Source of the DNA: an uncultured Desulfosarcina sp.
GTDB taxonomy: Bacteria > Desulfobacterota > Desulfobacteria > Desulfobacterales > Desulfosarcinaceae
Length of the DNA stretch: 64,000 nucleotides
Direction of reading: 5' to 3'
Assembly: GCA_963674945.2 (NCBI GenBank)
Contig: CAXXWQ010000002.1
Location: 288,001-352,000 of the forward strand
Positions 1-64,000 of the stretch are shown piece after piece. The translations under genes were made by a program, and so were the position numbers. Below the pieces are notes generated by a model. The model had not been told where the DNA came from and did not search any database. It saw only the letters and a program-made list of their open reading frames with translations. Numbering within the stretch: position 1 is the stretch's first letter; every line of letters starts with the position of its first letter.

Positions 1-90
1 TTATCGATAAAGCGATGGAGCGGGGTGCTGTTCTTGACAATGTTCGTAACAGAACACAAGTGTTATATGAAATTGTAAACTAATTCGTTT

Positions 91-984
91 CTATTCATCG
101 CCTGCAACCATTTCCCCGGCATGATAAGAGCTTCTCACGAAGGGCCCGGAGGCGACTTTTTCGAATCCCATGGAGAGCGCCGTTTGCCGCCAATGATCGA
201 AGGTTTCCGGCGGGACGAATTCGGTTACCGGCAAGTGATCGGCCGTGGGTTGGAGGTACTGGCCGATGGTGAGCAGACGGCAACCCGTTTTGTGGATGTC
301 GCCGACGACCTGCCGGATCTCTTGTTCGGTTTCGCCCAGACCCAACATGATACCGGACTTGGGTATGATGGCCGGGGCGATTTCTCTGACCCGGGACAGC
401 AGTTCCAGTGATCGGTCGTAGTCGGCCTGGGGGCGGACAGTGGGGTAGAGGCGTCGAACGGTCTCCATGTTGTGATTGAGCACGTGGGGTCGGGCGACGA
501 GAACCGTCTCCAGGGCTTTTCGGTCGCCTTTGAAATCGGGGATGAGGACTTCGACCCCCACCCCGGGGATTTTCGCCTTCAGGGCATGGATGGTGGCGGC
601 GAAATGTGCGGCGCCGCCGTCTTCCAGATCGTCCCGGGTCACCGATGTGACCACCACATGGCGAAGATTCATCCGCGCAGCCGCGTCGGCCACCCGCCGC
701 GGCTCGTCGGGGTCCAGGGAAAGCGGCGTTCCGCCACGGATATTGCAGAAGGTGCAGCTTCTCGTGCAGACGGAGCCAAGGATCAAAAAAGTGGCCGTAT
801 GGGCGGAGAAACATTCGAACTGGTTGGGGCAGTTGGCCTCCTGGCATACCGTATGGAGCCGGCCGGACGCGATCATGGAGCGGATCTTCTCATAGGCCGG
901 CCCGGAGGGCAGCTTTTTTTTCAGCCAGGGGGGTTTGTTGGTTTTTATTGGTTTTCGGTTCACGGTTGACGGTTCTCGGTTCAT
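91..984 (-). CDS. lipA: Lipoyl synthase
   Basis: CX4CX5C motif (CQEANCPNQFEC), radical SAM motif CTRSCTFC and C-terminal RSSY; lies next to lipB and the gcv genes. Confidence 0.97.
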   Translation of the reverse strand: MNREPSTVNRKPIKTNKPPWLKKKLPSGPAYEKIRSMIASGRLHTVCQEANCPNQFECFSAHTATFLILGSVCTRSCTFCNIRGGTPLSLDPDEPRRVADAAARMNLRHVVVTSVTRDDLEDGGAAHFAATIHALKAKIPGVGVEVLIPDFKGDRKALETVLVARPHVLNHNMETVRRLYPTVRPQADYDRSLELLSRVREIAPAIIPKSGIMLGLGETEQEIRQVVGDIHKTGCRLLTIGQYLQPTADHLPVTEFVPPETFDHWRQTALSMGFEKVASGPFVRSSYHAGEMVAGDE

Positions 985-1041
985 GGTTTATGTTTCTATG
1001 GGTAACAAATAAAGGGTTCAAGGGGGTATGAGTTTGTCTTC

Positions 1042-1164
1042 TATTATACCGGCAATTAAATAGCTCAATCTCTCCTGAGCTATATTATCATAAAACCCTG
1101 TAAGCCGCAGGTTCAAGAAAATTACTATATCTGTAAGCTGGGCTATTTAATTGCCGGTTTAATA
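1042..1164. repeat. MITE-like element with 26-bp terminal inverted repeats
   Basis: TATTATACCGGCAATTAAATAGCTCA (1042-1067) versus TGGGCTATTTAATTGCCGGTTTAATA (1139-1164), 24/26 complementary; AT-rich non-coding interior. Confidence 0.7.
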
Positions 1165-1173
1165 ATGATCGAA

Positions 1174-1920
1174 TTAGGGCTTTCCGCATCCTTTCGACAC
1201 CTCGAATCCTTTTTCCCCAATTTCTTTAAAAAGCCGTTCCGCCGACACCTGGATCAACCTAACGCCCAACGCTTCACCCAAATGTCCGGCCAGGACCTGT
1301 CGGGCTTCTGTCATGTCCACAGGATAGCCCAAAAGACGCTCGACACTGGTCATCTTTACCCGGTCAAGGCCGCAGGGATGGATCCAGGAAAAGGGTTCCA
1401 TGTCCGTGTTGACGTTAAGGGCCAGGCCGTGAAAGCTGATTCCCCGGCGCACGGTGATGCCGATGCTGCCCAGCTTGTCGCCGGCCACCCAGACGCCACG
1501 GTTTGCAGGGGCCGTCTCCGCTTCGATGCCCCAATGGGAGGCGGCTCGGATCATGGCTTGCTCCAAAGCCGAAACAAAATCGACCACCCGGAAACGCCGC
1601 TGATTGAGCGCGACGATGGGATAGCCCACCAGTTGCCCCGGTCCGTGATAGGTGATGTTGCCGCCCCGTTCTGTTGGTACCACGGCTACATGCTGTTGTC
1701 CCAGAAACGCTTCGGTGACGCACAGGTTCTCCCGACCGCCGCGTCGGCCCAGGGTGAAGACCCGGGGGTGTTCGACGAAAATGGCGACGTCTTCTCGCAG
1801 TCGTTTCTCTACTTTTGCTTTCACGACGGACAGCTGCAGGTTCAAGGCTTTCCCATAGTCGGTCAGGGGAAGCTCCACCCACCAGAAATCCGCTTGGTCG
1901 TTGTCGTTCCCGGCAGTCAT
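1174..1920 (-). CDS. lipB: Lipoyl(octanoyl) transferase
   Basis: EHPRVFTLGRR, RGGNITYHGPGQLVGYP, HGLALNV and PCGL motifs; start moved to MTAGND at 1920 to avoid overlapping gcvPB. Confidence 0.95.
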   Translation of the reverse strand: MTAGNDNDQADFWWVELPLTDYGKALNLQLSVVKAKVEKRLREDVAIFVEHPRVFTLGRRGGRENLCVTEAFLGQQHVAVVPTERGGNITYHGPGQLVGYPIVALNQRRFRVVDFVSALEQAMIRAASHWGIEAETAPANRGVWVAGDKLGSIGITVRRGISFHGLALNVNTDMEPFSWIHPCGLDRVKMTSVERLLGYPVDMTEARQVLAGHLGEALGVRLIQVSAERLFKEIGEKGFEVSKGCGKP

Positions 1921-1958
1921 CAGCACTTCATCTACGTCTCTCGTCCATCGCCTATGCG

Positions 1959-3425
1959 TTATCCCTTCAGACAGGGTTTTCTTGCCGCCAGAGTCTCGTC
2001 CAGCCTTCGTAATTTGGGAATCCGGGGTGCCTCGTGCAGGCGTTCGGGGCTGTTTTTTGCCTCTTCGGCGATCTGTCGCATGGCGTCGATAAACTGGTCC
2101 AATGTCTCCCTGGATTCGGATTCGGTGGGTTCGATCATGATGGCGCCGTCGACCACCAAAGGGAAATAGACCGTGGGTGGATGGAATCCGTGGTCCATGA
2201 GTCTTTTTGCGATGTCCATCGTTGCCACACCGTTTTCCTGCTGCAGTTTGTCGGTGAAGACACATTCGTGCATACAGGGCCGGTCATATGCGAGGTGATA
2301 GTGTCCCTTGAGGTTTTCCTTGAGGTAATTGGCGTTGAGAACGGCGTACTGACTGACTTTTTTGAGATCCTTGCCCACACTGCGGATGTAGCTGTAGGCG
2401 CGGACGAGGATCCCGAAGTTGCCGAAAAAGGCGTGAACCTTTCCCACGGACAAAGGGTAGTTCTCATCCAGGCGAAAGCGTTCGTCCTCTTTGACGACCC
2501 GGGGCACGGGCAGAAAAGGTTCCAATACCGTGGTGACGCAAATCGGTCCGGCACCGGGTCCGCCGCCGCCGTGTGGGGTGGAGAAGGTCTTGTGCAGGTT
2601 GAGGTGCAAGATGTCCACACCGGTGCGGCCCACGTCCACCATGCCCATGATGGCGTTCAGGTTGGCTCCGTCCCCGTAGACCAGTCCGCCCTTTTCATGG
2701 ACGATGTCGGCCACATTACGGATGTTGTCCTCGAACAGCCCCAGGGTGTTGGGATTGGTGATCATGATGCCGGCCGTGTCTTCATCCATCTTTTCGGCTA
2801 CCAACGTGGGCTCCAGGACGCCGTTTTCTCCGGATTCGACCGCAACGGCGGTAAAGCCGCACAGGGCGGCGCTGGCAGGGTTGGTCCCATGGGCCGTATC
2901 CGGTATGAGAACCTTGGTGCGCGGGCGTCCCTGGTGTTTGTGAAATGCGGCAAAGATCAGCATCCCGGTCAATTCTCCCTGGGACCCTGCCGCCGGTTGC
3001 ACACAGACGGCGGGTAGTCCGGTGATTTCTCCCAGGTATCGTTGCAGGTCGAAGATCAATGCAAGGGCGCCCTGGCTCAGGCTCTCGGGCAGCATGGGAT
3101 GAGCAAAGGCAAAACCGGGGATGGATGCCATCCGTTCGTTGATCTTGGGATTGTATTTCATGGTGCATGACCCCAGCGGATACATCCCGCTGTCCACGCC
3201 GAAGTTCCACTGAGAGAGTCTCGTGAAGTGGCGCACCACGTCCGGTTCGCAAAGATCGGGGAAATCGGGGCCTTCTCCCGTGAGCGCCTCGTCCAGGGAT
3301 GCTTCGTCCACATCTCTTTTGGGCAGCGACAAGCCCGTTCGTCCCGGTGAGCCCTTTTCCCAGAGAAGGGGCTCGTTGAAGACAAGGCCGGTGGTTCCCA
3401 TTTTCTCTTTGGTTGCAGTTTTCAT
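1959..3425 (-). CDS. gcvPB: Glycine dehydrogenase (decarboxylating) subunit 2
   Basis: YPLGSCTMKYNP; PLP-lysine motif HLNLHKTFSTPHGGGGPG; ATG at 3425 overlaps the gcvPA stop (ATGA). Confidence 0.96.
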   Translation of the reverse strand: MKTATKEKMGTTGLVFNEPLLWEKGSPGRTGLSLPKRDVDEASLDEALTGEGPDFPDLCEPDVVRHFTRLSQWNFGVDSGMYPLGSCTMKYNPKINERMASIPGFAFAHPMLPESLSQGALALIFDLQRYLGEITGLPAVCVQPAAGSQGELTGMLIFAAFHKHQGRPRTKVLIPDTAHGTNPASAALCGFTAVAVESGENGVLEPTLVAEKMDEDTAGIMITNPNTLGLFEDNIRNVADIVHEKGGLVYGDGANLNAIMGMVDVGRTGVDILHLNLHKTFSTPHGGGGPGAGPICVTTVLEPFLPVPRVVKEDERFRLDENYPLSVGKVHAFFGNFGILVRAYSYIRSVGKDLKKVSQYAVLNANYLKENLKGHYHLAYDRPCMHECVFTDKLQQENGVATMDIAKRLMDHGFHPPTVYFPLVVDGAIMIEPTESESRETLDQFIDAMRQIAEEAKNSPERLHEAPRIPKLRRLDETLAARKPCLKG

Positions 3426-4756
3426 CGGGTCACCTCCTGGACCAGGGCGTCCATGTCGTTTTTGTCGATGGTTTCTGTCACGCACATGAGCCAGCAATCG
3501 ACCATTTCCGGGTAGAAGGGCGTAAGGTGCAAACCGGCCACGATCTTCTTGTCCACCAGTCGTTTCCAGGTGTCTGTAAATCCTTTGGGAAAGCGGACCA
3601 CGAACTCGTTGAAGGTCGGTGCGGTAAAAGGCGATTCGTGACCGGACGCGGCGAGGGCTTTTTTGAGGTACTCGGCCCGATCCCGGTTGAGGCAGGAGAG
3701 TTGTCGGATGCCCGTGCCGCCCATGGCCGCCATATACATGGTCGACGCGGTGGCACACAGGCCCTGGTTGGTGCAGATGTTGGACGTAGCTTTTTCCCTG
3801 CGAATATGTTGCTCCCGGGTGGCCAGGGTCAACACATAGCCGGTTTTTCCATCCCGATCCACGGTCTTGCCGATGAGACGCCCCGGCATGGCGCGAAGAA
3901 ACTGCTGTTTGGCGGCGAACATGCCCAGACCGGGGCCGCCGAAGCTCTGTGGAATGCCGAAACTCTGACCTTCGCCACAGGCGATATCCGCACCACAGGC
4001 GCCCGGGCTTTTGAGCAGGCCATAGGCCAGCGGTTCGGAAAAGGCGGTGACGAAAAGGGTCTTGGGATCGGCATGAATGATCTGACCGGCCGTCGCCAGG
4101 TCTTCGATACAGCCGAAGAAGTTAGGACTCTGCACGGCCACGCCGGCCAGTTCTCCCAGTTCGGTCAGTCCGGACAGATCCGTGCGGCCGTCTGTACCCA
4201 CGGGCAATTCTACAATCTCGAAGCCGGTGGGGGAGAAATAGGTTTTAACCACCCGGCGATACGTGGGATGGATACCGCACGATACGGCGACCCGCTTTCG
4301 ACGGGTGACCCGGATGGTCATGAGCATTGCCTCGGCCAGGGCCGATGCGCCGTCGTACATGGAGGCGTTGGCCACGTCCATGCCCAGCAGACGGGTGACC
4401 AGGGTCTGGTATTCATAGATGGTCTGAAGCGTGCCCTGGCTGATCTCCGGCTGGTAGGGGGTGTAGGCGGTGAAGAACTCTCCCCGCAACAAAAGCTGCC
4501 GCGTGATCTCCGGAATCCAGTGGTGGTAACTGCCGGCGCCCATGAATACCTTGAAGGCGGGTGATGCGCCCATGCCTTCGGCCAGTTTGTTCATGTGCGT
4601 AGACAGTTCCCATTCGGTGAGGGGTTCGGGCAGGTTGATCTCTTTTTTCCTGCGGCAATCGGCGGGAATACTGGTAAAGAGTGTGTCCAGATCCGCCGCG
4701 CTTACCGCCTTGAGCATATGGTCGATGTCTTCGGGGGTATGGGGCAGATATCGCAT
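3422..4756 (-). CDS. gcvPA: Glycine dehydrogenase (decarboxylating) subunit 1
   Basis: MRYLPHT start, TAYTPYQPEISQG, NASMYDGA and REQHIRREKATSNICTNQ motifs. Confidence 0.97.
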   Translation of the reverse strand: MRYLPHTPEDIDHMLKAVSAADLDTLFTSIPADCRRKKEINLPEPLTEWELSTHMNKLAEGMGASPAFKVFMGAGSYHHWIPEITRQLLLRGEFFTAYTPYQPEISQGTLQTIYEYQTLVTRLLGMDVANASMYDGASALAEAMLMTIRVTRRKRVAVSCGIHPTYRRVVKTYFSPTGFEIVELPVGTDGRTDLSGLTELGELAGVAVQSPNFFGCIEDLATAGQIIHADPKTLFVTAFSEPLAYGLLKSPGACGADIACGEGQSFGIPQSFGGPGLGMFAAKQQFLRAMPGRLIGKTVDRDGKTGYVLTLATREQHIRREKATSNICTNQGLCATASTMYMAAMGGTGIRQLSCLNRDRAEYLKKALAASGHESPFTAPTFNEFVVRFPKGFTDTWKRLVDKKIVAGLHLTPFYPEMVDCWLMCVTETIDKNDMDALVQEVTR

Positions 4757-4761
4757 TGGTT

Positions 4762-5160
4762 TTATCCTTTCAACATTTCAAGGTAGGCGTTCTTGTCCAT
4801 TAAACGCGTCAGCTCTTTGGCATCGCCGGGTTTAATGTCAATCATCCAGCCGCCGTCATAGGGATCCTGGTTGACCAGTTCCGGTTTGTCGGCAAGGTCC
4901 TCGTTGATGGCCGTCACCTCTCCACCCACGGGCATGAAGAGTTCGGATGCGGCCTTTACCGACTCCACGGTGCCGAACTCCTCTCCTTTTTCGAAGGTGC
5001 TGCCCACCTCCGGCAGTTCGACGAAGACGATATCTCCCAACTGGTCCTGGGCATAGTCGGAAATGCCCACGCGGATGATATCACCCGTCTCTTTGGCCCA
5101 TTCATGGTCTTCGGTGTATCGCATGTCGTCCGGTATATTCATTTCGCTGATCGCTTTCAT
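4762..5160 (-). CDS. gcvH: Glycine cleavage system H protein
   Basis: HEW, GISDYAQDQLGD and lipoyl-lysine motif VESVKAASE; GGAGG RBS before the ATG at 5160. Confidence 0.97.
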   Translation of the reverse strand: MKAISEMNIPDDMRYTEDHEWAKETGDIIRVGISDYAQDQLGDIVFVELPEVGSTFEKGEEFGTVESVKAASELFMPVGGEVTAINEDLADKPELVNQDPYDGGWMIDIKPGDAKELTRLMDKNAYLEMLKG

Positions 5161-5216
5161 CGGTTTCCTCCCTTGTATTGTCTTTGTTTTATGAGGTGTC
5201 ATGGCCGCGGCGGCAC

Positions 5217-6482
5217 CTATCCGCGCATTTCGGCCATGGGTTTTCGGGCGGTGCGATCCGGACGTACGTCGTCGGTGATGGTCACGGTGAGCTTGCGCCG
5301 ATCGTCGGCGATCGTAACATGGCTTCCCATGGACAATTTACGATCGACCCTGATAAAACCGCAGCAAAGTCCTTTGGCGGTAAAATTTTCGGGCCTGTCC
5401 GGGCTGGCAACACTGAAGATTCGATCATCAAAACGACCGATGCCCATGTCTGTTACGCAGGTAAGCACTCTGCCGATCACCACACCACTGGCGTCGATGA
5501 CCCGGGAATCGCCGCCAACCGTGATTTTGCGTGGATCACTGCCCACGAAGATCTGCGTGAATTGGAATTCCGACAGATTTTCCAAGGCGGTCCGACCGAT
5601 GAAATCTTTGGTGAATCCGGTCTGGTCGGCGGTGAAGGGCAGGGCAAAGGGCCAGGGATGATTGAAAAATGGCCAGTCTCCGATATCCTGGTGGGAAAGG
5701 GCCAGCCCGGCACCGGCCCGCAGGCTGTCCCGCGCCGCCAGGCCACAGGGCCGGATGCCATGGGCCGTACCCGCATCCAACAGGCGCTGCCACTGGGATT
5801 GCACCTTGTCCGGCGCCAGGAAGATCTCGAACCCGAATTCACCGGTGTACCCGGTGCGGGACAAGAGGATCGGGGTTCCGTCTTCCAGGCGAACCACATC
5901 GGCCTGGGGGGCCTCGGGATCATAGTGGCCTTTGAAGGAGAAGTAGGGCATGGCGGAAAAGACATCATCCGGGTTCTGCAGACATCGGCCGAGGATCCTG
6001 GCCGATGCCGGACCCTGAATGTCAATCTTTCCCAGCCGGTCGGTCAGGTCCGTGATGGTTGCATGTCGACGTTCGAGATGTTTTTCCAGGTGATCGGCCA
6101 CGATCTTTCCCATGCCGGCGTTGACCACGACCATGTAGCTGGCCGCTTCCAGGAAAAAGACGATGGCGTCGTCGACGGTATGGCCTCTTTCATCCAAGAA
6201 GGCGCCGTAGACGCATCGTCCCGGCGAAAGGGGTGTTTTCTTCGGTCCCACGCAACCATCCAGATCGTTGGTAAAACAGTGCTGAAGAAGTTCTTTTGCG
6301 TCGGGACCGGTTACGATGACGGCGGGCATGTGACTGGTGTCGAAGATGCCGGCGCCGGTCAATACGGACAGGTGCTCCGCCTTCACCGATTCGTACCATA
6401 ATGGCATGTCGTAACCGCCGAAGTCGGCCATGTTGGCATTTTCATTCCGGTGCCAGGAATTAAGTGGTGTTTGTTTTAACAT
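5217..6482 (-). CDS. gcvT: Glycine cleavage system aminomethyltransferase T
   Basis: TPL...H, FGGYDMPLWY, FDTSHM, RTGYTGEFGFE and GLAARDSLR motifs. Confidence 0.93.
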   Translation of the reverse strand: MLKQTPLNSWHRNENANMADFGGYDMPLWYESVKAEHLSVLTGAGIFDTSHMPAVIVTGPDAKELLQHCFTNDLDGCVGPKKTPLSPGRCVYGAFLDERGHTVDDAIVFFLEAASYMVVVNAGMGKIVADHLEKHLERRHATITDLTDRLGKIDIQGPASARILGRCLQNPDDVFSAMPYFSFKGHYDPEAPQADVVRLEDGTPILLSRTGYTGEFGFEIFLAPDKVQSQWQRLLDAGTAHGIRPCGLAARDSLRAGAGLALSHQDIGDWPFFNHPWPFALPFTADQTGFTKDFIGRTALENLSEFQFTQIFVGSDPRKITVGGDSRVIDASGVVIGRVLTCVTDMGIGRFDDRIFSVASPDRPENFTAKGLCCGFIRVDRKLSMGSHVTIADDRRKLTVTITDDVRPDRTARKPMAEMRG

Positions 6483-6513
6483 TTGTCGTGACCTTCCGGA
6501 TTAAAAATTGAAT

Positions 6514-6622
6514 GAGTGTTAAGTGTAAAGTTTTAAGTGTTAAGGGAAGGTCTTGCGATCATTTTAATATAAAATCGATAGAATTCATCAACTTAACACT
6601 TAAAACGTAATACTTAACACTT
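6514..6622. repeat. Inverted pair of 7-bp-periodic repeat arms
   Basis: GAGTGTTAAGTGTAAAGTTTTAAGTGTTAAG versus CTTAACACTTAAAACGTAATACTTAACACTT around a spacer of about 47 bp. Confidence 0.75.
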
Positions 6623-6623
6623 C

Positions 6624-7067
6624 TCAATATATATACGGCACCTTCAGATTGTAGCTCTTATACACCACGAAGGTTTCCACCGATTGCACTTCATCCAGCT
6701 TGGAAACCTCCTCGGTATAAAACTCCAGCAGTCCGAACCCATCCTTGAGCAGCACCACCAGGATGAGGTCGAATCGTCCGGTAACCACGCTCACCGACAC
6801 GACCCCCCGGACGCGGCTGAACTCTTCCCCTTTTTTCACCAGATCCATCGTGTCCAGCTTCACACCCACCATCACGATTCGGTGCAGGGGAATCGCCTCG
6901 GGATTCACGAGGCCGGTGATATCCAGCACACCCTCTGATTCCAGTTTGTTGACCCGGGATCGAATGGTATTTTCGGATACGCCGAGATCCTCGGCGATTA
7001 TTTTGTAGGACTTCCTTCCCTCCCGCAAGTGGCGAATGATGGAGATGTTCAACGCATCAATTTTCAC
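6624..7067 (-). CDS. Lrp/AsnC family transcriptional regulator
   Basis: N-terminal HTH (IAEDLGVSENTIRSRVNKL) and RAM domain motif VTGRFDL; probable GTG start at 7067 behind AGAAAGG. Confidence 0.92.
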   Translation of the reverse strand: MKIDALNISIIRHLREGRKSYKIIAEDLGVSENTIRSRVNKLESEGVLDITGLVNPEAIPLHRIVMVGVKLDTMDLVKKGEEFSRVRGVVSVSVVTGRFDLILVVLLKDGFGLLEFYTEEVSKLDEVQSVETFVVYKSYNLKVPYIY

Positions 7068-7492
7068 GGACAACCTTTCTTTGTTTAATTGATTTAATTA
7101 TAAGTATTGTAGTCAATAATAAAGTATCCGTCCAACAAAAATTTAAAAAACTGAAGATTTCTTCAAAAGTTCGGATCGAAGTTGTCTCGCGGACGGTTTT
7201 GCGGCATCGACCGCCGCCGTCGAGGTGTCCAAAAAACAGAAGAAGCGGACCCGGCAATCTTTTCCTATTGCCGGTCCCATTTTTCGGAGAATGCACCGTT
7301 GAAAGATTTGGATCATCGCCAGTGGCGGCGGGAATGTGCAGACGGATTGCCGTGTTTTCCCGCCGGAACGGCTTGTCATCCAGACGCCAATATTCCTCCC
7401 TTGTTGTGGCATAAAATGTGAATGGATTGCGTCCATATGAACCATGGGATTCATGGGTACGATTGCCCCTTATTCAACGTAGGAGTCATCAC

Positions 7493-8320
7493 GTGTTTAA
7501 AAATGGTCTTTTGTTGTTCGGTATTTTTGTCTTCTTTCTCCTTGCCCGCGACGTGATGGGCGAGATTCCGGTCTGGGTCAATTTCAGGAGCGCTGCCATG
7601 GTGTTTACCGGAACGATCGTCTGCGGCTTGCTGGCCTTCCCCGTCCGGACCCTTTGGGGTTTTTTCAGCAGCTTTCGAAAAAGCATGCGATCCGATGGCA
7701 AGTCTTTGGCGGATTTGATTCAGCAGATCGTCGTACTGGCACGCCTGCAACGGGTCGCCGGTCTCGGCGAGATGAATCGGAAGATCAATGCCGTGTCGCA
7801 CCCCGTGCTGCGCCGGGGTTTTTTGATGATTCTGGACAATCACGATCGTCACCGCGTAGAAACAATGCTGGAAAAGGAGATCAATATCTATCTGGATCAA
7901 CTACAGACACAGCTAAACGTGGTCAATCGTTTCAGCCGTCTGGCTCCGGTCTTCGGATTCGTCGGGACCATCATCGGGTTGATCAATGTACTCAATCACA
8001 TCGGCGACAGCACCCAAATCGGACAGGGCATGGCCGCGGCGCTGCTCACCACTTTTTATGGCCTGCTTTTCGCAAATTTTCTGTTTCTCCCCCTGGCGGG
8101 AAAGTTTGCCGAATACGCCAGGCGGGAGGCCCTTGCACTCAATGTCATTTTCGATGGTGTTTTGTGTGTGGCTGATGGGCGTCCTCCCCTTGAGATCGCA
8201 CATTATTTGTTGTCCTATGCGGAGGCCGATCAAACATCCTCCCAGGCGAATTCGCTCCATCTTCCCAAAGGATGGAACCCATGGGGACGTTCGTCACTGC
8301 AACGTCCAGCGGCGAGGTGA
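7493..8320 (+). CDS. MotA/PomA-family stator subunit A
   Basis: APVFGFVGTIIGLI and ALLTTFYG transmembrane motifs; AGGAG RBS before the GTG at 7493; followed by a MotB-like gene. Confidence 0.88.
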   Translation: MFKNGLLLFGIFVFFLLARDVMGEIPVWVNFRSAAMVFTGTIVCGLLAFPVRTLWGFFSSFRKSMRSDGKSLADLIQQIVVLARLQRVAGLGEMNRKINAVSHPVLRRGFLMILDNHDRHRVETMLEKEINIYLDQLQTQLNVVNRFSRLAPVFGFVGTIIGLINVLNHIGDSTQIGQGMAAALLTTFYGLLFANFLFLPLAGKFAEYARREALALNVIFDGVLCVADGRPPLEIAHYLLSYAEADQTSSQANSLHLPKGWNPWGRSSLQRPAAR

Positions 8321-8323
8321 TCG

Positions 8324-9223
8324 ATGTTCGATACCGGCGGTTCCATGGTAAACTGGCGGATGGGGATAAGGTCGGAAAAGGGTGCCGCCGCGCGGTTTTC
8401 GATTTTGGGCCAGAAAGAGGCCGCCCAGGAGGATTCCTTTCTTTGGAGCATGGCCGACCTGATGACCCTGCTCCTCATCTTTTTCGTCCTGTTATATGCC
8501 GACTCTCTGCCCCGTATGGTCCCAAAGAAGGCCGAAAAAGATCCTGCGCATGTGGTGGCGGTTTCTTCGAAGACGATATCCGAACCCGATCTGTCAGTTT
8601 CACCACCGGAAAAAGAACTATCGGCCGAACAAGCGGTGACGGAGGAAACACCGCCGTTGCCAGAACGCGAAATCCAGCTGCCGCCGGAGGCAAACACCTT
8701 GACCCTGGCGTCGGAGAAAGTCGCCGAACAGGTGGAACCCGCGGGTTCAATGGGGCCGCTGCAAAAGGAGATGGTGGAGGCGCTGGAGGACAGCTTCAGC
8801 AATGATTTCTATGTTCGGTGGGATGAAAAGGCGCCTGTTTTCGTCCTGGGGGAGCGGATCACCTTCGATGTCGGTGAAGCGGTGCTGCTGTCGGATTCGC
8901 AATCTGCGTTACAGCGGATGGCCGAACTGATCTTACCGCGTACGGACTATCTGGTGATCGTTTCGGGTCACACCGACAATGTCACCATCCGGACACCGGT
9001 TTTTCCCTCCAACTGGGAACTCTCCGCGGCACGAGCGGCCTCCGTGGCCAAGTTCTTGGCGGCCCACGGGGTTTCTCCCGAGCGGCTCGTCATTCAGGGA
9101 AGAGCGGAATATCATCCTCTCGTCGCAAATACATCGGAGCAGAACCGCAGAATCAATCGCAGGGTCGAAATTTCCCTGATTCGAGAGGCGCCGGAGTCCT
9201 CGTCCGTTTCCGAGATTCCTTGA
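8324..9223 (+). CDS. MotB/PomB-family stator subunit B (OmpA-like peptidoglycan-binding domain)
   Basis: Transmembrane WSMADLMTLLLIFFVLL with the conserved Asp; GHTD, NWELSAARA and NRRVEI motifs. Confidence 0.9.
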   Translation: MFDTGGSMVNWRMGIRSEKGAAARFSILGQKEAAQEDSFLWSMADLMTLLLIFFVLLYADSLPRMVPKKAEKDPAHVVAVSSKTISEPDLSVSPPEKELSAEQAVTEETPPLPEREIQLPPEANTLTLASEKVAEQVEPAGSMGPLQKEMVEALEDSFSNDFYVRWDEKAPVFVLGERITFDVGEAVLLSDSQSALQRMAELILPRTDYLVIVSGHTDNVTIRTPVFPSNWELSAARAASVAKFLAAHGVSPERLVIQGRAEYHPLVANTSEQNRRINRRVEISLIREAPESSSVSEIP

Positions 9224-9285
9224 GGCATGGAAGCCGGCACTGTCGTTCCCGTGTCGTAAAACCCATTTTTTTGTAATGCCCGGGG

Positions 9286-9768
9286 TTATTGCGATCGGGG
9301 TATCTGACCTTCCAGTTCCGCGATTTTTTTTTTGATCTGTTCGATCTGTTGCTCTTTCATTCCCATTGTAAAGGTTGTGCTCAAGCCGCGGTTTTCGATC
9401 CTGGCAATCTCCTGGCGCAGTCGGGCCTGCTCCTCGATGATCTGGCGTGTCCGCTCGTCCAGTTCCGCCTGCCGTCGTTCCTCGGCTTCCCGGGCCTTTT
9501 TGTCGGCTTGCTGCTCGAAATGCCGATCGGCTTCTTCGCCGGCCTCTTCCACCATGGTGTCGAATGCCTGTCGCTGCTGATTTGCCTGCTGCTCGTCGTA
9601 TTGGATTTCCTGAATCGACTCCACGTTTTCGGCATCTTCCGGAGGCTGGGAATTGGAGTAACGTTTCACGCCGTCCGCATCCGTCCATGTATAGATGGTG
9701 CCGGCCAGGGTGTTTGCGCTGATAAACAAGAGTGTTATGGTCAAGATCGTCAAAGTTGTCCGATGCAT
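9286..9768 (-). CDS. Exported DUF4124-like protein
   Basis: Signal peptide followed by IYTWTDADGVKRYSNSQPP and a coiled coil; AAGGAG RBS. Confidence 0.8.
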   Translation of the reverse strand: MHRTTLTILTITLLFISANTLAGTIYTWTDADGVKRYSNSQPPEDAENVESIQEIQYDEQQANQQRQAFDTMVEEAGEEADRHFEQQADKKAREAEERRQAELDERTRQIIEEQARLRQEIARIENRGLSTTFTMGMKEQQIEQIKKKIAELEGQIPRSQ

Positions 9769-10370
9769 GATAGTCTCCTTGCGGTATCGGTCGAGCAAAC
9801 CGATAAACATCAGAAAATACCACTAATTTATAGATTCTGTTCCCATGCGTCAACCCAAAATACCCTGGTGCTTTTGTAAAAATGCGCAAATTGTTGCACC
9901 TGCAGGAAAAGATGTGGTAACGATACGAAATACGGCTGCGAAAATAGCGTGATATCCGCTTTCCTTGCGACGCACGTTTGTTGTCCGTCTCATTTGTCGG
10001 GATGAGAGGCGTGTTCGTTCGCTTGTACTTGCCATTGCGGACAAAAATATTGATCTCGTGATTTTTTTGCGAAGCCGTCTCTCATCTTTTTTTCCGAGCC
10101 TGTAAAAAGCGTTTCCGGGCCATGGATGGCCAAACGGTATTACGAAATAAACGCATTCTTGTATTTTTTTGTCGTTGGATTGAATGGGGAAAGGTTTTTT
10201 AATCTGTAATCATGAACGAGTTCCTTGGAAGTACCGAATAAATTTGAAACGAAGCGTTTCGGCACACGATCGTTGTGAAAAGCAAATAGCCAAAACACCG
10301 TCAAACTTTTTGCTGCTATTGGAAAAAAATTGACGGTTTTTTATACGAGGGGAGCCTGTAGAGCGAAAAA

Positions 10371-11807
10371 ATGCATTCCATAAAACTGGTCGTCGAATAT
10401 TGGGTGTTGCTCGTTCCCATATTTCTTCATGTGATCGGTATTCTTTTCGTTTTCGATGTGCTGATGAACGGTCGGACGAGCCAGGGTACCATTGCCTGGG
10501 TCATGGCGCTTTTTTTCTTTCCCTACATGGCCGTTTTCCTCTATCTCATTTTTGGCGCCCGGCGTATTCAGGAATACGCCGCGGCCCATCAGACCGGTAC
10601 AACGGAAATTCACCACCTCGGCAAAATGCTGCGCCAGGACCGGCAGCTGCGTACACTCATGGTTCGGGAGACACCGCAGATCGATGTTTTAAGCGACATC
10701 TACCAACTGCCCATCATGAAGGGCAACCGATGCGCCCTGTTGATCGACGGAACGGAAACCTTCGATTCCATTTTGGCGGGTATTGCCGCTGCACGGCGCT
10801 ATGTGCTGGCGCAATTTTTCATCGTCCATGACGACGATTTGGGTCGTCGGTTCCAATCGGCTCTGATGGAGCGTGCACAAGCCGGTGTCCGTGTCTACTT
10901 TCTCTACGACACGATTGGGTCGGTGGGCCTTCCCCGTTCCTATTTGAAAGAACTGAGAGCCGCCGGCGTACAAGTGTGTATGTTCCGGGTTGGGCATGGC
11001 TGGCTGAACCGGTTTCGGATCAACTTTCGAAATCACCGGAAGATTGTGGTGGTGGACGGGGAAAAAAGCTGGGTGGGCGGGCACAACGTAGGCGATTCCT
11101 ACTTGGGGAAGGACAGGCGTTTTTCCAGGTGGCGGGATACCCACGTGAAGATGGCCGGGCCGGTTACCCTCGCCGTTCAACTCTCCTTCGTGGAGGATTG
11201 GCATTGGGCCTGCGGCAAGATACCCGATGTCTCGTGGGCCCCGCCGCCCACTTTCGGTAACGAACCGGTACTGTGTATTCCCACCGGTCCCGGCGACCTG
11301 GTGGAGAGCTGCTCCCTCATGATGGTCCAGGCCATCAATGCCGCCACCCGGCGTTGTTGGATATTCAGTCCCTATTTTGTTCCGGATGTGGCCGTTATCA
11401 AGGCCCTTCAGCTTGCTGCCATGCGCGGCGTGGATGTGCGTATCGTCATGCCCGCAAATCCGGACAAGCGGGTGGTGTGGTGGGCGGCCCATAGTTATCT
11501 GTCCGAAGTCGCCGTGGCCGGTGTGCGTATGTACAAATACCGGGAAGGCTTCATGCACCAGAAGGTGTTTTTGATCGACGACGCCATGGCCGGTATCGGC
11601 ACGGCCAATCTGGACAACCGAAGCCTGCGAATCAACTTCGAGATCACCATGGTTTTTACCAATCCCGATTTCATTCGGCGGGTGGACCGAATGTGCCGGG
11701 ACGATCTGGCGCTTTGCGATCCTTTGACCACCGACGATGTCTATCGCCGATCCTTTTTCTTCCGTCTGGCCATCCGGACGGCCCGCCTCTTCTCCCCTAT
11801 TCTGTGA
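10371..11807 (+). CDS. cls: Cardiolipin synthase
   Basis: Two N-terminal TM helices and two HKD motifs (NHRKIVVVDG, MHQKVFLIDD). Confidence 0.94.
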   Translation: MHSIKLVVEYWVLLVPIFLHVIGILFVFDVLMNGRTSQGTIAWVMALFFFPYMAVFLYLIFGARRIQEYAAAHQTGTTEIHHLGKMLRQDRQLRTLMVRETPQIDVLSDIYQLPIMKGNRCALLIDGTETFDSILAGIAAARRYVLAQFFIVHDDDLGRRFQSALMERAQAGVRVYFLYDTIGSVGLPRSYLKELRAAGVQVCMFRVGHGWLNRFRINFRNHRKIVVVDGEKSWVGGHNVGDSYLGKDRRFSRWRDTHVKMAGPVTLAVQLSFVEDWHWACGKIPDVSWAPPPTFGNEPVLCIPTGPGDLVESCSLMMVQAINAATRRCWIFSPYFVPDVAVIKALQLAAMRGVDVRIVMPANPDKRVVWWAAHSYLSEVAVAGVRMYKYREGFMHQKVFLIDDAMAGIGTANLDNRSLRINFEITMVFTNPDFIRRVDRMCRDDLALCDPLTTDDVYRRSFFFRLAIRTARLFSPIL

Positions 11808-12043
11808 GGAGGATCGAAGTCCTATTCTGCTATGTTCGATGCACCATGGAGAAAATTTCACCTTCCACCCCGGCATATCAAACGATCTGTTTCCGGAAAA
11901 AACGCCCCTGCCCTTGAGATACTTAACAGTGTGTAAATAATACTGACATATCTACGATTCCATTTTGTTATCAAAGTTTTTTCCTTTCAGTAATTTCCTA
12001 TTTAATTTAAGGTTGTTACGTTCGACATTCTTTTTCTTGTAGG

Positions 12044-12059
12044 CGGCACATCCATTGCA
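12044..12059 (+). promoter_or_regulatory. Putative sigma-54 (-24/-12) promoter
   Basis: CGGCAC-ATCCA-TTGCA, with exact GG-N10-GC spacing, about 70 bp upstream of the binding-protein ATG. Confidence 0.6.
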
Positions 12060-12127
12060 TTGGCATGGCGCAGGCTATGACGGAAGAGCGTCGCTCGGTG
12101 TAATACAACAGACAAGGAGGAGTCGTA

Positions 12128-12940
12128 ATGAGAAAATACGCAATTATTTTTTGTATGGTGGTGGCCGCTGTGCTTCTTCTTCTACCCCTGCAAGCTCCAT
12201 TGGCAGCAAATTATCAAGGGCACATTGTCATCAGTTGTTCCGCACAGGCGTACGATGCTTTCATTGAACCCGCCATTAAGGTCTTTGAAAAAGAGAATAA
12301 TATCGAAGTAGATGTCTTTGTGTGTTCTTCCAAGGTGGCGGTGGACCGGGTCGATAACGATTATGCCCAAATCGCCGTTTCAACGGAGGATATTCCGATT
12401 CGGTACTCCTATATGGAAAGTGGGTATAAGAAAATTGAATTTTGTAAGGACACTCTTGCAGTGATTGCAAACGAGGGTTTCGGCCCGAACGATATTACGA
12501 CGGAACAGATCCGGGCCATTTTTAGCGGTCAGATAACCAACCAAAAAGAGGTTGGTGGGAGAGATCAGGAAATTGTGATTGTAGCTCCAGAAAAGAACAC
12601 CGCTGCTTACAATAACTTCTGCCGTCAAGTGATGGGAAGAGAAGGCGTGAAGTATGATGTCTCCACCTATACCTCGACCGATACGATCAGAATGGTGAAG
12701 TTGATACCGGGCGCCATATCTTTTATTTCTCACGGCGCGTTGTACAATAAAGAAGGGATAAAAGTACTGTCGGTAAATGGTGTTTCTCCGAAAAACGGCG
12801 CCTATCCCTATTCACAGACATTTTCTTTTATCATCAAGAGGCCTCCGGGAAAAACGATAAGGGCGTTCATCGATTTTCCGAAAACGGACAAGGGACAAGC
12901 CATCATTCGGGAGAGAGGAATGGTGCCCATCTCCTATTGA
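12128..12940 (+). CDS. PstS-like periplasmic substrate-binding protein
   Basis: Signal peptide; D.LAVIAN, ITTEQIRAIFSGQITN.KEVGG and GAYPY motifs typical of PstS/PBP_like_2; AGGAGG RBS. Confidence 0.8.
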   Translation: MRKYAIIFCMVVAAVLLLLPLQAPLAANYQGHIVISCSAQAYDAFIEPAIKVFEKENNIEVDVFVCSSKVAVDRVDNDYAQIAVSTEDIPIRYSYMESGYKKIEFCKDTLAVIANEGFGPNDITTEQIRAIFSGQITNQKEVGGRDQEIVIVAPEKNTAAYNNFCRQVMGREGVKYDVSTYTSTDTIRMVKLIPGAISFISHGALYNKEGIKVLSVNGVSPKNGAYPYSQTFSFIIKRPPGKTIRAFIDFPKTDKGQAIIRERGMVPISY

Positions 12941-13044
12941 CTCGTTACCGATTCATGATCTGCCGTTTAATCATAATTGAAAGATCTGTTCTTTTCTCGT
13001 TTTGCTGCCATTAGGGTAGGGTACATAGCAATAAAAATCAGGAG

Positions 13045-13074
13045 GGCCGACCACTGCCAATAGAGTGGTCGGCC
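13045..13074. terminator. Hairpin between convergent genes
   Basis: GGCCGACCACT-N8-AGTGGTCGGCC, a perfect 11-bp stem. Confidence 0.55.
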
Positions 13075-13262
13075 GTTTCCTATGGCTATTTGGTGCCTGA
13101 CCAGAAATGAAAAATATTTATCTTCTCATGAATGAAAAAAGGATACGAGACTTCGATGAGAAGTACTTCGCCGCTGAAATAAGAAGAACTCCCACGCCCT
13201 GCTTTTTCATCCGGACACTTTTTCGAAATTTCCCACGGAAGAATCCGATGCGGTCTCTCTGT

Positions 13263-16106
13263 CTAAGATGGTCTCTCGTGCACCCCGTGCAGGGTTATAC
13301 CCGCCGGTAAGGATTCGCCGAACAGGGCCTGCTCTTCCTGGTGGGCGATGGGGACAACCTCGGTCAAGAACCGTCGCGGATCGGCCATTTCCGGTTCCTG
13401 TGGAATCCATGCCAGCAGGCGATCGATGACCTTGACATCCAGGTCACGGGTGCGGTCGCCGGTTTTCCGGGCGATTTGGGCCAGGGCGTTGACTGCCGGT
13501 TTGACCGGCGGCCATTGCTGCTCCAGAAAATGTTCGATCCAATGTTGCGCTTCCGTGGCCTCGATTACGCGATCCACGGGGCCGTATAGGGGCTCACGGG
13601 CGCCGATTCGTGCCAGGGTCCAGAAATACTGCTGCCTTTTCTGCTTGGGTGTTAGTTGAGACAACAGCAAACGGCCCCACTGGATCTTGTCCTTGACGTA
13701 GAGTCTTTCCAGGTTGGCAACAAGCATCCACAATTCTATCTGCTGCTGGATGGAAATTTTGCTCTTGGCGCCTTTTTTCCTTGGGATGAGAATACCGCCG
13801 ATATCCTGACTCAATTGGCGTTGCTGTCCCGGATTCAAGCCGCCGGCCAATCGGCGCCACATGATCCACCATTCGGTCAGCACCTGGGCGTCTTTTCCGT
13901 GGACAGGACCCTGCTGGTATATTTTCCAGGCTTTTTTCATTCGCCACGAATCCAGCGCATCACCGAATCCCGGCCGCAGACAAAAACCCAGGAGGTTATT
14001 CCATCTCGCCTCGTGTTGGGCCGAGCGCTGGCGATCATTCCGATTTTCCAATAATTGGTCGGCCAGATCCCGGAGAAAGGTCAGCGGCCAGTCGTTTTTC
14101 GGCAGGTCGACGATGCCGGCGATCCGTTTGACCAGACCCGCCAGCTGGTTGGCGTCCGCTGCTTTGAACACATCGTTTGCCGCTCTTTTTGCCTCTTTCA
14201 CGCTTCCGGCTTCCAGCACGGTCGCTTCCTGAACCTGGCCGGAACTGTCGGTGGCATCCCGCAGCTGGAACTGCAGCTGCCAGCGGTGATCACTGGTTGT
14301 GGATCGGCAAAAGAGCGCCAGGGTTCCCATTTCGGTGTATTCGGCTTCGATCCGTACCGGTATTTTGGTTTCTGCACCCTTTTTTCCGAACTGAATGACC
14401 GTCTGCAAGGCGGGAAGGGCGGTAAAGCTGTCGTCGATCTCATACATTTCGCCCCTTTTGTCGTTACTTCGGTAGCTGGAACTGTAGAGATCGAAGCGAA
14501 CCGGGCGGTTGGCCAACACCTCGAACTTTTTATCGCTCAGCCGGATCGTGGTCCCCTCATCCAACCCGCGTTCGACCAGGCAGATGGCCTGGTGAGGCGC
14601 CTGGGCCTGACCATCCTGTTGGCCGATGCCCAGGTAAAAGGATCGGGGGCTTCCGCTTCCCACGCGGACCCCTTCGCCGATTTTTACCAGCCCGTAGTAT
14701 GCGGCGCCCAGTGCAACGGCCAGGTTCATGTCGGGATTATCGATGATCCGTGGAACAATATCCGTTTCCCCGGAAAAGTTGGCCCTGATGGCCTGTACGA
14801 CCCGATCCTGGATGATCCCCGGGGTGAGTGCTCCGCCGTTGAAAAGGATCAAATCGGGCATGGGGCAGCCTTTGCCCACGGCTTCGGCCACGTCCTTTTG
14901 GTGACGTTGCAAAAAGCGGCACAAGTGGCGTGTCACCGCCGGCTCATGCTCGTAGGGGAGGCCGAATTCGGAAATGGCCAGACGCTGCACCGGTGCCTCG
15001 TGTTCGCCGTCGATGATGGGAAAGAAGCCTTCGAGAAGGATTTGCGAAATGGTCTTTTGGTCCAACTCCACGGAGATGGTGTCGTCGATCAGGCGGCTGC
15101 CCGTTCCCATCAAGGTGATGGTCTGTTTTTCTGCCTTTCCGGAGAGGATGTTTTCTTTTGCCTGTCGGCATTGATGGCACAAAGCCTTCCACCGGTCTGT
15201 GGAGAGTGGCTGGCGTTTTCCGGAATTTTTCGATTCCACTGCCCTGGCAAGGGCCATGTCCATGTTGTCACCCCCCAATATCAGATGGTCGCCGACGGAT
15301 ATACGGTTGAATCGCGGGCTGCCCCCTTCGGCCGTACTCACTGCGATCAGGGTAAAGTCCGTGGTGCCGCCGCCCACATCACAAATGAGAATCAGTTCTT
15401 CGGGTCGAACGTGGTCACGCCATGTATGTTCATTTTCCACAAGCCAACTGTAAAAGGCGGCCAGGGGTTCCTCGATCAGGGTCACATCCGTAAGGCCGGT
15501 CATCTTGGCCGCCTCCAGGGTCAGCTCGCGGGCAACCTCGTCGAAGGAGGCCGGAACGGTGAGAATCACCTTTTGGTTCTCGAGAAACAGCTCCTCTTCG
15601 TTTCCGAAGGAATGGTTCCATGCCTGTTTGATGTGTGTCAGATATGCCGCGCTGGCATGGACGGGAGAGACCTTCATGACCTCCTGGGGTGCCCCCCACG
15701 GCAAGATGCGGGCATTGCGATCGACCTTGTCATGACAAAGCCAGCTTTTGGCCGATGATACCAGGCGGTTTGGCACTTTGGCACCCTGATCACGGGCCAG
15801 TGCGCCGACGAAGTGATCCTCGGATGTGGGCCAGGGATGGACGATTCCGGTAAGATCCACATCGTATTCACCGGGGATGTATAAAAAGGAGGGAAGAACG
15901 GACAGTCGGTGAAATTCCCCCGGGCCGGTCAACTGGGGGATTTCGAAAATATGAATGGGCCTTTCGGCCTTTTTTCCAAGGCTGCGTAAATCAACGTATG
16001 AGACCGCCGAATTGGTTGTCCCCAGGTCGATGCCGACGATGAATGGGAGATCCGTCTCGGAAAAAACCTCTGTATCCTCTTCATGTTTGATGGAAGAATG
16101 GTTCAT
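13263..16106 (-). CDS. Atypical Hsp70-family protein with C-terminal DUF3731-like domain
   Basis: GIDLGTTNS, TVPASFD, EEPLAAF and DVGGGTTDF motifs; C-terminal GFCLRPGFG...W and ARIGAREPLYGP. Confidence 0.9.
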   Translation of the reverse strand: MNHSSIKHEEDTEVFSETDLPFIVGIDLGTTNSAVSYVDLRSLGKKAERPIHIFEIPQLTGPGEFHRLSVLPSFLYIPGEYDVDLTGIVHPWPTSEDHFVGALARDQGAKVPNRLVSSAKSWLCHDKVDRNARILPWGAPQEVMKVSPVHASAAYLTHIKQAWNHSFGNEEELFLENQKVILTVPASFDEVARELTLEAAKMTGLTDVTLIEEPLAAFYSWLVENEHTWRDHVRPEELILICDVGGGTTDFTLIAVSTAEGGSPRFNRISVGDHLILGGDNMDMALARAVESKNSGKRQPLSTDRWKALCHQCRQAKENILSGKAEKQTITLMGTGSRLIDDTISVELDQKTISQILLEGFFPIIDGEHEAPVQRLAISEFGLPYEHEPAVTRHLCRFLQRHQKDVAEAVGKGCPMPDLILFNGGALTPGIIQDRVVQAIRANFSGETDIVPRIIDNPDMNLAVALGAAYYGLVKIGEGVRVGSGSPRSFYLGIGQQDGQAQAPHQAICLVERGLDEGTTIRLSDKKFEVLANRPVRFDLYSSSYRSNDKRGEMYEIDDSFTALPALQTVIQFGKKGAETKIPVRIEAEYTEMGTLALFCRSTTSDHRWQLQFQLRDATDSSGQVQEATVLEAGSVKEAKRAANDVFKAADANQLAGLVKRIAGIVDLPKNDWPLTFLRDLADQLLENRNDRQRSAQHEARWNNLLGFCLRPGFGDALDSWRMKKAWKIYQQGPVHGKDAQVLTEWWIMWRRLAGGLNPGQQRQLSQDIGGILIPRKKGAKSKISIQQQIELWMLVANLERLYVKDKIQWGRLLLSQLTPKQKRQQYFWTLARIGAREPLYGPVDRVIEATEAQHWIEHFLEQQWPPVKPAVNALAQIARKTGDRTRDLDVKVIDRLLAWIPQEPEMADPRRFLTEVVPIAHQEEQALFGESLPAGITLHGVHERPS

Positions 16107-16132
16107 TTTTGCCTGTTCGTTATTCAGTTCAG

Positions 16133-16363
16133 AAAAAAATGACTCTGCCCAAGGATTGTTACAGGAATCCAGGAGTCAGAATCCAGAATCAGGTATTCGC
16201 CTTCGGCTCGATCCATCTGATCCAGTCGATGGTCCAATCGACGGAGCGAAGCGACATCAGGTTCATTCTGGCTCCTCGTATCTGACTTCATTTTCCCGAA
16301 GTCAGGTTTTAGTTCAAACCGGTTGAAAGCCGGCGGCAGCGCTGAATTCTGACTTCTGACTCC
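16133..16363 (+). repeat. Host repeat family A, copy 1 (carries the 65-bp insert)
   Basis: CAGGAGTCAGAATCCAGAAT-GTATTCGCCTTCGGCTCGATC...GAGCGAAGCGAC-TTCTGGCTCCT...TTCTGACTCC; diverged copies near 25790, 52715 (reverse), 55620 and 57690. Confidence 0.85.
16277..16341. mobile_element. 65-bp mini-element flanked by CT on both sides, copy 1
   Basis: Identical to 52820-52884; absent from the equivalent site in the copy at 25946-25968 (GGCTC-CT-GAATTCT). Confidence 0.75.
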
Positions 16364-16438
16364 AATGGTTCCCGCGATTGTCGCCTATCCCCCATCTGGT
16401 GGGAATTCGAAGCTGGGCATTCCAATCACGGATTTTCG

Positions 16439-18256
16439 TTATTGTTCCCGGACATTAAATTCCAGCTTCCATTTTCTGTCGTCCATTTTTGAAACGCAGT
16501 ACAACTCGAGGGTACCCACCTCGGTCACCTCGATTTCAAGGGAGACGGGAATGGCCTGGCCAAACTCTCCTTCCAGCGTGGTCTCGATGGTGGTAATGGC
16601 CTCGACATCTCCCTGCCACTCTTCCAGGACGCTGCCGACTTCGTCCTCCTGTCGGGTGGTCGACCCCATGAAGTCGAAGGAGACCGGTTGTCCGACCACC
16701 AGCACGAATTCCCGGTCGGGAACGCTGGCAACGGTTCCCTCCTCCATGCCGAAGGGCGCCACACAAAGGGCTTTGGTCAAGGCAGGCATACCCGGCACGG
16801 CCGGCATGGCGGCGGCGATGCCGATGTAATAGGAGCGCCCCAAACCGCCCCGGATGCGGACGCCGCCGCCCTGCCGGGCCATACCGTAATAGGCGGCCCC
16901 ACGGGCTACGGCCAAATCGTAGTCGATGGCGTCGATCTCCCGAATATCATCGTTGGCAGTCCACGCCTTCAGGACCGATATCACCCGGTCGCGTAAGAGG
17001 CCTGCCTTCATTACCCCGCCGTTGAAGAGAATCGTCGTCGGCCGGATCGGTTCTCCCTGATCGTCCTGTCTGTCCAAAAATGCGGCCAGGTGTCGGGTGA
17101 TACCTGCATCCGCCTCGAAAGAGAGGCCGAATTCCTGGATCCCGGAGCGAACCGCGGCCTTGGGTTTATCGGTACGTGCGCACGTTGGGAAGAAACCGTC
17201 CCGCAGCACCTCATCCACCATCTGGCGGGTCAATTCGGTGGTGATGGTTCCACCGATCAGACTGGATCCGCGCCCCAAAATGGATACCGAAAGGCTCTGT
17301 GTATCCGGGTCCGACAACAAGCGCTCCTTAGCCCTGCGGCAGCTCTGCCACAGGCCTTTCATCTGCCAGGTATCCAACCGGGTGCCCTGCTCGGCCAATT
17401 GGTGGGAGAGGCGATACGCCAGGGCCAGGTCCATGTTGTCACCCCCTACCAGCAGGTGGTTTCCCACGGCGATCCGATCAAGGGTGAGGTCTCCATCTTC
17501 TTCGCCCACCCGGATCAGACTGAAATCGCTGGTTCCCCCGCCCACATCACAAACCAGGATGAGGTCGCCGGGTGAAACGCGTTCCCGCCACTTGCCGTCG
17601 CTGGCCCCGATCCATGCATAAAACGCCGCCTGGGGCTCCTCCAACAGGGTCGCATGGGACAAACCGGCGATTTCCGCCGCCGTCACGGTCAGCTGCCTTG
17701 CCACGGCGTCGAAGGAGGCCGGAACCGTCAAATAGATCCGTTGCTTCTCCATCCGCAGACGGTCGTCGATTCCCTCTTCGGTCGTGGCCATGGTATGGTT
17801 CCAGGCATCGCGGATATGTGTCAAAATTGCCGCCGACGCCTCCACCGGTGACATCTTTTTCCCCTCCGGAATGGATTTTTCGGATCCGGCACCCGTCCAC
17901 GGCAATATGGGGGCCTTTCGGTCCACCAGGGTATTGCACAGCCACGATTTGGAAGAGGAGATCAGGCGGTGCGGAATCTCTTCGCCCCGCGTTCGGGCAT
18001 ATTCGCCAACGGCATAAGAGGCCGCTTTGTTCCAGGGGAGTTCGATGGCGCCTTCGGGAATATCCGGTGACTCCGGCAATAAAACGAAAGACGGCAGTGA
18101 CGGGCGATTTTCGACAGTGCCGGCATCGACGGTTTGCGGGACGTCGAAGATGCGAACCCGTGCCTCTTCGAATCGATCGGTATCCGCCTTTGTATAGGCA
18201 ACGACACTGTTGGTCGTGCCCAGATCTATGCCGATAATAAAAACAGGGTCATCCAT
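16439..18256 (-). CDS. Atypical Hsp70-family protein
   Basis: GIDLGTTNS, TVPASFD, DVGGGTSDF and AVARGAAYYG motifs; C-terminal WKLEFNVRE; paralog of the downstream Hsp70. Confidence 0.9.
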   Translation of the reverse strand: MDDPVFIIGIDLGTTNSVVAYTKADTDRFEEARVRIFDVPQTVDAGTVENRPSLPSFVLLPESPDIPEGAIELPWNKAASYAVGEYARTRGEEIPHRLISSSKSWLCNTLVDRKAPILPWTGAGSEKSIPEGKKMSPVEASAAILTHIRDAWNHTMATTEEGIDDRLRMEKQRIYLTVPASFDAVARQLTVTAAEIAGLSHATLLEEPQAAFYAWIGASDGKWRERVSPGDLILVCDVGGGTSDFSLIRVGEEDGDLTLDRIAVGNHLLVGGDNMDLALAYRLSHQLAEQGTRLDTWQMKGLWQSCRRAKERLLSDPDTQSLSVSILGRGSSLIGGTITTELTRQMVDEVLRDGFFPTCARTDKPKAAVRSGIQEFGLSFEADAGITRHLAAFLDRQDDQGEPIRPTTILFNGGVMKAGLLRDRVISVLKAWTANDDIREIDAIDYDLAVARGAAYYGMARQGGGVRIRGGLGRSYYIGIAAAMPAVPGMPALTKALCVAPFGMEEGTVASVPDREFVLVVGQPVSFDFMGSTTRQEDEVGSVLEEWQGDVEAITTIETTLEGEFGQAIPVSLEIEVTEVGTLELYCVSKMDDRKWKLEFNVREQ

Positions 18257-18558
18257 GAATATGAATCCTCCAGTCTCGAAATCCGATCCCGTTGGGAAGG
18301 GGTATCATCGAATCCGTAACTACGAAGAGATGTAAGCGATTTCGGACGGGAGATATGGAATTTTTGATATGCCGTCCGGGTGATCATTTGCAAACGGCAT
18401 AATATATATCAGATGGGAAAATCATCAACCCAAAATTGATGGCAAACGGATCTGCCTCCCCCCGATCCGGTTCACCGGGCGGCGCGGACACCCATGGAGG
18501 ACGAACGGGATCCTTCGCCGATCATCAAAGAGACATTGGTTTCAGGAGAACAGAATCA

Positions 18559-18942
18559 TCAACCGCTTGCCAAGGCCCTCGCATTGATTACGTACAAAAT
18601 GACCTCGAGGATTTCGAGTCGGATCGGTTTCTGGTAGATGCCATCGAAACCGGCGGCAACGAGATTTTCGAAATCGTATGCTGCAAGGTTGCCGGATAGG
18701 GCGAAAATCTTCATGTCGGGAAATTTCCGCCTCACTTTCTTACAGAAGGCGACACCATCGAGCCATGGCATTTTCAGATCCGTGATCAGTGCCGGGAAAT
18801 CATTTTCCCACTCCAGAATCAGTTCCGCTTCTTCGGCACTGTCAACGGTTACGGCTTCCCATCCAAACTTTTCCAACATTCGTTTCATCAATCTCAGGTG
18901 ACTTCGTTGGTCGTCAATTAACAAGATTTTTTCACTGTGCAT
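18559..18942 (-). CDS. Single-domain response regulator receiver
   Basis: ILLIDD, ITDLKMP and KP motifs. Confidence 0.88.
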   Translation of the reverse strand: MHSEKILLIDDQRSHLRLMKRMLEKFGWEAVTVDSAEEAELILEWENDFPALITDLKMPWLDGVAFCKKVRRKFPDMKIFALSGNLAAYDFENLVAAGFDGIYQKPIRLEILEVILYVINARALASG

Positions 18943-19410
18943 GAGTTTCCACTGTTTCCGTTAAGAATTGAGAAGAAAGATGCAATGTCAACCGTCACAA
19001 AAATAGGATCGACTTCGATGTTCGCAGCCAGGAAATGCGCCTTCACAGATTAATTACATGGGGGGGCTGCAGACCCGGACAACCCGTCACGCAAAAGTTC
19101 ATCCACCGCCAAAATGCCCCAATACGCGCCTATGAATGAACCTCGTTGACGAATCAACATCCGGCGAAATGGTGTGATAATTTTGTATAGCGGTATTTAG
19201 ATTGCTACGTGAGTGTTACGAATGGATCCACTGTAAACGGAAAAGCATGATTCTGTCAACCAGTACGATGTGAGATTTTTCATTGGTTGACTTCGAGCCG
19301 GGTGAGGTCCTCCCGGATTTGCCCCCAAGGATTGAAAGATGGACGTGTTTGTTGACTTTCATTTGATTATTTTTGCTTTTTTCCCCGCGGATGAAAACGT
19401 CATGTCCTGT

Positions 19411-20289
19411 TCAGTGCTTTATTCTCAATGCGTCGGTCAGTATCTTAAAATCGAATCGATCACTTTTCCATCCCAGGTCTCCATCGATTTGAAGTCGTAA
19501 TGGACGGTCCAATTCAATCATCGCCCTTTTCCCCGTCCGGTAATCACCTACACGGTTGCCGATGGTAAATCCTTGCAGGAAAGCGGCCACGATCCGAAAA
19601 AATCCAGAGGACAGGGCCATGGTGTGCAGCCGACCATCGTCCCAACGGGCATGGGGGACCACCTTCAGGCCCATTCCGAAGAAAGGTTGTTTGACCACCA
19701 TGAAGCTTACGAGATTTTCCATACGTATTGTTTTGTCGTCTATCCGGATCCAGGCGCCGGTGGGCCGGTACGCATGGAAAACTGCGCTGACAACGGCGCG
19801 GAAGTGGGCGTGGAACCCATGGTATCCCATGTTTCGATACTTTTCATAGCGTTTTATGGCCGTGCCGTCGATTCCCAGAGATGCCATGAAGGATTTACGC
19901 TTGCCCCCACAATCGATGAGATCGTACCGATACATCTTTCCATTGCGGATCCGATTGGCGACAGCCAAAGGGCCGCCTCGATATCCAAGCGCATGGGTGA
20001 GGGCGTTTCCGGTCCCGAAAGGCAGAAAGGCCAGCGTCGTTTTCGATACGTCTACGGTATTGATGGCCAAAGAGAAGGTACCGTCACCACCGGCCACGAC
20101 CATTACATCACATTTTTCGGCCTGGTCCCGGAGGCATTGGGCGAACTCTTCGGCGCTTTTCGTATCCAGTCCTTTGATCCGTGCACCGAAAATGGCGGCG
20201 ATCTTCTTTAAAAGCGCATAACGCCTTTCCATGGTCAAGACGCCGGAGACCGGATTGGCGATCACGCAGTAGCGTGTGTCGTCGGTCAT
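19411..20289 (-). CDS. Diacylglycerol/lipid kinase family protein
   Basis: IANPVSG, GGDGT, PFGTGN and QIDGD motifs; start set at MTDDTR. Confidence 0.88.
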   Translation of the reverse strand: MTDDTRYCVIANPVSGVLTMERRYALLKKIAAIFGARIKGLDTKSAEEFAQCLRDQAEKCDVMVVAGGDGTFSLAINTVDVSKTTLAFLPFGTGNALTHALGYRGGPLAVANRIRNGKMYRYDLIDCGGKRKSFMASLGIDGTAIKRYEKYRNMGYHGFHAHFRAVVSAVFHAYRPTGAWIRIDDKTIRMENLVSFMVVKQPFFGMGLKVVPHARWDDGRLHTMALSSGFFRIVAAFLQGFTIGNRVGDYRTGKRAMIELDRPLRLQIDGDLGWKSDRFDFKILTDALRIKH

Positions 20290-20415
20290 CAGAAGCCCCT
20301 TCTTTTCAACTTTTTCATAGGATGCAAAGGAATGAGGGATGTATAGAAAATCTGGCACGCATGACTCGTGAATACATGCCAAATTTTTATTTCATGGTGA
20401 TTGACGATCGATTTT

Positions 20416-20796
20416 TTATGCCGGACACAACTCCTTAATCTTCGACAAGAGTGCGGCCTTACGAAGCGGCTTGACAACGAAGGCATCACATTTTCCCCTG
20501 GCCTTTACCACATAGTCCACGTTGCTGTGGGCGGTGACCATGATCTTTTTTGCCGGTTTGATGCCGTTTTTCTGTTCCAATTGGCAAAACCGCTGCAGCA
20601 AATCCAAGCCGGTGATGTCCGGCAGTTCGATGTCGATGGTGATGAGATCATAATATTCACCGTTGCCAATGGCTTCCACGAAATACTCTGTTGCTTCGAT
20701 GCCAGTTACAGCGGTGTCACAGTTGCCGACATTGGTCAGCATCAACTCCAGTTTTTTCAAGGCGATGGGTTCGTCATCGATCAACAAGATTTTCAT
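20416..20796 (-). CDS. Single-domain response regulator
   Basis: [15 protein letters not shown] and VKP motifs; ATG overlaps the kinase stop. Confidence 0.88.
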
Positions 20797-23453
20797 ACCA
20801 TATTTCCTTCCCATTGGGTGATAAACTCTTTAAACCGCTGAAATTGGTCCGTAAGATCGACAATTTGTTCGTTCAATTCTTCCATGGTGCCGGAAGGGCT
20901 GTGATTTTCCAGAAGGGCCGCCGCTTTTGACAGTGCCGCCGCTTCCAATGTCGCGGCACCGCCCTTGATGGCATGGGCCTCTTTTCGAATTCGTTCCCGG
21001 TCCCTTTGATCCATGGATTTTCGGATAATCGGTAGCTGGGCATCTATATTTTCGATCAGTTGACGGGCCACAACGATGACGGTCTCGGCATCACCGAATT
21101 CATCCACCGCGGTAACCGTGTCCATGACCTTCGCATCGGGCGTATCGGTGGCGGTGATGGATTCTCCGTTTTCCGTTCGGTTCCTCTGTTGCATGCCATC
21201 GTCTTTGGTTTTGATCCATTTATCGGCCGTTTCGATCAGCTGATGCCGCCGAACCGGCTTGGTAAGATAGCCGTCCATGCCGGCATCCCGGCATTTTTTT
21301 TCATCCCCCTTCATGGCGTTTGCCGTCAGCGCAATGATAGGGACCCGTTGGACAGATTTCCGGGCGTTTTCCAATGCCCGGATTTTCCCGGTTGCCTCGA
21401 ACCCGTTGCAGACGGGCATCTGAATGTCCATGAAGATCAGATCGTACAGGCCGGCCTCGAAGGCCTCTACTGCCTTTTGGCCGTTTTCGGCCACATCCAC
21501 ATCGAAGCCAGCCGCCGTCAAATGCAAGAATGCCGCCTGTTGGTTGGTAATATAGTCATCGACAAGGAGGATCCGTCCCTGTCGAATGGGCTGGCGTTCG
21601 TTTTCGGGCAGTGCCGATTCGGCGACCACCGTTCGTCGGCTTTTTTCCGCCGATTCGAATGTTCCGCCGTTCAAATGATCCACTATCGATTTTATTTCTC
21701 CCAGTTTTGCCGGTTTGGAAAGGCAGCCGTCGAAACCCAGGGCCAGATAATCCTTTGCCACCGCCATCTCTTTTAAACTCGTGAATACAATGACAGGCGT
21801 TGCGGCATACGGTGGGAACTGCCGCATGCGTTTTTTGAGCGTCATGCCATTCATGTCCGGCATCCGGGCATCGATGATGATGGCGCTGATCGGCGTCTCT
21901 TCTTTGGACATTTCAGTAAGGAGCGAAAGGGCCGTTTGGCCATCGGTGGCCGTTACTGCCGTCATCCCCAGTTGGTCAAGATATTGTGCCATAACCTTGC
22001 AGGTTGTGGCGCTATTATCCACCACCAACAAGGTCATTGTCTCTTCAGTGATTTCCTGACAGATCCGTTCTGCTGGTTGGGGCACCTGTAATCCAAAATC
22101 GGCGGTAAACCAGAAGGAGCTTCCTTTTCCCGGCCGGCTTTCGACACCAATCTTTCCGCCCATCATTTCCACCAGTTGTTTGCTGATGGCCGTTCCCAGT
22201 CCCGTCCCGCCATATTGCCGCGTCGTTGAACTGTCGGCCTGGGTAAAGCTGGAAAAGATCTGGTCCAATTTGTCCGGCTCGATGCCGATACCCGTATCGG
22301 TGATGGTGAATCGGAGTGTTACCCGGTCCTCGGAGACGGCTTCTTTTCGTGCATCAATGAATATCTCACCGGATTCGGTAAATTTCGCGGCATTTCCGGT
22401 GAGGTTCATCAGTATTTGACGAAGTCGCACGGGGTCACCCATCAATGCCGAGGGAACCGACATCGGTACGAAAACATTGAGTTCGACACCCTTTTCCGAG
22501 GTTTGAAAAACAAAACTTTCACCCACCTCGTCTACCAAGTCCCGAAGGTCGAATCCGATGTGCTCGAGTTCCATCTTTCCGGATTCGATTTTCGAAAAAT
22601 CCAGCACATCATTGATCTGATGAAGCAGCGAAAAGGATTCCCTGCCGATGATTTCGATGATTTGTCGCTGGTTTTCGTCCAGGTCGGTGGACAGCGCCAC
22701 TTCGGTCATTCCGATGATGCCGTTTAACGGGGTCCGCAATTCGTGGCTCATATTGGCGAGAAATTCGCTCTTGGCCCGGTTGGCGGCCTGGGCCTTTTGG
22801 GCAAGGGCGCTTGTCCTGGCCATTGCCTGTTCCAGCTCAATCTGGGACATGGTCAACTCCAGGGTTCGCTCTGCCACCTGCTCTTCGAGCAGACGACTTT
22901 GATTTTGCATCAGGTGGGCATAGGCGATGCTTTCCGCCGCATTGGCAACGTGAAGCAAAATAATGGACAACAAGGTATTGGCCGTATCGGGCAATACCAT
23001 TTGATCCAATGGCAACAGACCGACGAACATTCCCCGGATCTGGTTATGGTTGGCAATTACATGAAGCAGGAATTGACGGCCTTGATCCATGGAGGAGATC
23101 GGCACACTTCGACGTTCGCGAATGGCCCATGCGAAATATCCCTCCTCGATCATATGGTCCACCTCCTGTTGAATCATCGATACCAGATGATCGGGGTCGC
23201 CGAAGGCGGACTGAAATGAAAAATCCGATTCATCCACGAGGTAAAAGACCTGACCCTCAAATGGGAAAATGGTGTCGATCCGTCGTTTGGCTTCGGGCAG
23301 CAATGCATCAAAATCGGTGTTTTCGCCTTCAATGTTGGTATAAAAGTCTTCCAGTGACAGCACCATCTCCAACGCATTCTGGATATACCGACGATTTTCC
23401 TCCAGATGAGAAATTCTCGACTCAAGGGCCTCGATCCTGCTGATAGACGTCAC
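20793..23453 (-). CDS. Hybrid histidine kinase (HisKA-HATPase-REC-REC-HPt)
   Basis: [21 protein letters not shown], two receiver domains and HPt motif AHAIKGGAA. Confidence 0.93.
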
Positions 23454-23454
23454 T

Positions 23455-24690
23455 TTATTTATCCTCTGAAAAGACTGTCACGAGAAAGTCGAGGTGATCG
23501 ATCGCCTGGTCCATAATTACGGAGAGGCTTTTCGCCGATAACCGAAGCTTCTCCCATGCATCGGCATTCAATGTTGGAACCCGCAATTCACCGCTTCTTC
23601 CTTCCCCCAGGCTGTGTGCGATGATATCGGCAAGGTGGATCACTGCGGCCTTCACCGGGTCCTGGGCGGATAAGGGACGATGGTGGTAAATGACATTTTG
23701 ACTCAAGGCCACGGGAAAGTTCCACTTTTTGAAAAGATCGGCGGCGACATCGGTGTGACGGAAGCCCATCATGGCTTTTTCCGTGTCGTACAGCATTGCG
23801 TTTTGTTCTTCGGATGAGGACAACATCCACGCCGATTCCTTTGGGAAATGTTTGAAAATCACCAGGCGACCGATATCGTGAAGCAGACCGGAGACGAACA
23901 TCTGTTCCGTATTTCGAATGTTGCCGCTGGCCGAGATCGTTCGGGCGAGGACGCCGCAGGCCAGATTGTGGTGGGTGAATGCCTGCATATCAAACACTTC
24001 CTTGGGAATGTCTTTGAATATTTCCATCGTGGTGATGCCGACGGCAAGAGCGGAGACCTCCTTTGATCCGATGATGGTAACGGCACGTGTAACGGTGTCG
24101 ATGCGGGATGGAAACCCGTAAAAGGCACTGTTGACGATTCGCAGCAAGAGTGCGGAAAGACCGGGACTCTTGTTGATCACACGGGCGATGTCCTCCGCCG
24201 ACGAGAACGGGTCGGCAATGGTGTCATTGAGTTGAAAGATGATGGACGGAATTTCCGGAAGATCGATCTCCCGGTTGCTGATCTTTTGGCGCATTCCTTT
24301 TCCGGGATTCAAGTTGGGGGTATCGGGCGCGGTCGTATTCATCCTGGCCGGCTTCCGATGATCCTCCGGCTTCCTGCTCCGGTGGAGAACCGAATGACGA
24401 AAAATTTCCGCTACCGCAGGGTGGCCCAGATCGTTATCGGCAAAGGCGGTTTTCAGATTCTCGGCCACCTGTCGTATTTTTTCCGGATTCGGTGCACTGA
24501 CGTCGTTTTCATTGGCGTCATTAGACGGTTCCTGCACCGCAACTTCTCTGATGCCCCAGGTTTTGAATACCGTCAGGTGATTGTTGCGGACGGTTTTTCC
24601 CTTTGAGAGAAAGAGCTTTCCGTTTACGCCGATGACGTCTTCTGAGAGAATCATTCCTGTTTTCAGTTGATCTATAGGAAGATTTGGCAT
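23455..24690 (-). CDS. HDOD domain protein
   Basis: [25 protein letters not shown] and HHRP motifs. Confidence 0.9.
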
Positions 24691-24866
24691 GGTTCACCAT
24701 TCTTTTTTTTATGCGGATTGCACATCTTTATCAATTTTCTTTATCGTGCAGTTGCTGTGCAACTTGAGGGTTTGAAATTCCAGGGGAAGGTGATTATTTT
24801 TGTCAATATATGGGTTCAAGCCGTACCATTTGATGAAAACGGACAGAACTGGAACTGGAGGAGCCA

Positions 24867-25766
24867 ATGGAAGAACAGCGAAAAGCGGCAGTCTGGGGAG
24901 CATTCGTGGCCGATGCACTGGCATTGGGCGTCCACTGGGTATACAATGTCAACGTCATCGATAAAAAATTCGGTCGGATCCAAGGATACGTCGACCCCAT
25001 CACATCCTTTCATGAAGGCAAGAAAGCGGGGGATTTTACACACTACGGGGATCAGATGCTCCTGCTTTTGGAATCGTTGGACGAACGCGGGGTGTATGAC
25101 GAAAGCCGCTTTGCCCGCTCCTGGCGGGAATTTTTCTCCACATACAAGGGCTATTTCGACAAAGCAACGAAAGGGACCCTGGAAAATATGGCTGCCGGAA
25201 AAGGCGAGACCGAAAGCGGTTCCGCATCCGACGATCTGGCCGGGGCTTCACGGATGGCCGCCTTGCTTGCCACCGATGACGATGATCCGGAGCATCTGGT
25301 TCAGGCCGCCCGGTCCCAGACCGCCGTCACGCACGGTGATGAACGGGTGATGCAAAGCGCCGATTTCTTTTCCCGCGTGGTCATGGCGGTTCTACAGGGA
25401 GAATCCCCGGTGGTCGCTTTGGAGACGATCGCCAAATCCCATTTTTCCCATAGCGCTATTTCCGATTTGATCCGTGCGGGGCTCGAGAGCCGCGAGGGAG
25501 AAACCAGAAAGGTCATATCCGACTTCGGTCAGATGTGTAGCGTGGGGGCCGGCCTGCCCGGCGCCATTCATCTCATTTGCCGATACACAGATGACCTTGC
25601 CACCGCATTGGTGGAGAACGTCATGGCCGGGGGGGATTCATCGGCCCGGGGAATTCTGGCCGGCATGGTACTCGGGGCGGCCAACGGCATGGCGGCCATA
25701 CCGGCGCGATGGATAACGGAGATGAATGCCGCGGAGAGAATCAAGGCGCGGTTGGATCGTCTTTGA
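24867..25766 (+). CDS. ADP-ribosylglycohydrolase family protein (divergent)
   Basis: GAFVADALALG, QTAVTH and ENVMAGGDS motifs; GGAGG RBS. Confidence 0.85.
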   Translation: MEEQRKAAVWGAFVADALALGVHWVYNVNVIDKKFGRIQGYVDPITSFHEGKKAGDFTHYGDQMLLLLESLDERGVYDESRFARSWREFFSTYKGYFDKATKGTLENMAAGKGETESGSASDDLAGASRMAALLATDDDDPEHLVQAARSQTAVTHGDERVMQSADFFSRVVMAVLQGESPVVALETIAKSHFSHSAISDLIRAGLESREGETRKVISDFGQMCSVGAGLPGAIHLICRYTDDLATALVENVMAGGDSSARGILAGMVLGAANGMAAIPARWITEMNAAERIKARLDRL

Positions 25767-25789
25767 TAATTGCAATTTATTGGGGTGAA

Positions 25790-25976
25790 AAAATCATGGT
25801 CCTTTGGACCAGTCAGCGTTCATTTGCCTTGCCGTATGCTTGTTGCCAGAATTCAGGAGTCAGCATTCAGAATCCAGAATCAGGTACTCGCCTTCGGCTC
25901 CATCCATTTGATCAAATCGGCGGAGCAAAGCGACATCAGATTCGTTCTGGCTCCTGAATTCTGGCTTCTGACTCCT
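25790..25976 (+). repeat. Host repeat family A, copy 2 (empty site)
   Basis: CAGGAGTCAG...GTACTCGCCTTCGGCTCCATCC...GAGCAAAGCGAC...TTCTGGCTCCTGAATTCTGGCTTCTGACTCCT. Confidence 0.85.
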
Positions 25977-26035
25977 ATAATTCCCTGTTATCGAAGCGCA
26001 GGTGCCCATATCGAACTTTTTACGAAGCCGTCACG

Positions 26036-27076
26036 CTATGGGCGAATGCCCGCGTCAGTATCGAACGTCTCGGGTGGTTGGGGCAGATTGCCGCGAATAA
26101 GAAAATTCTTCTGAAGACTCTGAACGATCCGGTCGACTTCGGCAATTTCGTCTCGAATCTCCTGGATACCGTCCCGGGTCGTGCTGGTTAGTCTGGGGAT
26201 GTCTTCGCTGCCTTCTTTCACATTCAACAAAACGGCCTGAATGGTGTCAAGGGACTTCTGGGTTTTTTCCAGGATCATTTTCAGACGCTCCACGCTCTCC
26301 ACGACGCCGACGCCGGCAGTCCGTATGGTTTCGAGGTTTTCGTTCACCCGATCCATCACCTCCGGACCCTTTGCCGTGGTTCGGCGTAAATCCTCTATGG
26401 CCGGCCCCACCTGATTCAGGTTCGACATCACGGTATCCACCAGTTCCCTGGACGCGATCAGCGAGCCCACCGTTCCCTCTCCCCGCTGGATGTCACCGGT
26501 GACCTGCGCCAGGTGTTGGGCAGTCGCCTCCAGACTCTTCACGGTGCCCATCAAGGGGCCATCCGGATCTTTCAGGTTGGCGACCAATTCGGTGATGTCC
26601 TGGATGGCCTGAACGACCAGGCGCGCCGTCTTCTCCACTTCGAAGTCCTTAAGAATGTCCGAAACCGATTTTTTTTCCTTTGATGGAATGGTTCCCCCGT
26701 CAGGGATAATGGGTGATCTCGATCGTCCCGGAATGATGGAGATGTATTCGGAACCGATGAGGGTCGGGCTGTCCACCACGGCCACCGCATCTTCCCGGAT
26801 GCGGGATGCGTATTTCGCCAAAATCGCCAGCTTTACCTTGACGTTGTCCTCCCCCAAACTGATTTCTTTCACCTTTCCGATATCCGCTCTGAAGAGTTTG
26901 ACCGCCGCATTGACCTGCAGGTTGTAGCTCTCTTTGAACTCCGTATAGAAAGTGACCTCTTCGGCGAACCAGTCCTTCCCGCGTCCCAGAAGAACCACTG
27001 TGGCCAGCAATAGTGCCGTGATGCCGATGACGAAGAGGCCGACAAGCTTTTCCATTTTCGTATAGGTGGTTTGCAT
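26036..27076 (-). CDS. MlaD/MCE family protein
   Basis: N-terminal TM (VGLFVI), MCE domain (IGKVKEI...LIGSEYISIIPG) and long helical tail. Confidence 0.88.
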   Translation of the reverse strand: MQTTYTKMEKLVGLFVIGITALLLATVVLLGRGKDWFAEEVTFYTEFKESYNLQVNAAVKLFRADIGKVKEISLGEDNVKVKLAILAKYASRIREDAVAVVDSPTLIGSEYISIIPGRSRSPIIPDGGTIPSKEKKSVSDILKDFEVEKTARLVVQAIQDITELVANLKDPDGPLMGTVKSLEATAQHLAQVTGDIQRGEGTVGSLIASRELVDTVMSNLNQVGPAIEDLRRTTAKGPEVMDRVNENLETIRTAGVGVVESVERLKMILEKTQKSLDTIQAVLLNVKEGSEDIPRLTSTTRDGIQEIRDEIAEVDRIVQSLQKNFLIRGNLPQPPETFDTDAGIRP

Positions 27077-27145
27077 CAGATGGTCGCTTTCAGAAGAGAG
27101 ATGTTTCGTGGTGAACCACTGTCGGTATGGATGGTTTCCCTATTT

Positions 27146-27847
27146 TCATTCGTTCTCCGGCTCATTGTCTACATCCCAGGATTGGATCGTCCGGTCCATC
27201 ATCATCAGGATCCGGTTGGCCAAACCATAGACGCGGTTATGGTTGGAAATGAATACCAGCGCCGTCTTGTCACGAACAATTTGCTTCAGATAACCGAACA
27301 GCCCATCATTCACCGTAACGTCCATGAAGTTTTCGGGACGGTCGATCAACATGACCGACGGCGATTTGCCCATTTCGCGGATCGTGATGGCCTGTAACAC
27401 CTCCGCTTCGGAAAGGGCCGATGGCCGCAAGTCCAGCTTCGTGGTTATTCCGGCCTCATCGCACAGGCTTGCGATCTCTTTTGCCAGTTCGATGGTCAGA
27501 TCGTCCTCTTCGTAAAACCGGTGAAGCAAAAGGTTCTCCCGTATGGTCCGGTTGCTGATCAATGCCGAATCATCGGCCACATAGCCGATCTGCCGTTTGA
27601 CGGGGAGGCACTGGCGGTAGTTTTTCGGGTCTACCGGCGAATTTTTAAATCGGTAGGTGCCGTTTTCCGGGATGCTCAATGTTGCCATGACCCGAAGAAG
27701 GTGCCTGGCGTCATTGTGTCTCGGGGTTTGGATGGCGATCACGTCACCCGGTGCGACCGCAAGCCGTTTCGTTTCATATTGACCGTGACTGCCCGATGAT
27801 ACCAGGGTCAAATTCGTAATTTCGATAATGGGGTCGGGGTGCGTCAT
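27146..27847 (-). CDS. MlaF-like ABC ATPase-fold protein with degenerate motifs
   Basis: ABC scaffold recognisable (RQIGYV, TIRENLLL, RPSALS), but Walker A, signature and Walker B are replaced; lies between mlaE-like and mlaD-like genes. Confidence 0.75.
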   Translation of the reverse strand: MTHPDPIIEITNLTLVSSGSHGQYETKRLAVAPGDVIAIQTPRHNDARHLLRVMATLSIPENGTYRFKNSPVDPKNYRQCLPVKRQIGYVADDSALISNRTIRENLLLHRFYEEDDLTIELAKEIASLCDEAGITTKLDLRPSALSEAEVLQAITIREMGKSPSVMLIDRPENFMDVTVNDGLFGYLKQIVRDKTALVFISNHNRVYGLANRILMMMDRTIQSWDVDNEPENE

Positions 27848-27851
27848 CGTG

Positions 27852-28649
27852 TTAAATATAAAAAAGTAACGATATCAATATGTTAAATACAAGGCAATAG
27901 AAAAAGCAGTCAACGGCGGCCCGGGACGTGGCAACCGGCACATGGGTGATTCGTGCTTCACAGTTCAGGCCATGGTACAGGCAGGTAACGGTGATCAAGA
28001 CACCATCGCCGATGCCCTTGAGCAAACCGGCTGCGATGTCGGAACCCATGACGCCTTTTGCAATCTGCTGAAAAAAGCCTTCGATGGGCAGCATCGTCAC
28101 ACTTTTAACGATGACGTAACCCCCGATGATGGCCATGAGATCGAAAACCAGAATCAGACTGACAACGGCCGTGGTAATGCCGATCAATCGTGGGAAGCAG
28201 ACGAGATGAAACGGGTCGATACCGGACATCTCCAGCGCGTCGATCTCATGGAGAACATTCATGTATGACGTCTCGATGGTGACCGCAGTAGCGGATCGAA
28301 GGATTACGATAATGGCCGTAATGAGGGGACCGATTTCCCGAAGCACAAGCAATACCACCAGCTTCCCCAGATCCACCTGGCCGGACAACTGGGAAAACTG
28401 GACGATCAAGGTGCTGCCGATGATCAGGGCGATGGGAATGATGACGGGAAGTGCCTGAACTGCGGTGAAGTAGATCTGTTCGATGATCACCCGTTTAATC
28501 ATGCTTCGGCCTTTTTTCGGCAGTGGAAGGGCGATATCGGTGAGGCGATAGGTCAGCGCACACAGATCCATCAGGCGGTTGGCGGAATCAATGGCCCTTC
28601 TTCCCAAGGCATCTATCCAATTCCCAATTTTACGATTCGCGATGGCCAT
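27852..28649 (-). CDS. MlaE family ABC permease
   Basis: REIGPLITAIIVILRS, EIDALEMSGIDP and VPVATSRA motifs; start set at MAIANR. Confidence 0.9.
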   Translation of the reverse strand: MAIANRKIGNWIDALGRRAIDSANRLMDLCALTYRLTDIALPLPKKGRSMIKRVIIEQIYFTAVQALPVIIPIALIIGSTLIVQFSQLSGQVDLGKLVVLLVLREIGPLITAIIVILRSATAVTIETSYMNVLHEIDALEMSGIDPFHLVCFPRLIGITTAVVSLILVFDLMAIIGGYVIVKSVTMLPIEGFFQQIAKGVMGSDIAAGLLKGIGDGVLITVTCLYHGLNCEARITHVPVATSRAAVDCFFYCLVFNILISLLFYI

Positions 28650-28919
28650 GTGATGTATATTTTTGGTATGTTCCTGGTGTATGGGCAAATGAGGGACGAA
28701 GGACGATGGAAGCGGGATGAAAAGCGATCGCTTTTGCTCGTCCCTCATCCTTCTTTCTTCGTTTTCATACCCCTCGAATACTAGAAGAAGGCCGTGAGTC
28801 CACCGCCAGCAAGGTCCAAATGCGGTTATCCCGAGGGATCGAAGCACCCTTGTTGACTTATCCGATTTCTTACAATATATTTTCCATGTCGGTCAATAGA
28901 ATAGGGTAACTATCAAGAA

Positions 28920-29822
28920 TTGAAAGTAAATTTCATACTTCTGCGAATTTTTCCATTTGCATTGTTGCTCCTTTTTCCGGTGGCTTTGTTCGGTTTGCAC
29001 GTTGGCAGGTTTGTCCAGGTTTTGGATACGGGACAAATCGTCTGGTGCAAAAGCATCGTCCGGGCCCGCGGTGTTGCCGCTCCCGCCACGGCCCACGGAG
29101 ATGGAGATACGGGTGTCGATTCGCCTCCGGACACACTCCAGGCCGCGCGGCGAATCGCCGAGGCCAACCTATTGGAGACCGTCGGTACCATCCGTATCGA
29201 TTCCCGATTACGGGTTGTGGATCGAATGGCGCAAGACAACGCCTTTCGTACCGGTTTGACCACATTGATTCAAAATGCGTCACTTACCCACCAGGAGTAT
29301 CTTTCCGATGGCACCGTGGAGGTCGAATTGGAAATGAGCATTACCGGGGGATTCGCCCAGTTCGTGCTGCCAGAGGAGATTCGACAGGTGGATTCGGTCA
29401 CGACCGTCACCAACACCAAACCGGAAGATCGTCAGCGGGCCACACCCATGAAGACGGCTGAGAGCGAACCTTATACAGGATTGATATTGGATGCCACCGG
29501 CATCGATGCACAACCCGCATTGGTACCGGTCGTGGTCGATGAATTGGGTGATGTTGTCTACGGTCCCGCCTTCGTCAGTCGCGAATTTGCCGTTTCCCGT
29601 GGTATGTGCGCCTTTTCGGCCTCTTTGGAATCGGCCCGCGACGACCGGCGCGTTGGGCCCCATCCACTCGTCATAAAAGCCTTGCGAACCGCTTCGTCCG
29701 GTGCGACGGATTTGGTGATTTCCACCGCCGATGCGGCACGATTGCGAAGCTCGGTTGATCATTTAAATTTTTTGAAGGCCTGCCGCGTGAGTATCGTGAT
29801 GGCACCGAAAGAGGTTCCATGA
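28920..29822 (+). CDS. Exported LPP20-like protein
   Basis: AARRIAEANLLETV and YTGLILDATG motifs; hydrophobic N-terminus; start uncertain. Confidence 0.65.
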   Translation: MKVNFILLRIFPFALLLLFPVALFGLHVGRFVQVLDTGQIVWCKSIVRARGVAAPATAHGDGDTGVDSPPDTLQAARRIAEANLLETVGTIRIDSRLRVVDRMAQDNAFRTGLTTLIQNASLTHQEYLSDGTVEVELEMSITGGFAQFVLPEEIRQVDSVTTVTNTKPEDRQRATPMKTAESEPYTGLILDATGIDAQPALVPVVVDELGDVVYGPAFVSREFAVSRGMCAFSASLESARDDRRVGPHPLVIKALRTASSGATDLVISTADAARLRSSVDHLNFLKACRVSIVMAPKEVP

Positions 29823-29878
29823 TCCGCTTAGCTGCAATTGTCCGACAATGTGTCAACGCATATCCATAAGGAGATATC

Positions 29879-30256
29879 ATGGCTCAACGCATCCGGCTCG
29901 TATATTTTGCCTTTTCCCTGGTTGTCCTGGGGATTGTCTTGGGCGCTTGTGGCCCCGACACCATTTTTCTCAGGCCAACGCTGGATACACCCGCCCAGCA
30001 TGTGAAAAATGGTCACAATCTTCTGGAACGGGAAAAAATCGATGCAGCCCATGCCGAATTCATGCGAGCTAAGGGATTGGATGATACCTATTGCCCGGCT
30101 TATGTCGGTCTCGCTTTGGTTCAGGGGCTTCGCGGAGACGTGGATGAAGGGCTGGCGATTTTAGATCAGGCGCGCGACCTGGCGAAGACACCGGAAGAGA
30201 TCAAAGCGGTGGAAGAGGGGGCGTTACGATTAAAAGCAATGCGGCCGGGGCAATGA
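29879..30256 (+). CDS. Small TPR-like lipoprotein
   Basis: Lipobox LGAC after a hydrophobic stretch; TPR-like helices (AYVGLALV); AGGAG RBS. Confidence 0.75.
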   Translation: MAQRIRLVYFAFSLVVLGIVLGACGPDTIFLRPTLDTPAQHVKNGHNLLEREKIDAAHAEFMRAKGLDDTYCPAYVGLALVQGLRGDVDEGLAILDQARDLAKTPEEIKAVEEGALRLKAMRPGQ

Positions 30257-30377
30257 GAATTCTCTTTTATAAATGAAAATGCCGTAACCAAAATTAAAAA
30301 AAGGAGAATCCAGGAGTCAGAATGATTCAGCGTTCGATGTTGGAAGTTCGATGTTCTACGTTCATTCCTCCGGTTTC

Positions 30378-30399
30378 AAGCCCCCTTCGGAGGGGGCTT
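30378..30399. terminator. Hairpin downstream of ahcY, between convergent genes
   Basis: AAGCCCCCT-TCGG-AGGGGGCTT. Confidence 0.6.
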
Positions 30400-30429
30400 C
30401 ATCAAACTGCCCGCTCAGCGGGTGATTTA

Positions 30430-31884
30430 CTAGTAGCGGTAGTGGTCCGCCTTGAATGGTCCCTCAACGGGAACGCCCAGATAGTCCGCCTGAACCTGCG
30501 TGAGGGTGGACAACTTGACACCCAGTCGATTCAGGTGGAGGCGAGCGACCTCCTCATCGAGCTTCTTCGGCAGCGTATACACTTTCTTTTCGTGGTCGAC
30601 GGATGCCAACTCGATCTGGGCTAGGCATTGGTTGGTAAAACTATTGCTCATGACGAAACTGGGATGGCCTGTTGCGCAGCCCAGGTTCACCAGCCGACCT
30701 TCTGCCAGCATGATGATGGAACGGCCCGAGGCCAGTGTCCATTTATCCACCTGGGGTTTGATGGGGGTCTTTTTGCAAACGTCGCTTTTATCCAGGTACT
30801 CCATGTCGATCTCATTGTCGAAGTGACCGATATTGCAAACGATCGCTTCATTCTTCATCTGTTCCATGTGCTCGCCGAGGATGACTTTATAGCAACCGGT
30901 GGCGGTCACGAAAATATCGCCGATGGGTGCAGCGTCTTCCATGGTGGTCACTTGGAAACCCTCCAAAACAGCCTGCAGGGCACAGATGGGATCGACCTCG
31001 GTGACCAGCACGCGGGCACCATAGCCGCGCATGGATTGGGCACATCCCTTGCCCACATCACCGTATCCGCACACAACGACCACTTTGCCGGCCATCATGA
31101 TGTCCGTCGCCCGCTTGATGCCGTCGGCGAGGGACTCACGGCAGCCATACAGGTTGTCGAATTTTGATTTGGTGACCGAATCGTTGACGTTGAAAGCGGG
31201 AAAGAGAAGCTCATTCTTTTGGGCCAGCTGATAGAGTCGATGGACGCCGGTTGTGGTCTCTTCGGAAACCCCACGGATCTTTGCGGCGATACGTTGCCAG
31301 AACCCGTTGTCCTTCTCAAAGCTCGCTTTGAGTCGTTCCATCAAAAGACGCATGTCCTCGGAATTGTAGTCTTTTTCCAGCAGGGAGGGGTCATTTTCGA
31401 CGGCCACTCCCTGGTGGACGAACAACGTGGCGTCACCACCGTCGTCGACGATCAAATCCGGTCCGCTTCCATCCGGCCACACCAGCGCCTGCTCGGTACA
31501 CCACCAGTACTCCGCCAAATTTTCCCCCTTCCAGGCAAATACGGCGGCCGATCCCTTTCGGGCGATGGCCGCGGCCGCGTGGTCCTGGGTGGAAAAGATG
31601 TTGCAGGATGCCCAACGAATATCCGCGCCAAGCGTTTTCAACGTATCGATGAGCATGGCGGTTTGGATGGTCATGTGCAGGCTGCCGGTAACCTTCATCC
31701 CCTTGAGGGGCTTGTCCGGTCCGTATTTTTCCCGAACGGCCATCAGGCCGGGCATTTCGTTTTCAGCCAGTTGCATCTCCTTGTCACCGAAATCGGCGAG
31801 GGTCATGTCGGCGACTTTATGGGACAGTGAACCGTCATAGGCCATGGGGCCTTCCAGGTTCACCACTTTCTCAGCGATTTTCAT
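30430..31884 (-). CDS. ahcY: Adenosylhomocysteinase
   Basis: [37 protein letters not shown] and GYGDVGKG motifs; C-terminal HYRY. Confidence 0.98.
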
Positions 31885-31904
31885 TTCTTATTCCTCCGTA
31901 TCGG

Positions 31905-33071
31905 CTATAAACCGGCTTTTTCGCGAATGATTTCCGCTTTGTTTGTATGCTCCCATGAAAACTCCGGTTCGCTTCTCCCGAAGTGACCATAAGCGGCGGT
32001 TTTGCGATAGATGGGGCGAAGCAGGTCGAGGTACTCGATGATGGCCGCCGGCCTCAGATCAAACACCTCCTTGACGATCTCTTCCACACGTTCCTTGGGG
32101 ACTTTGCCCGTGTGCATGAGATCGATCATGACCGACACCGGCTCCGCCACACCGATGGCATAGGCGATCTGAACTTCGCACTTGTTGGCCAGACCGGCTG
32201 CCACGATGTTCTTGGCCACATGACGCCCCATGTAGGAGGCACTGCGGTCCACCTTGGAAGGATCCTTACCCGAAAAACAGCCGCCACCGTGGCTGCCCTG
32301 TCCGCCATAGGTGTCGACGATGATCTTTCGTCCCGTGAGTCCGCAGTCTCCCATGGGGCCACCTACCACGAATCGTCCCGTCGGATTGATGAAATAGCGG
32401 GTGTCGCCATCGATCATCTCCCTGGGGATGACCTTCTTGATCACCTCTTCGATGATTGCCTCCCGAAGGTCTTCGTGGGTGACGTCCGGTTTGTGCTGGC
32501 TGGATACCACGATGGTGTCCACCCGGGCGGGCTGGCCGTCATGATATTCGATGGTAACCTGGGATTTTCCATCGGGCCGGAGAAAATCCAGTGCGCCGTT
32601 TTTTCGCACCTGGGTCAACCGCTTGGTGAGTTTATGTGCGTACATGATGGGCATGGGCATCAATTCGGGTGTTTCGTCCGTGGCAAAACCAAACATCAGC
32701 CCCTGGTCTCCGGCGCCCTGGTCCTTGAACAGGCCCTGGCCAACGGTCACCCCCTGTGAGATGTCCGGGCTTTGGTGGTCGATGCTGGTAATCACCGAGC
32801 AGGTACGCCAGTCGAATCCCATCTGGGAAGAGTGGTAGCCGATATCTTTAATGGTATCCCTGACGATCTGGGGCATGTCCACGTAGCACTCGGTGGTAAT
32901 TTCACCGGCGATAAAGGCCAAGCCGGTGGTGACGAGTGTCTCACAGGCGACGCGGCATCCTTTATCCTGGGCCATGATGGAATCGAGAATGGAATCGGAA
33001 ATGGCATCGGCGACCTTGTCCGGATGTCCCTCGGTAACCGATTCAGAGGTAAACAGAAATCTGTTGGTCAT
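31905..33071 (-). CDS. metK: S-adenosylmethionine synthetase
   Basis: [19 protein letters not shown] and [16 protein letters not shown] motifs. Confidence 0.98.
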
Positions 33072-33093
33072 GTAGGCTCTCCTTTATGAATTA

Positions 33094-33732
33094 TCATTTA
33101 TCAGCTGCGGATGTGTTCTCCTTATCTTTCACCATACTGCAGACCATGTCCCGTGCCGCCTTTAGATTCACCCGGCCCATATTGACAACGAGGTGATACA
33201 GCCGTGGATCCTCATAATCGGTCTTCCCCAGCCGTTTAAAGAGGTTGGCCCGTCTGCGGTCTTCACTGTTCACCACCCGTTCCGCTTTTTTCCGGTCCAT
33301 GCCGTAGCTGTTTATCAGGAACTGAATACGGTTCTCAAGTTCGTTTACCAACAGGATATGAACCGCGTCGGGGTGGTCGTTGAGAATGTACTGGCTGCCC
33401 CTTCCCAGGATCACCACATCTCCCTCATCAGCAAATTGGGCGATGATCAGCACCAGATAGTCCAAATAGATTTTTTCGTCAAGGTATCCCCGTTCATCAC
33501 CGAGGATCCGGTCTACCAGGTGTTTGGAGATCATGCTGGAGACCAATCGGGTCAGTTTGCTACCGGCCTCCTTTTCGAAGGATTCGACCCAGTTGGTCGA
33601 TACATTGGCCTCCTTGGCTACGCGTTGGATGATATCGCTATCGGCAAAGGTGTACCCCAGCTCTTCGGCAATCATTTTCCCGAGGGAGACACCCCCTGCG
33701 CCGAACTGCCTCGATATGGTTATAACCGCCAT
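33094..33732 (-). CDS. Cytidylate kinase-like family protein
   Basis: VITISRQFGAGG, VILGRG and D.RR...YHLVVN motifs. Confidence 0.88.
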   Translation of the reverse strand: MAVITISRQFGAGGVSLGKMIAEELGYTFADSDIIQRVAKEANVSTNWVESFEKEAGSKLTRLVSSMISKHLVDRILGDERGYLDEKIYLDYLVLIIAQFADEGDVVILGRGSQYILNDHPDAVHILLVNELENRIQFLINSYGMDRKKAERVVNSEDRRRANLFKRLGKTDYEDPRLYHLVVNMGRVNLKAARDMVCSMVKDKENTSAADK

Positions 33733-33777
33733 TTACGCCTCCTCAATATCATTGCAGGTTATAAGATCCTTACCATG

Positions 33778-34671
33778 CTATAACGCTTTGCTATCGTTTG
33801 TCGGGGGAGGGATGAGCAGGACCGGAAATACAGATTTTTCCACGAGTGCTTTGCCGATACTCGTTCCCCACCGGTCTCTCCACAAGTTTTTTTTCGGGGA
33901 ACCGGCGATAATCATGGAAGATTGGCACTCTCTGGCGGCTTTGTCAATTTCCGTAACCGTATCACCGATATAAACATGGGGTTTTGCCAAAATGCCGAAA
34001 TCTTCCAGGTCGTCACACAGGGCATCGAGTTTTTTCCGATTTTCCCTTCGGGTTTTTTGGATGGCCATGGCGGACGTCTCTTTCAGGTCCTTTTCGCTGG
34101 CAACATAGCAGACATCGACCCGCTGAATCACCTCTTTGAGGGGTTTGATGTATTCAATCGCAAGCGTATCGGATGCGGTCCAATTCGTTGCCAAAAGCGG
34201 TTTTTCGAAGGGATTTTCCGCAAGCGGCCCCTTTCGGTAAAGATACTTGTAGACCAGGACGGGGGTGGCGGAGCGGCGCACGATTTCGGTGATGTCGGAA
34301 CCCGAATAGAGCTGTTCGAGCTTTCCTTTTTTCTCCGGACTCAAAACGATGAGGTCCACCGACTCCTTCTCTGCAGCCTGAATGACCTGGCTGGCGAACT
34401 GCCCCACAACGATATAGACGCCAACTTCCATGCCTTGTTCGAAAAGGGTCTCCGCCCAGTCGATGAAGCGGATGTTGGCCTTTTCCCGCAGCCGTATCTC
34501 GGCACTTTTCTCATACCCTTTGCCCCGCCGCATGGCCACTTTTTCCCGGTCGATGATATTCAGAAAGACCACGTGGTTGAGGGAGGCCTTTCTCAGGTCC
34601 ATCAGAGACTGAAGTGCATCAAATCTGAGCTTGTCAAACCGGGTGACAAACAGCAGTTTTTCGATCTCCAT
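33778..34671 (-). CDS. Tandem-domain universal stress protein
   Basis: Two USP domains ending in PVLV and PVLLIP. Confidence 0.85.
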   Translation of the reverse strand: MEIEKLLFVTRFDKLRFDALQSLMDLRKASLNHVVFLNIIDREKVAMRRGKGYEKSAEIRLREKANIRFIDWAETLFEQGMEVGVYIVVGQFASQVIQAAEKESVDLIVLSPEKKGKLEQLYSGSDITEIVRRSATPVLVYKYLYRKGPLAENPFEKPLLATNWTASDTLAIEYIKPLKEVIQRVDVCYVASEKDLKETSAMAIQKTRRENRKKLDALCDDLEDFGILAKPHVYIGDTVTEIDKAARECQSSMIIAGSPKKNLWRDRWGTSIGKALVEKSVFPVLLIPPPTNDSKAL

Positions 34672-34725
34672 GTTTCCCCATCCTTACCGCCCAAGCAGAT
34701 GATTGCAGCTTTTCCATGCCGCCAT

Positions 34726-35118
34726 CTAGCCGATTAGTTTCTTGATTTCACCGGCGAGTTCTTCCGGCTCGACGGGTTTTTCCAAATAGACATCCGGTTC
34801 GGGAACCGGTTTGTCTCCGAATTCCGTCAGCGCTTTCTGGGAACGCAAGAAGGTACGCTTGGCAACGCCGGAAAGGATGATCACCGGAATGCCCATCAAG
34901 GTCTTATCCGTCTTCAACTCCCGGTAGAGTCGAATACCGCTCTGTTTGGGCATCAAGACATCCAGTACCACGAGGTCCGGCGGGTCCTTTTTTATAATAT
35001 TCAACCCCTCTTCACCGTTCGCCGCTTCCACCGGTGTATAGCCATTCTCTTCAACGACGGTGGAGTTAAACATCCGTACATCCGGATCGTCGTCGACAAT
35101 CAACACTTTCTTACTCAT
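34726..35118 (-). CDS. Single-domain response regulator
   Basis: VLIVDDD, LDVLMP and EKP motifs. Confidence 0.92.
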   Translation of the reverse strand: MSKKVLIVDDDPDVRMFNSTVVEENGYTPVEAANGEEGLNIIKKDPPDLVVLDVLMPKQSGIRLYRELKTDKTLMGIPVIILSGVAKRTFLRSQKALTEFGDKPVPEPDVYLEKPVEPEELAGEIKKLIG

Positions 35119-35209
35119 GAGTATCCTCCTTTTCGGGGCATCCTGTCTTATAACCTTCTTTCATCGTTTGATAAATAGTAGGCAACGGTTTTGCTTTCGG
35201 GTTTACAAA

Positions 35210-38200
35210 TCAAAGGGATACCGAATTTTCTTCTTCGTGGGCAATGGGAAACCGAAGCGTGAATGTGGTTCCCGCACCTTCGGTTGAGACGACATCGATC
35301 GTGCCCTTGTGCTCTTCCATCAGTTTGGCCGTGACCAACAGACCGAGTCCCGTTCCCTTTACCCCCTTCGTGCTGAAAAAGGAGGTGAACAGCTTGTCCT
35401 TGACCTCTTCCGACATGCCGGAACCGTTGTCCGATATATCGAAACGGATGATTTCGTCCCCCTCCCGTTCGGTGGTAACGGTCACCGTGTGCGCTTTGTC
35501 CATGTTCGGATCGAAGATACATGCATCGATGGCATTCGTCACCATATTCAATAAACAGCGGTGGACCGTGCGCGGGTCCATCATCATCGGTGCAATCTTA
35601 TCAGAAAATTGTTTGATCAGGGAGACATCGTTCTCTTTGGCCACGTTTTCCATCAGTTCGCAAACATCGTCTGCGATTTCGTTCGGATGGACCAGTTCGA
35701 ATTCGGGCACCCGTTCCTTGGAGTAAGAGAGCAGGTCCATGACCAGGTCCGAGGTCCGGGAGATGTTGCGCTGGATCATCTGCCACCCGTTCTTCAGCTT
35801 TTCGGTGTCGTCCCGTTTCAATCCAACGTCCATCAGAAAGCTGCCGCCTTTGAATCCATGGAGGATATTCTTGATGCAATGGGCCATGCCGGCAACGGTC
35901 TGGCCCACGGCCGCCAATCTTTCGCTGTTGACCAGTTCTCTCTCCAGCCGTTTGATTTCCCGCAGATCCTGGAAAAAGGCCACGGTACCCATCATTTTCC
36001 GTCTTTCACGGAGTACGGATCCGGATACGCGAACGGGGATGGTCTCTCCACTGCAGGAGGTGACTTCGGTCTCCGTCCAGGCAAGGGTGTCGCTGTCGTC
36101 ACCGTCCAGTCCGGTACGCCCAAGTGTTTCCTGCACCCATTGGGGCAGATAGTCCCGGGCATCCTTTCGTTCCACCACGTCTTCGCTGCAATAGCCGAAG
36201 ATGTGCTCTGCAGCGGGGTTGAAGATGACGGTGTTCCACTGGTCGTCCGTGGCGATGATGCCGTCACGGGCGCTTTTGATCAGTTTTGATTGGAAATTGG
36301 ATTGTCGAACGATCTCCTCCTGCAACAGGGCGTTTTCCATAGTGGCGCCGATCCGGTTGCCCACCAGATCCAACAGGTGCAGTTCCTCGGACGAGAAGCG
36401 TTGGGTATCCCTCTCGACGCGCATCACGCCCAATCCTTTGCTCTCCTTGGCGCTGATGGGAATATAGGCGAAGGTTGGAAAGGTTTTGTCTCGATTATCG
36501 GTAAGTTGGCCCTGGTGATCGCCCTCACTGTAAACGACGGGTTTATCGGTTCGCAAAACCTTTCGCATGATTTCCGTTTCCGCTTCGGGACCGGCCTGAC
36601 CGTACCCCGGCGCGGCATAGCAGGCGTTGAAATAGCGAAGGTCGAACCGCTCCTGGTCTTCCGACATATACAGGCAGACACTGTCCGCCTTCATAAAGTC
36701 GCGGATCTCCAATACGGCCTCTTCGATGCGTTCTGTCAGGGGATGTTGGGTGTTGAGGGCCGTGTAGATGGAATACAATGTGGTGAGTTCCCGGTTGCGC
36801 CAGATCTGCTCTTCCTCCGCCTGTTTGGACGCGGTGGTGTCCAGCAATGTCTCGATGGCGCCGATGACGGTTCCATCGGCGGCCTTGATGGGTGCCGCGG
36901 TGAACCAGCACCATCGGCCACCGGAGCCCAGTTTGGCAAAAAAAATTTCAGCCTCGTACCCACCTTCGATCAGTTTGGATTCTTTCCACTTTCCGCCGAA
37001 AAGATCCCAAAACTCCTGTTCGTTCTTCTGGTCCAGGATCAGGTCCGCCATGGTCGGGCGCTTTGTGTCCCAAAAAGGAGCCCATTGTCGATTGGTACCC
37101 ACCATGTCGGAAGATGGGTGACCGGTGAGGTTCTCCAATGCCTGGTTCCAGTGGGTGATCACATGATCCTGATTGATGACGAACGTTGGAATTGTGCTGC
37201 CTTGAATGATCTGGGACAGCGTCCGCTGGTTCTCTTCCAGTTTGCGGGTGTATTGCTGGCGGTCGGCTTCGGCCCGTTTCTTTTCCGTGTTGTCCCAAAA
37301 TGTTTCGATGGCGCCGATGACGGTTCCATCGGCAGCCTTGATGGGTGCCGCGGTGAACCAGCACCATCGGCCACCGGAGCCCAGTTTGGGGAAGAAGTTT
37401 TCCGCTTCGTAGGCACCTTCGATGATTTCGGACTTTTTCCACTTGCCGCCGTATAGATCCCACACTTCCTGGTCGCTTTTTTGATCCAGAATCACATCGG
37501 CCATACTCGGGCGTTCGGTCTCATAGAAGGGGACCCATTGGCGGTTGGTGCCGATCATCTGGGGCGCGGTGTAATCGGTCAGTAACTCCAGGGCCCTGTT
37601 CCAGTGGGTGATGACGTGATCCTGGTTGATGACGAATGTGGGAACGGTGCTTCCCTGGATGATTTGGGCCAGGGTTCTGCGACTCTCCTCCAGTTCCCGA
37701 TTATGGCGCAGGCGCTGGGCATCGCTTTCTTTCTTCCCGGTGGTGTCCCAGAAGGTTTCGATGGCACCGATGACGCCGCCATCGGTGGCGCGGATGGGGG
37801 CTGCGGTGAAAAAAAGCCATTTCCCCCCGGAGCCCAGTTTGGGGAAAAAGAGTTCGGCTTCATAGGCACCGTCGATGAGTTCGGATTTTCTCCACTTGCC
37901 GCCGTAAAGCTCCCACACCTCCTGTTCACTTCGTTGCTCCAGGATCACATCGGCCATGGATGGACGCTGTTTATCCCAGAAGGGTACCCACTGGTTGCGC
38001 GTTCCTACCATCTTGGTGGACAAATAGCCGGTCAATTTCTCCAGGGCCCTGTTCCAGTGGGTGATAACATGGTCCTGATTCAGGACAAAGGTGGGGATGG
38101 TGCTGCCCTGGATGATCTGGGTAAGCTGGTTTTCACTTTCTTCGATGCGAGTCAGGTCGCGGCGATGTTCGGCTTCCTTCCGTTTTTTATCGGTGATGTC

Positions 38201-39997
38201 CCAAAGGGTTTCGATGGCCCCCACCAATGACCCGTCGGAGGCCTTGATGGGAGCGGCCGTGAAGGTCAGCCATCGGCCGTTTTCGCCGAGATGTTCGAAA
38301 AACTCCTCGGCCTCGTAGGCACCGTCCACCAGAGACGACGGCCGCCAACTGGCGCCGTAATACTGGCTGATCTCACCGGTCTCCAACTGGTCGAGGATCA
38401 TGTCCGCCATGATCGGCCGGGCCTTGCTTCGAAACGGCTTCCAGTGGTGGTTGGTTCCCACCATTTCACTGGTGGAATAACCGGTGAGTTTTTCCAGAGC
38501 CCTGTTCCAATGGGTGACGATGTGGTTACGGTTGATGACGAAGGTGGGAACCGTGCTTCCCTGGATGATTTGTGACAGGGTCTGCTCGGTCTCCTCCAAC
38601 TCCTTGACGTGGCGACGGCTTTCCGTTTCCGCCCGTTTCTTTTCGGTTGTATCCCAAAGGGTTTCCATGGCTCCCACCACGGTGCCATCGGCGGTCTTCA
38701 ACGGGCTTGCCGTAAACCAGCACCACCTTCCCTTTCTTCCGAGTTTCGGGAAAAACGTTTCGGCCTCATACGCGTCCTCGACGAGGCTGGATTTTCGCCA
38801 GTGGTTACCGTAGAGATCCCGGATCTCATCCTCGCCGATCTGTTCCATGATCACGTCGGCCATGGAGGGGCGTTCGCTGTCCCAAAAGGGCTCCCACTGA
38901 CGCCGTGTACCGACCATGCGGGCCGCCGGATATCCCGTCAGTTTTTCCAGGGCCGGATTCCAGTGGGTAATTACATGATTCCGATCGAGAACGAAGGTGG
39001 GAATGGTGCTGGCCTGGATGATCTGGGACAGGGTTCGCTCACTCTCCTCGATGCGGCGAATGTGTTTGCGGCGCTCCACATCGGCCCGCTGGTTTTCGGT
39101 ATTGTCCCAGATGGTCTCGATGGCACCGATGATGGCGCCATTGGAGGCGCGAATGGGAGCGGCGGTAAAGAAAAGCCAGCGACCGCCGTCGCCCATATGC
39201 TCGAAAAACTCTTCTGCTTCGAAACCGCCGTTTACCAGGGTGGAAATCCGCCATTTGGAACCATAGTAATGGTCGATTTCCCCGGTCTCCAGCTGGTCGA
39301 GAATCACGTCTGCCATAATCGGACGCTCTTTTCGGCGAAACGGCTTCCAGTGGTCCCGGGTGCCGATCATGGATTCGGCCGCGTATCCGGTCAACTCCTC
39401 CAGGGCATGGTTCCAGTGGGTGACGACATGGTCGCGGTTGATGACGAAGGTGGGAATGGTGCTTCCCTGGATAATCTGGCTCAGGGTCTTTTCGTTTTCA
39501 TACAATTCCGTTTCGATCTGTTTGAACCGACGGTTTCGGTGCATCAGGATGTCTGCTGTCTGTCGGAAGGCGTCGTGGAGCCGCTGCGTTACCGTTTCAA
39601 CGGTAAGGGACGATTCATCCAGAAGATCCAGGGTGTTCTGACGGATGGTTTCGAGTTGCAGCAGATCCCACAGAAAACGTGAATCCTGGTGATCGATCAA
39701 TTCCACCTGTGAGGGTTTGAATCGGGATATGGACCTTGCCAGATCGAGGTCCCAGGTCACTTCGACAATGGTCTCCAACCCCTCCAGCCGGCAGATTTCG
39801 CGCCAGTTGCGGAAGGTCGGAATATTCATGGAACGGGCGTAGACCATGCCCGGAGCGTCTTCATTGAGATCGGCGACACCGAGAACTGTTGGATGGCGGC
39901 CGGAAAATGGCGCGCCGAGCAGGTGGCGGAGCAACTTGTCACAAAACCGGCCGCCACCGACGATGGAGATTTTCGCATTTTCAATATTTCGGATCAT
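35210..39997 (-). CDS. Cytoplasmic sensor histidine kinase (Rossmann-like N-terminus, 6 tandem PAS, GAF, PAS, HisKA, HATPase)
   Basis: ISIVGGGRF N-terminus; six LSQIIQGSTIPTFV-type repeats; H-box MAHCIKN; GTGLGL; no TM segment seen. Confidence 0.93.
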   Translation of the reverse strand: MIRNIENAKISIVGGGRFCDKLLRHLLGAPFSGRHPTVLGVADLNEDAPGMVYARSMNIPTFRNWREICRLEGLETIVEVTWDLDLARSISRFKPSQVELIDHQDSRFLWDLLQLETIRQNTLDLLDESSLTVETVTQRLHDAFRQTADILMHRNRRFKQIETELYENEKTLSQIIQGSTIPTFVINRDHVVTHWNHALEELTGYAAESMIGTRDHWKPFRRKERPIMADVILDQLETGEIDHYYGSKWRISTLVNGGFEAEEFFEHMGDGGRWLFFTAAPIRASNGAIIGAIETIWDNTENQRADVERRKHIRRIEESERTLSQIIQASTIPTFVLDRNHVITHWNPALEKLTGYPAARMVGTRRQWEPFWDSERPSMADVIMEQIGEDEIRDLYGNHWRKSSLVEDAYEAETFFPKLGRKGRWCWFTASPLKTADGTVVGAMETLWDTTEKKRAETESRRHVKELEETEQTLSQIIQGSTVPTFVINRNHIVTHWNRALEKLTGYSTSEMVGTNHHWKPFRSKARPIMADMILDQLETGEISQYYGASWRPSSLVDGAYEAEEFFEHLGENGRWLTFTAAPIKASDGSLVGAIETLWDITDKKRKEAEHRRDLTRIEESENQLTQIIQGSTIPTFVLNQDHVITHWNRALEKLTGYLSTKMVGTRNQWVPFWDKQRPSMADVILEQRSEQEVWELYGGKWRKSELIDGAYEAELFFPKLGSGGKWLFFTAAPIRATDGGVIGAIETFWDTTGKKESDAQRLRHNRELEESRRTLAQIIQGSTVPTFVINQDHVITHWNRALELLTDYTAPQMIGTNRQWVPFYETERPSMADVILDQKSDQEVWDLYGGKWKKSEIIEGAYEAENFFPKLGSGGRWCWFTAAPIKAADGTVIGAIETFWDNTEKKRAEADRQQYTRKLEENQRTLSQIIQGSTIPTFVINQDHVITHWNQALENLTGHPSSDMVGTNRQWAPFWDTKRPTMADLILDQKNEQEFWDLFGGKWKESKLIEGGYEAEIFFAKLGSGGRWCWFTAAPIKAADGTVIGAIETLLDTTASKQAEEEQIWRNRELTTLYSIYTALNTQHPLTERIEEAVLEIRDFMKADSVCLYMSEDQERFDLRYFNACYAAPGYGQAGPEAETEIMRKVLRTDKPVVYSEGDHQGQLTDNRDKTFPTFAYIPISAKESKGLGVMRVERDTQRFSSEELHLLDLVGNRIGATMENALLQEEIVRQSNFQSKLIKSARDGIIATDDQWNTVIFNPAAEHIFGYCSEDVVERKDARDYLPQWVQETLGRTGLDGDDSDTLAWTETEVTSCSGETIPVRVSGSVLRERRKMMGTVAFFQDLREIKRLERELVNSERLAAVGQTVAGMAHCIKNILHGFKGGSFLMDVGLKRDDTEKLKNGWQMIQRNISRTSDLVMDLLSYSKERVPEFELVHPNEIADDVCELMENVAKENDVSLIKQFSDKIAPMMMDPRTVHRCLLNMVTNAIDACIFDPNMDKAHTVTVTTEREGDEIIRFDISDNGSGMSEEVKDKLFTSFFSTKGVKGTGLGLLVTAKLMEEHKGTIDVVSTEGAGTTFTLRFPIAHEEENSVSL

Positions 39998-40039
39998 AAG
40001 GGTTTCCGATCGAACAATGTAATTTTCATCAAGCGTTTA

Positions 40040-40927
40040 TTATGGGACCAATAACACCGGCAGTTCGCTCAACTCGGCGATCCGATGGGAGATGCCTCCC
40101 AGCCAATACTCGTGAAACCAGTCCTTCCCGGTACGTCCCATGACGATCATGGATGCGGAAAATTCGCGTGAAATCCTCAAAATCTCTTCCACGGTTCGTC
40201 CCATGGCCAGGTGACATTCGCCTTCGATGCCGGCGGCATCGATCTGGCGACAGTATTCGGCGAGCCGTTTTTCGCTCTCTTTTTCCAATTGTTGAATCGC
40301 CGTTTGATCCAGGTGCTTGGTTCGCCGGGCTCCCAACACATGGGTGACGATGACCTTTTCCGCCAGCCCTTTCAGGGACAAAGCGGTTTCCAACGCTTTC
40401 CCAGAGGGCTGTGACCAGTCGGTGGCAATAAGGGGACGCTTCCAGATTTGATCATTGGTACGAATCGCCGATTCGCCCTGCCATTCGTAGTGAACGACGT
40501 ATTTGCTCATTATGACCGGTATATCACTGCGGCGAAGGATATCCAAGATATGGGTGCCGACGTAGATTTTTTCAAGGGGCGTCCTTTTTTTTCGTCCAAC
40601 GACGATCAGATCGACATTCTCCTCCTTGGCGATATCCAGGATGAGGGCATTGGGAGCCCCCACTTCGATGCGCTGGCAAAATGAAATCTCCGGATCATCG
40701 ATGGTCCGGATCCAGTCATCGAATGTGACGCGGGCCTTTTCGACAAACCGCTTCTGATCCTCCTTCAACACGCCGCCGTAGGGGACGAAGGCCACATCCT
40801 CTCGGGGAATCACATGGGTCAACACGATTTTTTTCAGGCCCACGGTTTTCAATTCAAGAAAGGACTTCAATGAGTTAAATGCCAATTCCCGAAAACGGGT
40901 GTGAAAAAGCAATGTTTGAAATGGCAT
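40040..40927 (-). CDS. Tandem-domain universal stress protein
   Basis: DLIVVGR, ATDWS and IVMGRTG...LGGISHRIAELSELPVLLVP motifs. Confidence 0.88.
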   Translation of the reverse strand: MPFQTLLFHTRFRELAFNSLKSFLELKTVGLKKIVLTHVIPREDVAFVPYGGVLKEDQKRFVEKARVTFDDWIRTIDDPEISFCQRIEVGAPNALILDIAKEENVDLIVVGRKKRTPLEKIYVGTHILDILRRSDIPVIMSKYVVHYEWQGESAIRTNDQIWKRPLIATDWSQPSGKALETALSLKGLAEKVIVTHVLGARRTKHLDQTAIQQLEKESEKRLAEYCRQIDAAGIEGECHLAMGRTVEEILRISREFSASMIVMGRTGKDWFHEYWLGGISHRIAELSELPVLLVP

Positions 40928-40942
40928 CGTTTGCCTGCCTCG

Positions 40943-42541
40943 TCAAAAGAAGATCAGGGTTACCACCGCAAAGGACGGCAGCAGAAATACAATCGAATAT
41001 TTCAAAATATAACCGAAAAAGCTGGGCATTGGCGTCCCCGCCTCTTCCGAGATGGACCGGACCATGAAGTTGGGGGCGTTGCCGATATAGCTGAAAGCAC
41101 CGAAGAAAACGGCGCCGGCGGCGATGGCTTCCAGGTACAGGGCCTTTTCCGTCATGAGAAGGGGAACCGCCTGTGCTTCGGCCATGCCCGGGTAATGGCT
41201 TCCCAAGGCCGTATTGAAAAATGTCAGATAGGTGGGGGCGTTGTCCAGAAAACCGGAGAGGGCGCCGGTAACCCAGAAGTAGTGAACCGGCTCCTTTACG
41301 GCGTTGATCAATAATGCCAGCTGGCCGTTGGCACCGGCCTTTAAAAGCAACAGGCACGGAATCATGGTGATGAAGATGCCAACGAACAAATAGGCCACCT
41401 CGATGATGGGAAACCACGTGAAATCATTGTCCTCCCGGATCTCCACGGCCGTTGTGGCCATGGAAAGAAGGCCCATGATGATCAACAGGCCGTCCCGGAC
41501 CCAGTCTTGAACGCCGCGATGGACGCCCATGATGTTGATATGCCCCCAGTCCACCATGCCGCTCATCAACACGGAACCGACGATTCCGATCAAAAAGAGA
41601 AAATTATGGGTGCCCACGAGTTTTAGAGATGATTTTTTCGCCTCATCCGCCGGAACGCGTCCGGTCTCTTTTCGATAGTGATACCAGTCGAGAAAAAAGT
41701 AGACGCAGAGCAGCAGGCCGACGACGGTGAGCATATGGGGCAGGATCTTGAAAGTCCAGAAAAAGGAGACACCGTGCAGGAATCCCAAAAAAAGTGGCGG
41801 ATCTCCCAACGGGGTCAAGGACCCGCCCACGTTGGCCACGAGGAAAATGAAAAAAACCACCATGAAGGTTCGGTTCTTGCGAAAATTGTTGGCCCGCAAA
41901 AGTGGTCGAATCAGGAGCATGGCCGCTCCGGTGGTACCCATCCAGGAGGAAAGGACGGTTCCCAGCAGCATGATGATTACGTTGACCACGGGAGTTCCCC
42001 GAAGGGAGCCTTTCAGCAAAATGCCTCCGGATACGGTGTACAAAGACCACAGCAATATGATGAATGGAACATAGTCGGCCAAAAGGATGTGGATGATTTC
42101 ATACAAGGCCGCTGTCTTGTAAGTGATCAGAAACGGAACGGCCATGGTGGCGGCCCAGAAAGCAGACACCTTTCCGAAGTGGTGGTGCCAGAACTCCGGC
42201 GCTGCCAGGGGAAAAAGGGCGATAGACAGCAGCATGCAGGCAAAGGGAATACAACTCCACAAGGGCAAAATCGGCCCCAGGTCGACATGTCCGTGGTGTC
42301 CTCCCACGGAAGTCGCGTCTTCACCATGTTGTGTCGTGTGGTCTGCGTCCCCATGGGGAGTTGCCGCGGCAACGGCCTTTTGGTGGGAATCGGATCCTTG
42401 TGCCGGCACAAAGGCCCAGGAAGAAGAGGGGGGGGAGGAAACGGCGATGAAAAAAGAAAAAAGCCACAGCGTGATTTTGATCAAGGGGCCACAAGATTTG
42501 TTCATGGGTTGTCCGATCTCCCCCATTGTAACCTGAGCCAA
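40943..42541 (-). CDS. Putative Na+/H+ antiporter (ion transporter superfamily)
   Basis: Many TM helices; GTTGAAML, ANVGGSLTPLGDPP, LDNAPTY and YIGNAPNFMV motifs; His-rich N-terminal loop; start uncertain. Confidence 0.85.
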   Translation of the reverse strand: MAQVTMGEIGQPMNKSCGPLIKITLWLFSFFIAVSSPPSSSWAFVPAQGSDSHQKAVAAATPHGDADHTTQHGEDATSVGGHHGHVDLGPILPLWSCIPFACMLLSIALFPLAAPEFWHHHFGKVSAFWAATMAVPFLITYKTAALYEIIHILLADYVPFIILLWSLYTVSGGILLKGSLRGTPVVNVIIMLLGTVLSSWMGTTGAAMLLIRPLLRANNFRKNRTFMVVFFIFLVANVGGSLTPLGDPPLFLGFLHGVSFFWTFKILPHMLTVVGLLLCVYFFLDWYHYRKETGRVPADEAKKSSLKLVGTHNFLFLIGIVGSVLMSGMVDWGHINIMGVHRGVQDWVRDGLLIIMGLLSMATTAVEIREDNDFTWFPIIEVAYLFVGIFITMIPCLLLLKAGANGQLALLINAVKEPVHYFWVTGALSGFLDNAPTYLTFFNTALGSHYPGMAEAQAVPLLMTEKALYLEAIAAGAVFFGAFSYIGNAPNFMVRSISEEAGTPMPSFFGYILKYSIVFLLPSFAVVTLIFF

Positions 42542-42875
42542 TGGCGTCCTTCCCCCCTGATGGATACAAAAAAACGTTTCGATGGACCCGATGGGGGCAT
42601 GGACAAGCGTGCAAATCAGGTCAGTCCGTGGATGGAACGAATTGTCGGATGATTCGCAGCGGCGCCTTTTTGTCTTTCGTTCCCGTCGTACATCCAGTAC
42701 AGCAACGAGAAGGGATCTCCATCCACTCCATGATGTTGTATAACTATTAGATATGAAATGAAATGTTTACTTTATAATACGGATTCCGATTTATTGTCAA
42801 CCGGTTTGACAAGGGTGGCGGATTGTGAAATTTACGAATCGTTTTGGAAAGAAAAATCGATATGGGAGAAATAAA

Positions 42876-43409
42876 ATGGAAAAAAATACAAATCCGGACA
42901 TGATCGTTGACTTTATTTCCGGTCATTCGGTCGCCAACGTCGGCGCCGAGGCCAATCGCCAGCAGGTGGAACGGTATCTGATCCAAGAAAAAGGGTATCT
43001 GCGCGAGGATGTGCAGGTGGATGCTCCCATTGATGTGGAAATCGATGGAGAAGTATATCGATCGGTGGTGGATTTGGTCGTTCGCATCGACGGCAGGCCG
43101 CTGATTGCATTTAAATGCGCTGCCGGCTCATTGGGTTCGAGAGAGCGGGAGATCGTTTCGGCGGCTCGGCTTTTCGCCGATACACCCATCCCTCTGGCCG
43201 TGGTTTCCGATGGGGTCGATGCAACGGTTTTGGAGGTGACGAAGGGGAAAAAAGTCGGGAACGGGCTGTCTGCCATTCCCGATCGTGCCCAAGCCGTCGA
43301 TCTGGCCCAAAAGGATCTGTTGCCACCCATCGCCCCCGACCGGCTGGAAAGGGAAAAATTGGTGTTCCGGTCCTACGATTCCATGAATGTCAACGTGCGG
43401 GGGCGATAA
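42876..43409 (+). CDS. Stand-alone HsdR N-terminal-like domain protein
   Basis: E..RQ.VERYLI.EKGY, DLVV...KC and AVVSDG motifs resemble HSDR_N. Confidence 0.7.
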   Translation: MEKNTNPDMIVDFISGHSVANVGAEANRQQVERYLIQEKGYLREDVQVDAPIDVEIDGEVYRSVVDLVVRIDGRPLIAFKCAAGSLGSREREIVSAARLFADTPIPLAVVSDGVDATVLEVTKGKKVGNGLSAIPDRAQAVDLAQKDLLPPIAPDRLEREKLVFRSYDSMNVNVRGR

Positions 43410-43443
43410 GTGATGGGAAAGAAGGCGTTTCGCCTATCGCCTT

Positions 43444-43974
43444 CTATGTAAACTCATAGGCCTGCACGATCTTGTCCGTAAACCGCATCCAGGGACCGCG
43501 TCGCTGTGACGCGTACCGGCACAGTCGCCCCCACCATTGTTCCCCCGACAGCACCAGATGAACGGAGTAGTCCCGTTTGTCAACGATGCCGTCGATCTCA
43601 ATCTGTTCGATTCCGAATCGGCCATAATCCGGACCAAGCATCATGGCCGCGGCGATGACATCGATGCTGTGTTTCCGGGCCAGCACCGAGCCGTACAATT
43701 TGGCCAGGGCCACCGGCCGGCTGTCATAGCGAAGGCTTTTGGCAATGGCCCGTATCCGGTCGACGGTAAAATGGTGGAGTTGCACCGGGCAGCCGTAGTT
43801 TTTTTTCATGATGGACAACGGAGGGTTGTTGGTGACGGCAAGAAGATCGATATCCTTGGGGGGGTGGTCCACCGGGGCGCCGGTCTTCAGTCGTGCAAGG
43901 GAACCGAAGAGTACGAGCGCCTTGATGTGGTAATCCTTCATCTCTGCCGTGATTCGGTCCACGACAGAGATCAT
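43444..43974 (-). CDS. Minimal nucleotidyltransferase-domain protein
   Basis: LVLFGSLAR...KDIDLLAV (GS...DxD); start uncertain. Confidence 0.7.
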   Translation of the reverse strand: MISVVDRITAEMKDYHIKALVLFGSLARLKTGAPVDHPPKDIDLLAVTNNPPLSIMKKNYGCPVQLHHFTVDRIRAIAKSLRYDSRPVALAKLYGSVLARKHSIDVIAAAMMLGPDYGRFGIEQIEIDGIVDKRDYSVHLVLSGEQWWGRLCRYASQRRGPWMRFTDKIVQAYEFT

Positions 43975-43999
43975 CGACGCCAGCTTCTTTTCATCGGTA

Positions 44000-44677
44000 T
44001 TAACAGCCGGCAACTTCTTTCCCACAATGCTTGCACACCTTGGCTCGCTTTTTAATGATTTCGGCGCAAAATGGGCACTCACGGGTATAGAATCGTTCAT
44101 GGATCTTGGTAACGGCCGAATTCACCTGTTCCTGGAGACGCTCATTGCCGAATTTCAGGTTTCGAATGGGTTCGATCGACTCCAATTCTCCGATGTCGCC
44201 AATCATCTCCGCCGCTTTCAGACGCACTCGCACCGGCTCCGCCGCATCCATGAGGAGCCGCAGTATGGTGACGCCATCTTTATTCACGTAGCAATCCGCA
44301 AGGATCGAAAATCCCTTTTTGATGTTCTGTTTCAACGCCTCCTGTTCGGCAAGGATCTTGTCGTCGATCATCTGGCCCTTTGCCCCGATCGGACTGAACA
44401 CGGGAATCAATTCGAACTGCCTGGTTCCGGGAAAGTTGATGCAACGATAGGAGGCGTGGTGGGCATAATTATCCATCATATTTTCCCACCCTTTGGTATA
44501 CAGGGGGCACTCGTCGTTGAAACACATGAACAAATAGGGGGTTCCCCATCCCAGTCCATCTCCAACGTTTATGGGCGGCACTTCCCAGATGTTCATTGCG
44601 GTGCCACAGTGGGGGCAGATCGGTTTTTCCATGCCCATTACCTTTTCCAACACTTCCTCTTTTGTTTCAAAAGCCAT
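44000..44677 (-). CDS. Zinc-ribbon/HEAT-repeat protein
   Basis: CPHC...CFNDEC at the N-terminus, HEAT-like VRLKAAEMIG, C-terminal CPFCAE...CKHC; GGAGG RBS. Confidence 0.8.
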   Translation of the reverse strand: MAFETKEEVLEKVMGMEKPICPHCGTAMNIWEVPPINVGDGLGWGTPYLFMCFNDECPLYTKGWENMMDNYAHHASYRCINFPGTRQFELIPVFSPIGAKGQMIDDKILAEQEALKQNIKKGFSILADCYVNKDGVTILRLLMDAAEPVRVRLKAAEMIGDIGELESIEPIRNLKFGNERLQEQVNSAVTKIHERFYTRECPFCAEIIKKRAKVCKHCGKEVAGC

Positions 44678-44968
44678 CCATATGCCTCCATGTTCTCGGT
44701 CGCTTACGAATCCGTGGAAATTTATGAAATACCCGACGGGCAGTCAGTTGCGTTAACCTAAGGCGTGCTTGTTGGTTGTCAACCACTGACAACTTCGAAA
44801 ACGCTTTTCCAGGCCAGGCACGGCCAGACAACCCTATCGTAAAGGGCTCATTTTTCCGTTTATTGCCGATGGTCAAAATGGAAAAAAGTCTTTTCTTGTT
44901 TCGTTCCCCCATAAATCCCATATCTGCGTTACGCTTCATCGGCTGTGGGAAAAAAGTGAAAAAAAGAT

Positions 44969-44995
44969 TAAAGTTACCAAAAGAGTCTGCCGATA
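44969..44995 (+). promoter_or_regulatory. Putative sigma-28 (FliA) promoter
   Basis: TAAAGTT...GCCGATA (TAAA-N16-GCCGATA) about 100 bp upstream of the ATG at 45098. Confidence 0.7.
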
Positions 44996-45097
44996 CCACT
45001 TTCGGGTGACATAGGCTCCTTTGATCGATACGATGAAACATCGGTCAGCGGATTCACACTCGGTGACAAAGGATGAACGAACCGAAAGGAGGTGCTC

Positions 45098-45439
45098 ATG
45101 GAGATCAACACAACCAAACCTGTTGGTGATCCGACCCGAGGACCGGAAAAGACGCAATCAGTAGAACGAACCAGACGGGAAGAGCCGGAAACGAAAGATC
45201 AACCCTCAACACAGGAGACCTCACGAACACAGGAGACCCAGGGCGATCGAATCAGCCTGTCCAGGCAGGCCCTGGCGGAATTGAAGAGTGATCGATCCGT
45301 GGGGCAGTCCGGCGATGAAGTCGATCTATCCGAGGATGAGGCCAGTCGGATATCCCAGAAGGCTTCCGTCCAGCTGGCCCAAACCAATGCCTCCATCTCC
45401 AACAATGCCATTCAAAGGGCGATTGATCTGTTTACCTGA
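45098..45439 (+). CDS. Hypothetical low-complexity protein, possibly flagellum-associated
   Basis: AAGGAGG RBS; hydrophilic, with a DRISLS motif; follows a sigma-28-like promoter. Confidence 0.7.
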   Translation: MEINTTKPVGDPTRGPEKTQSVERTRREEPETKDQPSTQETSRTQETQGDRISLSRQALAELKSDRSVGQSGDEVDLSEDEASRISQKASVQLAQTNASISNNAIQRAIDLFT

Positions 45440-45709
45440 TCTTGCTTACCGCCTGTTTTCGGTTCTTTTCCCCCCTTCGTTCCGATACTGACGGATGGCG
45501 TCCGTCGTCCTGCGTCCAGCCCATGGCCAGAATGATCCGTGGTCAGGGCGATGACATCGTGGCTGCCCAGCATCCTCCTGGGCATGGTGAAATCCAGCAT
45601 TTCCTTTCCTTTTGAAACGAATTTGGCTATTATTCACGACTTCGTTCGATTGTCAGGATAAAACAGGTTGTATGCCGACGCCACACATGATCAGATGATT
45701 GAAAATGAG

Positions 45710-46504
45710 ATGAAGATATTTGATAGTCACTGCCATCTGGATGATCCAATTTTCGAATCCGATTTTGCCGCTGTGCTGGACCGTGCCCATGAATCGAATG
45801 TTCACGGCATGGTGATCGCCGGGATTGACTACCATACATCGAAACGTGCCATAGCGCTGTCAAATCGTTACAAAGGCCTTTTCGCATCGGTTGGCGTTCA
45901 CCCCCATGATGCGCGATCCTGTTCGGAAAAGGTGTTGGATCGTCTAACTGCATTGGCCGATGATCCAAATGTGGTGGCTTGGGGAGAGACCGGACTGGAT
46001 TTCAATCGGATGCACTCTTGCAAAGAAGATCAGGAGCGATGGTTCATTCGGCAACTGGAGATTGCCGATGGACTGGAATTGCCGTTGATCCTGCATGAGC
46101 GGGACAGCGGAGGGCGACTATTGGAAATTTTACAATCCACGCCTGCTCGCCGTCGGGACGCCGTGGTCCATTGTTTCAGCGGTACCAAAACCGAATTGGA
46201 CAACTACCTGGACATGGGCTTTTATATCGGTATTACCGGGATCGTCACGATCAAGAAGAGAGGTGAGGCATTGCGGCGGATGATTCCGGACATCCCGTTA
46301 CATCGATTGCTGGTGGAGACGGATGCCCCCTACCTGACGCCAGCACCCCAAAAAAACAGGCATCGGCGGAACGAGCCGGCCTTCGTCCGCCAGGTGCTGC
46401 GGAAGGTGGCGCAGGTCCGCCATGAGGACCCCGAAGTGCTGGCCGAACAGATTTGGGATAATACGTGTCGGTTGTTTCGACTTCCAAATACAGGCTGTAG
46501 GTGA
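45710..46504 (+). CDS. TatD family hydrolase
   Basis: DSHCHL, GVHPH, GETGLD, HCFSG and ETDAPYL motifs. Confidence 0.94.
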   Translation: MKIFDSHCHLDDPIFESDFAAVLDRAHESNVHGMVIAGIDYHTSKRAIALSNRYKGLFASVGVHPHDARSCSEKVLDRLTALADDPNVVAWGETGLDFNRMHSCKEDQERWFIRQLEIADGLELPLILHERDSGGRLLEILQSTPARRRDAVVHCFSGTKTELDNYLDMGFYIGITGIVTIKKRGEALRRMIPDIPLHRLLVETDAPYLTPAPQKNRHRRNEPAFVRQVLRKVAQVRHEDPEVLAEQIWDNTCRLFRLPNTGCR

Positions 46505-46582
46505 ATAGGCTGTAGACGATAGGACAAAGACGCAACGCCTTCGACCCAACCACCTAACAGCCTAAATACCTATTATGGCCTG
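46491..46582. repeat. Inverted AGGCTGT/ACAGCCT heptamer-type repeat pair (short form)
   Basis: CAGGCTGTAGGTGAATAGGCTGTAG...CCTAACAGCCTAAATACCTA. Confidence 0.6.
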
Positions 46583-46587
46583 AATAC

Positions 46588-47781
46588 CTATTTTTCCGCC
46601 ATCAGATGCCGCACCGCCTTTTCCAATCCATCGATGGAAAGTTCGAACATGGGAAATATCTGTTGGATCATGACGGTGGTGCGGGTATAGGACCAATGGG
46701 AAGCAGACGCGGGATTGAGCCAGACGCTGTGGGGAAAGGTACTGACAAGCATTCGCAAACATTCGATACTGGGCCGTCCGCTTCGGTCCCGGACATGAAT
46801 GGAGCCGTCACGGGACATCAATTCGTAAGGCGCCATGCTGGCATCGCCGACAATAATCAACCGTGACTCCGGATCCATTCGGGCCATTTCGTTCATGGTC
46901 ACCGGCCGGCGATAGCGCGCCGGATCCTTCCAGATGGTCTCGTAAATGGTGTTGTGAAAATAAAGGGTTTTCACCTCTTTGAACTGCGCATTCGCATAGT
47001 CGAAAAGGGTCTGCACGACGGAAACGTATGGATCCATGGACCAGCCTCCGTTGTCGATGGCCAGAATGACCTTCAGGCGATCCTTCATGCGCCGATCGAA
47101 GGCGATCTCGATCTCTCCACCGTTTTTCATGGTGCGGTAAATCGTTTCTTCTATGTTCACCTGATCCTTGGGGCCTTCGGGCCTCATGTTTCTCAGTCGT
47201 TTCAGCGCTTCCCCCACCATGTCCTGGGTGAGGGGCCCGGAAAGAGCGTAGTTGCGGTAGCGACGATCCATGGCCACCTTGACGGCCGACATGTTTCGCG
47301 CTACGCCGAACACCCGCATGCCGCCCGGATGGTCGCCGTAGTTGCCCAAGGGCGATACCCCTGCCGTGCCGATCCACTTGTCTCCGCCGTCGTGACGACG
47401 ATCCTGTTCCTTCAATTTTTTCTTGAAGTATTCGATGAGTTCTTCCGGGGTCATCCGGGCCATCGCGCTTTCGTCCAGCCCCATGATCCTTGCCATCTCC
47501 TTGGGATCCTTCAACCACTGCTCCAGCAACGTCCGCGCCAGTTCATCGATCTGCAGCCCCTCCGTTTCGGGCAGTTCGACGCCGTGAAAATGGTTGGCGA
47601 ATACCTGATCGAAGATGTCGAAATAGCGTTCGCTTTTCACGAGGATCGCCCTGGACGCCGTGTAGAACTGATTCAGCGTGGAGATGAGCCCACTGGACAG
47701 GGCCCGGTGGAGGGTAAGAAACGCCGTCGGGCTGACGGGTATCCCCATCTCCTTTAACTTGTAGAAAAAGGCCAGAAACAT
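46588..47781 (-). CDS. VWA-domain (CoxE-like) protein
   Basis: MIDAS-like DNGGSM variant (DNGGWSM), YFHN, VGDASMAPYEL and WLNP motifs; next to MoxR. Confidence 0.85.
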   Translation of the reverse strand: MFLAFFYKLKEMGIPVSPTAFLTLHRALSSGLISTLNQFYTASRAILVKSERYFDIFDQVFANHFHGVELPETEGLQIDELARTLLEQWLKDPKEMARIMGLDESAMARMTPEELIEYFKKKLKEQDRRHDGGDKWIGTAGVSPLGNYGDHPGGMRVFGVARNMSAVKVAMDRRYRNYALSGPLTQDMVGEALKRLRNMRPEGPKDQVNIEETIYRTMKNGGEIEIAFDRRMKDRLKVILAIDNGGWSMDPYVSVVQTLFDYANAQFKEVKTLYFHNTIYETIWKDPARYRRPVTMNEMARMDPESRLIIVGDASMAPYELMSRDGSIHVRDRSGRPSIECLRMLVSTFPHSVWLNPASASHWSYTRTTVMIQQIFPMFELSIDGLEKAVRHLMAEK

Positions 47782-47783
47782 GA

Positions 47784-48638
47784 TCAGAAATTCTTGCGGC
47801 GGGTTACGAAGCCATTGGCCCGTTCATAATCACCGCTTTTTTTGAACAATACGCCGAGAAAGGGAACGTCTCCCTTGTTCAATCGTTTCGGTTTGAAATC
47901 CGGATCGGCACTCAATGCACGGATCCAGTTGATCAGCTCCCGCGTGGCGGGACGCTTTTCGATGCCCTCTATGTCGCGCATGCGATAGAAGGTGGCGATG
48001 GCATTTTCCGCCAGTTCATCGTGAATGTCGGGAAAATGGACGCCGATGATTTTCCGCATGATCTTGGGGTCCGGGAAGGCGATATGGTGGAAGTTGCATC
48101 GCCCCAGAAAGGGATCGGAAAGGTCCTTTTTGGCGTTGGATGTGATGATGATCACCGGGCGGTTGCGGGCCGATATGGTCTTGTCGATTTCGATGATGTC
48201 GAACTCCATCTGGTCCAGCACGTCCAGCATATCGTCCTGAAAGTCGGTGTCCGCCTTGTCGATCTCGTCGATGAGCAGCACCGTTCTTTTTTCGGCCATG
48301 AATGCCTGGCCGATCTTTCCCATCTTGATGTATTCTTCGATGTTGCTCACGTCCCGCCTGCTGTCGCCGAAACGGCTGTCGTTCAGCCGCGTCAGGGTGT
48401 CGTACTGATACAGACCTTCCACCAGTTTCATACTGGATTTGACGTTAAGAACGATAAGGGGCATGTGCAGTCTCTCGGCGATGGCGTGGGCCAGCATGGT
48501 CTTGCCGGTGCCCGGTTCACCTTTGAGCAGAAGCGGCATTTCCAGGGCCATGGAGATGTTTACGATTTGGGCCAGTTCCTCGTCGAGGACATAACGTGTC
48601 GCGCCGGTAAAGACGGCATTGGGTTTGCTTGTGGACAT
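47784..48638 (-). CDS. MoxR family AAA+ ATPase
   Basis: Walker A GEPGTGKT, Walker B LLIDEIDKAD and ITSN motifs. Confidence 0.93.
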   Translation of the reverse strand: MSTSKPNAVFTGATRYVLDEELAQIVNISMALEMPLLLKGEPGTGKTMLAHAIAERLHMPLIVLNVKSSMKLVEGLYQYDTLTRLNDSRFGDSRRDVSNIEEYIKMGKIGQAFMAEKRTVLLIDEIDKADTDFQDDMLDVLDQMEFDIIEIDKTISARNRPVIIITSNAKKDLSDPFLGRCNFHHIAFPDPKIMRKIIGVHFPDIHDELAENAIATFYRMRDIEGIEKRPATRELINWIRALSADPDFKPKRLNKGDVPFLGVLFKKSGDYERANGFVTRRKNF

Positions 48639-48667
48639 GAATACCTCTTTTTGTGGACCATAAAGTG

Positions 48668-48820
48668 TGATGAACTCGTAAAAAGTTGGATTTCGGACCG
48701 CTTCGTAAAAAGTTCGAGATCAAGGCTTGCGAATCCCGAGAAATGAGGCGTATTACCGATATGTCGCAGTGACGAGGGATGAAGCGTAACGCCGATATCG
48801 GACTTTTTACGAAGCGGTCA
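48668..48820. repeat. MITE-like element family B
   Basis: Perfect 18-bp inverted repeat GACCGCTTCGTAAAAAGT (48696-48713) / ACTTTTTACGAAGCGGTC (48802-48819); solo ends near 26011-26032 and 57103-57127. Confidence 0.8.
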
Positions 48821-49885
48821 CGTTTCACGAAGCCTGGCGGATAGATCCCGGGTAAGGGCCAGCACCCGCTTGGCCAGTTCCAGGGAAAGTGAGCCCATTC
48901 CGCAACTGGGCGTGATGAAGGATTGGTTCCGAATGGTTTCGGGCGCGATGCCAAGGGCTTCGACCTGCGCGAAGTGTTGTAACAACATGCCACGCAGAGA
49001 ATCCACGGTTTCTTTTTCTATGGCTTCTTGCTGCAATGTGGGAACGATACCCCAGGCGAGAAATCCACCGGCTGCCAGATAATCGCGGATTTGGGCGCCG
49101 TAGAGGATGAATCGGTCGAAATAGGCATAGGCGTCGAAGTTGACGATGTCCGCGCCTGATTCCAAAACCAGCGACCAGTCCGTATTGGCGCATACGTGAA
49201 TACCGGCCAGGCCGCCATCGGCATGGATGGCGGCGATGACCTCACGCAGCGATGCGAGGATCTCGTCCTTGGAAATGCTGATCATTTCCGACGAGCCGAA
49301 TCCTGCCAGGGCCGGTTCGTCCAAAAAGATAATTACCGGGCAACCCGGGCCGGACAAGGACTGGATTTGCCATCGGGCATTCAACGACAGGTGTTTGATC
49401 GCCGCATCACGAAGGGTGTCGTTGTAGAATATCGCGCGGCCGTCTTGATCCTTTGCACCGGTGCAAAAGGTGATGGGGCCGGTGACCTGACCCTTGACAG
49501 CCACCGGTGCATTGTCCATCCGACCCAAGGTGTCAACCAGCGCCGCGACCCCTTTTCCGGTTTCTTCGGTCAGGGCAAAACGGGAGCCGGCCAAGCGCTC
49601 GGGTGCCTCGGAGATCGTCATGTAATCTTCGAAAAATGCCAGCAGCTCTTCATCGAAGGATTCGGCGGCCGTATCGATGTAGCAGGTTCCATCCCGGTCT
49701 ACAACGGCCGGCATGCCCGGCATAAACTGTGGTACCATGCCCTCTTGCCGGAAAACCGGTAACTGCACCCATAATGGGATGTCCGGGGTATGGGCCATGA
49801 CCAATTGAGAGGCGGCGCCATGATCGTCCATTGGGAGGCTTCCGATAAGCAGTGGCCGGAATCCGGGCGTAAAATTTTCAGTCAT
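48818..49885 (-). CDS. Single-domain (core) methionine synthase-like protein, MesB-like
   Basis: IGSLP, W.QLP, KGQVTGP and LDEP motifs; Zn ligands HVC...TPSCG; only 355 aa. Confidence 0.75.
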   Translation of the reverse strand: MTENFTPGFRPLLIGSLPMDDHGAASQLVMAHTPDIPLWVQLPVFRQEGMVPQFMPGMPAVVDRDGTCYIDTAAESFDEELLAFFEDYMTISEAPERLAGSRFALTEETGKGVAALVDTLGRMDNAPVAVKGQVTGPITFCTGAKDQDGRAIFYNDTLRDAAIKHLSLNARWQIQSLSGPGCPVIIFLDEPALAGFGSSEMISISKDEILASLREVIAAIHADGGLAGIHVCANTDWSLVLESGADIVNFDAYAYFDRFILYGAQIRDYLAAGGFLAWGIVPTLQQEAIEKETVDSLRGMLLQHFAQVEALGIAPETIRNQSFITPSCGMGSLSLELAKRVLALTRDLSARLRET

Positions 49886-50161
49886 AAATGTTTTTCCGTT
49901 TGTTTTTTTATCGTTGAACTTTTATAGAACTCGTTTATCAATACAAAGCAAAAGAGAAATTTTCAGGAATCCATCAATATTTAAAAGCATATTTTTTACC
50001 ATGGTTGGTCTTTTCGCACAAGGATTGATCGATGCTTTTCCAATGCCTGGATTGACACCCACAGGCCCCGGTGATAATATTTATTGCACGCCTTGCCGAC
50101 GATCCATCGATGAACACCGGCAAACATTGGCGAATTCGATCAGAACAATGTGGGATAGAGA

Positions 50162-50560
50162 ATGAACAACATCATCCCCCTCGATAAAAAGCGCAAGCTA
50201 TCCCGGGATAAACAGGATGCCATCGAACGAAAGCGAAAGCTTTTGGCCGTCAGACAGGTTTTCCGATGTACGCACTGTGTTTCCAAGTGTGAAAAATGCG
50301 GTATCCATATCGATTCTGCCAACAGGCCGGACGAAACGAAATGGCGGGTTCCCTATCATTTCTGCGACAACTGTTCGGAAGAGTACATCGATTACATTAA
50401 GGTCCTCCAAGGGAAAAAAAACGAGGCGCTTTACTGGCATAACGATAGTTGGATGAAGGTGTGGGCCACCTGGATCGAACATCAAGGTGCCATCGACAGT
50501 TACCTGAAATCCAAAGAGTTCGAGCGGTTGCTGGAAGAATTGAGATTTCATCCGAAATAA
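50162..50560 (+). CDS. Cys-rich hypothetical protein
   Basis: CTHC-CEKC-CDNC motifs. Confidence 0.7.
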
Positions 50561-50648
50561 GCCGAATCTTCATGTTCTTGCACCCCTTTGCGACGGTTCA
50601 ACAAATTCGAGCCCATCATTTTACACCGGTTCATCACAGGAGGAAAAA

Positions 50649-50831
50649 ATGTTTGGAATAGGCATGCCTGAGTTGATTATCATATTGGTCATTATTCTCA
50701 TCATTTTCGGCGTGGGAAAGTTGCCGGAGATTGGTGGCGGCATGGGAAAGGCGATCCGAAATTTCAAAGACGCATCAAACAAAACCGAATCCGAAGAACC
50801 CGAAAAGCTGGAAGACAACAACAAAGCCTAA
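50649..50831 (+). CDS. tatA: Twin-arginine translocase TatA/E
   Basis: [15 protein letters not shown]...[27 protein letters not shown]. Confidence 0.95.
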
Positions 50832-50866
50832 AAAGCCACTTTATCATCGACGAATCCCCTCGTTTC

Positions 50867-50906
50867 ACGGGCCGGCAGAACAGACATGAATCTGCCGGCC
50901 CGTTTT
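50867..50906 (+). terminator. Rho-independent terminator after tatA
   Basis: ACGGGCCGGCAGA...TCTGCCGGCCCGT followed by a T-run. Confidence 0.7.
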
Positions 50907-51130
50907 CCGTTGTCGGGCGGCACCGAATCAAAAATACGAAAACCGGCTGTTCCCATCGGCAATTTGTTCATCTCCGGACATCGTCCCTGTCAAATTCTTA
51001 TTTTTTTTCTCAAGATTTCTTATTTTGATCCGAGAAAAACAGCATTCATTGATTGATGATTACCCCGAAAAGTTGATGTTCAACCATATTTTTGTCCGAA
51101 CGCACCGTTGGTGTCAGAAAAAGGAAAAAA

Positions 51131-52639
51131 ATGACTGTCCAGCTGCAGATCGATCCCATCACCCGCATCGAAGGCCACATGGCCGTCAACATTACCGTCG
51201 ATTCTCATCGTGTCATCGAAGCGCATAGCAAAGGCGAAATGTTTCGCGGGTTTGAAGTCATTTTAAAGGGCCGCGATCCCATGGATGCCCAGCAGATCAC
51301 CCAGCGGATCTGCGGCGTCTGCCCGGTGTCCCACGGTACCGCCTCCATTTTGGCCCAGGATGCCGCTTACGGCGTATTGCCGACGGAAAACGGCCGACTG
51401 CTTCGAAATCTGATTCTCGGCGCCAATTACATTCAATCCCACATCATTCATTTTTATCAGCTCAGCGCGTTGGACTACATCGATATTACGGCCATCTGTC
51501 AATACACTGGACGTGATCCGCTCCTGCAGGATCTCAAATCCTGGGTCGAATCCGGGCAAAAGGCCAATGTGCTATACCCGGCGGCGCCCTTTTTACCGCG
51601 CTACGACGGCGATTACATCCCTGACACCGAACTGAATCTATCGGCCATCCATCATTACCTGAAATCCCTTGAGATGCGCGCTTTGGCGCACCAGATGGGA
51701 GCGCTCTTTTCCGGTAAATTGCCCCACGCGGCCAGCCTTGTGCCCGGCGGCGTCACCGAAGTCGTGACCGCCCATAAAATTGCGGCCTGCAAAAGCATGC
51801 TGACAAAACTGCGGCAATTCATCGATTCCACCTATTTGCCCGACGTCCTGGCGGTCGCTTCCGCCTATCCGGAATATTTTGAAATCGGAAAGGGGCCGAA
51901 AAATTTGCTTTCCTATGGTGTCTTTTCCGAAAAGGATGCCACAACCTTTGTCCCGGACGGGGTATGGATGGACGACCGGCTCCACGGATTTGATAGGGAA
52001 AAGATCACCGAAGACGCCTCCCATGCCTTTTACCGGGCCAACCAACCGTTCGCCCCGGACGCGGGAGAGACACAACCGGCTCCGGACAAAAAGGGCGCCT
52101 ACTCCTGGGTCAAGGCACCGCGTTACGATGGACATGTGTTCGAGGTGGGACCACTGGCGCGCATGTGGATCGCATATAAAAAGCAGCCAAGTTCCGATAT
52201 CGGCATATGGATGGGCCGTCTTTTGGATCGACTGGATCGTGATCCGGCGGATCTGTTTTCCACCATGGGGCGTCACGCCACTCGGGCGTTGGAGTGCAAA
52301 CTCGTGGCCCAGCGCTGCGAACAATGGCTGTCCCAACTCAAACCGGGGGAATCTGCATGCAATGATTTTCGCATTCCCGAAACGGGTGTCGGGATCGGTC
52401 TCACGGAGGCCCCGCGGGGGGCGTTGGGACACTGGTTGAAGATAAAGAACCATAAGATTCACCGCTATCAGTGTGTGGTCCCCACCACCTGGAATTGTTC
52501 TCCCAGGGATGGAAAGGGTCAGCCCGGTGCCGTGGAGCAGGCATTGGTCGATACCCCCATCGGCGATGAGAAAAATCCCATTGAAGCGGTCCGGGTCGTT
52601 CGTTCTTTTGATCCGTGCCTGGCATGTGCCGTTCATTAA
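51131..52639 (+). CDS. [NiFe]-hydrogenase large subunit
   Basis: DPITRIEGH; L1 RICGVCPVSH; EAPRG; L2 SFDPCLACAVH followed immediately by TAA. Confidence 0.96.
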   Translation: MTVQLQIDPITRIEGHMAVNITVDSHRVIEAHSKGEMFRGFEVILKGRDPMDAQQITQRICGVCPVSHGTASILAQDAAYGVLPTENGRLLRNLILGANYIQSHIIHFYQLSALDYIDITAICQYTGRDPLLQDLKSWVESGQKANVLYPAAPFLPRYDGDYIPDTELNLSAIHHYLKSLEMRALAHQMGALFSGKLPHAASLVPGGVTEVVTAHKIAACKSMLTKLRQFIDSTYLPDVLAVASAYPEYFEIGKGPKNLLSYGVFSEKDATTFVPDGVWMDDRLHGFDREKITEDASHAFYRANQPFAPDAGETQPAPDKKGAYSWVKAPRYDGHVFEVGPLARMWIAYKKQPSSDIGIWMGRLLDRLDRDPADLFSTMGRHATRALECKLVAQRCEQWLSQLKPGESACNDFRIPETGVGIGLTEAPRGALGHWLKIKNHKIHRYQCVVPTTWNCSPRDGKGQPGAVEQALVDTPIGDEKNPIEAVRVVRSFDPCLACAVH

Positions 52640-52714
52640 GTAAATCTTTGTCCAGGGGTCTGGCTTTGGACTCCTCCTGAAAGGGTAGATGCACTGCGAA
52701 CACGGTAAACGTCA

Positions 52715-52966
52715 CAGGGGTCAGAAGCCAGTATTCAGGAGACAGAATGAATCTGAGTCGCTTCGCTCCGTCGATTGGATAATACGGTTCGAGCCGACCG
52801 AAGGCGAATACCTTATTCTCGTATCTGACTTCATTTTCCCGAAGTCAGGTTTTAGTTCAAACCGGTTGAAAGCCGGCGGCAGCGCTGAATTCTGACTCCA
52901 GGATTCTTGTAAAAATCATACGGCAGAGCCAATGAAATTTGACTTGGTCCAGAGGGCCAGGTTTTC
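52715..52966 (-). repeat. Host repeat family A, copy 3 (reverse orientation, carries the 65-bp insert)
   Basis: GTCGCTTCGCTCCGTCGATTGGA...CCGAAGGCGAATAC is the reverse complement of the copy 1 core. Confidence 0.85.
52820..52884. mobile_element. 65-bp mini-element flanked by CT on both sides, copy 2
   Basis: Identical to 16277-16341; followed by the same CTGAATTCTGACT. Confidence 0.75.
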
Positions 52967-52989
52967 TACAACTCAATAAAAGGATTTCT

Positions 52990-53910
52990 ATGTCACCCAT
53001 TTCCCGAAGAGAATTTCTTTCCATCGGTGCAAAATTGGCCGCGATGATGAGCCTCTCACCGGTAGTCGTTGCCGATATCGCGGACGCATTGGAAAAATTG
53101 ACCACAGGTACGGTGCCGGTGGTATGGCTCCAGGGACAAAGCTGTTCGGGTTGCTCCGTCTCTTTGCTCAACGCGGACCATCCGGATCCGGCCGAGCTGT
53201 TGACCGGGTATATTTCCCTGATGTTTCACAGTACGCTCTCGGCGGCGACCGGCCATCGCGCCATGGACGTCGTCGACGACACCATCGCCGCCGGCGAGTT
53301 TCTCCTCGTCGTAGAGGGAAGCGTGCCGAGGAAAATGCCCAGTGCATGTGTAATGGGGGAAAAGTCCATCGCGGAGATGATTTTGCAGGCTGCCCGTCGG
53401 GCCAAGGCCGTCGTTGCCGCAGGGACCTGTGCGGCCCATGGCGGGATTCCCGCTGCCGAAAACAATCCCACCGGTGCCGTCGGGGTTCCCCAATTCCTTG
53501 CGGAAAGCGGCGTGAATCGCCCGGTCATTGCCATTCCCGGGTGCCCGATGCATCCCGACTGGCTGGTGGGCACCTTGGTTCACGTGATTCAATTCGGTAT
53601 TCCCGCACTGGACGCCATGGGGCGGCCGAAGGTGTTTTTCGACACCCTTGTTCATGATCAATGTCCCCGGTTTGCCGACTACGAGCGGGAGAAGTTCGCC
53701 AAGGCCTTTGGTGAACCGGGATGCCTTTTCAAGCTGGGATGCGTCGGTCCCAATACCCATGCGGACTGTTCTACGCGAATGTGGAACGCCGGCACCAATT
53801 TTTGTATCAAATCAGGCGCTCCCTGCATCGGATGTACCGAGGAAACCTTTGCCCGGCACGTCAACTTTCCCTTTTACCGAAAAAACGAAGATCTGACTTC
53901 TCAGGGATGA
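52990..53910 (+). CDS. [NiFe]-hydrogenase small subunit, Tat-exported
   Basis: Tat motif SRREFL; CSGC, GTC, PGCP, HDQC, CLFKLGC and ADC...NFC...PCIGC cluster ligands; no C-terminal TM helix. Confidence 0.95.
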
Positions 53911-53914
53911 ATCG

Positions 53915-55603
53915 ATGAAACTTCACACCAAACTCACTGTTTCCCTGGTCGTGGTGCTGATGGCCGTCATGGGTGGCGCCCTTGCATTTCAATATGGCGC
54001 CATGGACCGGCTTATCGCCGAATTTGCCAGTTCCAACGTTCAGCTGCTGAAAGAAAGGGAAGAGAGGGCCGCAGAAAATATCTTCTCATCCATCGAACGG
54101 GCCGTGGCAGGTTCCCTGGAACGTGGAGAGATGGAAAAGTTCAGCCGAATCCTGCAGCAACAGCGAAATGTCCGTGGTTTGATGGAATTCTCTCTCCATG
54201 ACCGGCAAGGTGTGGTCACCCATTCATCCAATGATCAATTCCTGAAAAAAACCTTGCCAAAACACATCCAGGATCGTTTGGGTCGCCAGACGGACATGGA
54301 ACTGACATGGACCGATGACGCCGTATCCATATTCAAACCGCTGTTGGTCAACAATGATTGCGTTCGCTGTCATGTGGGGTGGCAACCCGGTGAGATCGGC
54401 GGCGTCCTTCATTTCCGTTTTTCCAAGCAGACGTTGGCGCGGGCCGAAGCGCAGGCCGCGGATATCGTTTCCACCATTCACGCCTTCATGATGAAATACG
54501 TCGTGGCGACGTTGTCGGTCGTCGTGCTGGTCCTGGTCATCGGGATTCACCTTCTGGTTACCCGGTACGTGTCCAAACCCCTTACGCGGATCAACGTGCG
54601 GCTCCACGATATCGCCGAAGGCGGTGGTGATCTGACGGCACGCATCGATGTCACGGGTCGTGACGAAATCGGCAGATTGGCCATCTCGTTCAACACCTTC
54701 ATCGAAAAACTGCAGGAGATGATTGGTCGAATTGGAAAAAATGCGGTGGTGCTGCACGACTCCTCCAGCCGGCTTTTCGAACTGTCGGACCAGATTTCCC
54801 GGGAGGCCAACCAAATGTCGTCGCGATCCCGAAGCGCTGCCGCGGAGATTTCCCGCATGAACGACGGCATGACTTCGGCCGCCTCCATCATGGCGCGTTC
54901 ATCATCCAATGTCGGCGACATGTCCAGTTCAACGGAACAGATGAACAGCCATATCGATGCCATCGTTCAGAGTACGGAAAACGCCCATCGGGTCAGCGAA
55001 GAAGCCGTGGAAAAGACCAAAAATGCCACGATCATGATGGAAGAGCTGGACACGGCGGCAAAGGACATCGTCTCGGTCACCCAGACCATCACCGACATCT
55101 CTGAACAGACCAACCTGCTGGCCTTGAATGCCACAATCGAGGCTGCGCGTGCCGGCGAGGCGGGAAAAGGGTTTGCCGTCGTGGCCAATGAGATCAAGGA
55201 GCTGGCCAAACAAACCGCCGAATCGACAAGATCGATACACGATAAGAACCTGAGAATCCAACAGTCGTCCAATCGAACGATGCAGGAGATCGAGGCGGTC
55301 AGTCAGACCATTGCCAATGTCAACGAGATCGTCTCTTCCATCGCATCGTCCATCCAGGAGCAGTCTCTGTTGACCCAGCAGATCGCCAATAACATTTCCC
55401 AGGCAACCGAAGGGATTCTGGACGCCACGACCAATGTCACGGAGAGCGCCCAGGAGAATGAAAAAATCGTCGAAAAAATTTCATCGGTCAATGTGGCGGC
55501 AGAGCAGGTGGCCAAGAACAACCAGAGTATCAACCAAAACGCCGATGAGATGGTATCTTTGGCCAAGCAGCTCAAGGATATGGTGGGGAGATTTACAGTG
55601 TAG
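53915..55603 (+). CDS. Methyl-accepting chemotaxis protein with periplasmic CxxCH heme c motif
   Basis: TM1-sensor (CVRCH)-TM2, HAMP (GDLT..DEIG.LA..FN) and signalling tip [27 protein letters not shown]. Confidence 0.95.
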
Positions 55604-55619
55604 AATTTTTTTAGGTGAA

Positions 55620-55810
55620 GAAAAACTATGTCCTCTGAGACTAGGTCATCGTTCATTGGCTTTGCCGAACGATTGTTAGAAAAATCCAGGAGTCAGAATT
55701 CAGAATCCAGAATAATGTATTCGCCTTCGGCTCGATCTATCTTATTCAATCGATTAAGCGAAGCGACATCAAATTTCATTCTGGCTCCTAAATACTGTCT
55801 TCTGACTCCT
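55620..55810 (+). repeat. Host repeat family A, copy 4
   Basis: CAGGAGTCAGAATTCAGAATCCAG-GTATTCGCCTTCGGCTCGATC...AGCGAAGCGAC...TTCTGGCTCCT...TTCTGACTCCT. Confidence 0.85.
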
Positions 55811-55993
55811 GCAGCTCCCCCGCGACCGTAGCGCATCACACTTTCCAAGGGGCGCCTAAAGCCTGACCAACTGGCTCCCGTTTTTACTTTCCTTTTCCCA
55901 CCGGACTTGAAAAAATTCAACTTTGTTTGGTATTACCAGAGGCGATTTCATCCCTGCCGGATCTGTTTCGGCAATCGTCGTGTGGAAAAGACT

Positions 55994-56362
55994 ATGGTGC
56001 GACACAAGGATCGAGGTACCAGACTGGTTTACTCAACGCAGGACGGCAGGATCTGTCCTCGGTGTAACAAACAGTTCACCCATTGTCTTTGCGGGAAAAA
56101 TCAGATCCGGCATGCGATTGATGATGGCGTGGTTCGGATTGGACGTTCCACCAAAGGGCGCAAAGGAAAAGGGGTCACCACCATCTCCGGTATCCCAGCA
56201 GATGGTGAAGGACTGAAATCACTGGCCAAGAAGTTGAAGCAGAAATGCGGCAGCGGCGGGACGGTTAAGGACGGAACCATCGAGATCCAGGGAGACCACC
56301 GGGACGTATTGGTGGCCGAACTGAAAGCCATGGGATATCGCGTAAAAAGATCGGGAGGGTGA
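55994..56362 (+). CDS. yciH: Translation initiation factor SUI1/YciH
   Basis: LVYST, KGRKGKGVT and LKQKCGSGGTVKDG.IEIQGDHRD motifs. Confidence 0.92.
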   Translation: MVRHKDRGTRLVYSTQDGRICPRCNKQFTHCLCGKNQIRHAIDDGVVRIGRSTKGRKGKGVTTISGIPADGEGLKSLAKKLKQKCGSGGTVKDGTIEIQGDHRDVLVAELKAMGYRVKRSGG

Positions 56363-56366
56363 CGCA

Positions 56367-57041
56367 TTGAACGATTCGAGGCCCCGTACTTTTCAAGCCG
56401 TGATCTTCGACCTGGACGGGACACTGCTGGACACCCTTGCCGACATCGGTGATTCGGTGAATCAAATGCTGGCGGAATATGGGTTTCCCAACCACACAAT
56501 GGACGATTACCGGAACTTTATCGGAAACGGTATTCAGATGCTGGTGACCCGTGCCTTGCCCGTGGACGGCAGAACCGACGAGGTGGTCGGCGCCTGTGTT
56601 CGTCGCGCCCGTGAAATCTATTGGGAAAATTGGAATCGCAAGACCCGTCCCTACGACGGCATCATGAACCTATTGGAACGGTTGGAGACCATGGGCGTGC
56701 CCAAAGCGGTGCTTTCCAATAAACCCCATGATTTCACCGTTCGATACATAAAGTCCTATTTCCCTGGTATCTTTTTTGCCACTGTCATGGGGCAAAACGA
56801 CCAGTTTCCCGTCAAGCCCGATCCGGCAGCTGCCCTGGAGGTCGCCAGACGCATGGGTTTGCCGCCACGGGCCTTTCTCTTCGTGGGGGACAGCACCGTG
56901 GATGTAAAGACCGCCAATGCCGCCGGTATGCATCCCGTGGGCGTCTCGTGGGGATTCAAGGGGCCTGCGGCGCTCGTGGATATGGGATGTCAGACCCTCG
57001 TGCAGCATCCATCCGAAATCATCAAATTGATTCAGTCCTGA
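56367..57041 (+). CDS. HAD family hydrolase (phosphoglycolate phosphatase-like)
   Basis: FDLDGTLLDT, SNK, KPDP and VGDS..D motifs. Confidence 0.9.
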   Translation: MNDSRPRTFQAVIFDLDGTLLDTLADIGDSVNQMLAEYGFPNHTMDDYRNFIGNGIQMLVTRALPVDGRTDEVVGACVRRAREIYWENWNRKTRPYDGIMNLLERLETMGVPKAVLSNKPHDFTVRYIKSYFPGIFFATVMGQNDQFPVKPDPAAALEVARRMGLPPRAFLFVGDSTVDVKTANAAGMHPVGVSWGFKGPAALVDMGCQTLVQHPSEIIKLIQS

Positions 57042-57130
57042 AAATCTGGTCCGCCGGTCCGGATCTAAATCGTGTCCATCCGGAAATGGCCAATTTGCCC
57101 GATATCGGACTTTTTATGAAGCCGTCAAAT

Positions 57131-57475
57131 TTACTGCGATTCTTCCGCCTCCAGGGCAGTGTGTAAAATTCCGCAGAGATTGGTCAGTTCCTTTTGCATT
57201 TCCAACAATTTTCCCTGCATCAATGTCCCTAACACCGCCATCCGTCCCTGCTGATTGCCGGCTTGATCCAGCAACCGATCGATTTCCGCCTGCTCCTGCC
57301 GAAGGTGTGGATGTTTTTCTAAAAATTTTTCCCTTTCGGCCAAGGCAGCCTGCAGGTTGTTTCTGACCAATGCGGGGGCATGATTTTGGGGGGTGCCGCC
57401 GCTGTTCATGTGTTCTTGCATTCCTTCTTCGAATCCTTTCCACGAGATCGCACGATTCAAACTCGCATCTGCCAT
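57131..57475 (-). CDS. Small helical hypothetical protein
   Basis: Natural-looking helical ORF (ALAEREKFLEKHPHLRQEQAEIDRLL); start uncertain. Confidence 0.55.
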   Translation of the reverse strand: MADASLNRAISWKGFEEGMQEHMNSGGTPQNHAPALVRNNLQAALAEREKFLEKHPHLRQEQAEIDRLLDQAGNQQGRMAVLGTLMQGKLLEMQKELTNLCGILHTALEAEESQ

Positions 57476-57689
57476 CGCATTAAAAAAGGTAACGCTCCTG
57501 TAGTAATCCTTCTGTGGGGATGCAAAGCAAAACATGCGCCAAAACTTCTAATGGTTTTATATATAATTAAAACAAATGGATACACACTTCGGTGTAGCCG
57601 GCTGTGGAAGAAAAAAGGAAAAAAACAACCCATAACTATACGTTTTTATGTATTCTTATGGGAAATAAAATACACAATTGTTCGGTTCA

Positions 57690-58064
57690 GGAAACCTGGT
57701 CCGCTGGGCCAAGTCAAAAGATAAACGGCACTGCCATAGGACTGTTACAAGAATACAGGAGTCAGAAGTCAGAATCCAGAATTAGGCATTCGCCTTCGAC
57801 TCGATCCATCCATTGAAGAATAAATCCCAAATTACAAGCACCAAAAGCTAATGCAAATTCCAAATTACAAGCACCAAATAACAAACAAATCTCAAATCAC
57901 AATGATCAAATAGCAAACAAGCCCCAACGCCTATGTGAACTTGCCTTGTTCCACGTTCATCGTTTGGAATTTGGAAAATTGGTCATTGGAATTTATTTGT
58001 GATTTGGAATTTGGATATTGAGATTTTTACAATGATTGGAGCAAGGCGAAGTCAGATTTATCAT
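57690..58064 (+). repeat. Host repeat family A, copy 5, interrupted by an AT-rich heptamer inverted-repeat element (about 57822-58026)
   Basis: Left half CAGGAGTCAGAAGTCAGAATCCAG..CGCCTTCGACTCGATCC; then CAAATTACAAGCACCAAA-type arms versus TTTGGAATTTGG-type arms; then remnant GATTGGAGCAAGGCGA. Confidence 0.7.
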
Positions 58065-58094
58065 GTGCACATAAAACGAATCCCGAAAGTTGAC

Positions 58095-59618
58095 TTATTT
58101 ATGAAAGAAAGGAGCATGATTGGATGTGAAAAATGGCGGATCATTGGAGAGAATGGATCTTATGGCGGCCTGCTTTTTAAATTGCTTTGATAAAAAGCGT
58201 CTCACCCGTTGCCGGTCCCAGCCTTTTGGGTGGAGAAAGTCGCTGTACAAGGAGAGATCGCCGGCATAAAAGTCCAGTGTGGTCAGCTTCTCTGCATCCG
58301 GGCTTTCCCTGGGCAGGTTGAAGATGGCAAGATTGAGATAATCGATATATTTTGCGTTTCGTTTTGTAAATGTAAGGGTTTTTTTCGCACTCTCTTCGTC
58401 TTCCGCCGGGGTTCCGAAAAGCAGGTAGACGTAGATGGCGATGCCGGCACCGTGGATGACCCGGAGGGCCTTTTCCACCACCTGAACGTCGACTCCTTTT
58501 CCCAAGGCGTCCAGCACCCTCTGGTCTCCGGATTCCACCCCCACCTTTAGCATCACGCATCCCGAAGCCTTCAAGCCACGCACGAAATCGGGATCGGTCA
58601 GGTGCCGGGTGATACGCGTAAAGCCGTACCAGGAAACGCCGGGGGGATGGTTGATCAGGTGCTCCATGAACCGGGGGGACAGGGCGTTGTCCAGAAAATG
58701 AATCAGTCCGGCATGGATGTCCGTCGCGCTTCGTACGATATCCTTACCGACAATCCGCGGGGTCTCGGTCCTGTATGGCGAATCTTCCGCCGATTCCGGG
58801 CAGAAGGCGCACTTTTTCCAATAACATCCCCGTGAGGCGGCGTAGGGCAGGATGGGTACAGGGGACAGATAGGCGTCCATGTCAAAACCAGAATAGTCGT
58901 AGCCGGCAACGGGTCCGTTGTCCCGGGGTTGTCCCGCGCACAATCGAAGGAGACACTCTTCGCCGGGCCCGGAAATCCAGTCGTTCACCAACCCGGCAAA
59001 CCGCTCCGTCGGTTTCCCGATTCGCATCCAGCTGGTGACCAGCCCGCCCCCGCAGAGGATCGTCACCCGGGGAAGCTGCCGACGGATGTAGCCGATCATG
59101 GCAAAGGCACACAATGCCTGGCTCAAGAAATTGATGGAGACACCGACGATGTCCGGCTGCCGTTCATGGAACAGATTGCGCAGCCTTTGGGAGAATGCCG
59201 GGTAGAAGGGGTTTTGTGAAAACGATTCTGCCGATTGTATGAGATCCGTGCTACGGACCGGGCTTACGGTCGAAGAGACGTAGTTGGCCAGAGACAAGTT
59301 GACCCCGTGGGACCGGCCCGCCTCGAACAGGACGCGGTTGACGTCCATCACCGCCCGTTTGTAGCGGTCCCGGTTGGAATAAAGATCCGGTGTCCGAAGG
59401 GCGTTTACATTGGCGGAAAGATGGGCAACCGCGCGACGGGTCCAGGTGTCTTCGGCGGATGGGGGCCGACCGCGCATCTTTTCAATGCCGTGGATGCCGG
59501 CGTCGTAAAGCCGGCAGTCAACGCCATTGTTTTTCAAGGACCGGGCGAGCTTGGCAATTCCCGCCGGGGGCTCGCAGGGTTTGGTGATGGGCGGTGAGAT
59601 GAGGAGGATGGATTTCAA
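58095..59618 (-). CDS. B12-binding-type radical SAM protein
   Basis: N-terminal PP...PPAG, ASRGCYWKKCAFC and GVESG...L.KG motifs. Confidence 0.88.
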   Translation of the reverse strand: MKSILLISPPITKPCEPPAGIAKLARSLKNNGVDCRLYDAGIHGIEKMRGRPPSAEDTWTRRAVAHLSANVNALRTPDLYSNRDRYKRAVMDVNRVLFEAGRSHGVNLSLANYVSSTVSPVRSTDLIQSAESFSQNPFYPAFSQRLRNLFHERQPDIVGVSINFLSQALCAFAMIGYIRRQLPRVTILCGGGLVTSWMRIGKPTERFAGLVNDWISGPGEECLLRLCAGQPRDNGPVAGYDYSGFDMDAYLSPVPILPYAASRGCYWKKCAFCPESAEDSPYRTETPRIVGKDIVRSATDIHAGLIHFLDNALSPRFMEHLINHPPGVSWYGFTRITRHLTDPDFVRGLKASGCVMLKVGVESGDQRVLDALGKGVDVQVVEKALRVIHGAGIAIYVYLLFGTPAEDEESAKKTLTFTKRNAKYIDYLNLAIFNLPRESPDAEKLTTLDFYAGDLSLYSDFLHPKGWDRQRVRRFLSKQFKKQAAIRSILSNDPPFFTSNHAPFFHK

Positions 59619-59673
59619 TATTCAACGTTCGATGTTGGGAGTTCGATGTTCGACGTTCAAATAGCCATGGTTT

Positions 59674-61548
59674 TTATTCCATTCTTCCACCTTCCACTGC
59701 TTGCATCCGTCTGGCAAATTTTTTCTCCATTCGTCGTCGCTCTTCGTCCATGGACTCCATATCGGCGAAACGGGTCTCGATGATATTCTGACAGGCACGG
59801 ATCTCCTGGGACAATGTGGCGATGCGATCCCCGGCCCCGTCCTGGGAGGCCTGCATCATCTGTTCATTCAGTTCCTCCAGTCGACCTTCGTTTTCTTCGA
59901 TCTCCTTTTCGGCGTTGGTAATGGCATCTTCCATGGGTTTCAGCACCTTGGACTTTTCGGTGATGATCTCCGAACGAAGACGCCGAAGTTCCTTTTTTGT
60001 GAGGCGGGAAAGGGCTGCGGTCGGCTGGTCGTCAGACCCGTCGCCGTGGCGGGTTATGGATGCATCGTCCCCCCATCCCCCCTTTTCCAGAAAGTCCTGG
60101 TAGCTGCCGTGAAACATGCGGGCGCCGGCATCGTCGAAGACGATCAGCCGATCCGCCAGGGCATGGAGAAACATTTCGTTATGGGTCACCATGACCACCG
60201 CGCCGCCGAAATTGTCGATGGCGGCCAACAGGGCGTCACAGGCATCCATGTCCAGGTGGTTGGTGGGCTCGTCCAGCATCAACATATTTACCGGGGTAAC
60301 CAGCAGTTGGCCGAGCATCACGCGACTCTTTTCGCCACCGGAAAGGACGCTTACCTTTTTCAGGGCGCTGTCGCCTTCGAACATCATGGCGCCGCAGATG
60401 TTCCTCGCCTTCTGCCGATCCACGTCCGGCTGGGCGTACAGAATCTCTTCCTCCACCGTTCGGCTGTCTACCAGGTGCTGGATGTTGGTCTGCTCGAAAA
60501 CACCCGACGCCACCTGCGGATTATAGGTGATCTTCCCCGATGAGGGCGTCAGGGCGCCGGCCAATACTTTGAGCAAGGTGGTCTTGCCTTTGCCGTTTTT
60601 CCCCACGACGCAGATTCGTTCTCCGGCCAGAATGGAAAAGGAGAGCGCCTGGAACAGGGGGCGGCCGGTCTCCCAGGCAAAGGAGAGGTCTTCCACCGAG
60701 ATTACCTGCTTGGCCTTGAAGGGTTTTTCCCGGAATGCAAAATCCAATTCCCGGACCTGTTCCAGCTTCTCTCTTTTTTCCATCTTCGCCAGGGTTTTGA
60801 TTCGTGACTGGACCATGTTGGCCAGGCGCGCCTTGGCACGAAAACGGGAGATGAAGAGGCGAATCTCCTTTTCCCGGCGTTCGTCGTTGATCCGGGTCTT
60901 TTCGTAGATCTCCTCGTCCTGGGCAATGCGGTCGTAGTACTTTTCCGTATTGCCCGTGATCTTTCTGGCTTTTTTCCGGTGAATGCCAACGGTATGGGTT
61001 ACCAGCTTGTCCATGAATCCACGGTCGTGGGTGATGAGCATCAACTCGTGGGGCCAGGCAAAAAGAAAGTTTTCGATCCATCGGATGCTGGTGATGTCGA
61101 GGTAGTTGGTGGGTTCGTCGAGCAAAAGCAGGTCCGGTTCGGAAACCAGGATCTTGGCCAGGTTGAGCCGAACCTGAAATCCACCGGAAAAATCATGCGG
61201 GCTTCTTACCATGTCGCCATCGCTGAACCCCAATCCTGCCAGAATCTTCTCCACCTTCCAGTGGTGATCCTTTTCGCTGGCCAAAAGCCCTTTCATGCCT
61301 TCTGCGAGAACGGTCTTTTCGGTGAAGTGAATATGCTGGGTAACGTGGCCGATGCGATACCCCTTGGGCATGGTGATGCCGCCGCCGTCGGCGCTCTCTT
61401 CACCGACGATGATGCGAAACAACGTGGATTTGCCGTGGCCGTTGCGGCCCACCAGACCCACCCGTTCCTTTGCATTGATTTTGAAGCTGACGCCGTCGAA
61501 CAGCACCCGACCGCCATAACTCTTGCACAGATTTTCGATGTTGATCAT
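59674..61548 (-). CDS. ABC-F family ATP-binding protein
   Basis: Two NBDs (GRNGHGKST/FSGG/DEPTN; GKNGKGKTT/LSGGE/DEPTNH), no TM helices, coiled-coil tail; start set at MINIEN. Confidence 0.93.
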   Translation of the reverse strand: MINIENLCKSYGGRVLFDGVSFKINAKERVGLVGRNGHGKSTLFRIIVGEESADGGGITMPKGYRIGHVTQHIHFTEKTVLAEGMKGLLASEKDHHWKVEKILAGLGFSDGDMVRSPHDFSGGFQVRLNLAKILVSEPDLLLLDEPTNYLDITSIRWIENFLFAWPHELMLITHDRGFMDKLVTHTVGIHRKKARKITGNTEKYYDRIAQDEEIYEKTRINDERREKEIRLFISRFRAKARLANMVQSRIKTLAKMEKREKLEQVRELDFAFREKPFKAKQVISVEDLSFAWETGRPLFQALSFSILAGERICVVGKNGKGKTTLLKVLAGALTPSSGKITYNPQVASGVFEQTNIQHLVDSRTVEEEILYAQPDVDRQKARNICGAMMFEGDSALKKVSVLSGGEKSRVMLGQLLVTPVNMLMLDEPTNHLDMDACDALLAAIDNFGGAVVMVTHNEMFLHALADRLIVFDDAGARMFHGSYQDFLEKGGWGDDASITRHGDGSDDQPTAALSRLTKKELRRLRSEIITEKSKVLKPMEDAITNAEKEIEENEGRLEELNEQMMQASQDGAGDRIATLSQEIRACQNIIETRFADMESMDEERRRMEKKFARRMQAVEGGRME

Positions 61549-61787
61549 GATTGCCTTCGCTGGGGCGGGGTCATCAGAAGCTTGCCCGGTATGATTTTTC
61601 CTGAATTGAGCGCAGGTTTTTGTCCTCCCTATAGAGGAAGGCGACGGCGGTGTCAACGGGGAGGGGAGGACAGGCTGTAGGCGATAGGCTGTAGGCGATA
61701 GGGAGAAGAGCTCATAGGAGATAGCGAATAGGAAGGAATAAAACTGCAGGTCGCCTATTGACACAACCCCAAATTCATTGAATTTTC

Positions 61788-61871
61788 GCTATCAGCTATC
61801 AGCTATCAGCTATCAGCTATCAGCTATCAGCTATCAGCTATCAGCTATCAGCTATCAGCTATCAGCTATCA
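61788..61871. repeat. Tandem repeat (GCTATCA)x12
   Basis: Twelve perfect 7-mer copies counted directly. Confidence 0.97.
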
Positions 61872-62263
61872 GCCAGGATAAGCGTATCGATCTGATCCAC
61901 ATATTCAAAGTGATGATCCCGGGTCAGCAATGTGCCGCCGACCTCCATGCAGCAAGCCGCAATCCATACATCATTTAATGGTATTTTTCTGCCTTTCCGT
62001 ACGAGCGACGAATAGATCAGGCCATATTTGGAAGCGACGGATCTCGTCACGTCCACTATCCGGATATCTAAAAATCTGATGATTTCATCGAGTTTTCGTT
62101 CATTGGCGATCCGCCGGCGGCCTTTTGCAAAACCATAGGACAACTCGCCGATCACGATGGCCGGCATGAATAAATTGTTTCCAAGATCTGCCAACGTATC
62201 GACTGTTTGTGAAATGCCTTCGGCAAAGTCACAATAGATGTTCGTGTCAAGAACCAGCTTCAT
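61862..62263 (-). CDS. vapC: PIN-domain toxin (VapC family)
   Basis: LVLDTN, GEL, NDVWIAA and LLTRDHHF motifs; ATG overlaps the antitoxin stop. Confidence 0.92.
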   Translation of the reverse strand: MKLVLDTNIYCDFAEGISQTVDTLADLGNNLFMPAIVIGELSYGFAKGRRRIANERKLDEIIRFLDIRIVDVTRSVASKYGLIYSSLVRKGRKIPLNDVWIAACCMEVGGTLLTRDHHFEYVDQIDTLILADS

Positions 62264-62499
62264 GGCCAATCCTTGTCATCAACCGCTTCGAACTCGGACA
62301 CGAGACGGCGCAGTTCTTTGCATTCTTCCGTGGACATCCAGCCTGCCAGTTCGCGAATCAGCTGAGAGCGGTCTTTTTTTAATGCATATTTCTCATCAAA
62401 CGCTTCTAATATCAGAGCGGTCTTCGTTTTGCCGGTTTTTTCCGCCAAAGACTGTAGACGAGCACCGGTTTTTTTGGGAATTCTGAGACTTACCTGCAT
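62260..62499 (-). CDS. Ribbon-helix-helix antitoxin
   Basis: MQVSLRIP...LQSLAEKTGKTKTALILEA; GGAGGTG RBS; translationally coupled to vapC. Confidence 0.85.
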   Translation of the reverse strand: MQVSLRIPKKTGARLQSLAEKTGKTKTALILEAFDEKYALKKDRSQLIRELAGWMSTEECKELRRLVSEFEAVDDKDWP

Positions 62500-62511
62500 G
62501 TCACACCTCCG

Positions 62512-62541
62512 TGTATTACAAATTGCTTGTAATGTATTACA
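62512..62541. promoter_or_regulatory. Putative toxin-antitoxin autoregulatory operator
   Basis: Overlapping palindromes ATTACA-N7-TGTAAT and TGTAAT-GT-ATTACA just upstream of the antitoxin RBS. Confidence 0.6.
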
Positions 62542-62710
62542 TGACGGGTGAAACGTCAATGGGAGGGAAAGAGAGACTGCGGGTTGTAAACTACCAATTT
62601 TGAATTATGAATTGATAATCTTGAATTTAAAATTCAACCTGCGACCTCTGCGGCTCGAGCGAAGCGGGCGAGCTACAGCCTACAGCCTACAGCCTGCGTT
62701 TTACCACTCA

Positions 62711-63436
62711 TCACCCATCACTGATTTTCGCTGCTTCATCGATATCGATGATTTGCGTCGTTGCATCATGGGGTTTCGTTCGATAGGCGGTCACACGCAT
62801 CAATTTCCCGGTGATCGTTCCGATGCGATCCACCTGTTTTTTGATTTTTCGGGCATAGGCGGTCAACGGGTTTTCGTCATCGGCCTTCATCATCATCAAT
62901 TCGGTGAAACCACTGATGGTCTGGATGGGTTGGTTGAGTTCGTGGCACACGGCACCGGCCATTTCCACGACTCCCTGAAGTTTTTGATTTTGGACCCGTT
63001 CCATTTCAACACCTTCCAGTTGTGCTGCCTTCTTGTGCAGTTTTTGGATCAACATGGACTTGTCGATGTGGACCCGCAGCCGAGCCAGCAGTTCCTCTCG
63101 AAGAAACGGCTTGACCAGGTAATCGGTGGCCCCGGCGTTGAACACCCGGAGCAGCTGCGTTTGATCGGCCGTGGCGGTGAGGAAAATCACCGGAGGCGCG
63201 TCGAGATGCAGTTCGCTGCGAATCCTCCGGCAAAGAGCGACGCCGTCCATTTTGGGTGTATCGATATCCATGGCGATCAGATCCGGCGGATCTTCGGACA
63301 CGGCTCTGGCCAGGGCCTCGATTTCGTTTTTTGCCTCGATGACCCGGTAACCCTCGGGTTCCAGAATTTTTTTTATCAGATTGCATTTGGCGGCGCTGTC
63401 ATCAACGATCAGAACGCTTCCTCGGTTTTCTATCAT
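62711..63436 (-). CDS. Receiver plus HisKA-only protein (no HATPase domain)
   Basis: VLIVDD...MDIDTP...KPF followed by H-box AVCHELNQP; the protein ends without G-boxes. Confidence 0.85.
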   Translation of the reverse strand: MIENRGSVLIVDDSAAKCNLIKKILEPEGYRVIEAKNEIEALARAVSEDPPDLIAMDIDTPKMDGVALCRRIRSELHLDAPPVIFLTATADQTQLLRVFNAGATDYLVKPFLREELLARLRVHIDKSMLIQKLHKKAAQLEGVEMERVQNQKLQGVVEMAGAVCHELNQPIQTISGFTELMMMKADDENPLTAYARKIKKQVDRIGTITGKLMRVTAYRTKPHDATTQIIDIDEAAKISDG

Positions 63437-63672
63437 CACGGCCTCTGTAAAATGGGGAAACGGGATCGGCGCTTTGTCCCGGTTATTCTCTTGCCACCCG
63501 AACCATTTACCGATGTATGGCAACATTATCGGTATTTGTCCGGTCGACTAAAGGAAGGGAAAAACATTGACTTCTATACCACGAAGTGGCATTGATCCCT
63601 CATTCTGAGGAAGTCGCTCATCAAACCCTTTCATACACTATTTTTTGATTTTTCCAGACAGGGACCGGCCCT

Positions 63673-64000
63673 ATGAAACCCAAAGAATTCAGTGCGTATC
63701 GGAAAAAATTGAGCAAAACCCAGAAACAGATGGGCCAGCTGTTGGGAATATCCATAAAAGCCATCCACAGCTACGAACAGGGTTGGCGCACCATTCCCGT
63801 TCACGTGGAACGGCAGCTCTATTTTCTGCTTGTCCGGAAATTGTGCCGGACAAACGGGGCCAAACCATGCTGGAAGGATCGAAGATGTCCCAGAACGCAG
63901 CGGAATCAATGTCCCGCCTGGGAGTTTTCTGCCGGGGATCTGTGTTGGTTCATCAATGGCACCATTTGCGACGGCACGGTCCATGACACGTGGACCGAAA
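63673..64000 (+). CDS. XRE-type HTH regulator with Cys/Trp-rich C-terminal domain (cut off by the window end)
   Basis: Manual translation: MKPKEFSAYRKKLSKTQKQMGQLLGISIKAIHSYEQGWR...PCWKDRRC...CPAWE...LCWFINGTIC; absent from the ORF track because it has no stop in the window. Confidence 0.85.
   Translation, partial: MKPKEFSAYRKKLSKTQKQMGQLLGISIKAIHSYEQGWRTIPVHVERQLYFLLVRKLCRTNGAKPCWKDRRCPRTQRNQCPAWEFSAGDLCWFINGTICDGTVHDTWTE

Follow-up and report, generated by a model that had tools for sequence, protein, structure and literature searches.

A Tat-signal [NiFe]-hydrogenase paired with a predicted heme c chemoreceptor: a candidate extracytoplasmic hydrogen sensor in several bacterial phyla

Three genes of an uncultured Desulfosarcina sp. 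encode, in this order and all on the forward strand, the large subunit of a [NiFe]-hydrogenase, its Tat-type small subunit and a transmembrane chemoreceptor (MCP) with a periplasmic heme c motif. The unit is defined by its gene content, its motifs, the linkage of its genes and the covariation of its residues, all of which are observed directly. We consider it probable (about 0.62) that these genes form an extracytoplasmic H2 sensor, in which the hydrogenase docks on the receptor's heme c-bearing Cache domain, sets the redox state of the heme and so steers flagellar motility. On balance, we also favour the broader view that they represent an independently evolved class of extracytoplasmic H2-sensing [NiFe]-hydrogenases, derived from group 1 uptake enzymes, which would deliver electrons straight to a chemoreceptor heme, act as an equilibrium probe of H2 and give bacterial hydrogenotaxis its first molecular receptor. 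As the same gene pair is found across several bacterial phyla, it likely marks an undescribed sensor.

A three-gene candidate H2 receptor in flagellated anaerobes of several phyla would, if confirmed, be relevant to the way in which sulfate reducers and syntrophs locate H2 or their partners, with taxis toward H2 in consumers and possibly away from it, toward syntrophic partners, in fermenters. Among the enzymes that databases would class with the group 1 uptake hydrogenases, some may be sensors, and a soluble periplasmic NiFe enzyme that needs no maturation protease would be useful for heterologous work.

Results

The locus and its genome

The features of the locus, which lies in a stretch of 64,000 nucleotides (the window), are collected in Table 1. 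The initial annotation had described a large subunit, a Tat small subunit and an MCP 4 bp downstream, and the open reading frame coordinates bear this out, the MCP ATG beginning 4 bp past the small-subunit TGA; in several related loci this junction is an overlap of 4 bp. The CVRCH motif lies where it had been reported, between two transmembrane segments, and the module MCP is the sole CxxCH carrier among the genome's 24 MCP-like open reading frames. Searches of the window locus with open reading frames and HMM profiles found no cytochrome, membrane anchor or hyp gene, in agreement with the earlier claim that cytochrome, anchor and maturation genes are absent there. An upstream tatA was considered as a further member and rejected, the related loci scanned having no TatA blastp match.

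Table 1. Coordinates of the module and its flanking features in the window
Feature	Position	Strand	Basis or remark
tatA	50649..50831	+	TIGR01411 above cut-off; 300 bp upstream of large subunit
[NiFe]-hydrogenase large subunit, 502 aa	51131..52639	+	PF00374 3e-154; NF033181 673 bits (cut-off 600)
Spacer between large and small subunit, 350 bp, filled by genome-wide intergenic repeat	52640..52989	.	strain-specific
Small subunit, 306 aa	52990..53910	+	TIGR00391 255 bits over cut-off; PF01058; PF14720
Twin-arginine (Tat) motif SRREFL of small subunit	53002-53019	+	sequence
Chemoreceptor (MCP), 562 aa	53915..55603	+	TM1, Cache-type sensor, TM2, HAMP 214-268 (PF00672), signalling domain 358-518 (PF00015)
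Periplasmic sensor domain, predicted single Cache/PAS-like fold	53999..54484	+	AlphaFold2 pLDDT 86.4
Met73 in GSLERGEM, predicted distal redox-switched heme ligand	54131..54133	+	covariation with CxxCH
Heme c attachment motif D148-C-V-R151-C-H	54356..54373	+	sequence; CVRCH = 54359-54373
Second intergenic-repeat copy	55604..55811	.	inverted relative to first copy

The repeat that separates the two hydrogenase genes has 116 blastn matches genome-wide, contains a terminator-like hairpin (52823-52850) and, with its second copy, brackets the small subunit and the MCP. In 41 of 42 other loci the corresponding gap measures 5-162 bp, and the remaining locus is inverted. Promoter and terminator scans gave results at chance level (9 terminator-like matches against 7.8 expected). 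Elsewhere the genome encodes three CheA proteins, flagellin, FliG, heme c assembly genes and cytochrome c3-type proteins, as well as a group 2-like hydrogenase with a PAS kinase, 30% identical to the module enzyme.

The hydrogenase

The large subunit retains the nickel ligands (C61 and C64 in QRICGVC, C496 and C499 in DPCLACAVH) together with E14 and R429, all invariant across 28 rows of the clade, and has Cys (TGC codon) where NiFeSe enzymes have Sec. A stop codon directly follows DPCLACAVH, a feature that the initial annotation had not recorded, and the protein thus has no cleavable C-terminal extension. Its best PDB matches are 4kl8 and 1cc1, the NiFeSe hydrogenase of D. baculatum, and it scores 545 bits with the HysA profile NF045518, under the cut-off of 780. 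The L1 and L2 Cys motifs, the catalytic Glu and Arg, the Tat small subunit and three clusters are those of a group 1-type [NiFe]-hydrogenase. Extension-bearing relatives have 15-17 extra C-terminal residues (19/19) and, in all 17 whose small subunit could be located, the small-subunit gene precedes the large; the module enzyme departs from canonical groups 1a and 1b in both this order and the cleavable extension. The extension-less enzymes may form a lineage of their own within group 1: in one tree, 49 of 50 such rows occupy one side (SH-aLRT 93). In a more careful tree of 68 of 89 rows, whose root is unreliable, the extension-less state needs two changes (a single change in 1% of bootstrap trees), the Sec enzyme L045 falls among extension-less rows, and a branch with support 100/98 unites 23 conventional rows and contains no extension-less enzyme. 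The module enzyme stands apart from HysA-type rows in both trees.

Candidate ligands of three [4Fe-4S] clusters are present in the small subunit (C52, C55, C147, C185; C260, C272, C279, C282; H222, C225, C245, C251), an assignment that we take from alignment to 1cc1_S and presumed numbering. The alignment shows that the medial-cluster Cys is common to both proteins, and the Fe-S wire, distal His included, is invariant in the small subunits compared. The protein has no transmembrane window or membrane anchor, and its 295 bits with the HysAB small-subunit HMM lie under the cut-off of 470. Two possible markers were discarded: an FPFYTK ending, as a sign of receptor loss, also occurs with receptors, and the loop past the distal-cluster Cys, as a sign of heme status, follows lineage.

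The receptor

The receptor has the order of a transmembrane MCP (transmembrane segment, sensor, transmembrane segment, HAMP, signalling domain), with a C-arm of 147 aa as in most MCPs of this genome. A regular-expression scan for methylation-site motifs returned none in this protein and was uninformative. In the predicted structure of the sensor domain, a helix carrying CxxCH (H119-124) is inserted between strands E108-116 and E133-142 of a single Cache domain, the arrangement of the sCache_heme fold, and Foldseek matches the model to WalK, KinD, DctB, CitA, GSU0935 (3b42, E 3.3e-4) and GSU0582 (3b47). No Pfam sensor family, PF11845 and PF21563 included, matched the domain at E<=0.01; weak relatives from a sensor-profile search match PF21563 and one also PF11845, below the cut-off, and a PDB sequence search with the sensor profile returned designed helical repeats only. 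The domain is also found joined to hybrid kinases and, in another fusion, to a SpoIIE phosphatase, and an MCP domain ends most full-length representatives.

A Met at the position of Met73 is found in 123 of 123 CxxCH forms and is missing from 24 of 25 forms without the motif (gapped in 2/150). In GSU0935 the heme ligands are His144 and Met60, and both GSU0582 and GSU0935 bind CO and NO. That this is a heme c receptor, as first proposed, is well supported by the covariation of Met73 with CxxCH; heme c binding with Met as switch ligand is itself a prediction. The pair D148 and R151 is present in 70 of 73 linked heme forms, in 17 of 17 linked heme-less forms and in one of 10 unlinked paralogues, and is a candidate docking patch for the hydrogenase.

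Conservation of the pairing

A lack of conserved adjacency had been named beforehand as a finding that would refute the module, and adjacency holds from both search directions and across several phyla. Starting from the large subunit, a receptor adjoins the extension-less enzyme at 23 of the 28 genome loci that could be scored and, in metagenomes, at 56 of 59, and it adjoins none of 19 extension-bearing relatives (about 5 kb of flank inspected, some flanks being shorter). Starting from the receptor, the best 18 sensor-domain matches in 401 genomes, and 4/4 matches in 351 Planctomycetota genomes, all lie downstream of the two hydrogenase genes. The small subunit and receptor stay adjacent despite an inversion (L043) and despite rearrangement to the order small subunit, receptor, large subunit.

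Sensor-domain divergence tracks the small subunit and not the receptor's own signalling core: over 77 loci, rank correlations (rho) of distances are 0.84 for small subunit and sensor, 0.76 for large subunit and sensor, 0.11 for sensor and signalling core, and 0.58 for small subunit and sensor given the large subunit. Correlated distances are also expected from plain co-inheritance. A search for natural fusions of small subunit and receptor gave eight longer proteins. Two of them, P0151 and P0154, resemble fusions but each is known from a single contig and seems to be frameshifted, and they were not used.

The enzyme occurs without a receptor at five genome loci and three metagenome loci. FliG is still present in three of the receptor-less genomes; in one case (L049) the MCP is cleanly deleted and the genome has no FliG match, and in another (G469) the sensor search matched nothing. 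Nearly every module genome is that of a flagellated organism, as judged by FliG (29/30, against 141/251, or 56%, of the background). In the closest relative (L031) the MCP is split into three frames.

Discussion

In the mechanism that we propose, the genome's Hyp machinery would mature the large subunit with no protease cleavage, and Tat would export the dimer. A separate periplasmic-type uptake enzyme with a protease and hypD is found in the same genome, a supporting observation beside the extension-less large subunit. Electrons would run along the wire of three [4Fe-4S] clusters, from the distal cluster to the receptor heme; reduction would bring about binding of Met73, as of Met60 in GSU0582/0935, and the ligation change would pass through TM2 and HAMP to CheA. 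At a potential like that of GSU0935 (-251 mV), about 0.3 Pa H2 would leave half of the heme reduced, which would make the unit an equilibrium H2 probe. Of the H2-sensing module first suggested, the linkage and the heme motif stand and the direct step from hydrogenase to heme is one that we infer; heme c reduction is not the sole route, since the pairing persists without CxxCH and Met in Planctomycetota.

The leading alternative is a soluble uptake hydrogenase of the ordinary kind, which would supply electrons to the cytochromes of the periplasm, with a co-transcribed MCP that reads pool redox without direct contact (energy taxis), in the manner of DcrA and GSU0935. In its favour, the nearest relatives of solved structure are NiFeSe uptake enzymes of high activity, the c3-type cytochromes of the genome could accept the electrons, and receptor-less loci exist. 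In 11 of 30 module genomes, no protein other than the module enzyme matches PF00374 at E<=1e-40, as would suit an uptake role. Two further observations weigh against the sensor reading: the positions taken to line the gas channel hold the standard V63 and L111 and not the bulky Ile/Phe of the RH type, and here the repeat with its terminator-like hairpin separates the two hydrogenase genes. We nevertheless think the uptake account unlikely: the window locus lacks a cytochrome or membrane partner, the genome has another uptake-type enzyme, the sensor diverges in step with the small subunit, the output core being swapped, and the D/R patch is retained in linked receptors only, alongside the match between tail and heme loss described below. 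Signalling by shape change in a docked co-receptor, as for HoxBC with HoxJ, is to our minds slightly less likely still; the heme would then not accept the electrons but would either add another signal (O2, NO, CO or ambient redox) or tune the response. It draws on the heme-less Planctomycetota receptors, in which linkage and D/R patch persist and the partner has acquired a tail, and on CO and NO binding by the Geobacter proteins. Against it, CxxCH and Met are retained across most of the family and the full Fe-S wire, with its distal His, is invariant; speculatively, the conserved Met of the heme-less forms and the His of the tail could even hold a heme non-covalently.

That H2 is sensed but the output is some cell function other than swimming seems improbable, given the FliG frequencies and the MCP domain that ends most representatives, even though there are three CheA systems, one with a CheA-CheW3-REC hybrid and no MCP in its cluster, and the sensor domain is also joined to kinases and a phosphatase. 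There is, finally, a very slight chance that the family works as proposed and the repeat insertion uncoupled or silenced the operon in this strain; the 350-bp repeat with its hairpin and the broken MCP of the closest relative would fit, but all three open reading frames are intact with every ligand kept, and terminator-like matches are at chance level overall.

Among known systems, the group 2b enzymes HoxBC-HoxJ of Cupriavidus necator and HupUV-HupT share with the module a two-subunit NiFe enzyme, an extension-less large subunit (typical of H2 sensors and group 4) and a gene beside a signal transducer. The module differs in its group 1-type sequence, its Tat signal, a membrane receptor whose periplasmic domain is predicted to carry heme, and a presumed chemotaxis output in place of a histidine kinase; the cytoplasmic location, adjacent PAS kinase, group 2 sequence and, at the positions taken for the gas channel, bulky residues of group 2b are all lacking. 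Group 1a [NiFeSe] enzymes (D. baculatum 1cc1/4kl8, D. vulgaris HysAB) are the best match for both subunits and are likewise soluble and Tat-exported with a medial-cluster Cys, whereas the module has Cys for Sec, no extension, the large-subunit gene first, scores below the HysAB cut-offs and a dedicated receptor. GSU0582, GSU0935 and DcrA (sCache_heme/Mcp40H-20 sensors) resemble the module receptor in their periplasmic Cache, CxxCH helix insertion and candidate Met switch; they have been described as stand-alone redox or gas sensors, whereas the module receptor is tied to a hydrogenase and has no Pfam sensor family. The word 'hydrogenase' has no occurrence in a 2026 sCache_heme preprint.

To our knowledge, the characterised H2 sensors are cytoplasmic transcription regulators. 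The Mvh hydrogenase of Geobacter sulfurreducens is cytoplasmic and its MCP soluble, unlike the module. The accessible part of the Mvh account names an MCP gene, MvhV, within the NiFe hydrogenase cluster, as in the module, and states no sensing role there. [FeFe] group C2, 'chemotactic (putative)' in the accessible part of HydDB, is predicted to sense H2 via MCPs, as we propose here, but belongs to a different metal class; Table 1 of HydDB, in the same part, has no MCP-linked NiFe class. The initial annotation knew of no characterised example, and we found no description in the literature covered, mainly open-access main texts; links between a hydrogenase and an MCP had, however, already been noted for Mvh and predicted for C2. 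These precedents, with HoxBC, are cytoplasmic. The exported pairing is likely undescribed. Taxis toward H2 has been shown in Methanococcus, with no receptor named in the accessible part of that report.

In the Planctomycetota branch the receptor has neither CxxCH nor a Met at the Met73 position, and the pairing is kept. An extra H-x-x-x-Y tail is present on the small-subunit partners of 19 of 19 heme-less receptors and of none of 71 heme forms, a match that counts as one evolutionary event. In this variant, contact through the small-subunit tail, or a shared non-covalent heme, would replace heme c.

A conserved hydrogenase-receptor unit

The window encodes the large subunit, the Tat small subunit and the MCP receptor of a conserved hydrogenase-receptor unit that is real and, taking all sensory readings together, very probably sensory. 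With a probability of roughly 0.62, its most likely role is that of an H2 probe that reduces a predicted His/Met heme c and steers flagella. The window sequence confirmed the positions of all three open reading frames in the initial annotation and the CVRCH of the MCP (residues 149-153), the sole CxxCH carrier among 24 MCP-like ORFs of this genome; by domain search and TM windows, HAMP and MCP signalling domains lie downstream of two TM segments. Three features were absent from that annotation: the large subunit terminates in DPCLACAVH without a cleavable C-terminal extension, tatA lies upstream of it, and a dispersed repeat occupies the 350 bp between the subunit genes, as against 5-162 bp in 41/42 related loci.

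Features with coordinates in the window and related loci
Feature	Position	Strand	Remark
Large subunit	51131-52639	+	
Repeat	52640-52989		Copy of abundant intergenic repeat (>100 blastn matches); inverted relative to the copy at 55604-55811, the two flanking small subunit and MCP
Small subunit	52990-53910	+	
MCP receptor	53915-55603	+	
Repeat	55604-55811		As above
MCP of closest relative	L031:4925-6614		Divided among three frames, through assembly error or decay
Sensor variant	L065:10483-12609		Magnetococcales-labelled; second CxxCH on inserted loop
Chemosensory cluster L141	G000:C4:365875-372311		Window's genome; CheA with three CheW stretches and receiver domain; no MCP of its own
Second candidate H2 sensor L142	G000:C4:399662-403558		Window's genome; both subunits group 2-like (small, then large), next a PAS histidine kinase

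The initial annotation had tied its proposal, a periplasmic H2-sensing unit for hydrogen taxis, to the adjacency of hydrogenase and MCP(CxxCH), and this adjacency proved conserved across genomes. Occurrence is patchy (orthologues at >=60% in 4/64 other genomes of the family), and extension-less loci carry labels including Desulfobacterales, Planctomycetota, Magnetococcales and one Gammaproteobacterium. In the large-subunit search the receptor was present at 23 of 29 extension-less loci, absent at five (L037, L038, L042, L049, L053) and cut short at one, with three doubly fetched loci counted once and two with cut-off large subunits excluded. Among 80 metagenome loci, which are redundant and not independent, 56 had the receptor, 19 were too short and five lacked it, two of these five being conventional, extension-bearing enzymes. 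Across 401 phylum genomes, 17 of 22 high-scoring receptor-unlinked large subunits and three weaker ones were examined; 19 bear the extension and have no sensor gene, and the twentieth (L122) is extension-less on a contig ending after the small subunit. L048, a 3.4-kb archaeon-labelled contig with a module nearly identical to that of L049, is probably mis-binned.

Approached from the receptor, a search of these 401 genomes with the sensor profile yielded 42 matches beyond the window's genome, every one of which was examined. The 18 best directly follow the hydrogenase genes; the next eight, one of them on a contig of 2.4 kb, are paralogues that are not linked, and two are a divergent linked copy (L093) and a short unlinked one (L092). 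The 14 lowest-scoring matches are CxxCH sensors, likewise unlinked, and most of those scanned are kinases. In 351 Planctomycetota genomes, 4/4 matches follow the hydrogenase. Small subunit and receptor stay adjacent in an inversion (L043) and where the large subunit comes last, L181 being the exception.

Signs of physical partnership, all indirect and drawn from sequence comparison, come from three sources. Over 77 loci, sensor distances correlate with those of the small subunit at 0.84, the large subunit at 0.76 and the receptor's own signalling core at 0.11 (partial correlations 0.58 for small given large, 0.22 for large given small), a contrast that co-inheritance and a saturated signalling core could inflate. 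D148 and R151 are conserved in 70/73 linked heme forms, 17/17 linked heme-less forms and 1/10 unlinked forms. In the heme-less receptors (L054-L060, L063, L197 and a subset of L205-L227), D-M-x-R-L replaces CxxCH, Met73 is lost and the partner small subunits gain an H-x-V-x-Y tail; an H-x-x-x-Y tail accompanies 19/19 heme-less receptors versus 0/71 heme forms, which counts as one event because all heme-less forms are one lineage. Since the pairing persists there, heme c reduction is not the sole route, and these receptors may bind non-covalent heme or signal by contact.

The hydrogenase

The large subunit matches PF00374 and scores above the NF033181 cut-off and below that of the HysA model; the small subunit exceeds the TIGR00391 cut-off. 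Both find their best match in the D. baculatum NiFeSe hydrogenase, which has Sec where the window enzyme has Cys. All Ni and Fe-S ligands are conserved, the medial-cluster Cys included, so three [4Fe-4S] clusters are predicted. The enzyme would descend from group 1, yet it falls outside HysA and canonical 1a/1b by their tests; it would work like a regulatory hydrogenase, yet is not a group 2b member. In the portion of PMC7294309 available, the enzymes listed as naturally extension-less while still using Hyp are H2 sensors and part of group 4, and not group 1. A missing protease at the module locus is explained by the lack of an extension; hypD and a protease lie beside a second, conventional periplasmic-type hydrogenase on contig C4. 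The genome also encodes a group 2-like enzyme accompanied by a PAS kinase (L142), in which no Tat motif was seen, the large subunit ends in DPCMVCTVH plus seven residues, and an MMPL-HATPase fusion precedes the subunit genes.

In trees the extension-less enzymes separate from HysA-type and 1b-type rows. A quick tree placed 49/50 on one side (SH-aLRT 93); a careful tree of 68/89 rows (after removal of two long branches along with 19 near-copies), whose root is unreliable, did not recover a single origin, which appeared in 1% of bootstrap trees, and the Sec enzyme L045 fell among the extension-less rows.

The sensor domain

The sensor domain is confidently predicted as a single Cache/PAS-like fold (pLDDT 86) in which a short helix placed between two strands carries CxxCH, an arrangement that fits the sCache_heme definition as excerpted (bioRxiv 10.64898/2026.02.01.703092). 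Foldseek matched WalK, DctB, CitA, GSU0935 and GSU0582. At E<=1e-30 the family comprises 196 representatives; within the top 150, all CxxCH forms (123/123) have Met73, and 24/25 others lack it. With an H2 potential of -414 mV, a heme at -251 mV would be half reduced near 0.3 Pa H2, within the range of anoxic sediments. Excerpts from a study of GSU0935-type heme sensors give potentials of -156 and -251 mV and, for GSU0935, ligands His144/Met60 with Met binding upon reduction (PMC8396549). Outputs are mostly MCP domains, and hybrid kinases (three representatives) and a SpoIIE phosphatase (one) also occur; P0021, P0076, P0124, P0121 and P0070 fuse the domain to hybrid histidine kinases, SpoIIE phosphatase or a hemerythrin-bearing MCP. 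A second CxxCH occurs in L065, P0018, P0084, P0121 and P0122.

Sensing or uptake

FliG is encoded in 29/30 module genomes versus 141/251 phylum genomes (related genomes are not independent), the single exception being 64% complete. The window's genome encodes flagellin, FliG and three CheA systems, among them cluster L141, a candidate partner of many orphan MCPs. L049 has cleanly lost the MCP and its genome gave no FliG match; three receptor-less genomes are flagellated, and receptor-less G469 gave no sensor match. An H2 uptake role also fits: cytochrome c3-type acceptors are encoded in the window's genome, and in 11/30 module genomes no PF00374 match other than the module enzyme reaches E<=1e-40, a threshold that most group 3 and 4 enzymes fail to reach and a count affected by many incomplete genomes. 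That count is compatible with uptake or with a sensing role in cells without H2 respiration.

In partially available sources, FeFe C2 (PMC5037454) and Geobacter MvhV (PMC7894505) are precedents for a hydrogenase-MCP link, an MCP cluster of 87 genes in the vicinity of NiFe large subunits is tabulated in a 2025 gene-neighbourhood study, with no discussion found in the text available (PMC12727194), and hydrogenotaxis is demonstrated for M. maripaludis in a paper whose available text names no receptor (PMC3817446). The same literature search yielded no description of a periplasmic hydrogenase-chemoreceptor module, in line with the earlier statement that no characterised example was known.

Other hydrogenases

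Loci L107, L108 and L110-L121 encode hydrogenases of group 1a-like type, and none of the small subunits seen has a Tat signal. Most are followed by two conserved genes (~220 and ~290 aa), which we take to resemble MetV/MetF, and the whole is possibly an H2-dependent methylene-THF reductase.
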